Shown here: piece by piece, positions 1 to 42,308 of the stretch
Layout of the letters: every line of letters begins with the position of its first letter
Position numbering within the stretch: the first letter of the stretch is position 1
Assembly (NCBI GenBank): GCA_019057865.1
Contig: JAHLWP010000036.1
Span: 1-42,308 of the forward strand
DNA: 42,308 nucleotides
Direction of reading: 5' to 3'
Origin: Promethearchaeota archaeon
GTDB lineage: Archaea > Asgardarchaeota > Lokiarchaeia > Sigyniarchaeales > SOKP01
Made by a program: the position numbers and the translations under genes
The notes under the pieces: model-generated
Database searches by the model: none
The model's input: only the letters and a program-made list of their open reading frames with translations
Told to the model about the DNA's origin: nothing

Positions 1-350
1 TTGGGGCGGGTGGTTCTGACGCGTTCATTGCCAAATATGACAGTGCCGGAACGTCTTTACTGAATATCACATGGGGCGGCAGCAACAGTGATTCTGGAAA
101 CGGTATTGCGTTAGATGGAGCGGGAAATATCTACATTACCGGGTACACCAACAGCTTTGGGGCGGGTGGTTCTGACGCGTTCATTGCCAAATATGACAGT
201 GCCGGAACGTCTTTACTGAATATCACCTGGGGCGGCAGCAACGGTGATTCTGGAAACGGTATTGCGTTAGATGGGTCGGGAAATATCTACATTACCGGGT
301 ACACCAACATGTTTGGGGCGGGTTCTGAGGACGCGTTCATTGCCAAATAT
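1..350 (+). repeat. 156-bp (52-aa) coding tandem repeat, about 2.2 copies visible
   Basis: TTGGGGCGGGT restarts at 1, 157 and 313; units differ at only a few codons. Confidence 0.95.
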
Positions 351-485
351 AAGCTAACTATAGATGATAGTACGGATGCGGGTATTCCCGGACCAACTAT
401 ACTCTTAATCGGGATTATTTCCGCACTTTCTATTGGAATAATCTTAAAAAGGCTGCTTCAAACGAATAAACTACGTAGAATCTAA
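3..485 (+). CDS. 3' end of a cell-surface beta-propeller (SBBP-like) repeat protein with C-terminal membrane anchor; 5'-truncated by window edge
   Basis: Manual translation of frame 3: ...GAGGSDAFIAKYDSAGTSLLNITWGGSNSDSGNGIALDGAGNIYITGYTNSF... repeated, ending IPGPTILLIGIISALSIGIILKRLLQTNKLRRI-TAA (483-485); absent from the ORF track because it has no start in the window. Confidence 0.9.
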   Translation, partial: GAGGSDAFIAKYDSAGTSLLNITWGGSNSDSGNGIALDGAGNIYITGYTNSFGAGGSDAFIAKYDSAGTSLLNITWGGSNGDSGNGIALDGSGNIYITGYTNMFGAGSEDAFIAKYKLTIDDSTDAGIPGPTILLIGIISALSIGIILKRLLQTNKLRRI

Positions 486-506
486 GCAGAAACTCATTCA
501 AATCTA

Positions 507-518
507 ATTTTTTTTTTT
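507..518 (+). terminator. oligo-T archaeal terminator candidate
   Basis: Run of about 12 T, about 20 nt after the stop at 485. Confidence 0.5.
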
Positions 519-742
519 AATTCAATCAGAATTTAATTTTTGTATCAAGTTTTTATTAAAAATTAAATTTTCAATCCGAATTTTTTTTTAATTTATATGA
601 ATTTTTTTATTACTGTTTTTGTATTTTATAAGTAGCTTGATTATGAAAAAAAGGTTATAATATTTGCAATATTTCATTCAAATATTAAGAAATATTTAAA
701 AATAGATTTACTTTTCTGATTCTTTGTATTCTTGATATTCTT

Positions 743-940
743 TCATGAAAGTTCTGCAATTTTTTTCGCTGCTAATTTGAATTGTTCTTTATCACCAGAA
801 ACATTTCTTAAAGCAGTACCGCTGATGGTAAGAACATCTCCTATCCTTTCTATTTTAATATTTGTAAGGTATTTAACAATATCTTCTAAATCTGAATCAT
901 CATCTGCAACTTCTAGAAAAATTGCTGATTGGTTGTTCAG
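743..940 (-). pseudogene. diverged partial copy of cdhE (65-codon open frame; gene fragment or mini-protein)
   Basis: Aligns without gaps to about 1972-2162; translates (L)NNQSAIFLEVADDDSDLEDIVKYLTNIKIERIGDVLTISGTALRNVSGDKEQFKLAAKKIAELS-TGA. Confidence 0.8.
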
Positions 941-988
941 ATTGTTAAATTTCTTATATTTAAAAAAAAATAGAAAAAAGAGAAGAAT

Positions 989-2446
989 TTATTCCTTTTC
1001 CCAAGATTCGTATTCTTTCATGAATTCTTCTGGTTTCCATTGGGTTTCCAAATATTTTGGAATACCACTTGAATCTCTTGGACCCACCACTACAAAAGCA
1101 TCTGCCTCATCTTCTAAAGCTCCACTTAATCTTGCAGCCATACCTGGAAGAATTAGTATTCGATGTTTAACTTTCTCAAACGCTCCAAATTCCTTCACAG
1201 CTTCAGCTATACCACCAGCATTGAACTGTCCTCCAGCAACAGAACTTTCAATTCCAATTCCTTCTGTATCAGCTACCAAAAGCCAACAATCGATATTTGC
1301 TCCTTGAAGATCTTGCTCTACAGGAATTTTAGTCATTCTATAGTTGCTAGTTACAAAAATAGGTGCCATATCACCAGGTTCTCCAATTTTATATAACCCA
1401 GGGTCTACAGCTGGATAAATTCTTGGATCAGAAAAAACACTTTGTCGTAAGGTCATTAAGGCTAAAAGAACCCAGATATCTTCCTTTTTTTGACCAGTAT
1501 GAAGAACAATTAAAGACGTATCAATTGATTCCATTATAGCACCCATAATGGCTTCTTGATATTGGTGTAACCATAGATCTTTCTCATCTTCCACTTTTAC
1601 TTGACTCCAATAAGCAGCTGGTACTCCCATTACAGGCCAACTAGCATTTAGGTTCTCTTTATTAATTGCCGCTGTTCTTAATTGCATGATATTATCATAA
1701 GTAATTGAAAGTTTACCAGGGCCATAGAAAGTACCCGAATCTAAGATAATTTCTTTAACACCTAATTTTTGTAAAGTAGCACTTAAAGACATTAATTCAT
1801 CTAAATTACTTGAAACTATAGCTACAGGGAGAACATTTTGAACCGCAAATTTACCTACCTGTTCCCAAGTGTCTTTTGTTGCCGCATAGAGCAATGGTCT
1901 TTTATCCTTAATTTCTTCAGCAGTCTCTAATAGTATATCTGCATTAAAACAGCATAACATAATTGGTAGATTCGAAAGTTCTACAATTTTTTTTGCTGCT
2001 AATTTGAATTGTTCTTTATCACCAGAAACATTTCTTAAAGCAAGACCATCAAGCGTAAGTACATCCCCTATCCTTTCTATTTTAAGATCTGTAAGGTATT
2101 TAACAATATCTTCTAAGTCTGAATCATCATCCGCAACTTCTATAAATAATGCTGATTGGTTATAATAAGTAAGTTGATGTCTCATTAAAACTTCTTCACC
2201 CCCAATAGTAACTGCTCTATCACCAACACCAATAGTAACAGGTCTCTGCGGAGGCGTTATAAGTTTAACTAATTTGTCTCGCTTTTTAAATTGTTTTCTA
2301 TTTTGCATTAAATGAGTACAATCTTGAACTCTAATTTTTCTTTCGAGAATATCTGTAGCAAATGCCATACATGTATCATATCCACATTCTTTACAATTAG
2401 ACTTATCTAAAAGTGCATATATTTCTAACGGACTTGGTCGAGCCAT
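989..2446 (-). CDS. cdhE: acetyl-CoA decarbonylase/synthase gamma subunit (corrinoid Fe-S protein large subunit)
   Basis: N-terminal Fe-S motif NCKECGYDTCMAFA...DC, TIGGEEVLMRH, C-terminal PIFVTSNY, ILPGMAARLSG, VGPRDSSGIP. Confidence 0.93.
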   Translation of the reverse strand: MARPSPLEIYALLDKSNCKECGYDTCMAFATDILERKIRVQDCTHLMQNRKQFKKRDKLVKLITPPQRPVTIGVGDRAVTIGGEEVLMRHQLTYYNQSALFIEVADDDSDLEDIVKYLTDLKIERIGDVLTLDGLALRNVSGDKEQFKLAAKKIVELSNLPIMLCCFNADILLETAEEIKDKRPLLYAATKDTWEQVGKFAVQNVLPVAIVSSNLDELMSLSATLQKLGVKEIILDSGTFYGPGKLSITYDNIMQLRTAAINKENLNASWPVMGVPAAYWSQVKVEDEKDLWLHQYQEAIMGAIMESIDTSLIVLHTGQKKEDIWVLLALMTLRQSVFSDPRIYPAVDPGLYKIGEPGDMAPIFVTSNYRMTKIPVEQDLQGANIDCWLLVADTEGIGIESSVAGGQFNAGGIAEAVKEFGAFEKVKHRILILPGMAARLSGALEDEADAFVVVGPRDSSGIPKYLETQWKPEEFMKEYESWEKE

Positions 2447-2728
2447 ATCATTTTCTCCATATTCTTTATTTCTTCTTAATAAAATATTGAATAAGTATGT
2501 GTAGTCTAATTGTAAATTGAATTAAAAATTTGGTTTTTTTCTATAATACCCTAAACGTTCAAAGATTTAAGAATTATCAAGGCTGAATTAAGTTAAAATT
2601 TGTATTTAAAGTTTTTAGAATTAGAGTATTTTAAATATAATAGGAAATAAAATTTTTTATAAAGAAGAATTATACTTGATTATCTAATTTAGAATATTAT
2701 AATCTATTGAATTTAGGCTTTTATAAAA

Positions 2729-3238
2729 ATGGCGAAATGTTATTATTGTAATACTAAAATTAGAAATCTGCCATACAGATGTAAATTTTGTGGGATGATA
2801 TTTTGTAAAAATCATAGATTACCAGAAAATCATTGTTGTCCATTTGACTTAATTCAAAAATCAAAAATCGAAAAAAATTCTAAATCTAGTCTAATCTATC
2901 GAGATGCTTTGGAATTCATGAATAAGGGCTTAGATATCGCAAAAGTTTATGATCTTGTTACTACAAAGAAGTTAAATAAAAATGAAGCAACTGATCTATT
3001 AAAATTCTTTATTGAAAATAGTGATCTAATAGAAGTTAGAGAAAATAGTATCCTAGCATTTGAACTATTGGGTTTAAAAAATGATGAGGCTTTTCAAATT
3101 CTTCAGAATTGTCTGCTCTCAGATGAGAGCCCAACTATAAGAAATATAGCAGCAAAAGTATTAACAATTAATTTTCCAAAAAAAAGCAAAACTCTTTTAA
3201 AATGGGCTCGTGAACATAATAATGATTTAAAATTTTAA
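2729..3238 (+). CDS. AN1-type zinc finger protein with C-terminal HEAT-like repeats
   Basis: CxxC...PYRCKFCGMIFCKNHRLPENHCC; LLSDESPTIRNIAAKVL HEAT-like motif. Confidence 0.8.
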   Translation: MAKCYYCNTKIRNLPYRCKFCGMIFCKNHRLPENHCCPFDLIQKSKIEKNSKSSLIYRDALEFMNKGLDIAKVYDLVTTKKLNKNEATDLLKFFIENSDLIEVRENSILAFELLGLKNDEAFQILQNCLLSDESPTIRNIAAKVLTINFPKKSKTLLKWAREHNNDLKF

Positions 3239-3441
3239 TTTTTAAATCAAATGATTGAGAGATTATGTGAGAAGACTTGTTTTTAAAGAAAGATATCATA
3301 TTTTTGCGAATAGTTAACCTTTGACAAACATTCTCAACATTTTCTCTATTCAAGGGGAGAAACTTGTGATCAAAAAAACAATATATATTATAAAATCAGT
3401 TTTATAGACTAAACTACTTTTTAACTCTACCATTAAAATTG

Positions 3442-4890
3442 TTACTTATCTTCTATTTCAATATTACGAGATTTAAAGAAATCAACATAATCACATAATA
3501 AAGAAAGACTGTTTGCAGCATCCCGAAGTGAAAAAAAATAGAGAACTCGATATTCATGCAATATCTTTTTCACTTGTTTAAATCTTTGTGCTAATTCAAA
3601 GGAATCCGCTATACTAGGCAAACAGAATATAAAAGGTTTTAAGGTATTGTTTTGCACTTTTATCATTCTTTTAAAAAAATGGCTATAAAGATGATGGGGC
3701 CACAAGGGAATAATAACTATGTCAATATTGGAGTCATTAACAACTATGTTTATACATTCTAAAAATATATTAATTACGAAACCAGACGCTCCTAGATCTA
3801 CTGGATTTTTTATATTAACATTTTCCTTTGGTAATATTTTACTTAATTTTTCTTGAGATTCAAGGGTTAATTCTGGCACATTTAATAGATGATCTGCAAA
3901 TAAATCTGTCATATTTACAGAAGATCCTCCTCCTGGAGTTACTATTCCGACATTTCTTCCATTTGGGAAATATTTTGGAAATAAAAGTTCAAATGTTTTA
4001 ATCGTATTCCAAAATTGTTCATTATCCTTTACAATTAAAGCTCCAGTCTGCTTAGCCATCGAAGCCCATAAACGTTGATCAGTAGCAATTGCTCCAGTAT
4101 GAGAAAAAGCTGCTCGAGAGCCATCATCTGTATATCCTCCTTTCCATAATATTACTGGTTTAATATTTGTTGTTTTTTTAAGCTCTAAAAAAAACCCACG
4201 TCCATTACCGGAACCGAAACTTTCTAAATAGCTAGCTACTATTTTAGTTTTAGGATCTTGACGGAAATATTTTAAGAAATCGACACAATTGAGATCTATT
4301 TGGTTTCCAAAAGAAACTCCATAACGAAATCTAATATCCCTTTTAAATCCAATATCTAATAACTGACTTAAGTGACCTCCAGACTGAGACATGAAAGAAA
4401 CTGAACCAAGTATCCCCTTTTGAGAAGCAAATGTAAATGCCATTCCAATTTCTGCATTATAAGGACCTAAACAATTTGGACCAATAATTCTTGTTTTGGA
4501 GCCTTTAATTATTTCCTTAAGTTCTTGTTCCAATTTTTCTCCTTCAGGATCTCCTGTTTCGGAAAATCCAGAAGCAAAAACTATTAACCATTTTACACCT
4601 TTCTCAACACATTCTTTAACTACTTTTGGGATAATCTGTGTTTTAACTGAAATATAAGCCGTATCTATAGGTTGAGAAATATCTAAAACAGTAGGATAAC
4701 ATTTCCAATCCATTATTTTAGTATGTTTTGGATTAACGGGATAAAAACTATTATTCCATCTTGAATCCTTAAAAGCAGACAAATACATCATTGACCCAAA
4801 AGTAGAACTCTCTGATGCTCCAATAAAAGCTATATGTTTGGGGTAAAATAATGAATCAAATTCTTCAAAATATTTTTGATCTTCAACCAT
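3442..4890 (-). CDS. acdA: ADP-forming acyl/acetyl-CoA synthetase alpha subunit (CoA-binding)
   Basis: IAFIGAS, YPVNP, SGFSETG, RIIGPNCLG, SQSGG, AAFSHTGAIA (phospho-His), NPVDLG. Confidence 0.85.
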   Translation of the reverse strand: MVEDQKYFEEFDSLFYPKHIAFIGASESSTFGSMMYLSAFKDSRWNNSFYPVNPKHTKIMDWKCYPTVLDISQPIDTAYISVKTQIIPKVVKECVEKGVKWLIVFASGFSETGDPEGEKLEQELKEIIKGSKTRIIGPNCLGPYNAEIGMAFTFASQKGILGSVSFMSQSGGHLSQLLDIGFKRDIRFRYGVSFGNQIDLNCVDFLKYFRQDPKTKIVASYLESFGSGNGRGFFLELKKTTNIKPVILWKGGYTDDGSRAAFSHTGAIATDQRLWASMAKQTGALIVKDNEQFWNTIKTFELLFPKYFPNGRNVGIVTPGGGSSVNMTDLFADHLLNVPELTLESQEKLSKILPKENVNIKNPVDLGASGFVINIFLECINIVVNDSNIDIVIIPLWPHHLYSHFFKRMIKVQNNTLKPFIFCLPSIADSFELAQRFKQVKKILHEYRVLYFFSLRDAANSLSLLCDYVDFFKSRNIEIEDK

Positions 4891-4925
4891 TAATATTGAA
4901 AATAAATGAATTTTTTAATAATTTT

Positions 4926-7900
4926 CTAATCTTTTTCTTCAGGGATTAGATCATGGTAAATTGGTTCAAATTTCTCATTAAAAAGCTTATTATTCATCCA
5001 AATCTTATCTTTTGGATTCCATGTTAAATTTTTTAATGGATTATAATCTTTTATGAAATTTAAATTTCCATAAATCGATTTAAGTAAATTTTTTCCATCA
5101 ACTAAATCATTTAAAATGAGATAATGTTCTATTTTTAAATAGTGGAATAGTAATTCAAATAATTTAATAAATTCATTAAGATCACAATCTGGAAAATATA
5201 ATTTTATCATTAAACCATTTTCAAATTTTACCTCTTCTGACATTCCATATATAAAGTATTCCCCTTCAATTTCATAAATAAATCCTAAATTGAAAAAACT
5301 AAATATTTCTATTAATTGCTTATTTAATTCTTGCTTTACGTTTGGCAAAATAATATAGATTTTTTCTAATAAATCCAGATTTTTTAAATTTAAATATGGT
5401 AAAATTAATCCTTTTTCTAAAAGATCAATAATAGGATTAATCATAGATAACTTTTTTGTAAGTATATACGATTTAATATCGATTGAATGCCAATTATAAA
5501 TTTTTGTTAAATTTTCAAAATCGGATGAATCTGGACCATTATAATGGGAGATATTTAAATTACCCACATTAAATTCCTTTACTTTTGAAATTTGAACCTT
5601 ATAATTGGGATTATAGAGGATATTTTGCATGTATATTTTGAACCTATTCGAATCATAGATCCAATTGTTTGAACTAAGATTGTAGTTTAAATGAAAGAGT
5701 GGAAAAATTTTTTTTATAAAGAATAAACAATATTCTCGAATATCCTTTTTCGATTTGGTGAGCCAGTGTATATATGATAAGTTTGGATTTCGATATGGCC
5801 ATAGATATTTTATGAATATCGAAGTCGACTTATCCATGAATACTGGATATTGGACTTTTTGAAATGAATTGTCCAACAGAAGTCTAAAATCTATTTCATC
5901 TAAGTTATAGGGATAGATATATACATAATATTGACCAAATCCAAAATATTGAAGAGCAGGTAAAAATTTAATAGACTTTATATAATTTTTAAAAAAATAT
6001 TTTGACTTTTCACCGTTAAATATCTCCCGATCTAACAAACAATTTTGTAATTCATAATGAAATACTAATAGATTATTTAATTTAGAAATGTTAAAATCAA
6101 TATTTTCCTTTGAGAATCTGATATTTATTTGTTCAATTAAATTTAACATTTCTCTTTCTTTAGACCAAAATTTTCCTTGAATTTTATTATAGGATTCTTG
6201 ATGTAATTTTAACTCTTTTCCAAAAAGCTGTCTAGAGTAAAGAAAATATTGTTCAAATAAATCTTTTGTATAAAAGAATTTTTTACTATCAAAATCATAA
6301 AAATTTCTTAATGAATAGAACCCAATATCTCCACTGGAATGAAATCTTGAAAATTTAATTAAGTCTTTTTTAAAAATGCTATGAAGAATTGAAATAAAAA
6401 TATTCTTTTCTTTTTCTTTTAAATTGGGGAGATAAAGTTGTGTAATAATTAAGATTTCATTAGAAATTAGATCTTTAACAAACATGATAAGAGCTCTTGG
6501 GAAAAATAATTTTATCTTATCCAACTTATCCCTAGCTTCAATTGTATCTTTGAGAATAATGGTAGGAAAATATTTAGAAGAGGCACTTGTATAAATTGTG
6601 TTAATTAAAAGAGGCTTAATTACTGGAGCGTGGGTACTTTGGTTGAGATATTCTTTAAATTTATCATCAATCACTTGAATCGTAATATTATGTGGTTTTT
6701 CTGTATCATAGGACGTTTCAAATTTCTCCCTTTTTGTATCACTAATTCTTCTCCCTAATTCTGAGTTTTCAATTATCTGTCTCATCGCTTTCAGATTAAA
6801 AATTTTTAGATCACTGCATAATATAAAAAACTCATAAAGGAATTGATACTTTCGAACTTCTTGTCTAAATTTTTCTTTTGATTTGATATAAAGTGGTATA
6901 AATACATCAAAAATAATTCTATTTATGTTGCTACCAGTAAATATAATATTTTCTTCAATTGATTGAGAAATACCATTATTTTTCAAGAAATCTATGAGTA
7001 GATATTCACTTTTTATTTCCGAATTTTCAGCTAGAATCTTTTCTATTAAATTTAAGCATATTAAAAGATTGTTTAATATTTCTTTAACGAAAAAAAATCC
7101 AAATTTATTATAATTATCTAAGAATTCTATAATTTCTTCTTTAAATTTTGGAGAACTATGTATTTTTGATAATTTTTCTTCTATATTTTCAATTAAAGCT
7201 CTTTGACTCAAAATTTCATCTTCTAAATCGGATTTTAAATAACCTAATGTTTCTGCTCTTTTCTCAAATGTAAATCCTGTAACTGAAACAAGGTGCAATC
7301 TATCAAGAATAATCCAATCTAAAAGTGATAGTTTCGATTCATAAAAAGAGGATTTGTAAACCATCTCAAATGAAATTTCATATTTTTTTTCATATTTTTT
7401 ATGATTTAGATTAACAATTTTTCTTTTACTCTTATGAAATTCTCTAAAATAATTCAAATTTAAAAAATTTAAAAAAGTATGAACAATTTGGCATTCTTTT
7501 TCAATGATATATCCATAATCATGTAATTTCTCAATAAATGATGATAAATCAGTTAGATAGACTTTGGGAATTAAAAAGAAACCAGATATTTCTGTCATTA
7601 AAGTGTTTATTGTATTTTTAAGGCCTATAAGAAATGGCAGTTGTTTTATAAATTTGGAAATTTTTTTCTTTTCTAGAAGTGGGTTGAATTTAAAATTGAA
7701 AATAATATTTACCAGATTCATTGCTGACCAATTTATTTGATAGGATGGAGAAATATATGAAAATTTATTAATCCATTTCATATTTTCAGTGAATTTTCTT
7801 TTGCTCAATTCGGATTGGATTATTCCTTTTGTTTTCATTTCCTCAAAATAATTTAAATAATCATATAAGTACTTATAGCCTTCTTTATCGTAAAAGATTT

Positions 7901-8543
7901 GAATTAAAACTCTTAATGTCTCAATAATATCATCATCATTTATAGATTTAGAAGTTTTAAACGCATATTCTTTAAAAATCTTATAATAGATATCCTCCAT
8001 TCCCTCTTCAATTAATGAAATATTTCTTCGTATAAATTCAAAAATAAACTGTATAGCTCCTGGTAATTTAAGAAATTTGTCTAATTTGTTAAGTTGTGTT
8101 ATTAATAAATCATAATTAACAATATATTCATTAATTAGGGATTTCCATTCAGAAATTTTTTGTAATTTAGTTAAATCCTTTAAGACAATTTGATTTATAA
8201 TGATTTGAATATTTTCATTCTCTTTTATAACTTCAGGGACAAAACAATTATATATTTCTCTAAGTAAAATTACTGGTAAAAATTGTTTATAATTGTCAAA
8301 AATTTCAATTACTAAAATTTTATTTTCAAAATATCTTTTAACTCCTATATTGTAAAAAAGGGGATTTTGATTTTCGATTTTTTCAGTTCTTTTGTAAATA
8401 ATTTTGACATATTGTAAGATAGGGGTTAATTCTAAATAATTTTGTATTTCTATAATTAGATTCTGAAAAATATTATTTACATTACCAATATCTTTTTCAA
8501 ACAAAAATTCTTCTAAAATATTGAGATTTGGCAATTTTAACAT
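4926..8543 (-). CDS. 1205-aa hypothetical protein, possibly with repeated Lrp/AsnC-like modules
   Basis: Long ORF; segments LSLLDWIILDRL, SPSYQINWSAMNL, LPALQYFGFGQYYVYI and DLLEKGLILPY resemble Lrp-type HTH/linker patterns (by eye only). Confidence 0.75.
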   Translation of the reverse strand: MLKLPNLNILEEFLFEKDIGNVNNIFQNLIIEIQNYLELTPILQYVKIIYKRTEKIENQNPLFYNIGVKRYFENKILVIEIFDNYKQFLPVILLREIYNCFVPEVIKENENIQIIINQIVLKDLTKLQKISEWKSLINEYIVNYDLLITQLNKLDKFLKLPGAIQFIFEFIRRNISLIEEGMEDIYYKIFKEYAFKTSKSINDDDIIETLRVLIQIFYDKEGYKYLYDYLNYFEEMKTKGIIQSELSKRKFTENMKWINKFSYISPSYQINWSAMNLVNIIFNFKFNPLLEKKKISKFIKQLPFLIGLKNTINTLMTEISGFFLIPKVYLTDLSSFIEKLHDYGYIIEKECQIVHTFLNFLNLNYFREFHKSKRKIVNLNHKKYEKKYEISFEMVYKSSFYESKLSLLDWIILDRLHLVSVTGFTFEKRAETLGYLKSDLEDEILSQRALIENIEEKLSKIHSSPKFKEEIIEFLDNYNKFGFFFVKEILNNLLICLNLIEKILAENSEIKSEYLLIDFLKNNGISQSIEENIIFTGSNINRIIFDVFIPLYIKSKEKFRQEVRKYQFLYEFFILCSDLKIFNLKAMRQIIENSELGRRISDTKREKFETSYDTEKPHNITIQVIDDKFKEYLNQSTHAPVIKPLLINTIYTSASSKYFPTIILKDTIEARDKLDKIKLFFPRALIMFVKDLISNEILIITQLYLPNLKEKEKNIFISILHSIFKKDLIKFSRFHSSGDIGFYSLRNFYDFDSKKFFYTKDLFEQYFLYSRQLFGKELKLHQESYNKIQGKFWSKEREMLNLIEQINIRFSKENIDFNISKLNNLLVFHYELQNCLLDREIFNGEKSKYFFKNYIKSIKFLPALQYFGFGQYYVYIYPYNLDEIDFRLLLDNSFQKVQYPVFMDKSTSIFIKYLWPYRNPNLSYIHWLTKSKKDIREYCLFFIKKIFPLFHLNYNLSSNNWIYDSNRFKIYMQNILYNPNYKVQISKVKEFNVGNLNISHYNGPDSSDFENLTKIYNWHSIDIKSYILTKKLSMINPIIDLLEKGLILPYLNLKNLDLLEKIYIILPNVKQELNKQLIEIFSFFNLGFIYEIEGEYFIYGMSEEVKFENGLMIKLYFPDCDLNEFIKLFELLFHYLKIEHYLILNDLVDGKNLLKSIYGNLNFIKDYNPLKNLTWNPKDKIWMNNKLFNEKFEPIYHDLIPEEKD

Positions 8544-8744
8544 AAAAAATTCTATATTTTGAACCTAATCAGATACAATTAAGCATATTTAATATTTTAT
8601 TAATTTTTTTACTAATTTTTTCGAGTACTTTAAAAGTAAATCTAAAAACATATTATTGTAGAAATTATTTTCTATTCATTGATTAACGGGGAGGAGGTTT
8701 ATTTAAATGATTTTTGGTGGAGAAACAATTCCTAAATGACTGTG

Positions 8745-8790
8745 AAATTCGAATTTTATAGTCCTTTAAAAAGTACTGAAATTCGAATTT
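8745..8790. promoter_or_regulatory. two copies of the perfect palindrome AAATTCGAATTT (candidate operator)
   Basis: Copies at 8745-8756 and 8779-8790, between divergent genes. Confidence 0.35.
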
Positions 8791-8923
8791 GACATTTTAT
8801 ATTTTCAATTAAGGGAAAATCCCTTAATTTTTACACTTTTATTGCTGGAATTTTAATCATGATTTCAATTATTCCAATATGGATTAAAGAAAATATAGAT
8901 GAATAACATTTTTAAATTCGTTT

Positions 8924-9328
8924 TTGCAGTTCATTCAACTACTGCATGATTTCCGGAGCAAAAAGGTTAATCCTTCTAATTTAGAGCTAGAAGAGCTTTT
9001 TAATCCTCAGAAGTTATATAATTACTTGCGAAACCACCATTGGAAAGACGGTATTGATAAGGAGTTCTTAGAAGAATGGGTACAGATGAATATATCCAAG
9101 TATACCTTAGCTGAGAACGATTTAAATGATTTTCAAGTCATATTTCAGAAATTAGATTTACCAAGTGAGATTATTATAAATCTATTTGGAGTTGAAAAAG
9201 ATAATAACGTAAAGGAAAATAAACCTAAAATCCAAAATCCTTCTGAAATTCCTTCAGTAAAAGATTTTAAGAAATTTAAAAAATGGTTGTTAGAAAGAAT
9301 TAAAGATATTGAAAAATTATTAAATTGA
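8924..9328 (+). CDS. hypothetical protein (start uncertain; frame open back to ATA at 8903)
   Basis: 134-aa ORF with protein-like composition; no recognised motif. Confidence 0.65.
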   Translation: MQFIQLLHDFRSKKVNPSNLELEELFNPQKLYNYLRNHHWKDGIDKEFLEEWVQMNISKYTLAENDLNDFQVIFQKLDLPSEIIINLFGVEKDNNVKENKPKIQNPSEIPSVKDFKKFKKWLLERIKDIEKLLN

Positions 9329-10189
9329 TGATATTTATAAGATCTTTTTTAGGATCCACTATTTTTAGTATTTCTTTCAATCGGATTCTGTCTTTTATCT
9401 TTTATATCTTCATTAAGGATTATTTTATGCATATGACCATGATAAATTATAATTTTTATCATTTTCTCTTTAATTATTAAGTACTCCTGCATAATTAGTG
9501 TATAAGTCTCTCAAAATAAAATTGAGACACACCGACAAATTTTAAAATTCTTAGAGTAGAAGACTATATTTTTCTAAAAATTAGAAAGATAAAATGTGTT
9601 ATTTAAATACTTGTTTTAAAACTTCTAGTTACTGAATTGATCACTATTTTAACTTATTTTATAGAGAGGACTGCGAGAAGGATTAAAAAAAACTTTATGA
9701 GAAAATCTCTTAAAATCTTAAATTTTCTGAAAACCTAAACCTTCTCGTGAATTCTCTTATCTTAAATATTTATATAATTCCAGTATTTTTTTGTTTAGTT
9801 TTTAAAGGTAGGTATAAAGCAATTAATAAGAAGGGAAACAAAACTTTCAATCTCACATTGGATTTCGCCCTCAATTTACTTATTTTATTTCAGATTTGAA
9901 TTTTGTTATCCTTCTTTCCTATTTCTATATAGAATTCAGTCTCATGAAAATTTCTTGAATTAATCCGAATCTATTTTATTAATCCATTAATAAAAGCTCC
10001 GCTCTCAAATTTATATAAGTAAAATAATAGTATATGTAAAATCTGAGAAAAAGAGTACTTTTTCCATAAATGTCATTGTAAATAATGAATCTATCGGAAT
10101 ATACATTCTATTTGGATATTAAATCTGAAAATTAAAAATATCATTATAAAAAATAAGGAAAATTAATCATAATTTTGATAAGATGAGAT

Positions 10190-10492
10190 ATGAGTTCGGG
10201 TAGAATTAACAACAAGAGATTTGAAAGTGCAAAAGAAAATTATAAAATTAAGGAATTAATAAGTCTAGATAAGAAAGAGGTTCAATTAAAGAGAAAATTT
10301 AAAGAAAATTCTCATAATCAATTAAACAAAGAAATTATAAATGATTTGGACGATAATTTCGATATTATCAAAAGCCTTCATCTTATCTTATTAAATTGTT
10401 CAACTTTAACAAAAAAGCAAAAATTCGAATTTTGTAATAGCCAAAGATATTTCATGAAACTATACTTAAAAGAAATACTCAGAAAAACCTAA
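10190..10492 (+). CDS. hypothetical protein
   Basis: 100-aa ATG-initiated ORF in an otherwise empty region. Confidence 0.5.
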   Translation: MSSGRINNKRFESAKENYKIKELISLDKKEVQLKRKFKENSHNQLNKEIINDLDDNFDIIKSLHLILLNCSTLTKKQKFEFCNSQRYFMKLYLKEILRKT

Positions 10493-10552
10493 TATAATTA
10501 AATTCATCTTCTATTTTTAGAAAAAAAAAGATGTTTTAATGAATATTTAGAT

Positions 10553-11122
10553 TTAAAAATATTCTGTTGACGTGAAAAGTAAAGCAAAACAACCATAAAA
10601 GATACCAATTATAACACCTAATCCTGTTGTGAAAATCGCGAAATCTATTATAACGCCTGCAGGATCACCTGCATCACTCAGAACATAAACTCTCCAGCTT
10701 AAAACAATAACAACACTTACCATTGTAGCTAAAAACCATCCTAATAAGGCTTCAATCTTATTCTCTGCGAATCTTCCTGCCAGTATAGCAGCAACTAAAG
10801 GAGCTGCAACATAGCCAATCAGTAATACGATAAAACCTAATTCTAGATCAGATACTTCTAAAACAACGTATAAAATTGATTCAGGACCCATTCCTTGATC
10901 TGGAATTAAGGGATCCGCGTAAAGTGTTCCTGCAATAATTGGACCAAATAAGGGTCCAAATAATGGTTCCAGAATAACTGATAAGTCAGTTTCAAGAGTA
11001 TTGAAAAAAGCATCTAATCCTCCATCAATGAGTGCGTATCCAATAAAGAAAAACACCACATTTAGTCCAATGAAAACTACTAAGCTCAATCCAAATGATT
11101 TAGCAAAACTCATAACCATCAA
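10553..11122 (-). CDS. integral membrane protein (about 4-5 TM segments)
   Basis: Multiple long hydrophobic stretches. Confidence 0.8.
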   Translation of the reverse strand: MMVMSFAKSFGLSLVVFIGLNVVFFFIGYALIDGGLDAFFNTLETDLSVILEPLFGPLFGPIIAGTLYADPLIPDQGMGPESILYVVLEVSDLELGFIVLLIGYVAAPLVAAILAGRFAENKIEALLGWFLATMVSVVIVLSWRVYVLSDAGDPAGVIIDFAIFTTGLGVIIGIFYGCFALLFTSTEYF

Positions 11123-11375
11123 AACATTTTTAATTTCTTTCCAGTTTTAAATTGAATATATTAGATATTTTATTTATAAATATAATTAGCCTTTAAACGT
11201 AAATATAATTTTTGTGATAAATTCTTTTGTTTTTCTTAGATTTTACTAACTTAAATAAGGATTATAGAAATGTTTTTTGATAAAATAAGAGATTTATAAC
11301 CAAATTAATATATTAAGATTTAGGATTCAAATCAATAATTTAAATAATAGTTTTCTCTTATTATAATGATAATCG

Positions 11376-12413
11376 ATGACAAATAATAACCAAAGTTTCA
11401 CAGTTGGGAAACTCAAACATAAATACTTAGCTAGAATGCTAAAAGATTTTGCTTCAGATTTAATAAATCAAGATAAAAGAGTAATTATAGGCTCTAAAAT
11501 CGGAGAAGATGCGGCTGTTATTGATATGGGTACTAAGTATCTAGTAGCAAAAACAGATCCAATAACATTTACAACAAATGAGATTGGATACTATGCTGTA
11601 AATGTGAATGTTAATGATGTTGTCTGTATGGGAGCAAAACCAAAATGGTTTCAATCAACAATTTTATTACCAGAAAATAATACAACAATCGATTTAATTG
11701 AAGATATATATAAAAGCATCCATGATACTTGTAAAGCTATGAAAATAACTGTTATTGGAGGTCATACAGAAATTTCCTTAGGACTTAATAGGCCTATTGT
11801 AATTGGTTCTTTATTAGGGGAAGTTGAGAAAGAAAAACTAGTTTTAACATCAGGAGCAGAACCTGGTGATGCTCTAGTATTGACTAAAGGCGTTTTTATT
11901 GAAGGAACCTCTATTATTGGTCGAGAAAAAGAACATTTACTGACAAAAAAGGAGTATTCTTCTGATTTTATAGAAAAATGCAAGAATTATCTTTATCATC
12001 CAGGTATAAGTGTTTTTAAGGAAGCACTCTTAGCTAATCAGCATTTTCATATTAAATCAATGCATGACCCTACTGAAGGGGGTTTAGCTTGTGGAATAGC
12101 TGAAATGGCAATTGCATCTAACACAGGAGTATTGATAGAAGGAAATAGGATTGATATTTTACCTGAACCTTTAGAATTAAGTAAAATTTTTAATTTAAAT
12201 CCATTGAATACATTATCTTCTGGATCATTATTAATTGCTATAGAAGATGACTATTCTTCAGAATTGATTAAAGTATTAAAAAAGAATGATATTAGTGCAG
12301 AAAAAATTGGAGAGATCAAATCAAAAGAGAAGGGATTAATGATCAAAGATAGAGACGGTAGAATTAGTCCTCTTAATTACTCTGAGACAGATGAAATTAC
12401 AAAGATTTTATAA
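11376..12413 (+). CDS. AIR synthase-related (PurM/HypE/ThiL superfamily) protein
   Basis: IGEDAAVID, KTDPIT, NVNDVVCMGAKP, GGHTE, MHDPTEGGL. Confidence 0.88.
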   Translation: MTNNNQSFTVGKLKHKYLARMLKDFASDLINQDKRVIIGSKIGEDAAVIDMGTKYLVAKTDPITFTTNEIGYYAVNVNVNDVVCMGAKPKWFQSTILLPENNTTIDLIEDIYKSIHDTCKAMKITVIGGHTEISLGLNRPIVIGSLLGEVEKEKLVLTSGAEPGDALVLTKGVFIEGTSIIGREKEHLLTKKEYSSDFIEKCKNYLYHPGISVFKEALLANQHFHIKSMHDPTEGGLACGIAEMAIASNTGVLIEGNRIDILPEPLELSKIFNLNPLNTLSSGSLLIAIEDDYSSELIKVLKKNDISAEKIGEIKSKEKGLMIKDRDGRISPLNYSETDEITKIL

Positions 12414-12586
12414 TTTACCTAAAGATTAATCTCAGAAAATAATAAAATTCAAATTTAGCAGATATTAACAGAATTATTATTGTTAACTAATATTTTTATT
12501 TTCTAAATTTTATTTAATATTATATATACTTTTTAATATTAAGGGTTGTTTTATATTGGATTTTAACATTTCAATTTAATGTCTGT

Positions 12587-14515
12587 TTGAAAATGGCTAT
12601 TGAAGATTTACAAGATATTTTAAATTTCATAGAAGAAAGAGCTATAGGGAAAAGTCCCAATTATAAAACGGAAACAAACATATTTTTTGAAATTTTAAAA
12701 AGGAAAAAAGATCAGTTTGAACAATTTAAAAAAGATATTAAAGCAAAATGGAATGATTTTAAGTTAAAAAATCAAAAAAAAGTATTAAAAAAAACATTTA
12801 CCACCTTTTTTTATGAGAATTTTCATGACTTTTTTAAGTATTTTGTTGAAAATTTTTTTGGAATTAATGAAAACTCATTAAAAATAATAATTAAAGAAAA
12901 AATCTCTGAGAAAATTTTAATTTTAGAATATAATTATTTCTTAACTCTAGAAGTAAAGAAATATTTTGATAAAATTTCTAACAGCATACAAGAAGATTTA
13001 TTATATGTTTTTTCATTTCCAGCAGGATATCTATATTTACTTATTCGACTTTTAGGAATTGTAATCAGAAAGACAATTAATAAAAAAATCTTTATCTTAC
13101 TTGATGGCGTAAACGTTAAAGAAGAAGAAAAAGGTATTGATCTGAATTTCATGATAATAGTAAAGGATAGTAAAGATGCTATTTTTAACTCTTATTATGA
13201 CATGGTTTTATATTATTTTCTTAAATATTTTAAGGGTGTTCCAGAAGAATTTTATGAGAAATTATTGAAAGGAAGAGAAAACTTATATCAAATTGCTTTA
13301 GAAGAATATCCAAATTCAAAAGAAAATTTAGTTGATCTGTTGTATTATTTCTATAGAAAATGTAAATTATTACAAAGTTTTTCTCCCATATTAGATTTTA
13401 TTAATTTTGTTGGATCTCGAGTAGAAGATTCTGTGTTTTCCAAGATTGATATTATTAAAAAAGGTTTTTTAGCTAATATGGAGTATAGTGTAGAGAAAAA
13501 AAATTCAATAATTAAAATTTTCAATTTTCTTGACAAAAAATCTACTTTATATGCTACATTTCAAGCAAATAACCTTCCATCAGCAAAATCTCAATTAAAT
13601 CTATTTTTATTATATATGAAATATTATTTTGGGAGTGGGCTTGAAGCTTTAGAAGTAAGTGATATATTATTTTTACCTGAAATATTTAAAACTACATTAA
13701 ATCAGTATAATAAAAGAGTACATAATGTTATTGATTCTAATTCAATTAAAAATATTGGTAAGTTTTTGAATTTTTTATCTATCGCTTCAAATATAGATGA
13801 TATCGATTTATTTTTTCAAAAAATATTTAATAAAAATGTTTCTCAATTAAACTATGGATTTTTTAGGGCTTTTTTAAAGAGTTTAAATTCAAACTTTTTT
13901 GATCTGATGGATCGTGAAAATGAAGCCTTATGTGAGAATCCAAATAATACTCCATTTAATTTTAATATTATTGCAGACCATATTTGTAGAATTCTTTATG
14001 TAATAATAGAGAAAATATTTATTCAACCCACTCCAGATGAAGCATCAAAGAATTTCATTGATCCACGTAGTCGTTATATTGGTAAAAATATAGCCTTAAG
14101 AGTTTTAGAATTGTTTGTTTTCCAAGATATAAACTATTCGGATGATGTTTGGCCAGATTATATTATCAGTTTAAATAAGGAACAGCTTAAAAAAGATCTG
14201 GAAACTTATAAGATTGAGATTCCAGATAAACATTTTTATACAATGGAAGACTTGACGCAAATTATGATTACTTATAATATACAATCTCTTTCAGATCAAA
14301 TCTTTTTTGAAGAATGGTTATTATTTGAAATTATTTTACCAATTCATAACTTTATCTCGATGATTAAGGATTCAGTAAATAATCTTTCAAATGAAACTGA
14401 AGTCTATGAAAAATTAAGCGAATTTTTTCTCTCAAATACTGAAGGGAAAAAAAATTTACAAGATTTCAAGTTTTTATGTCATCAGTTTGCTAGAGTTTGG
14501 AAAAATTTTGAATAA
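12587..14515 (+). CDS. hypothetical protein (probable ATG start at 12593)
   Basis: 642-aa ORF, helical-looking, no recognised motif. Confidence 0.8.
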   Translation: MKMAIEDLQDILNFIEERAIGKSPNYKTETNIFFEILKRKKDQFEQFKKDIKAKWNDFKLKNQKKVLKKTFTTFFYENFHDFFKYFVENFFGINENSLKIIIKEKISEKILILEYNYFLTLEVKKYFDKISNSIQEDLLYVFSFPAGYLYLLIRLLGIVIRKTINKKIFILLDGVNVKEEEKGIDLNFMIIVKDSKDAIFNSYYDMVLYYFLKYFKGVPEEFYEKLLKGRENLYQIALEEYPNSKENLVDLLYYFYRKCKLLQSFSPILDFINFVGSRVEDSVFSKIDIIKKGFLANMEYSVEKKNSIIKIFNFLDKKSTLYATFQANNLPSAKSQLNLFLLYMKYYFGSGLEALEVSDILFLPEIFKTTLNQYNKRVHNVIDSNSIKNIGKFLNFLSIASNIDDIDLFFQKIFNKNVSQLNYGFFRAFLKSLNSNFFDLMDRENEALCENPNNTPFNFNIIADHICRILYVIIEKIFIQPTPDEASKNFIDPRSRYIGKNIALRVLELFVFQDINYSDDVWPDYIISLNKEQLKKDLETYKIEIPDKHFYTMEDLTQIMITYNIQSLSDQIFFEEWLLFEIILPIHNFISMIKDSVNNLSNETEVYEKLSEFFLSNTEGKKNLQDFKFLCHQFARVWKNFE

Positions 14516-14532
14516 AATTTATTTTTATCAAT

Positions 14533-15048
14533 TTATTTAATATTAAAAATTTCTAAAAATCTCTTAAAATCCTTTTCAATATTAATTATTGGCAAATCTA
14601 AGTAATACTTTTGATAGTCTTTCATTAAACAAATTGACCCAGAAATCATTTTTACATTTTTCGTTAACTGAGATTCAACATCATCAAAATTTTTGATACA
14701 TAATACAGTTGGATAATTAAGTTTTCTAAAACCTTCTGTAAATATGAAGTCTGTTTTATATGGACCATTTTTTAGCCATTCTATTATTGATTTAATATCA
14801 GCATCTTTTTTTAGAAAAATTGTCGTCTCATTATCAATATTTTTTAAAACAGAATAACTCGCTCCTGCTTCAGAATATTTGTATGAATCTTTTCCCTCTT
14901 TATCAATTTGATGCTCATGAATAAATTTGATCACAGAAACTTCTTTATTCAGAATCTTTTTTAATAATTTTATAGCATTCAATATAAAGTGCGTTTTTCC
15001 AGTTCCAGAATATCCAATAACACTGATCACTGATGTCATACATAACAA
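14533..15048 (-). CDS. mobB: molybdopterin-guanine dinucleotide biosynthesis protein B
   Basis: P-loop GYSGTGKT, DKEGKDSYKYSEAGA, FTEGFR. Confidence 0.88.
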   Translation of the reverse strand: MLCMTSVISVIGYSGTGKTHFILNAIKLLKKILNKEVSVIKFIHEHQIDKEGKDSYKYSEAGASYSVLKNIDNETTIFLKKDADIKSIIEWLKNGPYKTDFIFTEGFRKLNYPTVLCIKNFDDVESQLTKNVKMISGSICLMKDYQKYYLDLPIINIEKDFKRFLEIFNIK

Positions 15049-15364
15049 CCTTGATTTTAGCCTTTTTAATTCATAGATTTCTATAAATTAGTCGGTAATA
15101 AAAGTTATGATCTATTATTAAGTGAATTTTAATTGGCCTAAATATAATAATATAACTATTTATATATTTATTGTTATGCAAATTACTATTACAATGAAAT
15201 ACTAAGGATAGACTTTGATTTAAGTGTACTAATTGCTATTTTTATAAGAAAATAATTCAATCACATTTTTTTAAAAGTATTCTATTATTATAAATATCTG
15301 AAAAATTATAAAAAATTAATATTAGTTAATTTTATTATAGAATAAAAAACGCTCTCGATATTTT

Positions 15365-17362
15365 ATGTCTTTCCATAAACAGCAAATTGTGTTTGATGCA
15401 AATTTTTTTATTTGTATGAATTCAATTAGAGCACGGGATATTTTGGGAAACTTAAATAAGGTAGCTTTAGATTTAGGTTTCGAGTATTATATCTCAGAAG
15501 TTGTTTTTAATGAGATTAGAGCATCTCACTCTTTTTTAGACAAATTCAAAAAAATAATTAATATTATTAAAGTTAGAAAGGATGAAATAGCTGAGATTAA
15601 GTTAGACTTAATATCTCACAATATCAGATTTCCTGCTCAAGATCCGGATTTAACTCTTGTTGTATTGGGAAAAAAACTATTGAAAGAGAAAGAAAATGCT
15701 GAAGTTCATTTAGTAACAGATGATTTTAAGCTAGCTAAAAATACAAATTTATTATATAGAGGTAGAATAAACATTCTATCACTCTCAAGTTTTTTATTGA
15801 AAATTCAAAGAACTATCTCAAAACCTCAAATGCGTAGTTATTTTAAGAATATTTGGAAACGAAGTCTAAACTATACACTTTCTTATATGATTGAACGTTC
15901 AAAAATTTATCCTGCTGAAGAAAAAATCACATGGTTGATTGAGAGGGCTGTGAGTGTAACAGAGAGTAGTATTATTTCTTCTGATTTAGAGATAGAAAAT
16001 CCAGATGTAGGAGTAAAGTTTGAAATCGGCACAACACAATATGCTGACGATATTGAACTAGCAGAAAAATATATTGATAATCAAGATCTTCCTGCAAGTA
16101 AGGAAGAGAAAATCGCAAGTATAATTAATTTTCTTGAAAATTTAAAAATCTCTCGCGAATATATAATTCGAGCTCGAGAAGCAATTGTAAAAAACATACC
16201 TAAGGACGCCGTAAAATTTTTGAAAAAAGGAAATGGATTCTTATCATCCCTACTACAGTTAGCAGCAGGACAGTTAAACAAGCGAAAAGATTATGAAATT
16301 GTAGAACAATTAATATGTTCTGAAATATCAAAAATGGAATTTTTAAGAGGTTTCATGTTAGTATCTTTAGGGCGAGTAAATGCCGCAATTGATTCTATTG
16401 AGAGAGCAGCATTATTTTCCACCATTATTCACAACTTTAAAACATGCTTAACTTTAAATTATTTAAAGGCTTTAATATTTCTTTTTCACGGATTATATAA
16501 ATCTGCGATATTACAATATAACTTCACTGAAGAATTGGCAGAGATTTATGAGGATGACAAACTTAAATTAAAATGTGCTATAGGAAAAGCTATTGCTATA
16601 TACATTCAGGGGGGAGATAGGGGTGCAGCTATGGATATTATGGAAGAAATCTCAAGCATGGATCTAGAAGAAAATTTTTTAGATGCCATTATTGTATTTA
16701 GTGAATTAGGTGATTATTTTTTAGCATTAGGGCATCCTCAGATTGGTGCTAATTTATATAATCAAGCTTTAGAAATATCTATTGATTACAAATTACCTTT
16801 TAAAAGTGAAATTTTAATAGAAAAATTAAAAAGAGCTTATATTGCTACAGTACTGCAAGGTTATAGTGCTGAAGATATTACTGGAGGTAAATTGGATATT
16901 TTACTAGATAAAGCATATTCTGTTAAAGATGTGGAAAAATATAATGAACAGATTAAAAAGATCTCAAGTTTTAATGTTTTATTTTATACACCCTTTCCTT
17001 ATATTACAGGCAAGAAAAAAATAATTCAATTTTCAAAACTTCCAAAAGAGCTTCAAGAGAACTATTTAGAAGTAGTTCATTTTGAAAAAATAAATGAAAA
17101 CAAAAATCAAATTCTATTTATTGTTTCACATTATGAGTTAGGATTATTCGGAATCAAAGTGAAAACCAATGAAAATATCACTGGAATTGCTGAAAATTAC
17201 ACACTTAAGATAAAGCCAACAGCGAAAGTAAAAATATACAAACCTGATGAGGATCTTAGGAACATTTACTTGATTAGAGCTATTATTGAAATTACTCAAG
17301 AAAATCAGTGTGAAATTATATATACTTTACCAAGTTTTTTCAAAAGTATTGGAATTGATTAA
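15365..17362 (+). CDS. PIN-domain protein fused to TPR-like helical repeats
   Basis: PIN acidic motifs VFDANFFI, VFNEI, DPDLTLV, LVTDDFKL; later TPR-like segments such as LGDYFLALGHPQIGANLYNQALEI. Confidence 0.8.
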   Translation: MSFHKQQIVFDANFFICMNSIRARDILGNLNKVALDLGFEYYISEVVFNEIRASHSFLDKFKKIINIIKVRKDEIAEIKLDLISHNIRFPAQDPDLTLVVLGKKLLKEKENAEVHLVTDDFKLAKNTNLLYRGRINILSLSSFLLKIQRTISKPQMRSYFKNIWKRSLNYTLSYMIERSKIYPAEEKITWLIERAVSVTESSIISSDLEIENPDVGVKFEIGTTQYADDIELAEKYIDNQDLPASKEEKIASIINFLENLKISREYIIRAREAIVKNIPKDAVKFLKKGNGFLSSLLQLAAGQLNKRKDYEIVEQLICSEISKMEFLRGFMLVSLGRVNAAIDSIERAALFSTIIHNFKTCLTLNYLKALIFLFHGLYKSAILQYNFTEELAEIYEDDKLKLKCAIGKAIAIYIQGGDRGAAMDIMEEISSMDLEENFLDAIIVFSELGDYFLALGHPQIGANLYNQALEISIDYKLPFKSEILIEKLKRAYIATVLQGYSAEDITGGKLDILLDKAYSVKDVEKYNEQIKKISSFNVLFYTPFPYITGKKKIIQFSKLPKELQENYLEVVHFEKINENKNQILFIVSHYELGLFGIKVKTNENITGIAENYTLKIKPTAKVKIYKPDEDLRNIYLIRAIIEITQENQCEIIYTLPSFFKSIGID

Positions 17363-17394
17363 AAATTCCTTTAATTTATTCAAAATATGAGTTA

Positions 17395-17670
17395 TTACCC
17401 ACTTTTACGTTCAATTTTAGCTCTCTGTGAAATCCTACCCTTATGAATCGCACAGCTCACACAAAGATATGATTTTTTTACTGGTGTTTGAATAATAGTG
17501 CCTTGTTTTTTTAATTCTGAATACATTCTATAATCTACAAGATTAATTTTTTTAGTAAAAGCTTTTGCTTTACTTCTTGGTATGTGTTTGCCACAATTCG
17601 AACATTGAACTAAACTATATTTTCCTTTGCTCGAACCAGACTTTCCTCCCGATTTTCGTTTCTTTGGTAT
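17395..17670 (-). CDS. rps26e: 30S ribosomal protein eS26 (ATA start; missed by ORF track)
   Basis: Manual translation (M)PKKRKSGGKSGSSKGKYSLVQCSNCGKHIPRSKAK...YLCVSCAIHKGRISQRAKIERKSG-TAA; GAGGT Shine-Dalgarno 7 nt before the ATA. Confidence 0.93.
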   Translation of the reverse strand: MPKKRKSGGKSGSSKGKYSLVQCSNCGKHIPRSKAKAFTKKINLVDYRMYSELKKQGTIIQTPVKKSYLCVSCAIHKGRISQRAKIERKSG

Positions 17671-17792
17671 AATTATAACCTCGTTTTAGATTGTTTGTAT
17701 TAAAACTTCTAAAATTTTAAGTATTAGAAATAGAGAAGGCTTAAATAATTTATGGATTCTTGTAGAAATGTTAAAATAGATATAAATTCTTT

Positions 17793-18515
17793 TTATGTAT
17801 TGTTTAAATCCATTTCTTCTTTATTATCATTTGAATTTTTTAAGGATTTAAACGTATACAATAATCTGTGCCCTACTGTTAAAATAAGCAAGAAAGTATA
17901 ACCCAATATAAAAAATAGGAAAAACCAGGTTACTGGTTTTGAAGTAATAATTGGATTGTATATAGTCCAAGGTTTTCCTGTCATTAATTCCGAAAAATAG
18001 TAAAACCATGTTTCTAAAGTTAAGGCAATCATAAGAAATATTAGTCTTTCTGCTCTTTCCATAAAGCCAATTCCCTTCATATAAATCCCTTCATTTTCTG
18101 CTCTTGCTCGAATATATGAGATCATAATAATTAGAAACATTATTACATAACCAAGTAAAAAATGAACAAAACCACCGTATATTAATCCAAGTATAAGCAC
18201 TGCATCAGAAAGTCTATCTAAATTTGAATCAAGGAAAGCACCGGATTTGGTAATATTGTCAGTTCTTCTAGCAACTTCACCATCAAATACATCAAAGGCA
18301 CCTGCCCAAAACAGTAAGAATGGAACAAGCCAAGCCAACCAGAAAAAATGATGAATAAATCCCAATACTATGAGAAACGCTGCTCCTAAGGAACAAACAA
18401 AACCTAAATATGAAAGTGCATTTGGAGAAATGTTATGTTTAATTAGAAATTCTACTGGGCCATCAATAAATTTGTTTGCAAGTTGTTTTTCTCGTTTCCT
18501 TTTATCTCCACTCAA
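17793..18515 (-). CDS. CDP-alcohol phosphatidyltransferase (archaetidylinositol-phosphate synthase/PgsA family)
   Basis: Signature FDVFDGEVARR...GAFLDSNLDRLSD; ISYIRARAE; GFMERAER. Confidence 0.9.
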   Translation of the reverse strand: MSGDKRKREKQLANKFIDGPVEFLIKHNISPNALSYLGFVCSLGAAFLIVLGFIHHFFWLAWLVPFLLFWAGAFDVFDGEVARRTDNITKSGAFLDSNLDRLSDAVLILGLIYGGFVHFLLGYVIMFLIIMISYIRARAENEGIYMKGIGFMERAERLIFLMIALTLETWFYYFSELMTGKPWTIYNPIITSKPVTWFFLFFILGYTFLLILTVGHRLLYTFKSLKNSNDNKEEMDLNNT

Positions 18516-18578
18516 ATTAATTTCAAGATCCTTTAATTTAAGTAATACTTTTAAAAGTTCTTTTTAATAAAAAATTTA

Positions 18579-19175
18579 TTATAATGGCTTTAAATGTAAT
18601 TTAATTAGTCGTATAACTGATGAAGCTAAATAAGATTGAGTTCCTATACTAAGATTTGGAAGATTTAAAGCTTGTAATTCCTTTGAATTAATAAATTTGC
18701 CTTCTTGACTACCAATGACGAATATAACATTATCCTTTTCTTGAATGATATTTCTTAATTTAAAAAAATCTTTACCATCTTCTTTTAAAACAACTATACA
18801 ATAATTCCTTTGTTGATATTTTTTTATTGCTTCAATAATACTCAATTTAGAGATTTTAATAGAATTCAGTGGATTCTGATTTAGTTTTTCTTTTGAATTT
18901 AATTTTTGAAGGAAATTAACAAAATAATCTGTAAGCATTAATTCATTTTTTGGAAAATTCGCATAATCTAGCGATTCTGGATTGAAGACATATGTACCAT
19001 AATTATCCAAAAATACCCAAATTTCAATTTTTTTTTCAAAATTATTATTACTTAATATTGCTGCAAGAATACACCGTGATATTACATCTAATCGACCAGA
19101 AGATCCAGGAATATCTTTAATAGTGTAGTTTTTAAGATCAGCTGTTGCAGATTTAATAAAAAATATCAGATTCAT
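18579..19175 (-). CDS. trmY: tRNA (pseudouridine54-N1)-methyltransferase
   Basis: DIPGSSGRLDVISRCI; SPOUT motifs LKEDG, FVIGSQEG, SIGTQSYLASSVI. Confidence 0.85.
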   Translation of the reverse strand: MNLIFFIKSATADLKNYTIKDIPGSSGRLDVISRCILAAILSNNNFEKKIEIWVFLDNYGTYVFNPESLDYANFPKNELMLTDYFVNFLQKLNSKEKLNQNPLNSIKISKLSIIEAIKKYQQRNYCIVVLKEDGKDFFKLRNIIQEKDNVIFVIGSQEGKFINSKELQALNLPNLSIGTQSYLASSVIRLIKLHLKPL

Positions 19176-19329
19176 AAAAAAATCAAAAAGTAATTTCTAA
19201 TATAATAAATAGAAATTACTCTCTAATTAATTTGGCATTATTTTATTAGATTAGAAATTCAGAAATAAATAGAGAATTAAATCAATCTTTTTATAAAAAA
19301 TAATAATAGGAAAAAAAATTTTACACTAA

Positions 19330-19635
19330 TTACAGATTCTTTTTTTTATGATAAATTATAACGTAGAAAACTGAAATCATTACAGTAATAGAAATAAGAA
19401 TCCCAATAATGCCTGCTCCAAAATCACTTGTTATCCAACTCAATATTGGTTCCCAAGGAGATGCTAAATTCTCTAACCATGATTCACCATTTTCGGCAAT
19501 TAATACTCTTTCTAATCCATCTGGGTCTTCTGATAAAATCCCTATTGCGAATCCAACAGCTATCATAACCATTAATACACTAACAATTACAGCTACTGAA
19601 AGAATTGGCCATTTATATTTATTAGTAACACTCAT
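19330..19635 (-). CDS. PDGLE-domain membrane subunit of Co/Ni ECF transporter (NikN/CbiN-like)
   Basis: SEDPDGLE motif between two TM helices; directly downstream of cbiM. Confidence 0.85.
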   Translation of the reverse strand: MSVTNKYKWPILSVAVIVSVLMVMIAVGFAIGILSEDPDGLERVLIAENGESWLENLASPWEPILSWITSDFGAGIIGILISITVMISVFYVIIYHKKKNL

Positions 19636-19638
19636 CTT

Positions 19639-20310
19639 TTATTTTACCCCCAACATTAATTCTGTTGTTATAAAATCTGGCTTTGTCTTATATATATAAA
19701 ATATAATCAAAGCAGAGATGATTGCTTCTCCTATGCCTATTAAAATATGCCAGTAAATCATCGCAGGAATAGCAATTTCAAAAGGGATTTCTCCAGAAAA
19801 ACCTAATTCAATACCACAGATAAGTGAGGCAAACACTATAGCAATATAAGATCCAATCGCAGTGGCAATTGTAACCTTCATTTCTTTTTTAATTGATGTA
19901 TTATTCAATAGTCTTACAATAAACACTACAATATAAAATCCAACGATACCTCCAATTATTCCCATATTGAAAGTATTTGCTCCTAAAGCAGTAATTCCCC
20001 CATCTCCAAATAAACTTTGCACAACTAAAATTAAAAACAATACAATAACAGATGCCCATGGACCTAATATAACTGCAACTAAAGTTCCTCCCACTAAATG
20101 ACCTGATGTACCTCCAGGAACAGGATAATTTACAAATTGAAAAGCAAATATTACAGCTGCCAATACACCAATATATGGTATTAATTTTTCAGAATCTTCG
20201 TTTTCAAAAACCTTACCCATCTTGAAATATCCAAGAATCATTACTATAATAACAACAATCGAAAGGGTAATTAACATTATGGGATTAAGTAATCCATCAG
20301 GTATATGAAT
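19639..20310 (-). CDS. cbiM: Co/Ni ECF transporter substrate-binding subunit CbiM/NikM (ATT start)
   Basis: Extending the ORF-track call by 11 codons gives (M)HIPDGLLNPIML...; GGTSGHLVGG, GDGGITALGAN; AGGTGA SD upstream. Confidence 0.92.
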   Translation of the reverse strand: MHIPDGLLNPIMLITLSIVVIIVMILGYFKMGKVFENEDSEKLIPYIGVLAAVIFAFQFVNYPVPGGTSGHLVGGTLVAVILGPWASVIVLFLILVVQSLFGDGGITALGANTFNMGIIGGIVGFYIVVFIVRLLNNTSIKKEMKVTIATAIGSYIAIVFASLICGIELGFSGEIPFEIAIPAMIYWHILIGIGEAIISALIIFYIYKTKPDFITTELMLGVK

Positions 20311-20378
20311 ATTATTTTCACCTTTTCTTAATTTTTAATTATAATGATTAATTTTTATTATAATGAATATTATTATCC

Positions 20379-20416
20379 TATAATTTAGTATTATTATAAA
20401 ATATTACTAAATTATA
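20379..20416. promoter_or_regulatory. near-perfect 38-bp palindrome between divergent cbiM and cbiQ (candidate metal-regulator operator)
   Basis: TATAATTTAGTA (20379-20390) and TACTAAATTATA (20405-20416) are perfect inverted arms; the centre is also largely self-complementary. Confidence 0.55.
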
Positions 20417-20460
20417 TTTCAGTATGAACTTCAAATTCTGACTGGCTTGCTGATACAATC

Positions 20461-21264
20461 TTGAAAATTACATTACCATTTCGCCATGAAAATGAAAAAA
20501 CTTATTTGAATAAAGTCCATCCTTTAGTTCGCTTAATTTTACCGTTTATTCTCGTATTACCTTTTCTTTTTATTAATAATATTTATCTAATATCAACAAT
20601 TCTGATACTTACTTTAATTTTCAATCTAATTTTTCGATTAAATATTTTTAAGATTCTCTCGAGATTTACAGTTATCATTCCATTTGTTCTTTTCACTACA
20701 TTGTTTATTCCTTTATATGTTGGCGACAACATTATTTATCAATTAAAAATTGGGATTAAAATTAATATATACAAAGAAGGTTTATCTTTAGCTTTCCTGA
20801 TTTTTTTAAGAGTCTTTGGAGCATTATTTGTATTCATGTCTTTTTTCTCAACATTAACTTATTCAGAGTTCATAGAAGCATTAACGAAATTAAGAATTCC
20901 TGCATTCTTAATTGGATCTTTTGTAATTATGCTTCATTATATTCCAATACTGGCAAGCTCAAATAAGAAAATATTAGAAGCACAGGAAGTGAGAGGTAAA
21001 AAGATCACAACTTATTGGCAAAAATTAAAAGCACATGCTTATATAATGGGAAAAAGTATTATATTGAACATGGAACGAAGTGAAAAGTTATTTGAAAGTC
21101 TAAAGATGAGAGGTTTTTCGGGAAAGATAACATTTGCAACAAAAAGGGTTAAGCTGCATGATTTCACCCTATTAACATTTTATATAATAACCGTAATTCT
21201 TTTAATTTATTTTATTAATTTAGAATTTATATATCAGGGGGTTATTTCATTATTTTTGCCGTAG
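20461..21264 (+). CDS. cbiQ: ECF transporter T component CbiQ/NikQ
   Basis: LNKVHPLVRL, AQEVRG and SLKMRGF (conserved Arg motifs), TM helices. Confidence 0.88.
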   Translation: MKITLPFRHENEKTYLNKVHPLVRLILPFILVLPFLFINNIYLISTILILTLIFNLIFRLNIFKILSRFTVIIPFVLFTTLFIPLYVGDNIIYQLKIGIKINIYKEGLSLAFLIFLRVFGALFVFMSFFSTLTYSEFIEALTKLRIPAFLIGSFVIMLHYIPILASSNKKILEAQEVRGKKITTYWQKLKAHAYIMGKSIILNMERSEKLFESLKMRGFSGKITFATKRVKLHDFTLLTFYIITVILLIYFINLEFIYQGVISLFLP

Positions 21265-22001
21265 AGGTTGAAATTGTGAATTTTAGTTATAATTCTGGAT
21301 TTAAAATTCAAAATCTCTCACTTAAAATCGAAGAGAATTCCATATATGCATTAACAGGAAACAATGGTTCGGGGAAAACTACTTTATTAAGACTGTTAGT
21401 TGGCTTATTGAAACCAGAATCTGGCAATATTAAGATTTTTAATGAACCACTTACAAGAAATAAAAAAGAATTATGGGAGATTAGACAAAAAATTGGATTT
21501 TTATTCCAAAATCCGGATGATCAGTTATTTGCTCCAACAATCGAGGAGGATATAGGTTTTGGTGCAAGAAATTTAAAATTAGATGAAAGAGAGGTAGAAA
21601 AGCGCGTATTGTGGGCTTTAAAAGCAGTTGATTTAATTGAGTTTAAGGATTATTCTCCATTTAATCTCTCTTGGGGCCAAAAGAAACGAGCTGCTTTAGC
21701 AGGGTTACTAGTAATGAAACCTAAATTGTTAATATTAGATGAACCATTTGCCAATCTTGATTTCAATGCAATATATAATCACCTTAAAATTATAGAGAAA
21801 TTAAAGAAAGAAGAAAATATGACTATTTTGTTTACTACACACAATCTCTTTTTTGTTGAGAACTGGGCAAATAAAATGCTCGTATTAGATAATGGAAAGA
21901 GTATTTTTGAAGGAGATCCTAAAGAAGGACTAATTGATACCCAAGTTTTAGAATTGTTAGGATCTTATGATAAAATTCGTGAGTTAATTAAGAACGATTA
22001 A
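21249..22001 (+). CDS. cbiO: ECF transporter ATPase CbiO/NikO (start probably ATT at 21249 or 21252; ORF track uses GTG 21276)
   Basis: GNNGSGKTT, FQNPDDQLF, LSWGQKKR, LILDEP; upstream in-frame IIFAVEVEIVNFSY. Confidence 0.9.
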   Translation: MIFAVEVEIVNFSYNSGFKIQNLSLKIEENSIYALTGNNGSGKTTLLRLLVGLLKPESGNIKIFNEPLTRNKKELWEIRQKIGFLFQNPDDQLFAPTIEEDIGFGARNLKLDEREVEKRVLWALKAVDLIEFKDYSPFNLSWGQKKRAALAGLLVMKPKLLILDEPFANLDFNAIYNHLKIIEKLKKEENMTILFTTHNLFFVENWANKMLVLDNGKSIFEGDPKEGLIDTQVLELLGSYDKIRELIKND

Positions 22002-22050
22002 GAAAATAAGTTAAGAAAAATTTTTAATTAAGTCTTTATATTATTATAAT

Positions 22051-22250
22051 GGGACAACAATGATGGAATAAAGGCATTTTCGAGGACTCATATGAAAAAA
22101 GATGATTATGAAGTGCATAGTAATGCTGACAGCCAGAGTTTAATAATCAATACTAATCCTGTAAAAATGGGCTCTTAACCAAGCAAAGGTAATGACCATG
22201 CTATGAGGTTATTGGCAGTATACCCAGGCAGGGTACATGATTATTGTCCC
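22051..22250 (+). ncRNA. putative structured non-coding RNA with C/D-box-like motifs
   Basis: 15-position terminal stem GGGACAACAAUGAUG / CAUGAUUAUUGUCCC, internal hairpins, C/D'/C'/D-like boxes, TATA-like TTTTAATTAA about 25 nt upstream, higher GC than flanks, no ORF. Confidence 0.55.
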
Positions 22251-22361
22251 AAGAAGGCATATAAATTAACGCCTAACACGAGAGAACATTATCAATTTTA
22301 TGGTATATCCGTTAAATGAGAAAAATGTGTTAGTGTTTTAGGCAACAATAATATGCTGATT

Positions 22362-22823
22362 TTAAACAACGTGCTGATTAAATAACTCTCTAATTTCTTT
22401 ACTAATCTCCTTGGGCTCAACCTGTAAGTATCTATGTAATATTTTAGCAATTTGAGGAGCCCATTTCTTCATGATGGCACGTATAAAACCTATTTGAACA
22501 TTCTTGTCAGTAATAATACACAACACTCCCTGACCAACTTTAACTGAAAAAATCATGCCACTATAATATTCAGTAATTTGGATATTGATACCTCCATACC
22601 CAAGAATTTGGCCTTGTTCCTCTCCAGCAATAAAAACAGCACCCCCGATTGCACCAATCTTTTCAACAGAGATATCATTTTCATTAGAAAACTTAAATTT
22701 AGATTGACTTAGAATAGTTATTCCTGTATCATCAATTATTATAGCATATTTCAGACCAGAAGTACTATTTATAATTGTGGTTAAAATTTTTTTTAATCTA
22801 AGTTCATCTTCAGAATAGCTCAC
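22362..22823 (-). CDS. roadblock/LC7 (MglB-like) domain protein
   Basis: AIIIDDTGITILS...IGAIGGAVFIAGEEQG...IQITEYYSG...VQIGFIR pattern. Confidence 0.85.
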   Translation of the reverse strand: MSYSEDELRLKKILTTIINSTSGLKYAIIIDDTGITILSQSKFKFSNENDISVEKIGAIGGAVFIAGEEQGQILGYGGINIQITEYYSGMIFSVKVGQGVLCIITDKNVQIGFIRAIMKKWAPQIAKILHRYLQVEPKEISKEIRELFNQHVV

Positions 22824-23036
22824 TAATTTGTCAACCTAAACAATCATTAATTCATTATTTTTTATCAAAAGCTTTCTTCATATTGTAAATTAATTATTTA
22901 AACTAAACTTGATATTTACGCTTATAGCAATTCTAGTAGATAATGAAATTTTTTATTTAAAAATTTAAGTAAGTAATTTGTTTTCTTACGGTCCGTAATA
23001 TAAATTGCTTAACTTTCTTTACCACAAATAAAACGA

Positions 23037-23372
23037 TTAAAAAAGTGTTTGCGTTTTAATTAAATCTTTCAATGGCCTTAACCGACTCTTATAATCTTTT
23101 GTCTTCTCTAATAAGATTAAGATTTTATAATTTTTAGATTTATCTAAATCTTTTTTAATTTTAATAAGCTTAGAATCATTAATAAAGTCTCTATGTTTGG
23201 TAACTGCGGATAATGCTAATGTATTTTCGAGGATCCAAAGTCTTTTTGAAATAGATGAAGCTACCGGAAATCCATGTTTGTCGGTTATAATTCCTGCTAT
23301 AAAATTAGGAAACTTTTTTTCTATCCTATATAAGAAATAGTTTACCTCATCCTGTTTTATTAGATCATCCAA
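23037..23372 (-). CDS. probable roadblock/longin-like small protein
   Basis: AGIITDKHGFPVAS motif; tandem with the roadblock gene; AGGTG SD before TTG. Confidence 0.65.
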   Translation of the reverse strand: MDDLIKQDEVNYFLYRIEKKFPNFIAGIITDKHGFPVASSISKRLWILENTLALSAVTKHRDFINDSKLIKIKKDLDKSKNYKILILLEKTKDYKSRLRPLKDLIKTQTLF

Positions 23373-23386
23373 TCTTTTACACCTTT

Positions 23387-23412
23387 CCTATCAATTTGAT
23401 CGAATTGATAGG
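23387..23412 (-). promoter_or_regulatory. perfect 10-bp inverted repeat immediately upstream of the SD of 23037..23372
   Basis: CCTATCAATT-N6-AATTGATAGG. Confidence 0.5.
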
Positions 23413-23524
23413 TTAAAAATAAGAAAATTAAATCATTAAATGCTATATTATGAAGATATTATGATTTAACTCAGAATAATTATTTCAAATTTATGAAAAT
23501 TATATTATGTTTCGTAATTGGATA

Positions 23525-24118
23525 TTAATCATGATAACTGTAGCGTTGTTCCTTCCATGGATCTGCTTTATTACTATACCCTCCTCTTTCCCAATACCCC
23601 AATCTATCTTCCTTGAGAAACATTATTTTTATAACCCATTTTGCACTTTTATAGAAATATAAATCTGGAATAATTGGGCGTACAGGTCCTCCATGTTGAT
23701 TATTTATAGGAAGACCTTCATAAGTTAATGCTAAAATAGCATTATCTGCTTTTGCCTGTTCAATAGGAACAGTTGTTGTAAAACCTCCATCTGCACAGTA
23801 AAATTCAACAAAATGAGCAACTTCATTTGGTTTTAAAATTTTAAAAAGCGTTGAAAAAGAAATTCCACTCCATTTTGTATCAAATTTGCTCCAAGATGTG
23901 ACGCAATGAATATCTGCAACAATTTCTTTATCTTTTAGTTTTTCAAGATCTTGAAGTGTAAAAGTCATAGGATTTTCAATTTCTCCATCTAAAGTTAATT
24001 TATATGTTTCTCTATCAAGATGAGCTACACTTCCTTTTTGGAGAACGGGGAATCGTTTAGCAATATGTTGACCAGGTGGCAGTCTTGGTTTTCCATTGGA
24101 TCTTAATTCTTCTTTCAT
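23525..24118 (-). CDS. sulfite oxidase-like molybdopterin-dependent oxidoreductase
   Basis: RLPPGQ, DIHCVTSWS (Mo-ligating Cys), HGGPVR, YFYKSAKW, GYWERGGY. Confidence 0.9.
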   Translation of the reverse strand: MKEELRSNGKPRLPPGQHIAKRFPVLQKGSVAHLDRETYKLTLDGEIENPMTFTLQDLEKLKDKEIVADIHCVTSWSKFDTKWSGISFSTLFKILKPNEVAHFVEFYCADGGFTTTVPIEQAKADNAILALTYEGLPINNQHGGPVRPIIPDLYFYKSAKWVIKIMFLKEDRLGYWERGGYSNKADPWKEQRYSYHD

Positions 24119-24206
24119 AATTTAAATTGCTATATCTTTAAATTTTCTCTATAAAATAAACTATAATTTCTTAACTTATAAAAAGTTAACATTAATTAGC
24201 TCTAAA

Positions 24207-25145
24207 TTATAATTTATTATTTCTCTTTAAGGATATACCTAAATTTATATTTTCTATAAGTTCAGAAAACCTATTACGAACAGTTACTTCTGTTACCCCC
24301 GTTATAAGAGCAATCTTTCTTTGAGTTCTTCTTTCTTTCGTTAAGATGCTCGCTGCATAAATAGCTGCAGCACAAACTCCTGTTGGACCTCTACCAGAAG
24401 TTAAACCACGTTCTTCTGCCATTCGAATAATTGCTTTTGCCATTTTTTGGCATCTTGTGCTTAATTTGAGTTCAGAGATAAATCTTGTAAGAAAATCTAT
24501 TGGTTTGGTTGGATTTAAATTTAACTCTAATTCATTAGAGATAAATCTGAAAGATCTACCAATTTCTTTCTTATTTACGCGTGCTACATCAGCAATTTCA
24601 TTAAGTGTTCGAGGAACTTTATACATTCTACAAGCAGCATATAAACTTGCAGCTGCTACGCCCTCTATACTTCTACCCCGGATAAGATGAGCTTCAACAG
24701 CATCGCGATAAATTTTTGCTGAACATTCTCTTAGATTCTTTTGAAGATCAAGATTTGAAGCCATTCGATCAAGTTCACTTAAAGCAAATGTGAGATTTCT
24801 TTCAGTTGCGTCAGATACTCTAATCCTAGACTGCCATTTCCGAAGCCGATATATCTGACCTCGTAATTTAGCAGGAATTTCTTTTCCAAAAATGTCTCGA
24901 TTTTTCCAGTCAATCATTGTACTGAGACCTTTATCATGGATCATATAAGTCATAGGTGCTCCTGTCCTAGTTCTTTTCTTTTTCTGATCTGCATCAAAAG
25001 CTCTCCATTCTGGGCCCTGATCAATATGTTTCTCAGAGTGAACTAAACCACATTCTTCACAAACTAATAATCCTCTATTTTCATCAAAAAAAATACTTTT
25101 TCCGCATTCTATACAGTTATTATTTTCTATACTTAAGTTCTCCAC
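24207..25145 (-). CDS. tfb: transcription initiation factor IIB (possible ATT start at 25178)
   Basis: Zn ribbon CIECG...CEECG, B-reader GPEWRAFD, cyclin repeats [22 protein letters not shown]. Confidence 0.96.
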
Positions 25146-25225
25146 TACTTCCGCGTTAAGTTCTTTCCAACTTGAAATAGATTACACCTTATTTTAAAAC
25201 ATTTTTTAAAAAGATCTTTAAAAAT

Positions 25226-25474
25226 CTAGGTCAATTTAGCATAAAAGTTATCATTAGGGTCAAATTGCTGACCGGGTAAGGTTTTTATTGAAAGAAATGG
25301 TAATTCAAATGGGCCAAATATATCTTTAATATATCCAATCTTCTCATACTTTTCATTAAAAAGTGATTGCTTTAACAATTTTTCTAATTTTCTATTCCAT
25401 TGTTTTGCTCTAAAAATATAATGCTTTTTTGATTTGCCAACATAAAATAGATTTAATTTAACCCAGTTTTTCAA
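25226..25474 (-). CDS. gar1: H/ACA RNP protein Gar1/Naf1
   Basis: KIGYIKDIFGP..LPFLSIK; conserved position upstream of tfb. Confidence 0.8.
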   Translation of the reverse strand: MKNWVKLNLFYVGKSKKHYIFRAKQWNRKLEKLLKQSLFNEKYEKIGYIKDIFGPFELPFLSIKTLPGQQFDPNDNFYAKLT

Positions 25475-25615
25475 GCGTAATGCCTAGCTTAGTAATTCAA
25501 ATATAAAATAAATCATTGGTGGTTATTATTTAAATATAATGGTTTTTTTGATAATAAATTACAAAAATGGCAATTCCCCTTATGACAAAAAAAACTAATC
25601 ATGAAATAGAGACGT

Positions 25616-26716
25616 TCAATAATAAGATTTTTGCATTTTATACTTTTTTTTACAGTTACAATCAAATATCTCTTTATCTAATTCTCTTAAATCTTGAGTA
25701 AGAACAAACTTTCTTAAAATTTCTTTGGCAGAACTCTCACATTCCCTCTTTAGACAATTATGAATCCCCCTTTTAGTTCCTGCTCCTGAAGGATCAGATA
25801 AAATTCTCACTGTTTTTAAATCCTCTTGTGATAATGATCTTTTTAAACATTTAAATAGTGAGTAATACCATGGTGGTCTATATCTTTTTTGAAACCATAA
25901 AAATTCTGTAAATGTGCCTTTTTGAATATTTAAAGGATTTATTGATATAGAATTTACTTTTAATTCTATTAATTCTTTTATTGAATTTTCACAGTCATCT
26001 ATTGCTCCTTGTTCATTTACGAATGGAGGTTTAAATAATAAATATGCTTTTACCCCAATATTATGTTCTTTACATATTTGAATAGCATTTTTAAAATCAC
26101 TAAATAAAAGCCCCTTATTGATATAATTATTTCTTATGTAATCATCTATGGTTTCAAGTCCTATTCCAATCTCAAGATATTTATTTTTTAAATATCGCTT
26201 TATTTCAATGAGTTTATCTGGAGTTATATACTCTACTCTTGATTCCAAAACAACCTCTTTAATTTTTCCAATGCTTGCGATTTTTTCATAAATATATCTT
26301 CGAACATTTTCACTTATTTCACCCTCATCAAGAAAACTACCAGAATTAAATAATTTTAAAACGTAATTATCAGTATCTTTATTGATTTCATTTAATTTAT
26401 TACTTAGAGCATAATCAAACTGATTTTTTATTTGCGTAGGAGCAACATTTTCTATATTAGCGTCTTTAATATAACCGCACATTGAGCATCCACCATGAGC
26501 TCCTAATGCCCAATCACATCCTCTAGTTCTCAAAATAATAGTGAATTCTTTCCCAATTTCACCTAAAAGTCTTTCCTTTTTTATCCAAAAAGTAATTGGC
26601 TTGTTTAATTGCTCTTGATCGTATTTTTTCTTTCTTTTTAAGGTTTGTTGCCTATAAAAAAATATTTTTTCAGTCAATGATTCATTATAGGTAATTTTAG
26701 AATTGTGCTTTTTCAT
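25616..26716 (-). CDS. raSEA: archaeosine biosynthesis radical SAM protein RaSEA
   Basis: ILRTRGCDW...GGCSMCGY, FNSGSFLD, VKAYLLFKPPF, YRPPW, RGIHNC; overlaps arcS. Confidence 0.88.
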   Translation of the reverse strand: MKKHNSKITYNESLTEKIFFYRQQTLKRKKKYDQEQLNKPITFWIKKERLLGEIGKEFTIILRTRGCDWALGAHGGCSMCGYIKDANIENVAPTQIKNQFDYALSNKLNEINKDTDNYVLKLFNSGSFLDEGEISENVRRYIYEKIASIGKIKEVVLESRVEYITPDKLIEIKRYLKNKYLEIGIGLETIDDYIRNNYINKGLLFSDFKNAIQICKEHNIGVKAYLLFKPPFVNEQGAIDDCENSIKELIELKVNSISINPLNIQKGTFTEFLWFQKRYRPPWYYSLFKCLKRSLSQEDLKTVRILSDPSGAGTKRGIHNCLKRECESSAKEILRKFVLTQDLRELDKEIFDCNCKKKYKMQKSYY

Positions 26717-28784
26717 AAATTTTTACTATCCTTCCTGCTTTTGAATTTTTGATAAAATTTGACCCTACTAAAAGCTCTCCTATTCCAATTATATTCTTTT
26801 TCTTTTTATCTAGGATGATTACATGATTATTTGGGATTAGATCAGAACTCCAATTTAAAATTCCTGCTCGAAATAAAGTGTTTCCCTTAATTTCCTCTCC
26901 ATCAAATACAATAAAATTAGAATTAATAGAACTTGGATCTTGAGTAATTCGAATGATTCCTTTAAGGGTTAAGCTAATTTGTCCAGTTTTGAATTTAAAA
27001 ACACCTATTTCTTCATTCTTATTAGAGTTTATTAAGCTAATTTTAGTAGAAGCTTTATTTTTCTTTAGAACTATCTCACTAGAAATAATTTTTACTCCTG
27101 AACCTGGACCAAACTGATAATCTAATATTTTTATGAACTTTCTTATCCATGTTTTTGATATAAAATCTTTTCTTGGAAGACTTTCGTTTACTATGTACTT
27201 ATCTTTTTGTTCTTTAATTATATTCTCCAAAGATTGAAGAGATTCTTTAGAGGTTGCTCTTCCATAGATCTTAGAAAAAATAAAATTGTTTTGTAACTTA
27301 GAAGTTGCTTTTTTGGCAATTTCAAGATAACCATCTTCAAGATGACAGATTATTGGAATATTTTTATTATAGTTCTCTAATACTTTTATAAGCATTTCTA
27401 CGGCAATATTAAGTTCCTCAGTATCCCATTCTCCAGTAACTGAAATATCATATGAATTAGCAGGATAAATATTTTCTAATTGTCTTGGAATGATCCCTAA
27501 AGGTGAAGTTAATATAAATTCTTGGAAATATGGAAATTCAGGAAATTTTCTAATTGCCTTATGAAATAATTTATGTGACTTTGATTCTGAATATGGTTTT
27601 TTAGCAGAACATGGAAGTAATATAATTAGTCTAGTCCATGGCTCTGGCTTAAAATGTTCAATGGTTCTTACTCTAAATTCTTGGAAATTAGGTCTATAAT
27701 ATGATGAGGGTCCAAAACATTTAACACTTTTATTTTCTTGGACTATTGGCGTCTCGTATCTTATGAGATCAAAATAAGATTTATCTAAAACTTTTAGAAT
27801 TGAAATTATATTAGTATCATCTAGAGAAGATTTTTCGACAAATGCTCTAAAATCTTCATAAGATATATACTGTTTAATTTTTTTCATATAATTAAACGCT
27901 GATATTAAATTATGTAAACAAAGTAGATCAATTTTTTCGGATGAATATTTATCTTCTAATAAATTCTTTAATTTTCCTTGACACGCAACACAAGAACAAG
28001 GTAAAAATTTTATTTTATAGATTGGTAACAAGTATTCTATCGAATCATAGAAATTTTCTCCTGATAAATACATTAAATAAGAACTATCTATTAGATCGAC
28101 TCCAAGGTATATTAAAATTGGATAAAATTTAGGAATTACCCTACCAGAAGCCATTATAATAATATTATTATCTAAATGTGTTTTAATTTCGACAAGAAGT
28201 CCAATTATGTTCCTGAAGTTGCTAAAATTATCGAAGATATCCGCTAAATTTAATATTTTAATATTTTCATTATTTCTTATCAGTGGAAAATATAGATTAA
28301 CTAATTTAGGGTAATCAAATATTTTTATAGTTATACCAAAATTAAGATTCGGATTATTTTTTAGAATTTTTTCAGCAGAATTAATATAATTTTCAATTTC
28401 CTTTTGAACAAAATCCTTATTAATAATTGTAGTTGGAATATTAAATGGAATTATTGATATTATATTATCCTCAAAAAAAATATCTGAATTTTCAAATAGT
28501 ATTTGTTGAAATCTTTCTAATTTTCCTGTGTGAGTAAAAATAAATCCTGTTTTTTTGAATTTATCCCTAATAAAACTAATCTTCAAAAAAATTTCTTTAG
28601 AAATTATGAATAAATCATGGTTTTCAAATTGTTCTATAAAATTTAATTGATGCATTAAAACATTTCTTATAGGAATAAGGATATTTGGTGTTTTGCTATA
28701 TATTTTAGGCTTTTTAGATATTAAAACCCGTCCTATTCTTGAATAACCAACCTTTGTACTTATTACTTCAAAAAAACGAGTCAT
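26697..28784 (-). CDS. arcS: archaeosine synthase ArcS (TgtA2) with C-terminal PUA domain
   Basis: YLGVDLIDS, LLPCSAKKPYSESKSH, TSPLGIIPRQLE...YDISVTGEW, PUA-like tail. Confidence 0.88.
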   Translation of the reverse strand: MTRFFEVISTKVGYSRIGRVLISKKPKIYSKTPNILIPIRNVLMHQLNFIEQFENHDLFIISKEIFLKISFIRDKFKKTGFIFTHTGKLERFQQILFENSDIFFEDNIISIIPFNIPTTIINKDFVQKEIENYINSAEKILKNNPNLNFGITIKIFDYPKLVNLYFPLIRNNENIKILNLADIFDNFSNFRNIIGLLVEIKTHLDNNIIIMASGRVIPKFYPILIYLGVDLIDSSYLMYLSGENFYDSIEYLLPIYKIKFLPCSCVACQGKLKNLLEDKYSSEKIDLLCLHNLISAFNYMKKIKQYISYEDFRAFVEKSSLDDTNIISILKVLDKSYFDLIRYETPIVQENKSVKCFGPSSYYRPNFQEFRVRTIEHFKPEPWTRLIILLPCSAKKPYSESKSHKLFHKAIRKFPEFPYFQEFILTSPLGIIPRQLENIYPANSYDISVTGEWDTEELNIAVEMLIKVLENYNKNIPIICHLEDGYLEIAKKATSKLQNNFIFSKIYGRATSKESLQSLENIIKEQKDKYIVNESLPRKDFISKTWIRKFIKILDYQFGPGSGVKIISSEIVLKKNKASTKISLINSNKNEEIGVFKFKTGQISLTLKGIIRITQDPSSINSNFIVFDGEEIKGNTLFRAGILNWSSDLIPNNHVIILDKKKKNIIGIGELLVGSNFIKNSKAGRIVKIYEKAQF

Positions 28785-28927
28785 CTTTTTTAATAAAAGA
28801 TATTATAGGATTTATTTTTCGTATTAATTAATGAAATATCCGAAAGTAATTAAGAATTTAGTTACATGTAATTAGAAATAGATTTCCTAAATTCAACAAC
28901 TTTCTTTGGATTTATAAAACAGTTTTT

Positions 28928-29863
28928 TTAATAAAACTTAAAATTTGTATATGGTTTTAACTCATCTAAGACAAAAATGGTAAAAGTATCTTCTATTTCT
29001 TCTGTGTCATAAAGATACTTTATAAAAGATGCATAATCTTCAATATTTCTTACTCGAACAATGGCAAATAATCCATATTGTTCACCAATCCTAAATAGAT
29101 GAGTGATTTCTTGCATCTTTTCTAATTTTAAAGCAATTTGGTTATATTTTGAAGTATCTCTTGGTTTGATTCTAATAAAAAATTTTCCCTTAAATCCTAA
29201 TTTGCTTGGATTAAAATTTATTGCATAATTTAAGATAATTCCTGTTTGTTCAAGATTTTTAATCCTATTGTAAATTGTTGACTGAGAAATCTCAATTTGA
29301 TATTTTCTTTTTAATATCCGAGAAATTTCAAAAGTAGATAGCAATTTTAATCCTTGATCTTCTTCTAAAATTTTTAAAATTAAATAATCAATATTATCCA
29401 AAGTATAATTAACATCTAGTCTAACTTTTGTCAATTCAATTCCATAGGTTTTGTAAACTCTAATTGCTTCAACTAATTGATATTTTTTAAAATAAGAATT
29501 TGACATTATTTTATCTATTATATTTAAAACTTGACTAAATTCATTTGAATCTTTAAAAATAAATAAAGTAAGGAGTGAAAACTCACCAAAAATTCCATCT
29601 AAAATTTTTAACTGGGGTATTTTTTGTAATTCTTCTACAAGATGAGGTTCTTTTGGATTAGTTTTTATTTCAAGAATAATATATTTCAAATTTGGTGAAA
29701 TATTTGGATTAATATTTATAATAAAGTTCTTGATTATATGTTCTCGAGCTAACTGTTCAAATCTATTTTGGAAAGTAACTCTTGTAATCTTTAATTCTCT
29801 TGAAATTTTTGTAATATTCGGTTTTGTTTTGGAATACAATTTTTGTATTATTCCAGTATGCAT
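28928..29863 (-). CDS. Lrp/AsnC-family transcription regulator with tandem duplicated modules
   Basis: Two HTH+RAM units (ISRELKITRVTFQNRFEQL; LDNIDYLILKIL...ISQSTIYNRIKNLEQTGII); divergent from ahcY. Confidence 0.85.
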   Translation of the reverse strand: MHTGIIQKLYSKTKPNITKISRELKITRVTFQNRFEQLAREHIIKNFIININPNISPNLKYIILEIKTNPKEPHLVEELQKIPQLKILDGIFGEFSLLTLFIFKDSNEFSQVLNIIDKIMSNSYFKKYQLVEAIRVYKTYGIELTKVRLDVNYTLDNIDYLILKILEEDQGLKLLSTFEISRILKRKYQIEISQSTIYNRIKNLEQTGIILNYAINFNPSKLGFKGKFFIRIKPRDTSKYNQIALKLEKMQEITHLFRIGEQYGLFAIVRVRNIEDYASFIKYLYDTEEIEDTFTIFVLDELKPYTNFKFY

Positions 29864-29978
29864 TTTTTAAGTAAATAATAATTTGCTTAAATTTTTTATA
29901 ATTATTATACAATTTTCCAAGATCATATTTAAATAAAATCATAAAATTACTAATATTAATCATAATGATTTAAAATAT

Positions 29979-31259
29979 GTGATTTATAAAATGGTAAATT
30001 ACAAAGTCGCCGATGAGTCTTTAAGTGAAAAGGGAAAAGAAGCATTATATATTGCGGAGAGGAAAATGCCTGTAACTGCTAAAGTAATTCGAGATAGATT
30101 TACGAAGGAAAAGCCTTTAAAAGGTATAACTATAGCAGGATGTCTCCATATTACAAAAGAAACGGGAAACTTAGCTCGAACATTAAAATCGGGAGGTGCA
30201 GAAGTTTATCTATGCAGTAGTAATCCATTATCTACTCAAGATGATGTTGCTGCGGCTCTAATTAAAGAAGATATAAATGTATTCGCGTGGCATGGCAATA
30301 CAGATGAAGAATTTTATTGGTGTATTAGAAAATGCTTAGAGGCTAAACCAAATATCTTAATTGATGATGGAGCAGATTTGATCGTTACATTGCATAACGA
30401 ATTTCCAGAACTAATAGAAAACGGAACTATTATTGGATGTCAGGAGGAAACAACAACAGGCGTAAAGAGATTTAGGGCCATGGATAAACACGGAGCATTA
30501 AAAGTTCCATTATTTCCTGTAAATGATGCAAGATGTAAAAACCAGTTCGATAATGAGCTAGGTACAGGACAAGGGATTATTTCAGCAATTTACGGGATGC
30601 ATGTCCTGTTTGCGGGAAAGAAAGTAGTCATTGCAGGTTATGGCCATTGCAGCTCAGGAATGGCACTTAGAGCAAGAGGTTTAGGAGCCGATGTTATTAT
30701 AACTGAAGTTGATCCAATAAAAGCACTTCAAGCAAGGTTCGCAGGATATCAGGTTATGCCAATTGCTAGAGCAATTCCAGATGCAGACATTATCCTAACA
30801 GCAACTGGTTGTAAGCATGTTATACCTCCAAAACCTGAAATATTTGACATGCTTAAGGATGGAGTTATTCTTGGAAATTTAGGACACTTTGATATTGAAA
30901 TCCCCACAAAAGAATTATACGAATACGCAATAGAAATTAAACCTATTCGTAGATATGTTGAGGAATTAACACTTCCAAATGGTAATAAAACATATTTATT
31001 GGCAAAGGGACGTTTGGCAAATCTTGTATTATCTGAAGGGCATCCTAGCGAAGTTATGGATTTGAGTTTTGGATTACAATCTTTAATGTCAGAATATATT
31101 GTTAAAAATAAGGGTTTATGGAAGGCTGGATTTATTAATATTCCCCCTGAAATTGATGATAAAGTTGGCTTCCTAAAATTAGAATCGATGGGTATTAAGA
31201 TAGATAAATTAACAGAGGAACAATATAACTATATTCATGGCTATCTTGAAGGAACCTAA
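29979..31259 (+). CDS. ahcY: S-adenosyl(/inosyl)homocysteine hydrolase (probable ATG start at 29991)
   Basis: GCLHITKET, SNPLSTQDD, DDGAD, EETTTG, GHFDIEI, GRLANL, GHPSEVMDLSF. Confidence 0.95.
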   Translation: MIYKMVNYKVADESLSEKGKEALYIAERKMPVTAKVIRDRFTKEKPLKGITIAGCLHITKETGNLARTLKSGGAEVYLCSSNPLSTQDDVAAALIKEDINVFAWHGNTDEEFYWCIRKCLEAKPNILIDDGADLIVTLHNEFPELIENGTIIGCQEETTTGVKRFRAMDKHGALKVPLFPVNDARCKNQFDNELGTGQGIISAIYGMHVLFAGKKVVIAGYGHCSSGMALRARGLGADVIITEVDPIKALQARFAGYQVMPIARAIPDADIILTATGCKHVIPPKPEIFDMLKDGVILGNLGHFDIEIPTKELYEYAIEIKPIRRYVEELTLPNGNKTYLLAKGRLANLVLSEGHPSEVMDLSFGLQSLMSEYIVKNKGLWKAGFINIPPEIDDKVGFLKLESMGIKIDKLTEEQYNYIHGYLEGT

Positions 31260-31297
31260 ATTTTTAGTATTTTAAAAGCTTAATCTTTTTCATAATA

Positions 31298-32323
31298 TTA
31301 TATTTTTGGATTTAAAATATTCTCTGCGTGAATATCTACTCCATAAATCTCATAAGCTAATTTTTTCAAACCATTTATTCCAATAGGTTCTTCTTTAAGT
31401 CTTTTAGATTGCCAGATCTTTAATTTTTTAAATTCACTTTTAATTTCTTTGATATATTTTAGTTGATTTGAGTGTAGAGTATTGCAAAAATCACATTTTT
31501 TTGTTTCAGGAGTAATCATATTAATGTGAACTCCTTCTAATTTAATATATTTTTCCGTTAAATCTCTCGCTCTTTTTATTTCCTCAAAACTCGGCTTTTC
31601 AGCAATAGTAACAAGTCTAAGTGAACCAATATCGTGAATCAGGTCTGAAATTCGTTCACCGCGCTTTTCGAGCTCTACAATCATATTAAAGATTTCTTTT
31701 CCTAATTCTCTTCGCTGTTTATGATCATCAAATGGTTTTATGATATTCCTCCACATTTTTGAAACATTTCTAATAGCTCCTTTAATAGAATTATAGAAGT
31801 TTAAAGAATATTTTAAAACTACTTTTACTTGATCTTCCGGAATCTCAAATAAAGTAATCATGTTTGCAGTAGGAGGGAAATCTGCGATAACTATATCAAA
31901 TTGAATATCATCAACATTAATATCTTCAGCGTCTAAAATTTTTTGAAAAAACATCGCATTTTTTAGAGCCAATGGAATAGAATTTGCTGTAAAAGTTTTA
32001 TCTATAAATTTTTCAATTTGGGGGATCATCCCAACAATAGGCATCTGTTTCATTAGGTTTTTCATTTTTTGTATCAGTTCTTTTGTGTATTCCTTAGCAT
32101 ATATATTAGCATCGGGTTCAATTCCCCAGAGGTTTCTAGATAATGGAGTAAGTTTATTATTAATCTCTAATTGAAATAGGTCACTAAGATTGTGTGCCAT
32201 ATCAAAAGAAATCAGAAGTATCTTTTTATTAGGGAGCAAATCTGATAATAAAACTGCTGTAGCAGCGCTAATAGAGCTTTTTCCAACTCCTCCTTTGCCA
32301 CCTAAAACGAGAATTTTCTCCAT
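31298..32323 (-). CDS. ArsA/GET3-family ATPase
   Basis: Deviant Walker A GGKGGVGKSS, DMAHNLSD, DFPPT, C-terminal CDFC and EEPIG. Confidence 0.88.
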   Translation of the reverse strand: MEKILVLGGKGGVGKSSISAATAVLLSDLLPNKKILLISFDMAHNLSDLFQLEINNKLTPLSRNLWGIEPDANIYAKEYTKELIQKMKNLMKQMPIVGMIPQIEKFIDKTFTANSIPLALKNAMFFQKILDAEDINVDDIQFDIVIADFPPTANMITLFEIPEDQVKVVLKYSLNFYNSIKGAIRNVSKMWRNIIKPFDDHKQRRELGKEIFNMIVELEKRGERISDLIHDIGSLRLVTIAEKPSFEEIKRARDLTEKYIKLEGVHINMITPETKKCDFCNTLHSNQLKYIKEIKSEFKKLKIWQSKRLKEEPIGINGLKKLAYEIYGVDIHAENILNPKI

Positions 32324-32436
32324 TTATGGCATTTTAGATTTTAAATTTTTAAGATTATATAATAAAAATAAAAATGCCATAAAAAGCTAATCAGATTCAA
32401 ATTAATATTAAAGAAGAATATAGATAATAATATCAT

Positions 32437-32631
32437 TTAAGATTTATTAGGAATCTGTTGTTTTGGATCAGGATAGAAAATCAATTTGCCTGTAACTTTA
32501 GATTCAGATCCTTTTTCTTTTTTAAAATAAAAATAAAATCTGCCTATGTCTGTATTTAATTTATATTTCACATAATTTTTTTTAGATTCTGAAAAAAGCT
32601 TTTCTATTAAAATTCTATTCCAATAACTCAT
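32437..32631 (-). CDS. small hypothetical protein
   Basis: 64-aa ATG ORF co-directional with and upstream of the ArsA/GET3 gene. Confidence 0.5.
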   Translation of the reverse strand: MSYWNRILIEKLFSESKKNYVKYKLNTDIGRFYFYFKKEKGSESKVTGKLIFYPDPKQQIPNKS

Positions 32632-32897
32632 TGATATAGATTATAACTCTTATCTAAAAAATAAATATCTCATGAGGATATTATTTTTTACTTTTTGAGA
32701 AATTCTTTAGATTCACAAAAAATAAATTGATTGAATAATTTTATTAAAATATAATCATCGCAATTATGATGATTTTAAATTATATATTAAAATTATTTAA
32801 AAAATTCAAAAAATCAAACTCATACAATTTATCATTTTACTTTCATAAATTTTGAATGTGAGTTTAGATTTCATTATGAAAAATAAAAATAAAGGAA

Positions 32898-33011
32898 GTG
32901 ATCAAGATTACCAGTCAAAATGAATTTACCACAAAATATATTATCACCACAAAATTTGTCATTAAAGGTGTTGTAGAAAAAAGCGATATTGTTGGGGCTA
33001 TTTTTGGCCAG
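32898..33011 (+). CDS. dnaG: DnaG exon 1 (start GTG 32898 or ATT 32907)
   Basis: Translates VIKITSQNEFTTKYIITTKFVIKGVVEKSDIVGAIFGQ, the conserved archaeal DnaG N-terminus; in a different frame from the downstream ORF. Confidence 0.9.
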
Positions 33012-33051
33012 AGATAAAGAAACTTGAAGCCAATTCGGCTTAATCGGCTAA
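33012..33051 (+). other. 40-nt putative mRNA intron with bulge-helix-bulge-type boundary
   Basis: GGCC-AG^A-GAU ... AUC-GGCU-AA^A; removal gives GGC CAG ACT GAA GGT (GQTEG) in frame. Confidence 0.82.
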
Positions 33052-34122
33052 ACTGAAGGTCTTCTTTTGGATCTGGATTTAAGGGATTTACAAAAATCTG
33101 GACGAATTGGAAGAATCGAGGTTGATAATGAATCCAAGGAAGGAATTTCCGAAGGGATCATTAAAATACCTAGTAGTCTCACTCGTAAAGAAACAGCACT
33201 ATTAGCTGCGACTGTTGAAACAGTATCTAGGGTTGGACCTTGCGAAGCAGAAATGAAACTCTTAGAGATTCGTGATGTTCGCGAAACAAAACGAAAAAAA
33301 ATAATTAAACGTGCTACTGAACTTCTAAAAGAGTGGGATCAAAAATCTTTAGAACCAAGTGAAATAGAAGAACAAATTGACACAGATATTAAACTTGGAG
33401 AAATTCTTTCTTGGAGTAAAGAAAAATTACCTGCTGGACCCGAAGTAGATAGTAATCCTAATTTAATAATTGTGGAAGGTCGTGCAGATGTTTTAAACTT
33501 ATTAAGGATTGGTGTTAAAAATACAATTGCAGTTCAAGGAACTCAAGTACCTAAGTCAGTAATAAAATTAACAAAAAATAAGAGTTCGGTAACAGCTTTT
33601 ATGGATGGAGATAGGGGTGGAACGATCATCTTAAAGGAACTTTTACAAGTTGCTAAAATTGATTTCATTGCTAGAGCTCCTGATGGATATGAGGTTGAGG
33701 AATTAACTAGAAAGCAATTGATAAAAGCACTACAAAACAAGAAAAACGTTAATTCGTTTAAAGAAATAAAGGATATGGAAAAAGTTGAATCAAAATATAT
33801 AGGTAAAGAAGAAAGGCTTTATCGTGTCTTAAGAAATCTTAAGGTTAAAAATGAATCTGCAATCATTGAGGCTATTAAAGATATTGAACCTGGTCATAGT
33901 ATAGGTTTTAATAAAGCAATGGAGAAGCTATTTGATATACCGGTTGGAGAACTTTATGAAAAGATCAGAAATTATAAAGCTACCCAATATTTGATAATAG
34001 ATGGTATTTTAACCAAACGTCTTCTCTCCCTATCAATAAAAATGAAAATAAACTTTGTTGCTTGCAAAAATAAAGAAGAGGAAGTAGTAATTCCTGAAAA
34101 TATTACTGTGCACTATTTCTAA
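33052..34122 (+). CDS. dnaG: DnaG exon 2 (archaeal DnaG, TOPRIM domain, exosome-associated)
   Basis: TEGLLLDLDLRDLQKSGRIGRI, RVGPC, LPAGP, IIVEGRADV, FMDGDRGG, ARAPDGYEVEEL. Confidence 0.95.
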   Translation, partial: TEGLLLDLDLRDLQKSGRIGRIEVDNESKEGISEGIIKIPSSLTRKETALLAATVETVSRVGPCEAEMKLLEIRDVRETKRKKIIKRATELLKEWDQKSLEPSEIEEQIDTDIKLGEILSWSKEKLPAGPEVDSNPNLIIVEGRADVLNLLRIGVKNTIAVQGTQVPKSVIKLTKNKSSVTAFMDGDRGGTIILKELLQVAKIDFIARAPDGYEVEELTRKQLIKALQNKKNVNSFKEIKDMEKVESKYIGKEERLYRVLRNLKVKNESAIIEAIKDIEPGHSIGFNKAMEKLFDIPVGELYEKIRNYKATQYLIIDGILTKRLLSLSIKMKINFVACKNKEEEVVIPENITVHYF

Positions 34123-34158
34123 TTAATCAAATTTTAATGACTCTTTTCTTTTTTTTCT

Positions 34159-34581
34159 TTATTGTTCTTGTCTAATTCTTATGCTAAGAGGTGTTTCTTT
34201 AGTAATCACATTTGACACAGGACAATATTCATGAAAAATTTTTTTACATAAATCAATTTTCTCTTTTGATTGTCCACTTTTAGGAGTAAATAATAACTCT
34301 ATATCAATTTTTACTAATTTTAAAGAATATTTAGGTCCTGAATGCTTTAATTTTCCATCTACAACAATTTCTAATTTCTCGCTTAGAATATTATGCTTTT
34401 GTAGACAATAGATAAAAGAATTACCAATACAACCCCCGATTCCAATTAGTACATATTCAAGAGGGCTAGGCGCTAGATTTGTACCACTAAATGATTCTGG
34501 TTCATCAATATGAATGCTTTTAAAACGCCTTGCTTGTGCTAAAAAATGGAGTTTCTCTGAATAATTAAGTGTGACTTTCAT
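34159..34581 (-). CDS. OsmC/Ohr family protein
   Basis: DEPESFSGTNLAPSPLEYVL..IGGC and YCPVS. Confidence 0.88.
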   Translation of the reverse strand: MKVTLNYSEKLHFLAQARRFKSIHIDEPESFSGTNLAPSPLEYVLIGIGGCIGNSFIYCLQKHNILSEKLEIVVDGKLKHSGPKYSLKLVKIDIELLFTPKSGQSKEKIDLCKKIFHEYCPVSNVITKETPLSIRIRQEQ

Positions 34582-34633
34582 TGTTATTTTAAAAATTTAG
34601 ATCTTATTTAAGAATTATAGAAAAAAGTGAAAA

Positions 34634-34873
34634 TTATCTAGCAAAGGGCACAAAGTTAAAAATAAGTTGAATGATATATGATATTGCTCCTAAAAGAACA
34701 AGTCCAATGGCACAAATTTTAAAAACTAAAAAATATTCCTTCCTATCCGGTTTATTTGAAATTTTCAAAATTCTTTTTGTGTTTTGAAAGAAAATTCCTA
34801 ATCTTTCATAGATACTTGGTTTCTTCTTCTTTTCAAATTGAGAATATTTTTCATATTTTGGGTAGTTTGACAC
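34634..34873 (-). CDS. secE: protein translocase SecE/Sec61-gamma
   Basis: RILKISNKPDRKEY plus C-terminal TM helix; follows ftsY. Confidence 0.9.
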   Translation of the reverse strand: MSNYPKYEKYSQFEKKKKPSIYERLGIFFQNTKRILKISNKPDRKEYFLVFKICAIGLVLLGAISYIIQLIFNFVPFAR

Positions 34874-34934
34874 AATAAGATTAAGAATTAGTCTTTAAAA
34901 AAGTTAACTTTTGAGGAAACACTCATATTTTTTA

Positions 34935-35834
34935 TTATGAAATATCGAGAATACTTGATATGAAAAAATCGCGATCAAAAGGTATTAGGTCCTCATAATT
35001 TTGTCCCGTTCCAAGAAATAGAATAGGTTTTTTTGTTTCAAAAGAGATAGATAATGCTGCACCCCCTCTTGCATCAGCATCTAATTTAGTTAAAATATTT
35101 GCATCAATCCCTACATGTTTTTTAAATTCCTTTGCTTGATAAAGAGCATCATTTCCAGCAAGACTATCACCTACAAAAATAATTAAATCCGGTTGAGCAA
35201 CTCTACATATCTTTTGCATTTCAATCATTAAATTCTTATCCGTAACTTGTCTACCTGCGGTATCAATTAATACTACATTAATATTCTTAGCCTTTGCATG
35301 CTCAATTGCATCATAACCTACCGAAGCAGGATCCGAATTATATTCATGCTTAATAACTCTTACTCCAACATTTTCCATATGATAAGACAATTGCTCTATA
35401 GCAGCGGCTCTAAATGTGTCGGATGCTGCTGCTACTACAGATATATTATTCTTTTTTAAATAATATGCAATTTTAGCCATAGTCGTTGTTTTTCCAGTTC
35501 CATTAACTCCAAGAAAAACAATTACATATGGTTCATTTGTTTTGCTTTTTTTCTTTATTTCATCTAATAAATCTACTTCGTTTTCAGGTGTTAGTATACC
35601 TGTTATAACATCTTTTAGTGTATCAAATACCATTTTTTTAGTTGAACTTAATCGACCAATTTGTTCTCCCTTAAAAGAGTCAATTATCTTGTTGCAAATT
35701 TCATCAGCAGTATCCATGGCAACATCATTACTTACAAGGAGGAGTTTTAAATCATTGATAGCCTCGTCCATTTTTTTTTCCGTTAGGGTTTTTTTTACAA
35801 AAAGTGAAAAAGTATTCTTCAATTTTTCGAGCAT
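34935..35834 (-). CDS. ftsY: signal recognition particle receptor FtsY
   Basis: GVNGTGKTTT, DTFRAAA, DTAGR, TKLDADARGG, GTGQ. Confidence 0.95.
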   Translation of the reverse strand: MLEKLKNTFSLFVKKTLTEKKMDEAINDLKLLLVSNDVAMDTADEICNKIIDSFKGEQIGRLSSTKKMVFDTLKDVITGILTPENEVDLLDEIKKKSKTNEPYVIVFLGVNGTGKTTTMAKIAYYLKKNNISVVAAASDTFRAAAIEQLSYHMENVGVRVIKHEYNSDPASVGYDAIEHAKAKNINVVLIDTAGRQVTDKNLMIEMQKICRVAQPDLIIFVGDSLAGNDALYQAKEFKKHVGIDANILTKLDADARGGAALSISFETKKPILFLGTGQNYEDLIPFDRDFFISSILDIS

Positions 35835-35897
35835 TTATTTCTCCACACTAATTTAAAAATTATCTGAAATTATAACAAGATTTTATATAAAACAAGC

Positions 35898-36323
35898 TTA
35901 TTTTTGAAGAATATCTCTTTGAATAACTTGAGAGATTTTATTTAGGTTTATATCTAAATTTTGTAATTGAGTTCCTAAGAATTCTACTTGTTTATTATGT
36001 TGTTCTATTATCTTATCAAGAAATTCAATCGCACTTGCTAAATCCTTTTCAATTACAACATCTTGGTTAACAGCAAGTAAGACTTTTTCTGGTTCTTTAA
36101 TAGATGCTTTAATATTTACTATACCTCCAATTGGAACTAAAATTTCGTCATCTTCTTTTACTCCTTCTTTTAAATTTTCTAAAGTATTTTTAGAATTCCT
36201 TACATTCGCACGTGATGCATTGATAATTTCTAATTGACTTTGATACATATCACGTTGCTCCTTTAAATAACGAAATTTTATTAATTGCTCTTGATATTCT
36301 TGAGGACTGACCACTTTTATCAA
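35898..36323 (-). CDS. pfdA: prefoldin alpha subunit
   Basis: Coiled coils flanking EILVPIGG...KVLLAVNQDVVIEK; conserved operon position. Confidence 0.9.
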   Translation of the reverse strand: MIKVVSPQEYQEQLIKFRYLKEQRDMYQSQLEIINASRANVRNSKNTLENLKEGVKEDDEILVPIGGIVNIKASIKEPEKVLLAVNQDVVIEKDLASAIEFLDKIIEQHNKQVEFLGTQLQNLDINLNKISQVIQRDILQK

Positions 36324-36345
36324 AACTTTAAGAATTCTTTCTTAA

Positions 36346-36594
36346 TTATTGAGATAATTCACGGATTAGATAGTCTTGAGATTCCTCTAAACTTATCTCT
36401 TTAATTTCTTGAATTGTAATTTGACGTCTAAAAATACCAATAGAAGTAATTTTACATAAAACTTTTTCAAGAGCGTCTTCTTCTTTTAAGGCACGTACTT
36501 CTTTACGAAATAAATATTTCTTATGATTTTTAATGTAGTTGCCAATAATTCTATATATTTTTATCTCAGACATAAATTTTCCGATTGTATCCAT
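36346..36594 (-). CDS. rpl18a: 50S ribosomal protein eL20 (L18a/LX); start possibly the second Met
   Basis: KIYRIIG...FRKEVRALKEEDALEKV...RRQITIQEIKEI; operon position. Confidence 0.88.
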   Translation of the reverse strand: MDTIGKFMSEIKIYRIIGNYIKNHKKYLFRKEVRALKEEDALEKVLCKITSIGIFRRQITIQEIKEISLEESQDYLIRELSQ

Positions 36595-36732
36595 GAATTT
36601 AAAATTGATAATTATTATAAAAATATTAAATTTTGCTTTTTTAATTTCTTTATTAAGTTCAATATTAAAACTTATAACTACTTCTTCTAACCTATCAAAA
36701 ATGTTAAGGAAAAAAAATATTTAGTCAATCTC

Positions 36733-37413
36733 CTACAATTTTAATATATCTGTTAGGCGCATCATTTCTGGACCTGTACATTCGGATCCAAAAATCCCAC
36801 TCTTATCATTCACAATTGCTCCTGAAGAGAGATAAGGAATACCACGATTTACAGTAGATACATCGATCTCATCAACTTTTAATATTGGAGAAATATATTC
36901 TATTTCCTCAGCGGTTGAAAGAGGATGAACTAGGCAACCATGATTATTTGCTAAGGAAATTGAACCAGGAAGATAATTATCAGCAAATTCATAAATGACT
37001 GTCTCAACACTTAAAATATCCTCGATCTCTTTTTTATAATTTTTTAGCAACGAGCTAATTATAGCACCTTTATCATTACATAAGATAAGGTTTCCAAAAG
37101 CATTATCAATTGATTTCAAAATACCAATTTGTGAGGAATTATTTAACTCATTTAGATAACTTTTCAATTTATCAAGTTCATCATCTTTTATTATATGAGG
37201 AACTATAATTCCATATTTATTTGATACAGCATATATTCCTAATAAGTTAGAATTATTAATAGTAAGTGGATAAAATGGCTCCCCAAATATTTTTTTAAAT
37301 TTTATAAGTGTAGTCTTTAATGTTGTAGGAGGATATAGGATATATGAATTATTACATGTTAAGTAAACACCTATTAGACTCTTCCCAAATACATGAGACC
37401 TTAAAATTGCCAT
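36733..37413 (-). CDS. eif6: translation initiation factor 6 (aIF6)
   Basis: IGVY, GNLILCNDKGA, NNHGCLVHP, TVNRG, G.ECTGPE. Confidence 0.93.
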   Translation of the reverse strand: MAILRSHVFGKSLIGVYLTCNNSYILYPPTTLKTTLIKFKKIFGEPFYPLTINNSNLLGIYAVSNKYGIIVPHIIKDDELDKLKSYLNELNNSSQIGILKSIDNAFGNLILCNDKGAIISSLLKNYKKEIEDILSVETVIYEFADNYLPGSISLANNHGCLVHPLSTAEEIEYISPILKVDEIDVSTVNRGIPYLSSGAIVNDKSGIFGSECTGPEMMRLTDILKL

Positions 37414-37497
37414 GTGAAATAACGATAAAATTATATTTTTCTACTAGAATATCATTAAAAAAAGTTTATTTTTGTACATTGATTTAAAAATTTACGT

Positions 37498-37953
37498 TTA
37501 AGCTAAATATATAACACAAAGTCCATCAATATTTTTAGTAACTCTCACCTTCAACTTTCGTGGGGGTTTTTGAATAGAACGTTCCCATATCTTCTCATTT
37601 ACTTCTTGTGAGATAACTAAAGATTCTGGCTTAAAATGGCGAGTTATATATTCTCTTAGATACCTGATAGCTTTTTTTGCTCTTTTATTTCTTGGACCTC
37701 TTCGTGCTATTGCGAGAGGTACAATATATATTCTTTCATCAATAATCTCTTCTTTTGGAACTTCCTCTTCTTCAATTTCTTCAATTTCCTCTTCAAAAAT
37801 TTTACTAATTTCTTCTTCTTCAGATATTTCATCTAGGCTGAATTCCTCAATCTCTTCTATTTCTTCATCAGATTCGGATTCTTCTTCTAACTCAACCTCA
37901 CTTAATTCTTCCTCTAACTCGTCTAGACTAATATCTTTTCCTTTTTTTGCCAT
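37498..37953 (-). CDS. rpl31e: 50S ribosomal protein eL31 with long acidic N-terminal extension
   Basis: ERIYIVPL...RAKKAIRYLREYITRH...VNEKIWERSIQKPPRKLKVRV. Confidence 0.93.
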   Translation of the reverse strand: MAKKGKDISLDELEEELSEVELEEESESDEEIEEIEEFSLDEISEEEEISKIFEEEIEEIEEEEVPKEEIIDERIYIVPLAIARRGPRNKRAKKAIRYLREYITRHFKPESLVISQEVNEKIWERSIQKPPRKLKVRVTKNIDGLCVIYLA

Positions 37954-37990
37954 TTTATTTCATTTAAAAGTAGTATTTCTAAATCAAATT

Positions 37991-38152
37991 TTAATCTCTT
38001 TTTAACCTTGTGTTCCTCCATGTTCTTCTCGAGTAAGGATTAGATCTAACCTTACCATTTGTCTTCCTAATAATCCAATTTGGTAGTGATTTATTTTGTT
38101 TCATACTCTTCGCTCGTCTTAATTTAGACGGTAGATTTTTATTCCTTGCCAT
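37991..38152 (-). CDS. rpl39e: 50S ribosomal protein eL39 (below ORF-track size cutoff)
   Basis: MARNKNLPSKLRRAKSMKQNKSLPNWIIRKTNGKVRSNPYSRRTWRNTRLKRD-TAA; GAGGAG SD. Confidence 0.93.
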   Translation of the reverse strand: MARNKNLPSKLRRAKSMKQNKSLPNWIIRKTNGKVRSNPYSRRTWRNTRLKRD

Positions 38153-38171
38153 TTATACTCCTCTCTCTTGA

Positions 38172-38513
38172 CTATTTTTTTATATTAAATTCTTTTTTTC
38201 TCCCTAGTGAAGATATTTGTTCTAATAATTTTTTAAATGCTTTATCTGGTAATGGTATTGCTCCTCTTAGTTGTCCTGATTGAAATAGTTGAATTAATTG
38301 TAATTCTATCTGTTCAGCAAGTTGGGGTTTAACCATTCGAATATTTTCTAATCTCTGTCTCCCTTCTTGAGATAAAATTTTTCGCATCAATTGATATTTT
38401 TTGCTTTCAAACTCTTTTTGTTGGGCTTCCATTAATTGGTGCTGTGCGGCTTGTTGTTTTAATTCTTCTAACTTCTTCCTTTTGATAGCATCTAACTCTT
38501 CGTCGTTGCTCAA
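38172..38513 (-). CDS. PDCD5-family DNA-binding protein
   Basis: ELDAIKRKKLEEL, ILSQEGRQRLENIRMVKPQLAEQIELQLIQL; operon position. Confidence 0.92.
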   Translation of the reverse strand: MSNDEELDAIKRKKLEELKQQAAQHQLMEAQQKEFESKKYQLMRKILSQEGRQRLENIRMVKPQLAEQIELQLIQLFQSGQLRGAIPLPDKAFKKLLEQISSLGRKKEFNIKK

Positions 38514-38544
38514 TTTAAACTCTCAGATGTTATTATTTAATTCT

Positions 38545-38970
38545 TTAACTTTTTTTTCTTAGAATAGAGTATGCTGTTCTTTCTAATAAACTAGTTCCTT
38601 CAGGAGAAACTTTCCTCCCCTTTTTACCATCCTTTAATATCAAATTTTCTTTTTCTAATTGCTGTAAAATGACTCTTATTATCTTTCCGCCTCCTTTTGA
38701 AGAATGATTTAAACCGCTACCTTTTCTACTTCTTCCTGAATAATGCTTTCTTAATTTATTTACTCCTATTGGTCCATAATTTTTCACTTTTCTTAAAATA
38801 GAGGCACTTCGAATATACCAAAAATTTTCTGAGTCAATAGGTGCTAACTCTTTATATGATGCTGTTTTCCAAAATTTGCTTCCTTCAGGTGGTTGAATTT
38901 CAGGAAATTCCCTTAGTTTTTCTGCCAAAATTTGAATAAGTTTTCGGGGTTCAATGAGATAAATCGACAT
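38545..38970 (-). CDS. rps19e: 30S ribosomal protein eS19
   Basis: KTASYKELAP, FWYIRSASILRK, GPIGV, GGKIIRVILQQLE, GRKVSPEG. Confidence 0.95.
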   Translation of the reverse strand: MSIYLIEPRKLIQILAEKLREFPEIQPPEGSKFWKTASYKELAPIDSENFWYIRSASILRKVKNYGPIGVNKLRKHYSGRSRKGSGLNHSSKGGGKIIRVILQQLEKENLILKDGKKGRKVSPEGTSLLERTAYSILRKKS

Positions 38971-39058
38971 GCTAAAATATTATACTAAATTCTTTAATCT
39001 TAATACTTTATAAAATCAAGTTAAAATTAAAAATTTTATTATTTTATGAAAAAAAAAA

Positions 39059-39331
39059 ATGGGCTATAGCAAAGAGTTTAAACAAGTTTTACTAAATGAT
39101 CCACATTGTATTTTAGGCAAAAAAGGTATTACAGACGAGTTTGTCGATTATTTAAATAAATTATTAAGAAGAAATAAAATAATTAAAATCAAGACATTAA
39201 GTTCCATTGCCAATAAATTAAATATCAAAGAATTAGCCAATAAAATTGCTGAAAAAACAAATTCTTATCTATTAGATGTACGAGGTAAAATAATCATTAT
39301 CTCAAAAACTCAAATTGATAAAAGAATATAG
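39059..39331 (+). CDS. YhbY/CRM-domain RNA-binding protein
   Basis: ILGKKGIT (GxxG), KIIKIK, DVRGKIIII. Confidence 0.85.
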   Translation: MGYSKEFKQVLLNDPHCILGKKGITDEFVDYLNKLLRRNKIIKIKTLSSIANKLNIKELANKIAEKTNSYLLDVRGKIIIISKTQIDKRI

Positions 39332-39346
39332 ATACTCAACATAAAA

Positions 39347-39694
39347 ATGCCCAATTATAAAAATATTGTTAAACAAATTGCTAAAACTCGGATAATATTT
39401 TTGTTCGAAAGAGCTCATAATATTTTTCCTGAGAACAGAGATTTAGCAAATCGATATGTTTACTTAGCTAGAAAGTATGCTGCTAGAGCTAAACTGAAAA
39501 TTCCAACAAAATGGAAACAACGAGTCTGCCATAAATGCAAAATTTTTTTGTATCCAGGAATTAATTGTAGAACAAGATTACAATCAAGAAAAGGAAAGGG
39601 TTCCCATGTTTCTTTAACTTGTTTTGAATGTAATAAAACTTCTACCAGATACTTCATCAAATTAAAAAAACCATCTAATAATAATAATAATTAA
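39347..39694 (+). CDS. rnp4: ribonuclease P protein component 4 (Rpp21)
   Basis: IAKTRIIFLF, LANRYVYLA, CHKC...PG...CFEC. Confidence 0.92.
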   Translation: MPNYKNIVKQIAKTRIIFLFERAHNIFPENRDLANRYVYLARKYAARAKLKIPTKWKQRVCHKCKIFLYPGINCRTRLQSRKGKGSHVSLTCFECNKTSTRYFIKLKKPSNNNNN

Positions 39695-39722
39695 AACAAA
39701 AAGAAATTAATTCGAATAATAC

Positions 39723-40397
39723 ATGCCGTTAATAGTTATTTTCGTTGAATGTGGAATAGAGCTTATCCCAAAACAAATTAGAAAACATTCTGCTATCCAG
39801 AAGAATCTGTCTCCTCAAATTTATGCTACACAACTTTTAGATAATGCCCTTCATCATACTGCTATGATTAATTTACAAAACTCAGAAAAGAGAGGTCGTC
39901 CTGACATATCTCATTTATGTTTACTTAATGCCTTAGGTTCACCACTAAATAAAAGTGGAAATTTAAAGATTTATCTACATACAATTAACAATAAAATATT
40001 TGAATTTAATCCAAAGATTAGAATTGCGAGAAACTTTAACCGATTTAAAGGATTAATGGCTAAGTTATTAATAGATGGAAGTATAGAAACAGGATCTTCC
40101 AAATTAATTGTTCCATTTAACGGAGGTTTAAAGGAACTTATTAATAAGTTTAAAAATAAGGAAACTTATTTATTTTCGATTAACGGTAAGCTAATAAATA
40201 ACTTTAAAGATTTATTTTCAGAGGATCTAACAAAAAATTATATTGCTATTGTTGGGGGATTCCAAAAAAGTAGTTTCTCAAAAGAAATTATGGGTTTATT
40301 TGAAAATTTAATTTCTATTTCCCAATACCCTCTGGATGCATGGGTTGTTGTTAATAAAATTATCACCTACTATGAATTAAATTATAATATTCACTAA
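39723..40397 (+). CDS. nep1: 16S rRNA pseudouridine N1-methyltransferase Nep1/Emg1
   Basis: LLDNALHH, RGRPDISHLCLL...SPLN, RNFNRFKGLM, VGGF. Confidence 0.92.
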   Translation: MPLIVIFVECGIELIPKQIRKHSAIQKNLSPQIYATQLLDNALHHTAMINLQNSEKRGRPDISHLCLLNALGSPLNKSGNLKIYLHTINNKIFEFNPKIRIARNFNRFKGLMAKLLIDGSIETGSSKLIVPFNGGLKELINKFKNKETYLFSINGKLINNFKDLFSEDLTKNYIAIVGGFQKSSFSKEIMGLFENLISISQYPLDAWVVVNKIITYYELNYNIH

Positions 40398-40452
40398 ACC
40401 GCTAAAGTTAAAAGATATGGAAAATTTGTGATCTTACACGAATTCTTTTTAA

Positions 40453-40524
40453 GCGCGATTAGTCTAGGGGTTATGATCTCGGCCTTCCAAGCCGATGACC
40501 CGGGTTCAATTCCCGGATCGCGCA
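40453..40524 (+). tRNA. tRNA-Gly (TCC), intronless, CCA not encoded
   Basis: Acceptor GCGCGAT/ATCGCGC+A, anticodon arm TCGGC-CTTCCAA-GCCGA, T arm CCGGG-TTCAATT-CCCGG. Confidence 0.97.
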
Positions 40525-40665
40525 TTTTCCTTATTTTATATTCTTATTTTGATAATAAAATCAAATATAATATTCGTGAAACAATGGTTTCATACTCGAA
40601 AAAGTATAAAGCTTATATATAACTTACACTATTTGTAAATTATAAAAAAAATTTAATAAAAAAAG

Positions 40666-41178
40666 GTGATAGAGAAAATGGAAAATAAAGAAAAAAGGGA
40701 TAAGGTTGTTCATATTGCTTTTTCTGAAAGTGAGCTTACTAATATTGATAAGTATCGTAAAGAATCTAATTCTACTCGTTCAAACTTTATTCGAAATGCT
40801 ATTTATGAGAAGATTCGGAGAATAGATAATCCAAATATTTTTAATAATATTGGATTAGGTCCTATTAATCAAGAATTACTCGAAAAATTAATCAATAATC
40901 AGGAGAAACAAGAGAAGTTAAATAAAATTATAGAAGAAAAGTTAAAGGTTATCGATCAAATTTATGAAAATTTGAGTATCTTAGAAAAGGAAAAGGAGAA
41001 TGGAGAACTTGCTACAAATGAACAAATAGTTATTGAATTATTGAAAGAGCATAAACATTTAAAACCCATGAAGCTAATGAAATTATCTAGATTACCAAGC
41101 TATAGAATTTATGATGTAATTTCCAATTCTAAATTATTTAAAATTAATGTTAATGGAGAGGTAGAGTTAATTGACTAA
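40666..41178 (+). CDS. ribbon-helix-helix (CopG-like) protein with coiled coil and possible C-terminal HTH
   Basis: VVHIAFSESELTNIDKYRKESNSTRSNFIRNAIYEKI; overlaps the integrase start. Confidence 0.75.
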   Translation: MIEKMENKEKRDKVVHIAFSESELTNIDKYRKESNSTRSNFIRNAIYEKIRRIDNPNIFNNIGLGPINQELLEKLINNQEKQEKLNKIIEEKLKVIDQIYENLSILEKEKENGELATNEQIVIELLKEHKHLKPMKLMKLSRLPSYRIYDVISNSKLFKINVNGEVELID

Positions 41179-42091
41179 TCAAATAGAGATTCCTGGTAAT
41201 AAAGAAATTATTGAAAAATACATTAATCATTGGAAATCTATTCAATCCCAAAAAATGAGAAGTTCAAGTCTAAATTATTTCTTTCAAAAATTTGCTTTTT
41301 CTGGTCATGTATTTGATATTAATACTTCAATTCTTATTGATTATCATGAATTTCTTGATAAATCTAATGAGATAAGCTTACAAACCAAAAAAAATAAATG
41401 GAATATTCTAACTTCTTTTCTAAACTTTACAATGGAATATTTTAATGCAAAAGGCTATAATTTTATTGTAGTTATTCCAAGAAAGACTATTAAATGGGGA
41501 GTAAAGCATAAAAAAGCAAAATCTAATAAGAAAGTAATTGCAACGATTTCAGAATTAGAACAAATTTTACTCTATTTTAAGGTCCATAATTTCAAGCATT
41601 ATCTAATCTTTCGATTATTTATTGACACAGGCATGAGAAAAGGAGAATTATTAGCAATTAAATTATCAGATCTTTATATTAATGAAAGATATATTAATGG
41701 CCTTGGAAAAACAGGAGAGAAAATTTACTTTTTTTCAAAAGAACTTAAAACTTTTTTAACTCTTTATGTCAATGAAAGAAAAGAATTGAATGTAAATTAT
41801 GAAGAATTGTTTCTAACTCATAGCTTTAAACCTTATGGAACTAGGGTATTTAATCTACTTCTTAATGATTGTCGTAAAAGCTTAGGGATTACCAAAAATA
41901 TTACTTCTCATACTTTCAGACGAACAATTAATACTTATCGAAAAAGAATGGATTGTTCACTTGAAGATCGTAAACAGCTTTTAGGTCATAAACTAAAAGA
42001 TGTAAATGTTGAATCTTATACATTCTTAGATATTCAAGAGCATAGAAATCTCTATGATAAGTTTAATCCTTATAAAAAAGCTAATTTCTAA
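41171..42091 (+). CDS. tyrosine recombinase/integrase
   Basis: Complete catalytic set: TGMRKGE (R), GKT (K), HTFRR (HxxR), LLGH (H), ESY (Y). Confidence 0.93.
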   Translation: MTNQIEIPGNKEIIEKYINHWKSIQSQKMRSSSLNYFFQKFAFSGHVFDINTSILIDYHEFLDKSNEISLQTKKNKWNILTSFLNFTMEYFNAKGYNFIVVIPRKTIKWGVKHKKAKSNKKVIATISELEQILLYFKVHNFKHYLIFRLFIDTGMRKGELLAIKLSDLYINERYINGLGKTGEKIYFFSKELKTFLTLYVNERKELNVNYEELFLTHSFKPYGTRVFNLLLNDCRKSLGITKNITSHTFRRTINTYRKRMDCSLEDRKQLLGHKLKDVNVESYTFLDIQEHRNLYDKFNPYKKANF

Positions 42092-42308
42092 TTTTTTTAT
42101 TTTATATTAATTTTATAGGGTTCTCTATAGATGTATTAATTTTGTCGAATATTTAACAGTTTACTAAATCAGAAAACCCACACTAAGTATTTATATTACT
42201 GAGAGAGGGAGAGAGAACATTAAAAGTAAAAGTAAAGCTTAAGATTCTGTCGGTTTAATTACTTTTGATTCTCTTTTTTTCGCTTTTTCTACAAAAATTA
42301 ATTAAAAT

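What the first reader, a model, noticed from the sequence alone, without database searches (positions are those of the whole stretch)
32898..34122. Candidate endonuclease-spliced (BHB-type) intron in the dnaG mRNA
Seen in sequence: the conserved archaeal DnaG motif GAIFGQTEGLL is split after Q by 40 nt (33012-33051, AGATAAAGAAACTTGAAGCCAATTCGGCTTAATCGGCTAA). The insert shifts the frame and has stops in both the upstream frame (AGA TAA) and the downstream frame (TGA, TAA). Its ends form bulge-helix-bulge geometry: a central 4-bp helix GGCC (33006-09)/GGCU (33046-49), 3-nt bulges AGA (33010-12) and AAA (33050-52), an inner helix GAU/AUC, and an internal hairpin AAGCC/GGCUU. The outer exon-exon helix is weak, so this is a relaxed HBh'/BHL-type motif. 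Established: the archaeal tRNA-splicing endonuclease EndA cuts after the second nucleotide of each bulge. Applying that rule removes exactly these 40 nt and yields GGC CAG ACU GAA GGU, a ~391-394-aa intact DnaG. The well-established archaeal mRNA intron is in crenarchaeal cbf5; I do not know of one described in dnaG or in Asgard archaea, but cannot search. Inference: synthesis of DnaG, an exosome RNA-binding subunit, depends on EndA/RtcB, which could couple RNA decay to tRNA-splicing capacity. Gene callers would annotate only an N-truncated DnaG from TTG 33067.
Basis: partly seen in the sequence, partly recalled or inferred. Interest (0 to 1): 0.95.

Follow-up and report, generated by a model that had tools for sequence, protein, structure and literature searches.

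The report
tRNA-type mini-intron splitting Asgard dnaG
The only dnaG gene of this Loki-type (Asgard) archaeon is broken by a 40-base insert shaped like the introns archaea cut out of tRNAs. Comparison with 150 relatives shows it is almost certainly spliced out of the mRNA, which the papers I could search report only for the cbf5 gene.

Summary
A 40-nt insert (33012-33051) splits the single dnaG gene exactly between Q and T of GAIFGQ|TEGLL. The two pieces abut at positions 26|27 of NCBI's archaeal DnaG profile.

It is not an artefact or a dead gene:
- The same site carries a 29-43 nt insert in 51 of about 130 genomes of the family. Four more genomes carry a related insert 21 nt upstream.
- Exon 1 stays under purifying selection.
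- Every close relative in public protein sets is called as the N-truncated 351-aa form.

The predicted 4-bp exon-intron helix pairs in 176 of 176 cells. The wobble base of the Gly codon covaries with its intron partner (C-G, U-G, A-U, G-U, G-C). A 3-bp intron helix follows the 5' bulge. No exon-exon helix exists, so the motif is the relaxed HBh' class.

The genome encodes a catalytic and a structural EndA subunit, with the loop linked to broad specificity, plus RtcB.

Best reading: an EndA/RtcB-spliced mRNA intron, about 85% likely. No RNA data could be obtained.

The proposed coupling of RNA decay to tRNA splicing has no support, because the intron is patchy among close relatives. This scan had already noted the same dnaG intron in other genomes.

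The parts
32898..33011 (+). dnaG exon 1: GTG start and 38 codons ending GAIFGQ
   Evidence: Translation. It matches NF003108 profile positions 1-26. The ORF is intact and pN/pS is about 0.05-0.15 among intron carriers. In relatives, stop codons lie just upstream of the GTG/TTG codon.
33006..33009 (+). Exon strand (GGCC) of the central 4-bp helix H
   Evidence: It pairs with 33046-33049. 176/176 cells pair in 44 distinct sequences. Position 33008 (third base of the Gly codon) covaries with the intron base.
33010..33012 (+). 5' three-nucleotide bulge (AGA); predicted cut after 33011
   Evidence: The bulge letters vary (AAA, AGA, AAU, AAG) while the flanking helices are kept. In G060 and G047 the first intron base is U, which fixes the 5' junction exactly here.
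33012..33051 (+). 40-nt intron
   Evidence: It is unique in the genome. Homologous inserts of 29-43 nt sit at the same junction in 51 genomes.
33013..33015 (+). Intron helix h', 5' strand (GAU), pairing with 33043-33045 (AUC)
   Evidence: G-C in 44/44, A-U or G-U in 42/44, U-A in 37/44.
33027..33041 (+). Internal hairpin (5-bp stem, 5-nt loop)
   Evidence: The GCC/GGC core is kept in all sequences that align there. Other genera have a different hairpin in its place.
33043..33045 (+). Intron helix h', 3' strand (AUC)
33046..33049 (+). Intron strand (GGCU) of the central helix H
   Evidence: Variants GUCU, GUUC, GUUU and GCCU each match the Gly codon of their own exon.
33050..33052 (+). 3' three-nucleotide element (AAA); predicted cut after 33051. 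It is not closed by an exon-exon helix.
   Evidence: The first outer pair forms in 0/44 sequences. In G058 the last intron base is U.
33052..34122 (+). dnaG exon 2: 356 codons plus stop, from TEGLL through the Toprim region
   Evidence: Translation. It matches NF003108 positions 27-271 at E 9e-108. It is the only dnaG match in the genome.

Best explanation
The 40 nt at 33012-33051 are an archaeal tRNA-type (bulge-helix-bulge, relaxed HBh' class) intron inside the dnaG coding sequence.

In the pre-mRNA, the last exon bases GGCC pair with GGCU near the intron's 3' end. A 3-bp intron helix (GAU/AUC) stacks on the other side of the 5' bulge.

The heteromeric splicing endonuclease EndA (catalytic alpha plus structural beta, both encoded in this genome) cuts after the second nucleotide of each 3-nt element, that is after 33011 and after 33051. 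RtcB then joins the exons. The spliced mRNA encodes a 394-aa DnaG with an intact GAIFGQTEGLL motif. Unspliced mRNA gives only a 39-residue peptide.

Shown here: the anatomy, its conservation and covariation, selection on both exons, and the presence of the enzymes.

Inferred: the cleavage and ligation themselves.

The intron looks like a tolerated, probably mobile or recombining element rather than a regulator.
For: 1. The join is seamless. Exon 1 matches DnaG profile positions 1-26 and exon 2 matches 27-271. There is one dnaG copy in the genome.
2. The same junction carries a 29-43 nt insert in 51 genomes of 8 genera of the family, and in none of 17 genomes of three sister families. Lengths are 3n, 3n+1 and 3n+2, and stops are always present.
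3. The central helix pairs in 176/176 cells of 44 distinct sequences. The Gly-codon third base and its intron partner appear as C-G 28, U-G 6, A-U 7, G-U 2 and G-C 1. Intronless relatives use all four Gly codons. RNAalifold on its own predicts exactly this helix. Overall 97.8% of cells pair, against 10-50% in slid registers, and 10 cells changed on both sides were matched by 0/500 shuffles.
4. Exon 1 is under purifying selection among carriers (pN/pS about 0.05-0.15). G064 versus G058 shows 8 synonymous and 0 non-synonymous changes. The TEGLL codons change only synonymously, although a stop codon directly precedes them in 14 of 15 carriers of the genus and no start codon intervenes.
5. A second site 21 nt upstream, found in G052, G107, G145 and G101, obeys the same rule with a different helix: AGAU with GUUU, GUCU or AUCU, 15/16 cells paired.
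6. The enzymes are present. One EndA paralog is closest to the A. pernix catalytic subunit 3P1Z_B and aligns without a gap through the crenarchaeal-specific loop. A second paralog lacks the catalytic His. RtcB is also present. PMC5829648 reports that Asgard EndA is the (alpha-beta)2 type with the L1 loop, which goes with cleavage of relaxed motifs.
7. Another essential gene of this genome, aIF2-gamma, is split in its P-loop by a 29-nt insert with the same geometry.
8. It is not an assembly artefact. At least 25 database sequences from NCBI, ENA, JGI and Logan that are 95% or more identical all carry the truncated 351-aa call.
Against: - No RNA evidence exists here: no spliced read, no circular intron, no peptide.
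- There is no exon-exon helix, so the 3' cut site is not in a closed bulge and the strict hBHBh' motif is not met.
- Single-sequence thermodynamics do not favour the motif in long context. A competing exon-1 hairpin leaves helix H at about 8% probability, and the constrained fold is 4.8-5.6 kcal/mol above the minimum.
- In G000 itself the 3' AAA could pair with the upstream UUU and absorb the bulge, though this is not conserved.
- No intron-free contig or protein of a carrier species was found in JGI contigs or the protein set. Those sets are mostly DNA-derived, so this is weak.
Confidence: 0.85

Rival explanations
1. The insert is removed from the RNA, but by a nuclease and ligase other than EndA and RtcB. 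The conserved helix would then serve that other machinery.
For: Covariation shows a helix, not which enzyme reads it. The motif lacks the exon-exon helix of the strict substrate.
Against: The spacing is exactly the EndA rule at two independent sites and in aIF2-gamma: a 4-bp helix with cuts two nucleotides 3' of each strand. A broad-specificity type EndA and RtcB are present. I know of no other archaeal system that removes such inserts.
Confidence: 0.05
2. Translational bypassing. Ribosomes take off at the end of exon 1 and land 40 nt downstream, as in phage T4 gene 60, and the RNA is never cut.
For: A stop codon follows the junction within one or two codons in all carriers, and a hairpin lies in the gap. 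Both are features of the gene 60 gap.
Against: No matching take-off and landing codons exist: CAA/CAG at take-off, but UAA or UAU before exon 2. Gap length varies from 29 to 43 nt and the interior sequence is replaced between genera. What is conserved and covaries is a helix joining the exon end to the intron's 3' end.
Confidence: 0.04
3. Split gene. Exon 1 is made as a free 39-residue peptide, and the rest of DnaG starts at an internal codon such as TTG 33067. The two then associate without being joined.
For: Gene callers do find a 351-aa ORF from TTG 33067. Exon 1 is clearly translated.
Against: The TTG is TTA in most carriers. The five TEGLL codons upstream of it change only synonymously, yet they lie behind an in-frame stop with no start codon. 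The split-gene reading also gives no reason for the exon-intron helix to covary.
Confidence: 0.04
4. Inactivating insertion. dnaG is a pseudogene, or an N-truncated remnant, in these species.
For: The reading frame is broken on the DNA.
Against: It is the only dnaG copy in a genome that is 99.7% complete. The insert persists in 51 genomes. Both exons are under purifying selection with no further lesions.
Confidence: 0.02

Closest known systems
BHB intron in the cbf5 (pseudouridine synthase) pre-mRNA of Crenarchaeota (Watanabe 2002; Yoshinari 2006; Yokobori 2009, PMC2738675)
   Same: Both are short inserts without an ORF inside a protein-coding sequence, with a bulge-helix-bulge type motif at the exon-intron boundaries. 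Both hosts have a heteromeric EndA. Both show lineage-specific presence and loss among relatives (for cbf5; here).
   Different: The gene is different (dnaG) and the phylum is different (Asgard/Lokiarchaeia). The motif is the relaxed HBh' class. There are two alternative intron sites in one gene. The distribution is much patchier, with at least 5 changes in one genus. Splicing of cbf5 was shown experimentally, according to that paper's abstract. Here it is only inferred.
Non-canonical (HBh'/hBH) introns of archaeal pre-tRNAs cut by (alpha-beta)2 or epsilon2 EndA (PMC5829648; Asgard tRNA intron census, bioRxiv 10.64898/2026.10.13.758758)
   Same: The geometry is the same: a 4-bp central helix, 3-nt elements holding the cut sites, and one flanking helix. 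The size range is similar. The lineage is the same one reported to be rich in tRNA introns and to have the L1-loop EndA.
   Different: The host RNA is an mRNA, so no tRNA body is available to help recognition. The exon strand of the helix is constrained by codons, which makes the covariation run through the wobble base of a Gly codon.
HAC1/XBP1 mRNA splicing in eukaryotes (Ire1 cleavage, tRNA-ligase or RtcB joining)
   Same: Both are non-spliceosomal, protein-enzyme splicing of an mRNA, with ligation by the tRNA-splicing ligase (RtcB in metazoa). Both change the reading frame of the product. This comparison rests on my own knowledge and on reference titles.
   Different: The endonuclease is different (Ire1, not EndA/Sen). 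The eukaryotic splicing is a regulated stress response, whereas no sign of regulation was seen here.
Translational bypass of the 50-nt gap in phage T4 gene 60
   Same: Both have a short non-coding gap inside an ORF that starts with a stop codon and contains a hairpin.
   Different: No matched take-off and landing codons are present. Here the conserved feature is an exon-to-intron-3'-end helix with EndA spacing.

Membership tests
Archaeal EndA-type (BHB) intron | A 4-bp central helix between the four exon bases that end 2 nt before the 5' cut and the four intron bases that end 2 nt before the 3' cut | tested here: met
   GGCC 33006-09 pairs with GGCU 33046-49. 176/176 cells pair in 44 distinct sequences, with five pair types at the third position.
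Archaeal EndA-type (BHB) intron | Cuts after the second nucleotide of each 3-nt element give the functional joined RNA | tested here: met
   The rule removes 33012-33051 and joins DnaG profile positions 26|27 with no residue lost or gained. Junction ambiguity is resolved by G060 and G047 (first intron base U) and by G058 (last intron base U).
Archaeal EndA-type (BHB) intron | Strict hBHBh' form: both bulges closed, including an exon-exon helix next to the 3' bulge | tested here: not met
   The first outer pair forms in 0/44 sequences and the second in 13/44. The motif is therefore the relaxed class.
Archaeal EndA-type (BHB) intron | Relaxed HBh' class: central helix plus at least 2 contiguous pairs of intron helix next to the 5' bulge | tested here: met
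   G-C in 44/44, A-U or G-U in 42/44, U-A in 37/44. The class definition follows.
Archaeal EndA-type (BHB) intron | The host encodes an EndA able to cut relaxed motifs ((alpha-beta)2 with the L1/crenarchaeal loop) and an RtcB ligase | tested here: met
   Two EndA paralogs are present. The alpha aligns without a gap to 3P1Z_B through the loop. In the beta, the catalytic His is replaced. RtcB scores 561 bits. The link between the loop and broad specificity comes from PMC5829648; I did not test it.
Archaeal EndA-type (BHB) intron | The RNA is actually cleaved and ligated (spliced transcript, circular intron) | not testable with these tools
No intron-free contig or protein of a carrier species was found in the JGI contigs or the protein collection.
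cbf5-type archaeal pre-mRNA intron | The insert lies inside a protein-coding sequence, breaks the ORF, and both exons stay under selection | tested here: met
Translational bypass element (T4 gene 60 type) | Identical take-off and landing codons flank the gap | tested here: not met
   Take-off would be CAA/CAG, but the codon before exon 2 is UAA or UAU.
Self-splicing group I / group II intron or other curated RNA family | Match to an Rfam model, and a size that fits a ribozyme | tested here: not met
   There is no Rfam match apart from one chance hit at E 0.89. The insert is only 40 nt.

The most novel reading that the evidence does not exclude
The dnaG inserts may belong to a population of mobile, re-targetable mini-introns in Lokiarchaeia. 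The core hairpin of the upstream-site intron in G052 and G107 is nearly identical to the core of GQ|TE-site introns in other genera. Its 3' four bases, however, have changed to pair with the new exon context. Introns would then move between sites and between species, by reverse splicing or by recombination together with flanking exon sequence. EndA/RtcB splicing of ordinary mRNAs would be a routine part of gene expression in the closest prokaryotic relatives of eukaryotes.
Probability: 0.3. Interest if true: 0.85.

Novelty: new member of a known kind. Interest (0 to 1): 0.7.

Why it matters
In the papers I could search, protein-enzyme splicing of an archaeal coding sequence is documented only for cbf5 in Crenarchaeota. 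Here a second, unrelated housekeeping gene in an Asgard archaeon needs the tRNA-splicing machinery to be expressed. DnaG is a primase-like protein, known as an exosome-associated subunit in other archaea.

The evidence is unusually clean: 51 genomes, a helix that covaries through a codon wobble base, and two intron sites that obey one rule.

There are three consequences.
1. Gene callers systematically mis-annotate such genes. Every public call close to this one (78-100% identical) that comes from an intron-bearing gene is an N-truncated 351-aa protein lacking a conserved motif.
2. mRNA splicing by EndA/RtcB appears to be part of normal gene expression in this lineage. I confirmed a second case, aIF2-gamma, in this genome.
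3. The system gives a tractable way to ask how introns spread and are lost in the prokaryotic relatives of eukaryotes.

Tried and rejected
- **Spliced-junction scans of JGI metagenome contigs.** The specific pattern gave 0 hits. The degenerate pattern gave 16 hits, all from other archaea with uninterrupted dnaG and none from a carrier species.
- **Spliced-form proteins.** Among the 120 best database relatives and 38 cluster members, no 393-394 aa protein is 95% or more identical to a carrier. The best is 89.6%, from an intronless relative.
- **My own genome-wide scan** for the BHB motif plus a restored ORF. It gave 17,755 hits, against 17,486-17,773 in slid-register controls, so it has no discriminating power in this 29% G+C genome. 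I dropped it.
- **Repeat or MITE reading.** The insert and its hairpin are unique in the genome.
- **Rfam.** Nothing was found.
- **Minimum-free-energy folding alone.** It does not recover the motif in long context.
- **Exon-exon outer helix.** I searched for it and it is absent.
- **Monophyly of carriers within the genus.** It is rejected (p-AU 3.5e-6), so a single gain without loss or transfer is excluded on the dnaG tree. The caveat is that the group was defined after seeing the tree.

Full report
**What is in the window**

The plus strand holds a 38-codon open frame from GTG 32898 to 33011 that ends in ...VVEKSDIVGAIFGQ. Forty bases follow (33012-33051). They put AGA then TAA in that frame, and they place TAA directly in front of the next piece. 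A 356-codon frame then runs from 33052 (TEGLLLDLDLRDLQKSGRIGRI...) to the stop at 34122.

NCBIfam's archaeal DnaG model NF003108 matches the first piece at profile positions 1-26 and the second at 27-271. Deleting exactly these 40 bases therefore joins the protein with no residue lost or gained, giving 394 aa. That is the length of uninterrupted homologues. This is the only dnaG match in a genome scored 99.7% complete. Names attached to relatives place the organism among Promethearchaeota/Lokiarchaeota MAGs. The genome is 29% G+C.

**Not an artefact, not a dead gene**

- I searched 154 genomes of the order and fetched the junction regions.
- An insert of 29-43 nt sits at the same GQ|TE junction in 51 genomes. 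They belong to eight genera of the window's family.
- None of the 17 genomes of three sister families has it.
- Insert lengths fall in all three phase classes. The one 39-nt in-frame insert I translated (G020) carries three in-frame stops.
- At least 25 database proteins that are 95% or more identical to carriers come from NCBI, ENA, JGI and Logan assemblies. All are the N-truncated 351-aa call.
- Exon 1 is intact in every carrier. Its pN/pS among carriers is about 0.05-0.15, like exon 2. The sister carriers G064 and G058 differ by 8 synonymous and 0 non-synonymous changes.
- The first five codons of exon 2 (TEGLL) change only synonymously among carriers. Yet a stop codon directly precedes them in 14 of 15 carriers of the genus, and no start codon intervenes. 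The TTG at 33067 that gene callers use is TTA in most carriers.

Both pieces must therefore be translated as one chain.

**The RNA structure**

I took 44 distinct sequences anchored at the junctions. The four exon bases that end two bases before the 5' junction pair with the four intron bases that end two bases before the 3' junction. This holds in 176 of 176 cells.

The third pair links the wobble base of the Gly codon to an intron base. It occurs as C-G (28), U-G (6), A-U (7), G-U (2) and G-C (1). Within one genus, GGA with GUCU and GGG with GCCU both occur. Intronless relatives use all four Gly codons freely.

RNAalifold, given only the alignment, predicts this helix and nothing else. The pair-counting tool gives 97.8% of cells paired, against 10-50% in slid registers. 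Ten cells changed on both sides were matched by 0 of 500 shuffles. These sequences are related, so the shuffle count is not a probability.

Next to the 5' bulge a short intron helix is kept: G-C in 44/44, A-U or G-U in 42/44, U-A in 37/44. The bulge letters themselves vary.

There is no exon-exon helix. The first outer pair forms in 0/44 sequences. In the nomenclature of the recent Asgard tRNA-intron census this is the HBh' class.

Two carriers have U as the first intron base and one has U as the last. This removes the one-base ambiguity of the junction and puts the cuts exactly where the EndA rule puts them, after the second base of each triplet.

**A second site obeying the same rule**

Four genomes lack the GQ|TE insert: G052 in the window's genus, G107 and G145 in a second genus, and G101 in a third. 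They carry instead a 30-31 nt insert 21 nt upstream, between the codons for DI and VG.

There the exon bases AGAU pair with GUUU, GUCU or AUCU of the intron, 15/16 cells. The rest of the intron is one hairpin, and again no exon-exon helix exists. The hairpin core of the G052 and G107 insert is almost identical to the core of GQ|TE inserts in G079 and G144. This suggests that one intron lineage has been re-used at a new site, with its 3' four bases changed to match the new exon.

**Enzymes**

The genome has two EndA paralogs.
- One, of 200 aa, is closest to the catalytic subunit of the Aeropyrum pernix heterotetramer (3P1Z_B). It aligns without a gap through the region of the crenarchaeal-specific loop.
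- The other, of 207 aa, has Ser where the catalytic His stands. It weakly matches a beta-subunit model.

RtcB is present at 561 bits. PMC5829648 reports that Asgard archaea have the (alpha-beta)2 EndA with the L1 loop, and that only loop-bearing enzymes cut relaxed motifs. I take that link from the paper and did not test it.

As context, I confirmed that the aIF2-gamma gene of this genome is split inside GHVDHG|KTT by a 29-nt insert. It has a 4-bp helix (AUGG/CCAU) and the same spacing.

**Evolution**

On a tree of exon 2, the 15 carriers of the genus fall into at least four groups. At least five changes of state are needed, and holding carriers together is rejected (p-AU 3.5e-6). I defined the group after seeing the tree. 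Two intronless species (G019, G048) are nested, with 99% support, inside a carrier clade.

Synonymous divergence of exon 1 is higher between carriers and non-carriers than within either class, at equal exon-2 divergence. This suggests that the intron travels with its flanking exon by recombination. I did not resolve this further. The pattern resembles the gain and loss described for the cbf5 intron (PMC2738675), but it is much patchier.

**Rivals**

- **Ribosomal bypass.** It lacks matched take-off and landing codons and does not explain the covarying helix.
- **A split protein.** It is contradicted by selection on TEGLL codons that no ribosome could otherwise reach.
- **A pseudogene.** It is contradicted by selection on both exons and by the single copy.
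- **Removal by another, unknown enzyme.** This cannot be excluded without experiments.

**What is missing**

There are no RNA data. Junction scans of JGI contigs and a search for spliced-form proteins found nothing relevant.

Single-sequence folding favours the helix only in short context: 96% in 64 nt, about 8% in 120-250 nt. The constrained fold is 4.8-5.6 kcal/mol above the minimum.

The genome does have RNase PH-type exosome genes. However, closely related species manage without the intron.

**Prior knowledge**

Four full-text searches found no paper describing a BHB intron in dnaG or in any Asgard protein-coding gene. The new Asgard intron preprint deals with tRNA genes only.

This scan, however, has already recorded the same dnaG intron in other genomes, and several other mRNA mini-introns in this genome. 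Of those notes, I re-tested the dnaG distribution and the aIF2-gamma case.

**Verdict**

This is a real and well-supported new member of the cbf5-type class of archaeal mRNA introns. It awaits RNA-level proof.

Noticed in passing
L039 (G052), L082 (G107), L088 (G145), L103 (G101): about 21 nt upstream of the site homologous to window 33011: A second intron position in dnaG (between the DI and VG codons), 30-31 nt long, with its own 4-bp helix and the same cut rule. Its hairpin core is nearly identical to that of GQ|TE-site introns in G079 and G144, which suggests transposition with re-matching of the four pairing bases.
   Followed up: partly
L081 about 530-565 (G000 contig C63, near 36085-36120): The only aIF2-gamma gene of this genome is split inside its P-loop (GHVDHG|KTT) by a 29-nt insert with helix AUGG/CCAU and 3-nt spacing. 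It shares the 9-mer AGCCAAUUC with the dnaG intron, which may be chance or common descent.
   Followed up: partly
window 32950-33011 and homologous exon-1 ends in L001-L060: Carriers of the genus share distinctive synonymous codons at the end of exon 1 (for example AGC for Ser, GGC GCC for Gly-Ala). Carrier versus non-carrier synonymous divergence in the last 15 codons exceeds that within either class. The intron may move between species together with flanking exon DNA.
   Followed up: partly
window 32898 and homologous positions: dnaG seems to start at a GTG or TTG codon throughout the genus. In-frame stops lie one to three codons upstream in several species, and no ATG is available.
   Followed up: no
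window 33003-33005 with 33050-33052: In G000 and its closest relatives the UUU before GGCC can pair with the AAA after GGCU. This would extend the helix to 7 bp and hide the 3' cut site. In 24 of 44 sequences a C at that position prevents the extension. It might affect splicing efficiency in this species.
   Followed up: no
G000 contigs C71:81560-82162 and C69:38262-38885: There are two EndA paralogs of about 200 aa. One is catalytic-like with a loop resembling the crenarchaeal-specific loop. In the other the catalytic His is replaced by Ser. This fits a heterotetrameric enzyme.
   Followed up: partly
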